The notes beneath the pieces were generated by a model. The model saw only the letters and a program-made list of their open reading frames with translations. It made no database searches and had not been told where the DNA came from. Both the position numbers and the translations under genes were made by a program. 24,000 bases of DNA, from contig NYVQ01000066.1 in NCBI GenBank assembly GCA_002684695.1, positions 7,086 to 31,085 on the forward strand. Reading direction: 5' to 3'. Positions 1 to 24,000 of this stretch are shown in pieces; within the stretch, counting starts at the first letter, position 1; every line of letters begins with the position of its first letter. The DNA is from SAR116 cluster bacterium (lineage in GTDB: Bacteria; Pseudomonadota; Alphaproteobacteria; Puniceispirillales; GCA-002684695).

Positions 1-859
1 TTTTTTTACAAAAATCTTCTATAATTCCAAAATTTTCGATAGTTTTGGTTTTTAAGTATTTTAACCCTCCATTTGATTTTGCCCACTCCAAAATAGAAAG
101 CCATTCTTGAACTGCAACCATAGAAGGAGTGTTTATAGTTAAACCATCAAAAATACTTAAATTTAACTTATTACTCTTTTTAAGATTAAATAATTTAGGA
201 ATGGGCCAACTAGGGTTATAACTGTCTATATGAGAAACCGCTTTAGGTGATAAGACTATCATTCCATGTCCACCCTCGCCTCCAAGAGCCTTTTGCCAAC
301 TAAAAGTAAGAACATCTATTTTTGACCAATCTATATCAACAGTAAAAATAGCTGAGGTTGCATCACATATAGTCAAGCCCTCTCTTAAGGGATCTATCCA
401 ATTTACGTCAGGTAAACAAACTCCACTAGTTGTTCCATTCCAAGTGAAAACAACATCATTATTAAAATTTATTTGATCTAAATCTGGGATCTTACCGTAT
501 GGTGCTTGAAAAATTCTAGTATCTAAAATTTTTAACTCATTTGTAATATCATTGACCCAATCATAACCAAAAGACTCCCAAGCTATTATATCAACTTTTC
601 TTGAACCTAAGATATTCCATAACGCTATTTCAAATGCTCCAGTGTCAGAACCTGGAAGTATTCCTAGTATGTAATCCTTAGGTAAATTTAAAAGATTTTT
701 AGTTTCTTCAATACAATGTTTTAAATGACTTTTCCCAACTTTTGAACGATGTGATCTACCAATAGAATCAAGTTTTATATTATTTAATGACCATCCTAAA
801 TATTTAGGGCACGGACCTGAAGAAAAACTTGGATTTAAAGGTAATATTGAAGGTTTCAT
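1..859 (-). CDS. serC: Phosphoserine aminotransferase, N-terminal ~286 codons (3' end runs off the window start)
   Basis: Absent from the ORF track because it is open at the window edge. My reverse-strand translation from the ATG (complement of 857-859) reads MKPSILPLNPSFSSGPCPKYLGWSLNNIKLDSIGRSHRSKVGKSHL..., then ...NDVVFTWNGTTSG..., then ...SWQKALGGEGGHGMIVLSPK. The FSSGPC, TWNGTTSG and SWQKxLGGE blocks are hallmarks of the alphaproteobacterial-type SerC. Confidence 0.85.
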   Translation of the reverse strand, partial: MKPSILPLNPSFSSGPCPKYLGWSLNNIKLDSIGRSHRSKVGKSHLKHCIEETKNLLNLPKDYILGILPGSDTGAFEIALWNILGSRKVDIIAWESFGYDWVNDITNELKILDTRIFQAPYGKIPDLDQINFNNDVVFTWNGTTSGVCLPDVNWIDPLREGLTICDATSAIFTVDIDWSKIDVLTFSWQKALGGEGGHGMIVLSPKAVSHIDSYNPSWPIPKLFNLKKSNKLNLSIFDGLTINTPSMVAVQEWLSILEWAKSNGGLKYLKTKTIENFGIIEDFCKK

Positions 860-899
860 CTAAAATTTTTATCAAAATAAGTTTTTATAAATATTATAA

Positions 900-2234
900 T
901 TAGCTTCTTGATAATACAGTCTCAACATCTCTAATTGTGTTAGAAATCAAAGCTTTATTGTTACTTTCAACCATAATTCTAATGATTTTCTCTGTACCTG
1001 ACGGTCTCACAATAATTCTGGCTTCACTCTCAATTTTTTTCTTAATTTCATTTAATTCATTTTTAATATTTTCATTTTCTAAAATATCTTTCCTAAAACC
1101 TTTGATATTATGAATAGTTTGAGGGATAGGAATAAACTTGTTAAAGAACTTACTAGATGGTTTTTTCTCATTTACAAACTCACATAATATTATTAAAGCA
1201 TTCATTAGCGCATCACCTGTCTTAGATAAATGTGGCACTAAAAGATGTCCTGATGGCTCGCCACCTAAAGAATAACCGAATTGATTAATCGCTTCAGATA
1301 TGTACCTATCTCCAACATCAGCTCTCATTAATTTCATACCTATATTATTTAACCAAAGATTAAATGCATGATTTGTCATTGTTGTTCCAACTACGGTATC
1401 ATTTTTTAATAAACCATCTCTTTGCATTTTTATAGCCAATATAGCTAGTAACTGATCTCCGTTTATTACATTACCTTTTTCATCTGACATAATTAAGCGA
1501 TCAGCATCACCATCAAAAGCAATTCCAAGATCGGCTTGATTTGAAACAACAGCTTTAGACATTTTTTCAGGATATACTGCTCCACAATGTTTATTTATGT
1601 TAAATCCATCAGGATCAACACCTATAGGAATAACTTCTGCCCCAAGTTCAAAAAGTGCTTGAGGTGCTGCTTTATAAGCAGCACCATTTGCACAATCAAC
1701 AACAATTTTAATACCTTCTAATCTTTGTTCTTTATTAATACATGATTTTACAGCCTCAATGTATCTTCCTACCGCATCTTCAAGTCGTCTTACACGCCCA
1801 AGAGCGTTAGGTTCAGCGAGCTTAATACCTCTATTTAGTAATTTTGAAATTTCATTTTCCATATTATCGGAAAGTTTTAGACCGTCGGGACCAAATAATT
1901 TTATTCCATTATCCTCAGACGGATTATGGGAGGCTGAGATCATTACTCCAAGATCGGCTCTAAATGACCTAGTTAATCTAGAAACACCAGGAGTAGGAAT
2001 TGGACCAAGAGTTAGGCAATCCATACCCATTGATGTAAAACCTGAAACTAATGCAGGTTCAAGCATATACCCAGATAGCCTTGTATCTTTACCAATAATG
2101 ACCCTATTCAAATTAGAACCACCTTTACCTATATAAACACTTCCAGCTGAAATTGCTAATTTTTGAACAAGTTCAGCTGTCATTGGCCATTCATTAACTT
2201 TGCCTCTTACACCGTCAGTCCCAAAAAGATTCAT
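900..2234 (-). CDS. glmM: Phosphoglucosamine mutase
   Basis: 444-aa ORF. It has the MNLFGTDGVRG N-terminus, the phosphoserine loop ISASHNPSEDNGIK and the Mg site FDGDADR. GGAG lies 5 nt upstream of the ATG. It sits in the conserved ftsH-folP-glmM order. Confidence 0.95.
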   Translation of the reverse strand: MNLFGTDGVRGKVNEWPMTAELVQKLAISAGSVYIGKGGSNLNRVIIGKDTRLSGYMLEPALVSGFTSMGMDCLTLGPIPTPGVSRLTRSFRADLGVMISASHNPSEDNGIKLFGPDGLKLSDNMENEISKLLNRGIKLAEPNALGRVRRLEDAVGRYIEAVKSCINKEQRLEGIKIVVDCANGAAYKAAPQALFELGAEVIPIGVDPDGFNINKHCGAVYPEKMSKAVVSNQADLGIAFDGDADRLIMSDEKGNVINGDQLLAILAIKMQRDGLLKNDTVVGTTMTNHAFNLWLNNIGMKLMRADVGDRYISEAINQFGYSLGGEPSGHLLVPHLSKTGDALMNALIILCEFVNEKKPSSKFFNKFIPIPQTIHNIKGFRKDILENENIKNELNEIKKKIESEARIIVRPSGTEKIIRIMVESNNKALISNTIRDVETVLSRS

Positions 2235-2248
2235 TCATACTCCACAAA

Positions 2249-2274
2249 AAATGTTATATTGTTTTATAACATTT
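2249..2274. repeat. Perfect 10-bp inverted repeat (aaatgttata / tataacattt, 6-nt loop) in the folP-glmM spacer; function unknown
   Basis: Read directly: 2249-2258 is the reverse complement of 2265-2274. On the minus strand the hairpin is followed by TTTTGTGGAG, which contains the glmM SD. The stem has only one G:C pair, so it is thermodynamically weak. Confidence 0.5.
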
Positions 2275-2292
2275 CATACATTTATTAATAGA

Positions 2293-3372
2293 TTAAATTT
2301 GTTTATTTATATGATTTGATATATTGATAGCCTGCTTACTCTCTAAAACGTCATGAACTCTTATCATTTGTGTGCCACATAAATTAGCATAGCAAAGAAG
2401 AGCAATTGAACCTCCAAGTCTATCTTCTGGCAGTTCATTATTAGATAAAACACCAATAGAAGATTTCCTGGAACCACCAAGAAGCACTGGAACACCAAGG
2501 CTTTGGTACATTGGTAGCCATGACATTATTTGCATATTATGAATAGGATTTTTACCAAAACCAAATCCTGGATCAACAGCTATAGAATTAAATTTCACAC
2601 CTTCTGAAAGGGCTAAGTCTATTTTTTTTTCAAGAAAATTATATATTTCTATGGGTGCAAATTGATATTTGGGTTTATTTTGCATATTTTTAGGTTCACC
2701 TTGGATATGCATAATAATAATTGAAGCTCCAAGTTTTGAAATAATCTTTGGTGTTTTAGGAGATGACATCCCTGAAATATCATTAATAATTTTTGCACCA
2801 TTATCAATAGCTCTTTCCATAATATTTGGTTTTCTAGTATCAGCACTAACAAGAAAATTATCTTTTGATAATTTTTTAATAACTCCAAGAATTCTTTTTC
2901 CTTCTTCTTCCTCTTCAACATAATCTGCATTCGGTTTTGAAGATTCTCCACCTATGTCAATTATATCTGCACCATTGTCTCTCATCTTGTAGGCATGAAT
3001 GATAGCATTTTCTTCACTTAAGAATTGACCTCCATCAGAAAAACTATCTGGTGTTAAATTAAGGATTCCCATTATTCTCATCTCGCTCATTGAAAGAGTT
3101 GAAAAATCTTTTTTTAACCTAAATAAGTTATTATTTTTTTTTAATAATTTGCCTCCTACACTATTAGAGATAATGTCAACTTCTTTAAATGATAATCGCT
3201 GAGCTCTATATTCACTATTATGATACCAAACAAGATCTATTTCATTATTTTGAGTGATATTTCTAAAATGAACTATATTAGGTTTTAGCCAACACAAACC
3301 CTGTTTTAAAATTTCATAAGGAATTTCATTAATATCTTTGGGTAGATATGTTATTCCACTACGGACACTCAT
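2293..3372 (-). CDS. folP: Dihydropteroate synthase with an N-terminal extension of unknown function
   Basis: 359-aa ORF. Residues ~98-359 form a complete DHPS pterin-binding domain (RIMGILNLTPDSFSDGG, DIIDIGGESSKP, VDPGFGFGK, LLGGSRKS). Residues 1-97 are extra. The ORF start lies 3 nt after the ftsH stop. Alternative internal starts are M95, M98 and M101 (3090, 3081, 3072), and none has an obvious SD. Confidence 0.9.
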   Translation of the reverse strand: MSVRSGITYLPKDINEIPYEILKQGLCWLKPNIVHFRNITQNNEIDLVWYHNSEYRAQRLSFKEVDIISNSVGGKLLKKNNNLFRLKKDFSTLSMSEMRIMGILNLTPDSFSDGGQFLSEENAIIHAYKMRDNGADIIDIGGESSKPNADYVEEEEEGKRILGVIKKLSKDNFLVSADTRKPNIMERAIDNGAKIINDISGMSSPKTPKIISKLGASIIIMHIQGEPKNMQNKPKYQFAPIEIYNFLEKKIDLALSEGVKFNSIAVDPGFGFGKNPIHNMQIMSWLPMYQSLGVPVLLGGSRKSSIGVLSNNELPEDRLGGSIALLCYANLCGTQMIRVHDVLESKQAINISNHINKQI

Positions 3373-3375
3373 AAA

Positions 3376-5295
3376 CTATGTAGATGGTTGAGCACCAGGT
3401 TTAATTCTGCCTGGGTTAGAAGGCACAGATGATTTTGGTTTATCTTTGTTTTTACCAATATTTTTGTTGATATCCTTATTTGATTTATCTAGTTTCTTTC
3501 CTTTAATTACATTAAAAATATCATCACTATCTAAAGTTTCATATTCAAGCAAAGCATTTGCAATCAAATCTAAATCTTTCTTTTTCTTCTTAAGGATTTT
3601 TGATGCATCAGTATAAGCATCATCAACAATATTTCTAATTTCTTCATCAATAATTTTTGCAGTCGAGTCAGATAGATTTTTTTGCTGAGAAACTGATCTA
3701 CCTAAAAAAACCTCTTGTTCATCTGCACTGTAAGCAAGAAACCCGAGCCTGTCAGAAAGCCCCCATTCAGTTACCATTCTTCTTGCAGTGTCTGAAACCA
3801 TACGAATATCAGATGAAGCACCTGTAGTAACCTTGTCTTCACCAAAAATCATTTCTTCAGCAATTCTTCCACCACAGGCAACTCTCAGGTCTGCAAATAA
3901 TTTATCACGGGCTAAAGATATTCTATCACCTTCTGGTAGTCTCATTACCATTCCGAGTGCTCTTCCTCTAGGAATAATAGTTGCTTTATGAATAGGATCA
4001 GACGCTGAACAATTTATTGCAACAACAGCATGGCCAGCCTCATGATAGGCGGTTAACTTTTTTTCCTCTTCTGTCATTACCATTGAACGTCTCTCAGATC
4101 CCATCATAACTTTATCTTTAGACTCTTCAAATTCAAGATTTGATACAGTTCTTCTTCCTTTTCTTGCAGCTAATAACGCAGCTTCATTAACTAAATTTGC
4201 AAGATCCGCACCAGAGAAACCTGGTGTCCCACGAGCAATTGTTCTTGGTTGTACATCATCAGATAAAGGAACTTTTCTCATATGAACTTTTAAAATCTTC
4301 TCTCTCCCAAGAATATCAGGGTTAGGAACTACTACTTGCCTATCAAATCTTCCTGGTCTTAAGAGCGCTGGATCTAAAACATCTGGTCTATTCGTTGCAG
4401 CAATAAGAATAACACCTTCATTTGCTTCAAAACCGTCCATTTCAACAAGCAACTGATTTAAAGTTTGCTCTCTTTCATCATTTCCACCACCAAGCCCAGC
4501 GCCACGATGTCTACCAACTGCATCTATCTCATCAATAAAAATGATACAAGGTGCATTTTTTTTCCCTTGTTCAAACATGTCTCTTACTCTGCTAGCACCA
4601 ACACCTACAAACATTTCAACAAAGTCAGAACCAGAAATTGTAAAAAAAGGAACTCCAGCTTCACCAGCAATTGCTCTTGCAAGGAGAGTCTTGCCTGTTC
4701 CTGGTGGGCCAACTAAAAGACAGCCTTTTGGAATTTTACCACCTAATCTTTGAAATTTAGCAGGATCCTTCAAAAATTCAACAATTTCTTCTAACTCTGT
4801 TTTAGCCTCATCTATACCTGCAACGTCCTCAAAAGTAACTTTTCCGTGTTTTTCAGTTAATAGTTTAGCTTTTGATTTTCCAAAACCCATCGCTTTCCCT
4901 GAACCTGACTGCATTTGTCGCATGAAAAAAATCCAAACACCGATTAATAAAAGCATTGGAAACCAAGATAATAAAGTGGATAGTATCCAAGAAACTTCTC
5001 TTTCTACTGGCTTTCCAATAATTCTAACACCACTGCTTTCAAGTAAAGTTACTAAATTTGCGCCCTGGGGAGAAAATGTAGTAATGACCCTTCCACCGGT
5101 AGTGGTAGCTGATATCGAACTTCCAGAAATTGTAGCTTCCCTGACATTGCCTGATTTTACAGATGATACAAAATCAGAGTATGCAAGTTCAGTTGAAGGT
5201 TTTTGATTATTTCCACTCTGGAATAAATTAAATAGAAGCAAAACAACAAGTATTATTGTAATCCAAAGAAGAAGGTTTTTTGTAAAATTATTCAA
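3376..5295 (-). CDS. ftsH: ATP-dependent zinc metalloprotease FtsH
   Basis: 639-aa ORF with an N-terminal TM helix, Walker A GPPGTGKT, Walker [12 protein letters not shown] and the zinc site HEAGHA. Confidence 0.97.
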
Positions 5296-5315
5296 GAGTT
5301 TATCCTAATTAGTTA

Positions 5316-6656
5316 CTAATTTATAAATTTTATCTTAATTCCATAACAATCAAATAGGAAACTGATAAAGTTATTCGTTATATCAAGATGGTTATTTGAT
5401 TTAACAACGTCAAGTTTAATTTTCATTTTTTGATAATTAAATCGATCTATATCTACTGGAACATATTTCCAGACTTCATATGGTATAATTGATTTTCTAA
5501 CTATTTTATTTTTAATAAGCGAATAATTTGAGTTTTGCAAATATCCTACTTTAACTTTTTTACTACACAAAATTTCCCATTTATTATCGTATAACAAATT
5601 CCCAAATTCAGTAATTTTGCTTGGAGGTATCAATTCCTTAGACCACCTAACTAAAGAGACGTTTTTTTGTCTATAAAAAATTTTACATCCACCAAGAGTC
5701 CTGCCAGGCATTTTATTTTGATTATCAGTAAAATCTAATAAATGAACTAATAATTTTTCAACTTTTATTTTTTTTAAGAAATATTTTTCACCACCTATAG
5801 ATTTTATCTTTAGGAGCATTATTCTTACAGCAAAGTCTTTATTTAATCTGGATAAAAATTTTATATCTAGGTTTGACCAACCTAAGTTAAAAGACGGGAA
5901 ATGTACTGTGCATAATTCGTTTATTTTTTTATCTAATATTTCTGTTATTTTACCTACAGCTATTGAAAAATTATGTACATTTTTTAATATTTTGTCTTTA
6001 TTCTCTAAATTCTGTAAAAAATTGCGAGTTTTTACCCTTTCAAATTTTTCATTTATATTTGAATCATCTACAATAAACTTTATTGATTTTTCTTTACAAG
6101 TTTTAAGTATTATTTCTTTAGTGTATGATAGAAATGGCCTTAACAAAATGGTTCCACGCCAAGAAGAAACTTTTTTTATACCAGCAGCCCCCCAAAAACC
6201 AGTTTTTTTATTCATTCTCATGAATACTGTTTCAATATTATCATCTAAATGATGCCCCAAAAACAAGACTCCATTTTTGGATTTTGCAAAAGCAGAAAGT
6301 GTATTCAACCTTTCAAATCTTGCCCACTCTTGTATACCAGTATTTTTTGTATATTTTTTTAATTTAAATATTTCTGCCTTCAATCCAATGGCATTTAGTT
6401 TTTTTCTTGTAATTGATGCCTCTTTCCAAGAAGAATCTCTAAGTTGATGATCTATTATTACTGCAATAACATCTAACCCATTGATATTTGAGTATTTATT
6501 TAAAAGGTGGGATAGCATCATGCTATCTGGACCACCTGAAACACCTAATATTAAATTCTTTGTATTATCAAAATTAATTAAATTTAATAAGGAATTTACT
6601 TCTTTGAAAAATTTTTCTTCATCAATAATTTTTAAACTTTCGCCTAAACTAGTCAC
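5316..6656 (-). CDS. tilS: tRNA(Ile)-lysidine synthetase
   Basis: 446-aa ORF with the PP-loop motif GVSGGPDSMML. It lies between cpoB and ftsH, as is usual in alphaproteobacteria. Its start overlaps the cpoB stop by 8 nt. Confidence 0.85.
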   Translation of the reverse strand: MTSLGESLKIIDEEKFFKEVNSLLNLINFDNTKNLILGVSGGPDSMMLSHLLNKYSNINGLDVIAVIIDHQLRDSSWKEASITRKKLNAIGLKAEIFKLKKYTKNTGIQEWARFERLNTLSAFAKSKNGVLFLGHHLDDNIETVFMRMNKKTGFWGAAGIKKVSSWRGTILLRPFLSYTKEIILKTCKEKSIKFIVDDSNINEKFERVKTRNFLQNLENKDKILKNVHNFSIAVGKITEILDKKINELCTVHFPSFNLGWSNLDIKFLSRLNKDFAVRIMLLKIKSIGGEKYFLKKIKVEKLLVHLLDFTDNQNKMPGRTLGGCKIFYRQKNVSLVRWSKELIPPSKITEFGNLLYDNKWEILCSKKVKVGYLQNSNYSLIKNKIVRKSIIPYEVWKYVPVDIDRFNYQKMKIKLDVVKSNNHLDITNNFISFLFDCYGIKIKFIN

Positions 6657-7749
6657 ACGCTTTGTCAGCTTTTAACTCGTTAATTTTTCTAACAAAACGT
6701 TCTGGTGGATCAACTATAAAGTTTAAAGAATTTTCAAAAACTGTACATGCCTGCTCTGGTGGTGCGACATAACTCATTGCTTGAGCTATTCTCAAAGTTG
6801 TATCTATAGTCCTTGGGTCATCTGGATATTTATCATTAAAGTCAATATCACTAAATGCGGAGTCTTCATATTTTTTTTGCTTAAAAAGAACCCCTCCATA
6901 CCAGTAATGAGCATCTTTAATTTTTTCATCTAAAGGATGGATTGTCATGAATTCTTTAAGAGCTAATTCAGCTTCGTCATATTTACGTTTAAGTGCTAAT
7001 TCTAAAGAAAATTTAAATTGCTGTTCTGGAGTTGTGTCAGGCAATATACTAACGCTAGTAATATCTGAATTATTATCATCTAATGATAGCAAACCTAGAG
7101 TGCCATTCTCACTTTGGCTCACTTGAACATTTCCTGTCTCACTTAGATCGTTAGAAGAAAGCTGCTGAACTTCCTTTGTTGGCATTTCATTACTTCCTAG
7201 ACTATTTGAAGATAAATTATTTTGCAAACTTTGATTTTTTATAGAACTAGGCGTTATAAGAGATTCTAGTCGCATTATTCTAATTTCTGATTGTCCTATT
7301 AAATCAACAGTCGAGTTAAACCTTGAATCAATAAGCCTCAACTTATCTTTTAGTAATAATAAATCCTGCTCAATATTATTTGAATTGTGAGAATTATTGC
7401 TTTGATTCAAAGTTCCTGATGGTTGTATTTTTTCTAAATCAGAATAAATTCTGTCAATATCGTTTCTTATTTTGGTCAAATCAACTTCAACAATCCCTCT
7501 TAATTCTTTAACTGCATTTTCAAGAGCAACTATTCTTTTCTGTTGACCGTTACTAATTGAACCATTTGAATTTTTTTCATTACTGTAAACAAATTTTTCT
7601 AAATCAGCTAATTGTTTACTTAATTGCTGGAATCTTCCAGAGATGCTATCAATATTGGTTTGAGAATAAACTGGCAAATTAAATAAGTTAAAAGATAATA
7701 TTACTAAAAATAAAAAAAGTATTTTACGTAAATATAAATTTAATGCCAT
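6649..7749 (-). CDS. cpoB: Tol-Pal system protein CpoB/YbgF (signal peptide, coiled coil, N/S/Q-rich insert, C-terminal TPR-like domain)
   Basis: The track ORF starts at 7779. I prefer M11 (ATG = complement of 7747-7749) because AAGGAG (complement of 7755-7760) lies 5 nt upstream and the product then begins with a signal peptide, MALNLYLRKILFLFLVILSFNLFNLPVYSQ. The C-terminal part, KYDEAELALKEFMTIHPLDEKIKDAHYWYGGVLFKQKKYEDS...KYPDDPR, is YbgF-type TPR. It is the last gene of the tol-pal cluster. Confidence 0.75.
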   Translation of the reverse strand: MALNLYLRKILFLFLVILSFNLFNLPVYSQTNIDSISGRFQQLSKQLADLEKFVYSNEKNSNGSISNGQQKRIVALENAVKELRGIVEVDLTKIRNDIDRIYSDLEKIQPSGTLNQSNNSHNSNNIEQDLLLLKDKLRLIDSRFNSTVDLIGQSEIRIMRLESLITPSSIKNQSLQNNLSSNSLGSNEMPTKEVQQLSSNDLSETGNVQVSQSENGTLGLLSLDDNNSDITSVSILPDTTPEQQFKFSLELALKRKYDEAELALKEFMTIHPLDEKIKDAHYWYGGVLFKQKKYEDSAFSDIDFNDKYPDDPRTIDTTLRIAQAMSYVAPPEQACTVFENSLNFIVDPPERFVRKINELKADKACD

Positions 7750-7797
7750 CTCGTCTCCTTTACCAAGTTTTTTTATCATATACTATTTTAAATAGGC

Positions 7798-7825
7798 AAA
7801 AAAAAGGCACCTATTTAGGTGCCTT
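7798..7825 (-). terminator. Rho-independent terminator or attenuator downstream of pal
   Basis: On the minus strand there is a 9-bp GC-containing stem, AAGGCACCU (complement of 7817-7825) pairing with AGGUGCCUU (complement of 7804-7812), with a 4-nt loop. It is followed at once by a U-run, the complement of the 9-nt A-run 7797-7805 (aaaaaaaaa), whose first two U overlap the stem. The stem begins 21 nt after the pal stop. Confidence 0.7.
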
Positions 7826-7845
7826 AAAATATGTAAATTTTTATA

Positions 7846-8424
7846 TTAATCAATAGACGTTACAGATCTTCTATTCATCGACCATGCTGCTTTATTTGAG
7901 CCTAATACCTGTGGTCTTTCCTTGCCGTAACTTACAACGCTAATTCTATCACCATTAATTCCGACTGAAATTAAATAGTCTTTAACTGCAGAAGCTCTTT
8001 TTTCACCTAAGGCAAGGTTGTATTCTCTTGTACCTCTCTCATCACAATGTCCCTCAATGGTAACTTTTAGTGAAGGATTTTGGTTTAGAAATTTACCTTG
8101 ATTGTCTAAAATTGATCTATCCTCATCATCTAACTCAGAACTATCGTAACCAAATAGCACTCTATCACCAACTTTAATAAGGGCTGTTTTTGGATCAGTG
8201 TCATATGAATAAGAGGATGTTCCACTATCCGATGATGTTGAGGAGGAAGAAGACGTTGATGAAGTTGAACTTGTTTCACCACCAGATGAAGAAGAAGTTC
8301 CGCTTGATGCACTTGTTGAAGCTGATGATCCCGATGCACCAGAAGCAATAGCGTCTATTTCTGATGCAGTTTCACAAGCAGCTAATAAAGCCGCACTTGC
8401 TGCAAGTAATATAAATCTTTTCAT
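7846..8424 (-). CDS. pal: Peptidoglycan-associated lipoprotein Pal with a Ser/Thr-rich linker
   Basis: 192-aa ORF. It has a lipoprotein signal peptide with the lipobox LLAAC (Cys17) and a ~47-aa S/T/G linker. The C-terminal OmpA-like domain reads TIEGHCDERGTREYNLALGEKRASAV...YGKERP. The SD GAGGGG lies upstream of the ATG. Confidence 0.93.
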   Translation of the reverse strand: MKRFILLAASAALLAACETASEIDAIASGASGSSASTSASSGTSSSSGGETSSTSSTSSSSSTSSDSGTSSYSYDTDPKTALIKVGDRVLFGYDSSELDDEDRSILDNQGKFLNQNPSLKVTIEGHCDERGTREYNLALGEKRASAVKDYLISVGINGDRISVVSYGKERPQVLGSNKAAWSMNRRSVTSID

Positions 8425-8454
8425 GAGTTCCCCTCGCTAACTAATAATGTTAAT

Positions 8455-8483
8455 ATAATAACTAATTAAATGAACTGTCGCAA
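8455..8483 (-). promoter_or_regulatory. Candidate sigma70-type promoter for pal (TTGCGA-N17-TATTAT)
   Basis: Read on the minus strand: the -35 TTGCGA is the complement of 8478-8483, the spacer is exactly 17 nt, and the -10 TATTAT is the complement of 8455-8460. It sits about 30 nt upstream of the pal ATG, inside the unusually long 129-nt tolB-pal spacer. AT-rich background makes chance -10 matches common. Confidence 0.35.
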
Positions 8484-8553
8484 CTTAATTAATTTTATTC
8501 AATTTAGCAAGTCTATTAATTCCCATTTTGGTTTTTTTTTAATTTTTTTATTT

Positions 8554-9888
8554 TTAAGGTATCAGTGGTGACCATGCTGGATCTGATGCATCTGAGGGCG
8601 TAATTATTTCTCTCTCATTATATCCAGTTATATCTACCCTAAAAAGCCTTACATTACCACCAGTACCATCATCATTACTTTTTTCTTGTTTAAAATACAT
8701 TAAAACTCGTCCATTGGGTGCCCAAGTTGGCGCCTCAACTAGATAACCTTTTGATATTAGTCTTTCTCCACTTCCATCAGGTCTCATAACGCCAATATAA
8801 AACTGACCCTGATACATTTTGGTGAAAGCAATTAAATCTCCACGAGGAGACCAAACTGGTGTTGCATATCTTCCATCTTTAAAAGATATTCTCTTTTGGT
8901 TACTACCATCTAAATTCATCACATATAATTGTTGTGACCCTCCCCTGTCAGAATTAAATACTATTTTTTGTCCATCAGGTGAAAAAGTTGGTGATGTATC
9001 AATTGAAGGACTATTTGTAAGTTGATTAACCTCCTGAGAAAGCAAGTTCATTATAAAAATGTCAGTAAGCCCTTGGTCTGCTAAACTCATTATGATAGAC
9101 TTTCCATCTGGACTAAACCTAGGGGCAAATGTCATCCCTGGAAATGTTCCTAAAAGCTCTTGTCTATTAGTTTCTAAATTAAGTACATATACTCTTGGTT
9201 GATTTTGATAATAAGCTAAGTAAGCAACTTCTTGTGAAGTTGGTGAAAATCTTGGAGTTAAAACAAGATAAGAACCGTCTGTAAGGTATTGATGATTATG
9301 ACCATCTTGATCCATAATAGCTAATCTTTTTACTCTAGCATTAAGGGGGCCACTCTCAGAAATATAAACTATCCTAGTATCAAAATATCCTTCTTCACCT
9401 GTAAGTCTTTTATATATTTCATCAGCTGCAATATGGGAAATCCTTCTCCAATATTTGCTATCCACAGATAATTTTAGACCTGTTAAGTCTTGTTCTGTAA
9501 CAACATCCCATAATCTAAACTCTACTTCTACAATTCCACTGCTATTAATGGTTGCAGAACCAGTTACTAGAGCTTTTACACCTAAAGGATCCCAATTATT
9601 AAAAACTGGTCTTATACTTGGTGATTTTGGTTTTTCTATATATGCCTGTTGGTCAACTACATCAAATAAACCAGTAGAAACCAGATCATTAGTGATAACT
9701 CTTACAATATTCTCTCCTATATCATTTGAATTAGTTTCAGAAATAAATTTTTGGATGGCAATTGGAAGAGGATCAACATTGCCCTCAGTAATATCAACTA
9801 CTAAATTTTGAGCGTAAGTATTACTGCACATAATTAAAGATAAAATAAATATTAAATTTTTAATTATTTTTAACATTTTAAATTCCAT
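8554..9888 (-). CDS. tolB: Tol-Pal system beta-propeller protein TolB
   Basis: 444-aa ORF with a signal peptide ending NTYAQ. PD40/WD40-like blades repeat (FSPDGKS, FSPDGQK, WSPRGD, WAPNG). It lies between tolA and pal. The start may be M5 (9876). Confidence 0.95.
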
Positions 9889-9893
9889 TCAAA

Positions 9894-10955
9894 TTAATAA
9901 TTACCGAACATTGTTGCTGGATCAAATCTAAAGATTAGAGTTTTCCATTCACTAAATTTACTTGAAGGCAAAGGCATTGGTTCAGCATCTTTAACAGCTC
10001 TTATAGCAGCATTAGCAGCAGCTTTGTAAAATGAATTATTAGCATTTAAACCTTTATTTACCCATTGTGCCTTTAAAACATAACCCTCGTTATTAAATTC
10101 CATAAATATGTCAACAATAAGGTTCTCAGCTCCAGCTGCTCCTATAGGTGGAGTCCAAAAATTGGCTATGTGTCTTTTTAATAAGTCAATTTCACTTACT
10201 CCAAATGGCTTTAATAGGTTTTTAGGTTTTGAGCTTACAGCACTTGCTACAAGATTTTTCATTGTTTCCAATTCATTTTTTCTTTTCTCTTTTTCAATTT
10301 TCTCTTTTTGATTTTTAACTTCTTCAATTTTCTTTTGTGCTTGAGTTTCTTTTATTTTTTCTAAAGTTTTCAGAACTGAAGTTAATGCATTTGGATTGGT
10401 TTTATTCTTATTAGCCTTTGCTTTTTCTTTTTGAATTTGCGGTTTAGAAATAGGTTTTTTAATATTTGATAAACTTAATGGATTTTCAGGCTTCTCACTA
10501 GGAACATTTTTATCTTTAATAACTTTTGGTTTTTGGACTGGAGAAACTGGCATAACAGGTTTTTCTGAAGGAGATACTGGTATTGAAGGTTTTTCCGAGG
10601 GTAATATTTTTTTACTAACAACTACTGGTTTTTTTGATGGTGTTTCCAATAGTTTATTTTTTTTATGTGTTACTTCTTCTGTTTTTTTTGAAATATCCTT
10701 TATTTCATCGTCTTTTTGGACTTTTTCTTTATTTAGCGGTTTTTGTTCCTCTAAGTTAGTATCTTCAACTACTTTTAGCATCTCAAAAGAAACAATAGTT
10801 AAATCTGGTGGAAGTTGTCTACCAAATTTTGGTAGACCATACATTGCAACTCCAATAATTAATATATGTATAAATAAAGATAAAACACTTGCAGATCTTA
10901 CAAGTGATCCTTCATCTATAAAATCTATTTGTTTAAATAAATTACTAGCTATCAT
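9894..10955 (-). CDS. tolA: Tol-Pal system protein TolA
   Basis: 353-aa ORF. It has an N-terminal TM anchor (VLSLFIHILIIGVAMYGL), a long K/E/P-rich helical/extended domain II and a C-terminal globular domain. It lies between tolR and tolB and overlaps the tolR stop by 11 nt. Confidence 0.8.
   Translation of the reverse strand: MIASNLFKQIDFIDEGSLVRSASVLSLFIHILIIGVAMYGLPKFGRQLPPDLTIVSFEMLKVVEDTNLEEQKPLNKEKVQKDDEIKDISKKTEEVTHKKNKLLETPSKKPVVVSKKILPSEKPSIPVSPSEKPVMPVSPVQKPKVIKDKNVPSEKPENPLSLSNIKKPISKPQIQKEKAKANKNKTNPNALTSVLKTLEKIKETQAQKKIEEVKNQKEKIEKEKRKNELETMKNLVASAVSSKPKNLLKPFGVSEIDLLKRHIANFWTPPIGAAGAENLIVDIFMEFNNEGYVLKAQWVNKGLNANNSFYKAAANAAIRAVKDAEPMPLPSSKFSEWKTLIFRFDPATMFGNY
10540..10599 (-). 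repeat. Tandem 30-nt in-frame repeat inside tolA, encoding SEKP(V/S)(M/I)PVSP twice
   Basis: Units 10540-10569 and 10570-10599 are 23/30 identical by my alignment. A third PSEKP copy lies further along the protein. Confidence 0.8.
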
Positions 10956-11370
10956 CAGGCAGTTTAGCTACTAATGCTACTTTTTCGTATCCAGCTGACT
11001 GTATTTTCCCCATCAACCCTATCACCTCACCATAAGGCAATAGATTATCTCCTCTAACAAAAATTCTTGTTTTTGAGTTAACTTTGGAAATTGCTTTTAA
11101 TCTTGGAATAAGGTTCTCAGAACTAACAACTGCATCTTGTATGTAAATTTCCCTGTTTTTATTAATTGTAACTATTAAAGGGTCTGCATCTGAATTGAGT
11201 TGATTTGCTTTGGTTTTAGGGAGATCAACTTGAACACCTACTGTTAACATTGGTGCAGTAATCATAAAAACAATTAATAAAACTAGCATAACATCAACTA
11301 ATGGAGTGACATTAATATTACTCATAGGTTTTTTTGATCTATATCTTATTTTTTTTAAATTTGAGTTCAT
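10945..11370 (-). CDS. tolR: Tol-Pal system protein TolR (ExbD/TolR family)
   Basis: 141-aa ORF with a single TM helix carrying the conserved Asp (NVTPLVDVMLVLLIVFMI). Its start directly abuts the tolQ stop with 0 nt between them. Confidence 0.92.
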   Translation of the reverse strand: MNSNLKKIRYRSKKPMSNINVTPLVDVMLVLLIVFMITAPMLTVGVQVDLPKTKANQLNSDADPLIVTINKNREIYIQDAVVSSENLIPRLKAISKVNSKTRIFVRGDNLLPYGEVIGLMGKIQSAGYEKVALVAKLPDDS

Positions 11371-12105
11371 TTAACTATCTTCATCTAAGCGTCTAGATAA
11401 AATTGCCATAAACTCCACTGAGAAATTTTCAAGTCTCAAAGAAACTTTTTCAATATCATTTGAAAATTTATTATATGCAGCAACAGCAGGAATTGCTGCT
11501 AAAAGACCTAAAGCTGTAGCAAATAAAGCTTCAGCAATACCAGGGGCCACAACAGCTAAAGAGGTATTTTTTGAAGCAGCTATTGCAGAAAAAGAATTCA
11601 TTATTCCCCAAACTGTTCCAAATAAACCAATAAATGGAGCTACCGAACCAATTGATGCCAGAAATGTCATTCCTCTCTCTAATCTACCTATTTCTTTGGT
11701 TATAGCAACTCCCATACCCCTATCAATTCTTTGAGATAATGAAGCTTTAAAATTATCACCTTTCGATACTAGTCCAGAATTAGTGGCTCTTCTCCATTCT
11801 TGCATTGCTGACGAAAAAACACTTGAAATGGCGCCATGTGACTTACGATTAATCTCATTAGTCATTTCATCATAAATATCATCCAAAGATGTGCCAGACC
11901 AAAATTCATTTTCAAAGCTGTCTGCTAATCTAAGCTCTCTTCGTGATAAAAATATTTTCTCAATTATAATTGTCCAACACCATACAGAAGCTAATAATAA
12001 AATTAGCATCACAAATTTAACAACAATATCAGCTTGCAGAAATAGGCTCCAAAGTGAAAGATTAGCCGACCCTTCAAGAACCTCTTTTACTACCTCTTGC
12101 TCCAT
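11371..12105 (-). CDS. tolQ: Tol-Pal system protein TolQ (MotA/TolQ/ExbB proton channel)
   Basis: 244-aa ORF with three TM segments and the signature [16 protein letters not shown]...[26 protein letters not shown] lies upstream of the ATG. Confidence 0.93.
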
Positions 12106-12154
12106 AATATTTATTTTCTCCTTTTGAATGAATACATATATTAAAATTAAGACA

Positions 12155-12592
12155 TTAGTGAGGCAAAATACTATTTAATGACTTTAATAAACTCTCGGGG
12201 ATTCTTGTAGCTTTCATATTTTTATTTAAAAAGCATAATGTTACTTCAGTTTCAGATAATTTTTTATTATCGTGATCACTAAAAATTAACTGATTTAATA
12301 CCAAAGATGCCTTTTTACATTGAACTAAATTGGTTTTCACATAAATTACATCACCAAGAGTACATGAATTTTGCCATTCACAATACAACTTTTTTACTAC
12401 GATACTTAAATTTTTTTTTAATAGTTCTTCTGCTGGGAAACCTAACTTTCTAATTAGTGCTGATCTAGCTCTTTCAACAAAATTGAGATACTTTGCGTGG
12501 TATACTATTCCTCCAATATCAGTATCTTCGTATTGAACTCTAAAATAATACAAATGAGATTTATCTCTAATTTCACCATCTAAAAAATTCAT
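12155..12592 (-). CDS. ybgC: Tol-Pal-associated acyl-CoA thioesterase (4HBT hotdog fold)
   Basis: 145-aa ORF with the motif [23 protein letters not shown], typical of YbgC. It is the first gene of the tol-pal cluster. Confidence 0.85.
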
Positions 12593-12595
12593 TTT

Positions 12596-13633
12596 TCAAT
12601 TATTGCTATTCTTACTATCTTCATAAACAAAACTATTTTTGGGTATTGGAAGGCCTAAATAATTCCAACCTTCTGAGGTTAAAATTCTACCTCTTTGTGT
12701 CCTATCTACAAAATTTTCTTGAATTAAATACGGTTCAATTACTTCCTCCACAACGTCTTTTTGTTCTGATAGAGAAGCTGATATAGTTTCAATGCCTACT
12801 GGACCGCCATTATACTTTTCTGCAAGTATTTTTAAATAATTTCTATCTATATTGTCTAAACCTTTCTGATCAATATTTAATTTGAATAGTGCAATATCTG
12901 CCTCTTCTTTATCAATTATATTTTTTCCATTTACCAAAGCAAAATCTCTTACTCTTCTTAATAGTCTGCCAGCTATCCTTGGCGTACCCCTTGACCTTCT
13001 TGCAATTTCATTAGCCCCATCTAACATTAACTTTATTTTAAGTTTTATAGAGTTGTTCATCAATATTTCCTCAAGTTCAGAAATTGTATAAAATTTCATT
13101 CTTAAGTGAATTCCAAATCTATCTCTTAAAGGAGTAGTTAGAAGACCAGACCTTGTTGTTGCTCCAACCAAAGTAAATTGTGGCAAGTCAATGCGTACAG
13201 ATCGTGCAGATGGACCCTCACCGATTATAAGATCAAGTTGAAAATCCTCCATCGCGGGATATAAAACCTCTTCCACAACAGAGTTTAAACGATGTATTTC
13301 ATCAATAAAAAGTACATCCCTTTCATTTAGATTTGTCAAAATTGCAGCTAAATCACCCGCTTTTGTTATGACCGGTCCAGATGTGGATCTAAAGCCAACC
13401 CCTAACTCATTTGCTACTATTTGAGACAAAGTTGTTTTGCCAAGACCTGGAGGACCAACAAAAAGAGCGTGATCCATAGCAACATTTCTCTTAACAGCTG
13501 AACTAATAAAAGTTTGCAAATTATCTTTACTATCACTTTGGCCAATAAATTCTTTGATATTCTGAGGCCTTATATACTCCTTAATTTCACTAAGGTCTTC
13601 GTCTTTTTTAAAACTATTCATACTTGTTACCAA
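12596..13633 (-). CDS. ruvB: Holliday junction branch-migration ATPase RuvB
   Basis: 345-aa ORF with Walker [11 protein letters not shown] and Walker [10 protein letters not shown]. The start may be M5 (13621), which gives an 8-nt rather than a 20-nt overlap with ruvA. Confidence 0.97.
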
Positions 13634-14234
13634 GTTTCTTTAGACATATTGAAATTAATTCAGATAACTTAAGATCTATTTCACTTTCTTCAAAAACACC
13701 TAGAACAATTTTTTTACAATTTGATTTATTATAACCTAAATTTGATAATGCTGATATTGCATCTTCTAAAATTTCTTTATTAGCATCATTCAAATCCTTA
13801 TTTAGATTTGAAAATAGTGGGTCAACTTGATTATTAGGAATTTTATCTTTAAGTTCATTAATTATTCTACCAGCTATTTTAGGCCCTATTCCATCTGCTT
13901 TGGTTATTGATAATCTTTCTGAATTTGAAATGGCAAAACTTAACTCATCAATATTTAAAGATGAAAATATTGCTAAAGCTGCTTTTGCACCAACACCCTG
14001 AACAGAAACAAGTAAATTAAACCATTGCTTTTCAATGGCATCATAAAACCCATATAAAGTTTGGCTATCCTCTCGAACAATCATTTCTGTTAAAATTGTA
14101 ATATTTTTCTCTATGTCTCTAAGTTTATAAATAGTTTTCGAAGAACAAAATATTTGATAACCTATTCCATTTACGTCAACTATTAGAAATTTTTCATCAA
14201 TTTGAATTATTTTACCAGTTATTTGAGAGATCAT
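13614..14234 (-). CDS. ruvA: Holliday junction DNA-binding protein RuvA
   Basis: 206-aa ORF with an N-terminal OB fold ([29 protein letters not shown]) and HhH motifs ([24 protein letters not shown]). Confidence 0.9.
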
Positions 14235-14241
14235 TTTTTGA

Positions 14242-14829
14242 CTATTTGTTTTTTTCTAATGCTCGTCTTATAGCATTATTTAAATTATTGTTTATAGATT
14301 TATTTTTTGAATTTACGATTAAATTATAAGGGTCTAGTTTTTCATTTAGTGAATTAAACCCTGCTATAGCAATTGCTAAAGCGTCAGAGGCATCTAATTG
14401 TTTTACACTCTGGCCAAGTAATTTTTCTACCATAAATTTAATTTGTTTTTTATCAGCAGAACCAGTTCCCGTTAATGATTTTTTTACATTTCGTGCCGCT
14501 AACTCTTTGATAAAAATAGTTTTCTTTGAAGCCAAGACATTCAATGCAACACCTCTCGCCATCCCTAGTTTTAGTGCTGATTCACCACTCGCACTAACAA
14601 AAATTTTTTCTATAACAGCTATAGTTGGACTATACTTATTAATAATTTTTTCTAGATTTATAGATATAAAGTGTAATCTGCTTGCATCATTTTCGTTTGG
14701 CTCTGGAACAATCACACCATGTTCTATATGTTCAATTTCATTTTGGAAGTGTCTAATAATACCCCAGCCAGTATTTCTAATACCAGGATCAATTCCAATT
14801 ATTATTTTATCTTTATTTGATACGACCAT
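14242..14829 (-). CDS. ruvC: Crossover junction endodeoxyribonuclease RuvC
   Basis: 195-aa ORF. IIGIDPGIRNTGWGII carries the catalytic Asp and VIEKIF carries the second acidic residue. It follows the conserved yebC-ruvC-ruvA-ruvB order. Confidence 0.9.
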   Translation of the reverse strand: MVVSNKDKIIIGIDPGIRNTGWGIIRHFQNEIEHIEHGVIVPEPNENDASRLHFISINLEKIINKYSPTIAVIEKIFVSASGESALKLGMARGVALNVLASKKTIFIKELAARNVKKSLTGTGSADKKQIKFMVEKLLGQSVKQLDASDALAIAIAGFNSLNEKLDPYNLIVNSKNKSINNNLNNAIRRALEKNK

Positions 14830-14853
14830 TTAGTTTATGGTAAATTTTTAAAA

Positions 14854-15597
14854 TTATTGTTCAATCAAGCTCAAGTCTTTATCGTCCATCTCAAAATTAT
14901 AAAAAACATTTTGAACGTCTTCACAGTCATCTAATCCACTAACTAACTTAAATACTGCTGGAACTGAACTTGCTGAAATTTGAAGTAGATTTTTTGATTT
15001 CCAAATAATCTCAGCGTTCTCTGGGTCACCAAAATTCAAAGTTAAGCTTTCTCTAATTTCATTAAAATTTTCTAAATTAGTTATAATTTCGTAATAATCT
15101 CCATTCTCAATAATATCTTTCGTATCATTTTCAATTGAGAACTCTATAAATTTGTCAATATCACCAGCAGTTGATGGATAGATGATGGAGCCAACTTTAT
15201 CAAAGAGGTATGAAACACTTCCATTTTCACCCAAATTACCATTGAATTTATTAAATATAGTTCTTACCTCTGATGCGGTCCTATTTCTATTATCTGTAAG
15301 AGCTTCAACAATAATTGCCACACCTTCGGGTCCAAAACCTTCGTATCTTATTTCTGAAAAATCACTTAAATCACCTGATTCTGCTTTTTTGAGAACTTTA
15401 TCAATATTATCTTTTGGCATATTAGCAGCTCTACATGCAGCTATAGCAGCTCTAAGCCTTGGATTTCCATCTGGATCAATACCCTGTTTTACAGCAACAG
15501 ATAGCTCTTTACCAAGACGTGTAAAAACTTTCGCTCTTTTAGCATCTTGGGCACCTTTCCTGTGCATAATATTTTTAAACTTAGAATGTCCAGCCAT
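14854..15597 (-). CDS. yebC: YebC/PmpR-family DNA-binding transcriptional regulator / translation factor
   Basis: 247-aa ORF whose N-terminus MAGHSKFKNIMHRKGAQDAKRAKVFTRLGKE is diagnostic of the family. Confidence 0.93.
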   Translation of the reverse strand: MAGHSKFKNIMHRKGAQDAKRAKVFTRLGKELSVAVKQGIDPDGNPRLRAAIAACRAANMPKDNIDKVLKKAESGDLSDFSEIRYEGFGPEGVAIIVEALTDNRNRTASEVRTIFNKFNGNLGENGSVSYLFDKVGSIIYPSTAGDIDKFIEFSIENDTKDIIENGDYYEIITNLENFNEIRESLTLNFGDPENAEIIWKSKNLLQISASSVPAVFKLVSGLDDCEDVQNVFYNFEMDDKDLSLIEQ

Positions 15598-15615
15598 AAA
15601 TCTCCAAAAATTGCA

Positions 15616-16422
15616 TCATTCAATTAAGGTTGGTTTGAGAACACCACCAATTTGAATTGGATTTATATCTAATGATTTACCAGTATTATCATCAATTTCA
15701 ATGATTACACCACATATTGTAATTTCTCCTTCAGCAACTGTCAAATACGATTTTTTAGAAAAAAATCTATCTATTGCTAACTCTTTTTTCATACCAATTA
15801 CTGAGTCATAGTTCCCACACATTCCTACATCAGTTTGATATGCTGTTCCATTTGGAAGCACCCTTGCATCGGCAGTTGGAATATGGGTATGAGTTCCAAT
15901 TATTGCAGAAACCTTTCCATCAAAATAATTAGCAAAAGCTGTTTTTTCACTGGTAGCTTCCCCATGTAAATCAATAAATATAGCACTGTAATCCTCACCT
16001 AATTTTATATTGAGAAGTATTTTTTCCATTGATTTAAATACAAAATCATTTTGGGACATAAATAAATTAGTCATTAAATTTATTACTAAAATTTTATTTC
16101 CATTATCTAATGTAATTTCTGTTTGACCTGATCCAGGTGTTCCTTCAGGCATATTTGCGGGTCTTATTAATTGGTTAGTTTCTTGTATATATTTAATTAT
16201 TTCTTTTTGATCCCAAATATGATTTCCTGTAGTTAAAACGTCAATTTTTGAATTAAAAAATTGTTTAGCAATTTTTGGAGTTACACCTCTGCCTCCTGCC
16301 GCATTCTCAATGTTGACTATAAATATATCTGGTTTAAACTTATGTTTTAAGTAATTAACCTTTGATAAAACGGTATTTCGGGCGTCCCTTCCAACAATAT
16401 CTCCTAAAAATAATATTTTCAT
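15616..16422 (-). CDS. YmdB-like metallophosphoesterase (TIGR00282 type; 2',3'-cyclic-nucleotide phosphodiesterase family)
   Basis: 268-aa ORF that is colinear with B. subtilis YmdB from memory. Matching blocks are MKILFLGDIVG, NxENAAGGRG, TGNHIWD, LIRPANMPEGTPG, IDLHGEATSEK, GTHTHIPTAD and GTAYQTDVGM. Confidence 0.88.
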   Translation of the reverse strand: MKILFLGDIVGRDARNTVLSKVNYLKHKFKPDIFIVNIENAAGGRGVTPKIAKQFFNSKIDVLTTGNHIWDQKEIIKYIQETNQLIRPANMPEGTPGSGQTEITLDNGNKILVINLMTNLFMSQNDFVFKSMEKILLNIKLGEDYSAIFIDLHGEATSEKTAFANYFDGKVSAIIGTHTHIPTADARVLPNGTAYQTDVGMCGNYDSVIGMKKELAIDRFFSKKSYLTVAEGEITICGVIIEIDDNTGKSLDINPIQIGGVLKPTLIE

Positions 16423-16434
16423 CTGTGCAAACTC

Positions 16435-17019
16435 TTATTTCTTAAAAGGAATTAATCCATCTTCATCGATTACTGCATCAAGCGGGATATCAAAAGTATC
16501 TATTGGTAATTTTTTAAACTTTTGTATCTTGAATGCAACTCCGATACACGTAAAATTTTTTTTTGTTGATATTAATTTTCTTAGAGTTTGATCATAATAC
16601 CCACCACCATAACCTAGTCTGTGCCCTATTTCATCATATGCTAAAAGTGGTACTAAAATCATGTCTGGTTCAATGGTATTGCAATCTTGATTAGGTTCTA
16701 AAATACCATACTTACCTCTAATTAAATTTATTTTAGGTGTCCATTCTCTAAATCTTAATATTTTATCTTTCAATGGAGTAACTGGCAAACAAGTTTTGTA
16801 ACCATTAGAAATAAATACTTTCAATAATGGCAATGTATTGATTTCATTTCTGAATGGATGAAAACCAGCAACTACTGAAACACTATAATTATCTATAATA
16901 CTATTAAAATATTTTGTAACTTTATTTGAAACTTTTTGAGCGTAATGATTGCTAATATTTTTTCTTTTATCTAAAAAATATTTTCGTAATTCTTGTTTTG
17001 TTAGTATGACTTCAGACAT
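16435..17019 (-). CDS. 5-formyltetrahydrofolate cyclo-ligase (MTHFS)
   Basis: 194-aa ORF with the C-terminal signature LVPLLAYDEIGHRLGYGGGYYD. It lies immediately downstream of the 6S RNA locus, as E. coli ygfA does. Confidence 0.85.
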   Translation of the reverse strand: MSEVILTKQELRKYFLDKRKNISNHYAQKVSNKVTKYFNSIIDNYSVSVVAGFHPFRNEINTLPLLKVFISNGYKTCLPVTPLKDKILRFREWTPKINLIRGKYGILEPNQDCNTIEPDMILVPLLAYDEIGHRLGYGGGYYDQTLRKLISTKKNFTCIGVAFKIQKFKKLPIDTFDIPLDAVIDEDGLIPFKK

Positions 17020-17035
17020 AAATATTAATTTTAAT

Positions 17036-17200
17036 TAGCACGATAGCCGATATTGCCGATGGTTTCTAAATCCTATGTGGCCTGAAAAAACAGGTGGGTA
17101 CCACAGTAAAAAAGCCAAGACTTAATCAGAGGCAGTTCCCTAAGGATATATATTGGCCCCAGAGATATCTTACCTGTCAAACAAATCAGCTATCGTGTCT
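17036..17200 (-). ncRNA. ssrS: 6S RNA (approximate ends)
   Basis: The 191-nt gap between MTHFS and zapA has no ORF and is visibly more GC-rich than its flanks. On the minus-strand RNA, CACGAUAGCUGAU (complement of 17186-17198) pairs with AUCGGCUAUCGUG (complement of 17039-17051). That is 13 bp including one G:U, and the same position would be an A:C mismatch on the plus strand, which supports the minus orientation. Internal hairpins are also present, for example CCUG-UUUUUU-CAGG and GCCAA...UUGGC. The zapA-ssrS-(5-FTHF cyclo-ligase) order matches the established E. coli arrangement. Confidence 0.75.
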
Positions 17201-17210
17201 ATAATATAAA

Positions 17211-17519
17211 TCAAACTAATTTATCTGCAACTAATTCTATTCTTTGAGTAATGGTTTTAATTTCCTCTGCCAAAGATTCATAATTTTCTAGCACCACTTT
17301 GTTGGGTTCCTCCTTTAGTTTGTCTGCAATTATCAAACATGTCATTAAAAGTAACCTGGCATCACCAACTTGCCCCAAAGATGAAACTAATTTCTCAACT
17401 TCATTATTTATTAAAAGACTTAAATTTTTAATATGATCTTCCTGACCTTCGTCACAAGCAATTTTATAAGTTTGCTTATTTATAGTTATTTCAACAACAT
17501 TGTTAATGGAACTTGTCAT
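17211..17519 (-). CDS. zapA: Cell division protein ZapA
   Basis: 102-aa ORF with VEITINKQTYKIACDEGQEDHIKNLSLLIN...LGQVGDARLLLMTCLIIADKL, which matches the alphaproteobacterial ZapA consensus. Confidence 0.9.
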   Translation of the reverse strand: MTSSINNVVEITINKQTYKIACDEGQEDHIKNLSLLINNEVEKLVSSLGQVGDARLLLMTCLIIADKLKEEPNKVVLENYESLAEEIKTITQRIELVADKLV

Positions 17520-17522
17520 GAT

Positions 17523-17708
17523 TTATAATTTATCTAAATCTTTAATTAGATCTGAGACTTTTTCTCGAACTTGCAAAAATTCTGCTTTTAAATCGTTATT
17601 ATTTGTATTTTTAACGTCTTTCTGAACTTTATTTAAGTTATTAGCTTTTCTTTCAAGAAGATCTAAAGCTTTTGATAGTTTATTAATTTCTATTTTTAAA
17701 TTATCCAT
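17523..17708 (-). CDS. Small (61 aa) all-helical coiled-coil protein; possible ZapA partner (ZauP/ZapB-like)
   Basis: The ORF ends 3 nt before the zapA ATG on the same strand. Its sequence is heptad-like and charged: MDNLKIEINKLSKALDLLERKANNLNKVQKDV...LQVREKVSDLIKDLDKL. In Caulobacter a small coiled-coil ZapA-binding protein (ZauP) is encoded next to zapA. Confidence 0.5.
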   Translation of the reverse strand: MDNLKIEINKLSKALDLLERKANNLNKVQKDVKNTNNNDLKAEFLQVREKVSDLIKDLDKL

Positions 17709-17859
17709 ACAATAAAAAGAATATTTATTTATAAATTGCTACTAACATTATAATGAGTCAATGAAGAAATAAATATTATAATATTTTTATTGATAAAAAC
17801 ATTAATATAACTCATTAAAGCAATTAATGTTATTTGTTTGTTATATTGGGAATTTAAAT

Positions 17860-18426
17860 ATGAAAATTAATGGAAATGCTATTAAGCAAGGTAATGTTAT
17901 AGAGCATAAGGGATCATTGTGGGTTGCAGTAAAAACAAGTCACGTAAAACCAGGAAAGGGCGGCGCATTTGCTCAAGTTGAATTAAAAAATTTAAGAAAT
18001 AATACTAAACTTAATGAAAGGTTTAGATCTTCTGAAACTGTTGAAAGAATTATCTTGGAAGAGAAAAATGCAACTTACCTTTACGAGGAAAATGATACAC
18101 TAATTTTTATGGATATTGAAACTTATGATCAGAAATCAATTTCAAGGGAGTTAATTGGAAATAAATATCAACTACTAGAAGATGGTATGGAAGTTATTTT
18201 GAATACATTTGAGGATGAAGTAATTTCAATTCAATTGCCAGATACCATTAAAGTAGAGATATTTGAAGCAGATGCAGTTATCAAAGGTCAAACAGCTTCT
18301 TCATCTTATAAACCTGCAACTATTAAAAATGATATAAGGATTTTAGTTCCTCCTCATATAGAGAAAGGAACAAAGGTAATAATTAAAACTGAAGATCTAT
18401 CATATGTTGAGAGAGCCAAGGAATAG
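17860..18426 (+). CDS. efp: Elongation factor P
   Basis: The track ORF starts at 17827. EF-P orthologs begin MKI..., so I prefer the ATG at 17860 (188 aa): MKINGNAIKQGNVIEHKGSLWVAVKTSHVKPGKGGAFAQVELKNL. Confidence 0.93.
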   Translation: MKINGNAIKQGNVIEHKGSLWVAVKTSHVKPGKGGAFAQVELKNLRNNTKLNERFRSSETVERIILEEKNATYLYEENDTLIFMDIETYDQKSISRELIGNKYQLLEDGMEVILNTFEDEVISIQLPDTIKVEIFEADAVIKGQTASSSYKPATIKNDIRILVPPHIEKGTKVIIKTEDLSYVERAKE

Positions 18427-18430
18427 ATAA

Positions 18431-19195
18431 ATGTTACCCATGCAAGGTAGGTCTCCCATAATTAATGTATCTTCTAATGCATGTATTCTTGCAGGAAAAA
18501 AGCTTCTTAAAGATTTTTTAGAAATCGAAAATCTACAAGTTAGCAAAAAAGATACATCAAAGTTTTTTTCAATTACTTTGAAAAATCTTGAGAAAAGTCT
18601 CTTTGAAAGTTTAACCAAAGCAAGACCTGAATGGTTAATAAACCCTATCAATAATGAAGAGCGAAAAGATTCATGGGTGGTCAGTGTTATGTCTGGTAAA
18701 ATCAATTTTATTCATGGAATTCCTCATATAGCTATTTCAATAGCGTCACTTAACAATGGCAAAATAACTTCTGGATGTATATATGACCCAATTAGAAAAG
18801 AATTATTTTACTGTGAATTAGGAAATGGTTCATTTTTAAATGAAAAAAGAATAAGAGTTTCTGGAAGAGATAGTATTATAAAATCTATTATAAACTGTGG
18901 CTCTAATGAGTTTCCCTTAGATAGTATTAAGAGATTAAAATTATCTGGATCCCAAATAAGAATGTCTGGTTGCCCAGCTTTAGACTTAGCTTGGGTGGCA
19001 TCTGGTAGAATAGATGCATACTTGGACAAAATAGATTTATCAGAGTATATTGCAGGAATTATTTTGGTTAAAGAAGCTGGGGGATTTTGTACAGATTATT
19101 CAATGGGTGAAAATATTTTAGAGAAAAAAGAAATATGTGCTGGGAATCCATCTATGCATAATAATGTTATTAAAATTTTGAAAAAAAATCAGTGA
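18431..19195 (+). CDS. suhB: SuhB/inositol-monophosphatase-family protein with a degenerate active site (probable pseudo-phosphatase)
   Basis: 254-aa ORF that is colinear with SuhB. Matching blocks are ENLQVSKK, LTKARPE, INFIHGIPHIAISIA, YDPIRKELF, GNGSFLN, RIRVS, ALDLAWVASGRIDAY and VKEAGGFCTD. The catalytic motifs, however, are replaced (see findings). Confidence 0.85.
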   Translation: MLPMQGRSPIINVSSNACILAGKKLLKDFLEIENLQVSKKDTSKFFSITLKNLEKSLFESLTKARPEWLINPINNEERKDSWVVSVMSGKINFIHGIPHIAISIASLNNGKITSGCIYDPIRKELFYCELGNGSFLNEKRIRVSGRDSIIKSIINCGSNEFPLDSIKRLKLSGSQIRMSGCPALDLAWVASGRIDAYLDKIDLSEYIAGIILVKEAGGFCTDYSMGENILEKKEICAGNPSMHNNVIKILKKNQ

Positions 19196-19217
19196 AATTA
19201 TAAACTTCATCTTATTC

Positions 19218-19246
19218 CTGACACTTTTAAAAAATATGTATAAAAT
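19218..19246 (+). promoter_or_regulatory. Candidate promoter for the MotA/MotB-like pair (CTGACA-N17-TAAAAT)
   Basis: The -35-like CTGACA is at 19218-19223, the spacer is 17 nt, and TAAAAT is at 19241-19246. This would leave a very short leader before the ATG at 19258. AT-rich background makes this a weak call. Confidence 0.25.
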
Positions 19247-19257
19247 TTAGGCTTTTT

Positions 19258-20328
19258 ATGACAGATCCAAGAAAATACTTAATTAGAATGATAATGTTTA
19301 TAATTGTTGTTTTTGCAATAGTTATAATCCTGAATAAACCCCTAATAGATGCTTTTAATGCAAATACTGCTATAAATGGTCTTATTTCAGTAATTCTTCT
19401 AATTGGTGTTTTATTTTTATGTAGACAAACTATCAGACTTGTACCAGAAAAAAAATGGATTGAAAACATTCAAGATCAGAATAAGAGCCCCACTGAACCA
19501 GTGCTTTTAGCTCCTTTAGCTTATATGCTTGGAAAAGAAACAAGTTTAATTAATTTTTCAATTTCTGCCGCAGCTCTTCGATCTGTTCTTGATGGTGTAG
19601 CTGGTAGACTTGATGAAAATAGAGAAATTGCTAGATATTTAATAGGTTTGCTTATTTTTTTGGGGCTTTTAGGTACATTCTGGGGATTAATAGGTACGGT
19701 TAGCTCGGTTAGCAATGTTATAAGTGGACTAAATTTTGGCAATCAAGAAACAAGTCTAGTTTTTTCAAATTTACAAAAAGGACTTGAAACACCTCTTGAG
19801 GGAATGTCTACTGCATTTTCTTCATCTCTTTTCGGGTTGGCTGGCTCACTAATATTAGGTTTATTAGATCTTCAATTAGGCCAAGCCTCAGGAAGATTTT
19901 ATCAAGATTTAGAAAATTGGCTATCTTCGTCTGTTAAAATATCAAACAACCAATTATCTAACTCTTTTACAAACGAAAATATTAGTTATTCAGATAGCTT
20001 GACGGAAAGTTCTGCTCTACATTTATCTGAACTGGCATCTGCATTAACTACAATTGAGGCTGATAGGAGTAGATTATTACACCAAATCACTGAATTAAAT
20101 ACTCAACTAAGAAGGCTGGCTGATCAAATAGAAAATGAAAATTCTATTCAAAAAAAATTACCAGTAATTGAGGCACAATTACAAAGTATTTCTGAGGAAG
20201 CTCGTAATAATTATTCATCACAAATTGACATTATAAAACAAGAAACAAGATCTTTAGGGAATTCTATTAAGAAATCAAAAGCGCAAGAGGGGAATAAACA
20301 TAAAAATATTAAGTTAAGAGCTGATTAA
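19258..20328 (+). CDS. MotA/TolQ/ExbB-family channel protein, 4 TM, with a C-terminal cytoplasmic coiled-coil tail
   Basis: 356-aa ORF with hydrophobic segments at residues 8-26, 38-56, 125-148 and 183-207. FLGLLGTFWGLIGTV and GMSTAFSSSLFGLAGSLILG parallel the TolQ motifs in this same window. Residues ~245-345 are heptad-like and charged. Confidence 0.8.
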   Translation: MTDPRKYLIRMIMFIIVVFAIVIILNKPLIDAFNANTAINGLISVILLIGVLFLCRQTIRLVPEKKWIENIQDQNKSPTEPVLLAPLAYMLGKETSLINFSISAAALRSVLDGVAGRLDENREIARYLIGLLIFLGLLGTFWGLIGTVSSVSNVISGLNFGNQETSLVFSNLQKGLETPLEGMSTAFSSSLFGLAGSLILGLLDLQLGQASGRFYQDLENWLSSSVKISNNQLSNSFTNENISYSDSLTESSALHLSELASALTTIEADRSRLLHQITELNTQLRRLADQIENENSIQKKLPVIEAQLQSISEEARNNYSSQIDIIKQETRSLGNSIKKSKAQEGNKHKNIKLRAD

Positions 20329-21726
20329 ATGGCTATCTCAAGGAGTCGTATAAGTAGAACTGATAACTTGACATGGCCAGGTTTTGTTGACTCTTTAGCA
20401 GCACTTTTAATGGTAGTAATATTTGTGTTAATGATATTTAGTGTTGCCCAGTTTTACTTAAATCAAATAGTAAGCGGACAAGATGAGGCTTTGGTCGATT
20501 TAAATAAAGAAATTAGTAACCTTTATAATTTACTTCAAATTGAAAAAAATTCTAATAATGACTTAATGCTTCAATTTAATAAATTAAATACGGATTTCCA
20601 AAATATAAATAATGATTTAAATCAGGTGAGAGAAGAAAATGATGCTCTTTCACAACTAATTATGTCATTAAAAAGCTCGCTATCAGAAACTCAAAATCAA
20701 CTAAAAAGTGCTGAAAATAAAATCATAAGTCAAGAAGGTCAATTGAAAAATAAGGAAAAAGAAATCATTGAAATACAAAGGGTCAATAAACAAGAATATA
20801 AGGCTCTAGAAACCACAATAACTGAATTAGAAAAGAAATTAGCTTTAAGCCAAGATGAATTGGCATTAAAAATTGATGACATATTGAAGCTTGAAAAAAT
20901 CAAAACTAACCTTAAACTTGAAATTAATAATTTGATTTCAAATAATAAAGAGATAAATACTGAAATATTAAAAGAAAGAGATTATACAAAAACTCTTGAG
21001 GAAAAAATTGCCTCATTGAAAGATAAAGCCATTCTTACTCAGAAAGAAAATAAAAATAGTATTTCAGAAATCATTAAACTTAAAGCCAAGATCAATAGCT
21101 TAAAAATAGCTCTAACAGAAGTCAATTTGAAATTAAGCCAATTACAAGCTCTTTTTGAAAAACAGAAAAAAGAAGATGAAATAAATAAAATTGAAACTGC
21201 AAATCTTGGAAAAGAATTAAATTCAGCATTAGCAAGTAGAGTTAAGGAATTACAAAAATTTAGATCTGAGTTTTTTGGAAGGCTAAGCGAATTACTTGAA
21301 AATCGAGATGAGATAAGAGTTGTTGGAGATAGGTTTGTTTTTCAATCGGAATTATTATTTGAAAAAGGTTCAGCTAATCTAGGGGATAAAGGCAATGAAC
21401 AATTAGAGAAATTATTCATTACATTAGATGATATAGCTAGGACAATTCCAAATGATATTAATTGGGTTTTACAAGTTGAAGGACATACAGATAATATTCC
21501 TATAAAAACTGGAAAATACTCAGATAATTGGGATTTATCAACTGAAAGAGCATTATCTGTTGTAAGATTTTTGATTGATAAAGGCATTAAACCAAAGCGA
21601 TTGTCAGCTACAGGTTACGGAGAATTTCAGCCTCTAAATAATTTAGACAAAAATTTTAGCTTAGAAGAAATAAATAGTAAAAATAGAAGAATTGAATTAA
21701 AAATAACACAACGCATTATTAACTAA
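20329..21726 (+). CDS. MotB-like protein: TM helix with conserved Asp, ~280-aa coiled coil, C-terminal OmpA-type peptidoglycan-binding domain
   Basis: 465-aa ORF whose ATG abuts the upstream stop (TAAATG, 20326-20331). The N-terminal WPGFVDSLAALLMVVIFVLMIF resembles E. coli MotB WKIAYADFMTAMMAFFLVM, with Asp21 at 20389-20391. Residues ~50-330 are K/E/N/L/I-rich heptads. The C-terminal part, VEGHTDNIP...NWDLSTERALSVVRFL...ATGYGEFQP...NRRIELKI, is the OmpA_C/MotB signature. Confidence 0.8.
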   Translation: MAISRSRISRTDNLTWPGFVDSLAALLMVVIFVLMIFSVAQFYLNQIVSGQDEALVDLNKEISNLYNLLQIEKNSNNDLMLQFNKLNTDFQNINNDLNQVREENDALSQLIMSLKSSLSETQNQLKSAENKIISQEGQLKNKEKEIIEIQRVNKQEYKALETTITELEKKLALSQDELALKIDDILKLEKIKTNLKLEINNLISNNKEINTEILKERDYTKTLEEKIASLKDKAILTQKENKNSISEIIKLKAKINSLKIALTEVNLKLSQLQALFEKQKKEDEINKIETANLGKELNSALASRVKELQKFRSEFFGRLSELLENRDEIRVVGDRFVFQSELLFEKGSANLGDKGNEQLEKLFITLDDIARTIPNDINWVLQVEGHTDNIPIKTGKYSDNWDLSTERALSVVRFLIDKGIKPKRLSATGYGEFQPLNNLDKNFSLEEINSKNRRIELKITQRIIN

Positions 21727-21792
21727 TTTAAAAATATAGTTGCAGAAGAAATAAATTAGTTGTAAGTATTTTTTGATTTATATGAGGCAATA

Positions 21793-22011
21793 ATGAAAAA
21801 AGATATACATCCTGACTATCATGAAATTACTATAGAAATGACTGATGGTAGTAAATATAAAACAAGATCTACATTAGGTAAAAACGGACATCATTTAAAA
21901 TTGGATATTGATCCTAAAACACATCCGGCATGGACTGGTCAACATAGAATAGTTGATTCTGGTGGCCAAGTTGCAAGATTTAACAAAAAATTTGGTAAAC
22001 TTGGTATATAA
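21793..22011 (+). CDS. rpmE: 50S ribosomal protein L31 (Cys-less alphaproteobacterial form)
   Basis: 72-aa ORF: [27 protein letters not shown]...HPAWTG...[16 protein letters not shown] lies 6 nt upstream of the ATG. Confidence 0.95.
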
Positions 22012-24000
22012 TTACATTTTTTCTTTAATTATTGAGTGTGCTGCTGCCAACCTTGATATTGGTATTCTAAACGGCGAAGCCGAAATATAGTCTAATTTAA
22101 TTTTTTCGAAAAAGTCTATAGAAACCGGATCACCTCCATGCTCACCACATACTCCAACTTTTAAGTTGCTTTTGACTTTCTTACCTTTCTTAACACCCAT
22201 TTCTAAAAGTGGACCAACACCCTTTATATCGATGGAAATAAATGGATCATTTGGAAATATTTTTGCCTCCAGATATTTATTCAAAAATGTTCCTATATCA
22301 TCTCTACTAATGCCTAGAGTAGTTTGAGTGAGATCATTTGTTCCAAAACTAAAAAAATCTGCAGAAGCAGCTAAATCATCTGCACATAATGCGGCCCTTG
22401 GCAATTCAATCATTGTTCCAACTAGATAATTCAAACTCTGATCTGAATTCTCAATTATTGATGAAGCAACTGAGTTAATAATATCCTTGCAAAACTTAAT
22501 TTCTGCTGATGTTGATGCAAGGGGAACCATTATTTCTATGTTAACTTTCTCTTTTATTTTTTTCTGAACATTGATTGCAGCTTCAAAAATAGCTTTTGAC
22601 TGCATTTCACATATCTCTGGATAACTTATTGCAAGTCGGCATCCTCTGTGTCCTAGCATTGGATTTGATTCGTGTAATCTTAAAGATTGTGTCCTAACTT
22701 TTTCAATATCTATACCAGTTGATGAAGAAAAAGACATCAAATCTTTTTCACTACTTGGCAAAAACTCATGAAGTGGGGGATCTAATAATCGAATTGTAAC
22801 TGGTAAATCCTTCATAATAGTAAAAATTTCTTCAAAGTCATTTCTTTGCATAGGCAATAATTTATCAAGGGCTATTTTCCGATCACTAATATCTTCAGCA
22901 AGGATCATTTGTCTCATTACATTTATTCTATCCTCATCAAAAAACATATGCTCAGTCCTGCATAAACCTATTCCTTCAGCGCCAAATTTTAGAGCAGTTT
23001 TAGCATCATTAGGTGTTTCAGCATTTGCTCTAATTTTTAATCTCCTTTTAGAATCAGCCCATAGCATTAAAGTTTCAAAACTTTTGGACATTTCCGGATA
23101 AACGGTTGATACAATACCAAAATAAACATTACCTGTAGTCCCATCAATTGTAATCTCAGTGCCTGATTTAACTTTTCTGTCAGCAAAGAAAACATATTTG
23201 TTTTTAAAATCAATACGAAGTTCATTTGCTCCAGTGATACAAGCCCTTCCCATCCCTCGTGCTACAACTGCAGCATGACTTGTCATACCACCTCTTGAGG
23301 TTAAAATTCCACTAGCAGCATGCATACCTGCAATATCTTCAGGACTTGTTTCTAATCTAACAAGAATAACACTTTCTCCTGCTGCAGCTAGTCTAACTGC
23401 CTCTTCTGATTCTAGAACAATTTTACCTGAAACAGCCCCAGGTGAAGCTGGCATACCCTTTAAAAGAAAATCAGCATCTACAGAAGTATCTAAAGCTGGA
23501 TGAAGTAATTGATTCAAACTTTCTGGTTCTACCCTAAGCAATGCTTCATCTATCGTAATTTTATTTTCTGAAACCATATCAACTGCAATTTTTATTGCTG
23601 CTTCAGCTGTTCTTTTCCCATTTCTTGTCTGAAGTAAAAACAATTTACCTTTTTGAATAGTGAATTCTATATCTTGCATATCGCCATAATGTTTTTCTAA
23701 AATGCTTCTACAATCATTAAGTTCATTGTAAATCTTTGGCATAACAGCTTCTAGGCTATTATTATCTAAAATATCTTGATCATTGTTTTTTGAAAGTGGG
23801 TTTGGGGTTCTAATTCCTGCAACAACATCCTCCCCCTGAGCATTTACTAGATATTCACCGTAAAAAGAATTATCTCCATTACTGGGGTTTCTTGTAAAAG
23901 CAACACCTGTCGCACAATCCTCGCCCATATTTCCAAAAACCATTGACTGAATATTTACAGCAGTTCCCCATGATGTTGGTATATTATTAAGTTTACGATA
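22012..24000 (-). CDS. ppdK: Pyruvate, phosphate dikinase, C-terminal ~662 codons (5' end runs off the window end)
   Basis: The track ORF begins at an internal Met (23943). The frame stays open to 24000: the complement of 23944-24000 reads YRKLNNIPTSWGTAVNIQS, followed by MVFGNMG. It carries the phosphohistidine motif TSRGGMTSHAAVVARGMG and a C-terminal PEP-utilising TIM-barrel (GLCRTEHMF, GTNDLTQ, CGEHGGDP). Confidence 0.95.
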   Translation of the reverse strand, partial: YRKLNNIPTSWGTAVNIQSMVFGNMGEDCATGVAFTRNPSNGDNSFYGEYLVNAQGEDVVAGIRTPNPLSKNNDQDILDNNSLEAVMPKIYNELNDCRSILEKHYGDMQDIEFTIQKGKLFLLQTRNGKRTAEAAIKIAVDMVSENKITIDEALLRVEPESLNQLLHPALDTSVDADFLLKGMPASPGAVSGKIVLESEEAVRLAAAGESVILVRLETSPEDIAGMHAASGILTSRGGMTSHAAVVARGMGRACITGANELRIDFKNKYVFFADRKVKSGTEITIDGTTGNVYFGIVSTVYPEMSKSFETLMLWADSKRRLKIRANAETPNDAKTALKFGAEGIGLCRTEHMFFDEDRINVMRQMILAEDISDRKIALDKLLPMQRNDFEEIFTIMKDLPVTIRLLDPPLHEFLPSSEKDLMSFSSSTGIDIEKVRTQSLRLHESNPMLGHRGCRLAISYPEICEMQSKAIFEAAINVQKKIKEKVNIEIMVPLASTSAEIKFCKDIINSVASSIIENSDQSLNYLVGTMIELPRAALCADDLAASADFFSFGTNDLTQTTLGISRDDIGTFLNKYLEAKIFPNDPFISIDIKGVGPLLEMGVKKGKKVKSNLKVGVCGEHGGDPVSIDFFEKIKLDYISASPFRIPISRLAAAHSIIKEKM

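Follow-up and report, generated by a model that had tools for sequence, protein, structure and literature searches.

A widespread alphaproteobacterial gene pair of MotA/ExbB/TolQ and MotB type with a heptad-phased stalk, encoded beside efp, suhB and rpmE in a SAR116 bacterium

Gene content and features of the locus

In the window (the whole stretch of DNA that was analysed, 24,000 nucleotides from a SAR116 genome), two adjacent reading frames, here termed A and B, lie between suhB and rpmE. Both had been reported in a preliminary description of this DNA, and both were recovered with the features described there. The features of the pair and of its surroundings are as follows.

7846-12105, same window: genuine tolQRAB-pal cluster
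17827-18426, + strand: efp, conserved upstream neighbour
18431-19195, + strand: suhB-type inositol monophosphatase gene, conserved upstream neighbour
19218-19246, + strand: candidate promoter CTGACA-17-TAAAAT, 12 nt upstream of the A start codon, 10/12 consensus positions
19258-20328, + strand: A, MotA/ExbB/TolQ/ZorA-type ring subunit, 356 aa, four membrane helices and a cytoplasmic helical tail
19276-19437, + strand: TM1-TM2 hairpin of A, residues ~7-60, short periplasmic loop conserved (L29, F33, N36, N40)
19627-19887, + strand: TM3-loop-TM4 channel core of A, residues 124-210, FLGLLGTFWGL and GMxTAFSSSLFGL motifs invariant
19675-19677, + strand: T140 codon of A (in FLGLLGTFWGL)
19825-19827, + strand: S190 codon of A (in GMxTAFSSSLFGL)
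20005-20292, + strand: cytoplasmic helical tail of A, residues 250-345, from AF2 helices and heptad score
20236-20268, + strand: C-terminal tail motif of A, KQETRSLGNSI in the window, consensus ELRxE(I/L)RxLA(R/K)TIA
20326-20331, + strand: A-B junction, gatTAAATGgct
20329-21726, + strand: B, MotB/ZorB-type axle subunit, 465 aa, NCBIfam NF006543 member
20374-20454, + strand: WPGFVD motif and membrane helix of B, residues 16-42
20389-20391, + strand: Asp21 codon of B (GAC)
20458-21258, + strand: periplasmic coiled-coil stalk of B, residues 44-310 (267 aa), conserved juxtamembrane SGxDxAL at its start
20947-20988, + strand: predicted break or hinge in the B stalk, residues 207-220, pLDDT < 50
21259-21714, + strand: conserved pre-domain helix (FRSEFFGRL) and MotB-type OmpA-like peptidoglycan-binding domain of B, residues 311-462
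21355-21642, + strand: Pfam OmpA match in B
21481-21492, + strand: GHTD of B
21526-21564, + strand: NWDLSTERALSVV of B, in the OmpA-like domain
21793-22011, + strand: rpmE (ribosomal protein L31), conserved downstream neighbour

Hydropathy analysis revealed four hydrophobic segments in A (residues ~7-25, 40-60, 126-150 and 185-207) with which the helices of the AF2 model agree, bearing out the four transmembrane segments proposed earlier, and an N-in/C-in topology is consistent with the charge distribution of the protein. The AF2 models are of single chains only and are of moderate confidence (pLDDT 70 for A and 75 for B). TM2 and TM3 are separated by a cytoplasmic segment of ~63 residues. In the channel core, T140 and S190 were invariant in alignments of 38 and of 44 sequences; T140 pairs in alignment with the GT(V/F)WG Thr of the TolQ encoded in the window, and S190 matches the TM3 Thr of TolQ when aligned by eye. 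The stretch FLGLLGTFWGLIGTV of A had been likened to this TolQ on the strength of 7 identities in 15 residues, and hhalign and BLOSUM alignments pair exactly these stretches. Against Pfam MotA_ExbB (PF01618), A scored a marginal 25.0 bits over residues 104-186, just over the cut-off of 22.9, and the model was matched at E < 1e-3 by only 17 of 38 diverse A members.

After TM4, about 130-145 residues of A remain. A linker at residues 227-248 is of low confidence in the AF2 model, and beyond it helices are predicted at residues 250-290 and 294-345; a crude heptad score picks out residues 253-301, in line with the charged, heptad-like tail noted previously. Tail lengths across the family have modes of ~102-111 and 136-140 residues, with a few of up to 370, and in the C-terminal motif E329, R331 and L333 are invariant or almost so.

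Hydropathy indicated a single hydrophobic segment in B (residues 14-49), and the one N-terminal membrane helix carries a conserved Asp near its cytoplasmic end. This is Asp21, the residue singled out in the preliminary description, and the WPGxVD motif that includes it was found in 75 of 75 B orthologues. Residues 50-330 hold no Pro and 1.4% Gly, with AF2 helices at residues 17-206 and 221-323. The region had been described as ~280 uninterrupted coiled-coil-like residues; it is indeed helical and Pro-free, but "uninterrupted" is slightly too strong because the AF2 model has a low-confidence break at residues 207-220.

The canonical OmpA/MotB domain assigned to the C-terminus of B was recovered by Pfam OmpA (PF00691; residues 343-438, E = 2.5e-15, 57 bits, cut-off 27.2) and by Foldseek, in which the top matches were the periplasmic domains of MotS, MotB and PomB and a whole ZorB chain was also matched; peptidoglycan binding by this domain is predicted. 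Its GHTD and NxxLSxxRAxxV motifs are intact, and were present in 61/71 and 63/71 orthologues, respectively. A score of 352.8 bits against the curated cut-off of 305 makes B a member of NCBIfam NF006543 (PRK09039.1-2, "peptidoglycan-binding protein"). In the Pfam search B did not match the ExbD/TolR family PF02472, whereas the true TolR of the window does.

The TAA of A abuts the ATG of B, as had been noted, and this junction is compatible with translational coupling of the two genes; most orthologous loci have -4 to +30 nt between A and B. All five genes from efp to rpmE in the window are on the forward strand, separated by 4-66 nt, and none of the intervals holds a convincing terminator. The site upstream of A is only a candidate promoter, because such sites are no commoner in the region than in shuffled sequence. 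The neighbours of the pair are efp, suhB, rpmE and ppdK. Consistent with the preliminary description, the window holds housekeeping genes only, with no flagellar, TonB-receptor or defence genes, and A-B joins TolQR as a second MotA/ExbB/TolQ-type pair. No TolA/TonB-type transducer gene adjoins A-B.

Conservation, synteny and stalk length

Homologues at E <= 1e-3 numbered at least ~7,800 for A and for B each, and the motifs of both stay unchanged at identities of 33-45%, which speaks against a chance find. Relatives of A were present in at least 583 species genomes. Neighbourhoods were compared in 80 fetched loci, nearly all of them alphaproteobacterial. B lay directly 3' of A in 78/80 loci, suhB was upstream in ~59/80 and efp in ~54/80, and rpmE was downstream in ~30/80, often past a convergent ABC exporter gene that the window lacks. 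The suhB-A-B-rpmE neighbourhood pointed out in the preliminary description is conserved across alphaproteobacteria: the usual arrangement is efp-suhB-A-B-(ABC exporter)-rpmE, neighbours in related loci being efp, suhB, thiE, the ABC exporter and rpmE, and the efp-suhB-A-B-rpmE order was seen again in SAR116, Azospirillum, Acetobacter, Devosia and Sinorhizobium. The orthologues in Sinorhizobium meliloti are SMc03993/SMc03992. In Zymomonas, at least, the efp-suhB position is without the pair. Among 72,556 plasmid records there were only 3 matches, on replicons of 3.5-4.6 Mb; the one inspected was chromosome-sized, and by their size all three probably are. The A-B module is widespread in Alphaproteobacteria and is inherited vertically.

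The gene directly upstream of A codes, in 28/80 loci, for a secreted Pro/Ala-rich OmpA-domain protein. It has a cleavable signal peptide rather than a TonB/TolA-type membrane anchor, a conserved N-terminal VxVDLSVLD, a linker of 22% Pro and 19% Ala, and an OmpA domain that is degenerate. An RgsF/Sel1 gene is found upstream in S. meliloti and in loci of the Hyphomicrobiales type. A third gene is missing from the window and from its SAR116 relatives, suhB ending at 19195 and A starting at 19258. Calling the pair an orphan, as had been done, is misleading, given that it is an alphaproteobacterial module with a third gene in many lineages, and that B belongs to a curated family, NF006543/PRK09039. 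That family is function-less: its name records the domain only, and function, partner and motor context are absent from the entry. No function for the A-B pair was found in the literature searched. SMc03993/SMc03992 were not in the essential/under-represented gene list of one Tn-seq study, the NCR247 or polymyxin B sensitivity tables, or the Rgs/Tol (TolQ) pull-down lists; therefore, no phenotype is on record in the literature consulted.

The stalk of B varies about three-fold in length across the family, from 137 to 422 residues. Thirty-two of the 37 distinct stalk lengths leave a remainder of 4, 0 or 1 on division by 7, and remainders of 3 and 6 do not occur, a strongly non-uniform distribution (chi-square p = 2e-8); insertions and deletions in the stalk therefore keep heptad phase (0, +3, +4). 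This heptad-phased length is a new result, and would be expected if it matters how the wall anchor is oriented with respect to the membrane helices. The three-fold variation argues against a simple fixed ruler from inner membrane to wall. It had been argued that a ~40 nm stalk would outreach the periplasm; that argument is weakened by the variation between species and by the AF2 break in this stalk.

Comparison with known ion-driven motors

Foldseek searches of the PDB with A returned ExbB, TolQ and ZorA chains at a probability of 0.98-1.0 and target-normalised TM-scores of 0.4-0.55, although the E-values reached only 5e-3, and PomA first appeared at rank 50 with TM-scores of 0.21-0.28. The modelled fold of A is closer to ExbB, TolQ and ZorA than to flagellar MotA. 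The nearest profile to A is that of ZorA: PADLOC ZorA1 was matched by A over residues 123-313, which takes in the motor core and the first part of the tail (E = 1.1e-12), and by 38/38 diverse A members (best E = 5e-17), for all of which ZorA models gave the best profile match. PADLOC ZorB3 was matched by the wall-binding domain of B only (E = 2.2e-20); the PADLOC Zor models were used here with no curated cut-offs. A sequence profile of the A membrane core found no solved 5:2 motor at E <= 10.

ZorAB of the Zorya system (PDB 8qyd, 8vvn) shares the layout of the pair, namely an A subunit of ExbB/TolQ type whose C-terminus is a cytoplasmic helical tail and a B subunit with one Asp-bearing membrane helix and a MotB-type peptidoglycan-binding domain, and the structures matched by A and B include ZorA and ZorB chains. 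The differences are several. The tail of A was earlier judged ZorA-like but short, and the comparison agrees: several hundred residues in ZorA (the PADLOC ZorA models span 487-1063 positions) stand against about 130-145 in A, which is ~five times shorter. ZorB chains of ~225 residues leave no room for a stalk of 137-422 residues, and A appears to have an additional N-terminal membrane helix, the helix counts being read from models. Unlike Zorya, A-B is a syntenic part of the core genome rather than of a defence island, with no ZorC/D, ZorE or ZorF/G adjoining.

MotAB, PomAB and MotPS likewise consist of adjacent coupled genes, with four N-in membrane helices in A and, in B, an N-terminal Asp helix and a C-terminal OmpA-like domain with a preceding helix. 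The MotA segment between TM2 and TM3 is much larger than that of A and contains the torque-generating interface. A lacks this large cytoplasmic domain, the long coiled coil of B replaces the short plug and linker, and no flagellar gene neighbourhood surrounds the pair. With TolQR(-TolA-Pal) and ExbBD(-TonB), A has its superfamily, its fold and the GT(V/F)WG motif in common, and a housekeeping envelope role is plausible by this likeness; unlike them, A has a C-terminal tail, B is predicted to bind the wall itself and has no PF02472 match, and a TolA/TonB-type transducer gene is missing. GldLM/PorLM, the motor of type IX secretion and gliding, also has a 5:2 B-like subunit with a long periplasmic extension, but in GldM this extension consists of successive globular domains and is probably the rotating output. 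In B a coiled coil leads to a wall anchor instead, so that B would be the fixed part; none of the searches run on A-B revealed sequence similarity to GldLM/PorLM. As the preliminary description had concluded, the architecture matches none of the characterised classes.

Proposed working of the pair and alternative explanations

The analysis establishes the homology and fold class of A and B, their conserved residues and topology, the operon structure, synteny and distribution of the pair, and the heptad phasing of stalk lengths. We favour, at a probability of about 0.65, a non-flagellar, peptidoglycan-anchored, ion-driven housekeeping motor of the MotA/ExbB/TolQ-MotB kind (5:2 type), of the ZorAB architectural type. 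The invariant Asp of WPGxVD and the invariant T140 and S190 count for an ion-conducting motor. The 5:2 stoichiometry and rotation would be expected from family membership. Two B chains would place their N-terminal membrane helices, with Asp21, at the centre of an A ring. In the periplasm the two chains would run in parallel as a coiled-coil stalk (267 residues here), at the end of which a dimeric domain of MotB type would hold on to the cell wall; because the stalk ends in this domain, B is proposed to be a fixed axle. Protons, passing via Asp21 and the hydroxyl residues T140 and S190 of TM3/TM4, would turn the A ring round B. The output element may be the cytoplasmic tail of A with its conserved C-terminal motif, working like the far longer ZorA tail and acting on a partner encoded away from A-B. 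The role would probably be housekeeping and envelope-linked, and neither motility nor phage defence.

Some further observations were weighed with this reading. The envelope-related neighbours of A, the OmpA-domain protein in 28/80 loci and RgsF/Sel1 in Hyphomicrobiales-type loci, were counted for a motor; the marginal Pfam score, the failure of the membrane-core profile to find a solved motor, the moderate pLDDT, the three-fold variation in stalk length, the absence of the S. meliloti orthologues from the gene lists consulted and the lack of the pair at the efp-suhB position in Zymomonas were counted against it.

The long stalk and intact peptidoglycan-binding domain of B would also suit a passive tether, in which the coiled coil links inner membrane to peptidoglycan and A is a scaffold, with neither ion flux nor rotation; the high divergence of A from solved motors and the absence of the S. 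meliloti orthologues from the essential/under-represented list fit this as well. However, the Asp kept in 75/75 orthologues, together with the Thr/Ser positions and Gly-rich TM3/TM4 motifs of A that are invariant across 33-45% identity, is hard to account for without ion conduction, and this retention of Asp and channel motifs in orthologues is what the preliminary description had supposed. The strict coupling of the A and B genes and the conserved tail of A with its terminal motif also speak against a tether, which we consider unlikely.

A Ton/Tol-like energiser, driving a periplasmic or outer-membrane partner such as the upstream OmpA-domain protein or RgsF-type envelope-growth factors, is suggested by the ExbB/TolQ-like fold of A, by the positions of the OmpA-domain and RgsF/Sel1 genes, and by conservation of the A periplasmic loops and the B juxtamembrane segment. 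This is distinctly improbable, however: the window and SAR116 relatives have no third gene to serve as partner, the upstream protein begins with a cleavable signal peptide instead of a TonB/TolA-type anchor, B is wall-anchored like MotB/ZorB and does not match PF02472, and SMc03992/SMc03993 do not appear in the Rgs and TolQ pull-down lists.

A divergent flagellar stator, that is, a MotAB/MotCD-like paralogue powering or tuning the flagellum of the host, is what public records imply, since they label members "flagellar motor protein MotA", "chemotaxis protein MotB" or "probably associated with flagella". The C-terminal domain of B is most like those of MotS, MotB and PomB, B scored 110 bits against NCBIfam MotD, and fliK-flgD-flgE lie divergently upstream of the pair in one metagenomic lineage. 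The host had been supposed to be a SAR11-like, non-motile cell; the genome is from SAR116 (Puniceispirillales), and a non-motile host cannot be assumed because the cultured SAR116 isolate HIMB100 has 41 COG "cell motility" genes (PMC3368413), a count that also speaks for a stator. On the other side, B fell far under every NCBIfam Mot cut-off (MotD 110 vs 283, MotS 87 vs 264, MotB 65 vs 250) and A did not match NCBIfam MotA at all. The TM2-TM3 segment of only ~63 residues and the Foldseek order, with ExbB, TolQ and ZorA first and PomA 50th, count against a stator too. None of the 80 genome loci had FlgE, FlgD or FliK within 6 kb of the pair, the conserved neighbours being efp, suhB and rpmE, and the flagellar cluster of S. 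meliloti contains a motA of its own (SMc03022). A flagellar stator is thus very doubtful.

Finally, a remnant or minimal Zorya anti-phage system, ZorAB without effectors, is extremely improbable. In its favour, the best profile matches are to PADLOC ZorA and ZorB, and the layout, a tailed ExbB-like A with a MotB-like B, is ZorAB-like. Against it, ZorC/D, ZorE and ZorF/G are absent, all neighbours are housekeeping genes, and the tail of A, at about 130 residues, falls far short of the PADLOC ZorA models with their 487-1063 positions. The position of the pair is syntenic across alphaproteobacterial orders and the pair occurs in at least 583 species, whereas a defence island would be patchy and mobile; the only 3 plasmid-record matches probably all lie on chromosome-sized replicons.

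Architecture and family assignment of the A-B pair

Both reading frames of the pair lie where the preliminary description had placed them:

19258-20328, + strand: A, 356 aa, ring subunit of the MotA/ExbB/TolQ/ZorA type
20329-21726, + strand: B, 465 aa, axle subunit of the MotB/ZorB type

The TAA stop codon of A directly abuts the ATG of B, and codon 20389-20391 is GAC and encodes Asp21 of B, both as originally claimed. Hydropathy and charge distribution indicated four membrane helices in A (approximately residues 7-25, 40-60, 126-150 and 185-207) with both ends cytoplasmic, and a basic N-terminus followed by a single membrane helix in B. The AF2 model of A, built from the family alignment (pLDDT 70), predicted a helical membrane core, a disordered linker (residues 227-248) and two helices in the cytoplasmic tail (250-290 and 294-345). 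The corresponding model of B (pLDDT 75) predicted a helix that starts in the membrane (17-206), a second helix (221-323) and an alpha/beta domain; the two helices of this periplasmic stalk are separated by a low-confidence break at residues 207-220, and proline is absent from residues 50-330. The NCBI gene model deposited for B in the source genome (P0133, 'hypothetical protein CMN37_08550') covers just 354 aa, because its start lies 111 codons too late, and so misses both Asp21 and the membrane helix (B residues 1-111, window 20329-20661); by comparison with orthologues, the 465-aa reading is the right one.

At the family level, B is a member of NCBIfam NF006543 (PRK09039.1-2, 'peptidoglycan-binding protein'; 352.8 bits against a cut-off of 305) and matched Pfam OmpA well over the cut-off (57 bits, residues 343-438), while remaining far under the cut-off of every NCBIfam MotB, MotD and MotS model. 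A scored just over the cut-off of Pfam MotA_ExbB (25.0 versus 22.9 bits), a model that matched only 17 of 38 diverse A members at E < 1e-3; PADLOC ZorA1 matched all 38 (best E = 5e-17) and ZorA3 matched 37. The ZorA1 alignment on A of the window extends from TM3 through residue 313, well into the tail, and at the profile level ZorA is the nearest described family. The top structural matches of A in the PDB were ExbB, TolQ and ZorA chains (probability ~1.0), with target-normalised TM-scores of up to 0.55 for type I ZorA, and flagellar PomA first appeared at rank 50. The C-terminal domain of B, together with its preceding helix, had its best structural matches in the periplasmic domains of MotS, MotB and PomB, and the whole ZorB chain was also among the matches. 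Taken together, the structural and profile matches of A and the wall-binding domain matches of B show that the pair has the ZorAB layout, in which the ring subunit is ExbB-like and carries a cytoplasmic tail, and the axle subunit is MotB-like and binds the wall.

Judged by sequence, the family is remote from any solved structure. A profile of the membrane core of A retrieved nothing relevant from the PDB and no chain of a 5:2 motor, a profile of the full A alignment retrieved coiled-coil noise only, and a single-sequence phmmer search with A returned only ZorA chains at non-significant scores (E ~1). Alignment of the A family with the TolQ encoded in the window by hhalign covered 23 columns at 74% probability; the 7/15 identity to this TolQ noted initially was correct, and the same stretch was picked by both hhalign and a BLOSUM alignment.

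Conserved residues and heptad phase of the stalk

Across sequences that are 33-45% identical, the TM3 motif FLGLLGTFWGL of A with T140, the TM4 motif GMxTAFSSSLFGL with S190, and several residues in both periplasmic loops are invariant. In the alignment with TolQ, T140 is paired with a channel Thr, and S190 was matched by eye to the second channel Thr. In B, the motif WPGxVD including the Asp is present in 75/75 orthologues, the juxtamembrane motif SGxDxAL and the pre-domain helix (Y/F)RSEFFGRL are conserved, and the peptidoglycan-binding motifs GHTD and NxxLSxxRAxxV were found in 61 and 63 of 71 orthologues, respectively. The tail of A carries a conserved tip motif, ELRxE(I/L)RxLA(R/K)TIA, located 14-35 residues before the C-terminus. 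Measured from W221 to this C-terminal motif, tail lengths have modes at ~102-111 and ~136-140 residues, with rare long tails of 197-370 residues that contain internal repeats; A of the window has a tail of the short class.

The length of the stalk was measured in 60 B orthologues from the end of the membrane helix to (Y/F)RSEFF, both of which served as fixed reference motifs. Stalks ranged from 137 to 422 residues (267 in the window) and contained 0.04 prolines per 100 residues. The preliminary description of a single ~40-nm helix is thus not to be taken literally, given the three-fold range in length and the hinge predicted at residues 207-220. The 37 distinct lengths were distributed unevenly modulo 7, with 18 in class 4, 8 in class 1, 6 in class 0 and none in classes 3 and 6 (chi-square p = 2e-8; only distinct lengths were counted because the sequences are related, and even these events are not fully independent). 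Counted from class 4, the main one, the permitted shifts are 0, +3 and +4, which correspond to whole heptads, the 'stammer' and the 'stutter' of classical coiled-coil terminology. As read from these lengths, insertions and deletions in the stalk keep heptad phase. On comparative grounds, the length classes argue strongly for a genuine coiled coil and against disordered low-complexity sequence in the stalk; they also show that selection acts on the angular register of the wall anchor relative to the membrane helices, as would be expected of an axle resisting torque. It is predicted that the stalk would tolerate insertions of 7 residues and not those of 2 or 5. No heptad quantisation was found in the tail lengths of A (p = 0.44 on distinct lengths), as expected for a tail connected by a flexible linker.

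Distribution, gene neighbourhood and alternative readings

The host is not a SAR11-like cell, as composition had first suggested, but a member of the SAR116 cluster (Puniceispirillales); a 100% identical record for A is named 'biopolymer transporter ExbB [SAR116 cluster bacterium]', and the closest locus comes from a SAR116 single-cell genome. The core-genome context proposed for the pair was borne out, as the rest of the window consists of housekeeping genes (a glmM-type mutase gene, folP, ftsH, tilS, pal, tolB, tolA, tolR, tolQ, ybgC, ruvBAC, yebC, ymdB, a 5-formyl-THF cyclo-ligase gene, zapA, efp, suhB, rpmE and ppdK). The pair is no orphan, however: an exhaustive search of cluster representatives recovered relatives of A in 442 clusters at E <= 1e-30, and when one genome was scanned for each species, they turned up in at least 583 species. 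The best 80 of these carriers are essentially all Alphaproteobacteria, with a few bearing other labels, and include SAR116, Azospirillum, Nitrospirillum, Niveispirillum, Acetobacter, Gluconobacter, Kordiimonas, Kiloniellaceae, Thalassobaculum, Defluviicoccus, Devosia, Xanthobacteraceae and Odyssella. Several MAG records with the pair (L010, L013, L052 and L033) bear doubtful taxonomic labels ('Rhizobium', 'Patescibacteria', 'Mycobacteriaceae' and 'beta proteobacterium'); for the protein from L010, labelled 'Rhizobium', the nearest relatives are assigned to Stellaceae. A genuine carrier outside the Alphaproteobacteria may be a Xanthomonadales MAG (L059, Chiayiivirga).

Among the best 80 loci, B lies directly 3' of A in 78, suhB lies upstream in ~59, efp upstream in ~54 and rpmE downstream in ~30. 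Between B and rpmE, 23 of the 80 loci have a convergent ABC exporter gene, which the window lacks. In Zymomonas, the pair is absent at efp-suhB. At one further locus (L081, 2496-3608), a distant homologue of A (P0388, 370 aa) has no adjoining B, and the next gene encodes an acetyltransferase on the opposite strand. A third gene directly upstream of A and on the same strand occurs in 28 of the 80 related loci, for example:

L017, 2167-3225, same strand as A: third gene
L008, 45-1124, same strand as A: third gene
L011, 4870-5868, same strand as A: third gene
L034, 4772-5956, same strand as A: third gene
L058, 4809-5933, same strand as A: third gene

Its product carries a cleavable signal peptide and contains, besides the conserved motif VxVDLSVLD, a linker rich in Pro (22%) and Ala (19%); its OmpA domain is degenerate, with RRLSLSRA kept and GHTD lost. 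A copy of this gene was sought in the window and not found, and there is no space for one. Furthermore, in Sinorhizobium and other Hyphomicrobiales-type loci the gene order is thiE, RgsF, suhB, A, B, ABC exporter and rpmE (S. meliloti locus L089, 3599-11213; also L053, L054, L069, L072, L079 and L080), such that the gene for RgsF, an essential Sel1/TPR growth-zone protein, is located two genes upstream of A; rgsF is absent from the window. The secreted OmpA-domain protein encoded upstream and the proximity of the RgsF gene are hints that the pair is connected with the envelope.

The pair is not a flagellar stator. The fold class of A is wrong and the torque domain is absent, scores against Mot models fall under the cut-offs, flagellar genes (flgE, flgD or fliK) are lacking within 6 kb in 80/80 loci, and the flagellar cluster of S. 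meliloti contains a motA of its own. The stator reading is retained as a very improbable alternative in view of the label 'probably associated with flagella' in some databases, the motility genes of SAR116 isolates and one metagenomic lineage in which fliK-flgD-flgE adjoin the pair. The labels 'flagellar motor protein MotA/MotB' on these genes are probably wrong. In the metagenomic lineage (L082-L084, 3089-10171; A is P0365), the pair lies beside divergent fliK-flgD-flgE with a DUF456 gene between them; this is the only flagellar neighbourhood observed and may underlie the 'probably associated with flagella' annotations. Nor is the pair a Zorya system: the layout is common to ZorAB, but effector genes are absent, the core-genome position is fixed across orders, the pair is essentially absent from plasmids, and it is clearly not in a defence island.

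Orthologues in S. meliloti and proposed function

A 3.7-Mb S. meliloti replicon, mislabelled pSymB in the plasmid collection, carries thiE2, a Sel1-repeat protein gene, suhB, A, B, the ABC exporter and rpmE, and the translations of its A and B contain all family motifs. In the coordinates of Table S1 of Arnold et al. 2017, SMc03990 (rpmE), SMc03991 (ABC) and SMc03994 (suhB) flank a 2.4-kb gap, and from this adjacency we infer that the orthologues are SMc03993 (A) and SMc03992 (B). Neither is among the 832 'essential and underrepresented' genes of that study, which list the neighbours suhB, rgsF, rpmE and the ABC gene, nor in its NCR247 or polymyxin B tables; both are also missing from the core-essential genes listed by diCenzo et al. 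2018. Given their absence from these gene lists, the pair appears to be dispensable in laboratory culture. The two genes are not in the Rgs/Tol pull-down tables or CtrA data sets (supplements of Schaeper 2018, Krol 2020 and Pini 2015), and the literature searched records no phenotype for either. The Rgs growth-zone proteins of S. meliloti were considered as members of the same family and rejected, as they all lack MotA and OmpA domains and RgsF is of the TPR/Sel1 type.

The homology, topology, residue conservation, operon coupling and stalk phase of the pair are demonstrated by these data, whereas stoichiometry, ion, rotation and output are inferred by analogy. As in MotAB, ExbBD, TolQR and ZorAB, the complex would be A5B2. 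A dimer of B would form the axle, anchored in peptidoglycan by its coiled coil and MotB-type domain; rotation of the A ring would be driven as Asp21 is protonated and deprotonated against the T140 and S190 helices of A, and the output would be the five cytoplasmic A tails with their conserved tip motif, as in ZorA. A more speculative reading, with a probability of about 0.3, is that the pair is a housekeeping counterpart of ZorAB, possibly its evolutionary source or sister: a constitutive, proton-driven rotary device across Alphaproteobacteria, the axle of which would be locked to the wall by a phase-constrained coiled-coil stalk and the short rotating tail of which would sense or act on the state of the envelope, such as the distance or tension between inner membrane and wall.

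To our knowledge, each of the characterised 5:2 ion-driven motors (MotAB, ExbBD, TolQR, GldLM and ZorAB) powers a different major process. The pair would represent a sixth architecture, of 5:2 type and laid out like ZorAB, with a coiled-coil stator stalk that is phase-locked and with housekeeping genes around it, and, if the above reading is true, a fifth functional class beside motility, Ton/Tol transport and envelope maintenance, gliding/type IX secretion, and phage defence. Database names for the pair are inconsistent (ExbB, MotA, 'peptidoglycan-binding protein' and hypothetical). No description or function of the family was found in the literature searched, in which subscription journals are thinly covered and a report may have been missed, and no co-mention of ZorAB with Alphaproteobacteria was found there. 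The family is described neither in Puente-Lelievre et al. 2025 (PMC12505986) nor in the MBE 2025 force-transducer paper (PMC12204202); the stator phylogeny in PMC12505986 states that non-flagellar homologues lack OmpA-type B subunits, and the family was therefore evidently outside its sample. The pair raises two questions, the origin of the Zorya motor and the everyday job of a wall-anchored motor with a cytoplasmic tail, and offers a handle on both because it has the ZorAB layout and is clearly not in a defence island. It is part of the core genome across an entire bacterial class with tractable carriers (Sinorhizobium, Azospirillum, Acetobacter and Gluconobacter), and the finding would be surprising to specialists and directly testable in model alphaproteobacteria.

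Three other reading frames of the window were noted:

6649-7779, - strand: 375-aa ORF downstream of pal, in the usual cpoB/ybgF position; no Pfam match at E <= 1e-3
9894-10955, - strand: 352-aa ORF in the tolA position; no Pfam match at E <= 1e-3
17523-17708, - strand: 61-aa coiled-coil ORF immediately upstream of zapA (17211-17519)

The 61-aa ORF has no Pfam match and has a counterpart of 45% identity in a SAR116 locus (L001); its product may be one of the small ZapA-associated proteins of a type known from Caulobacter.
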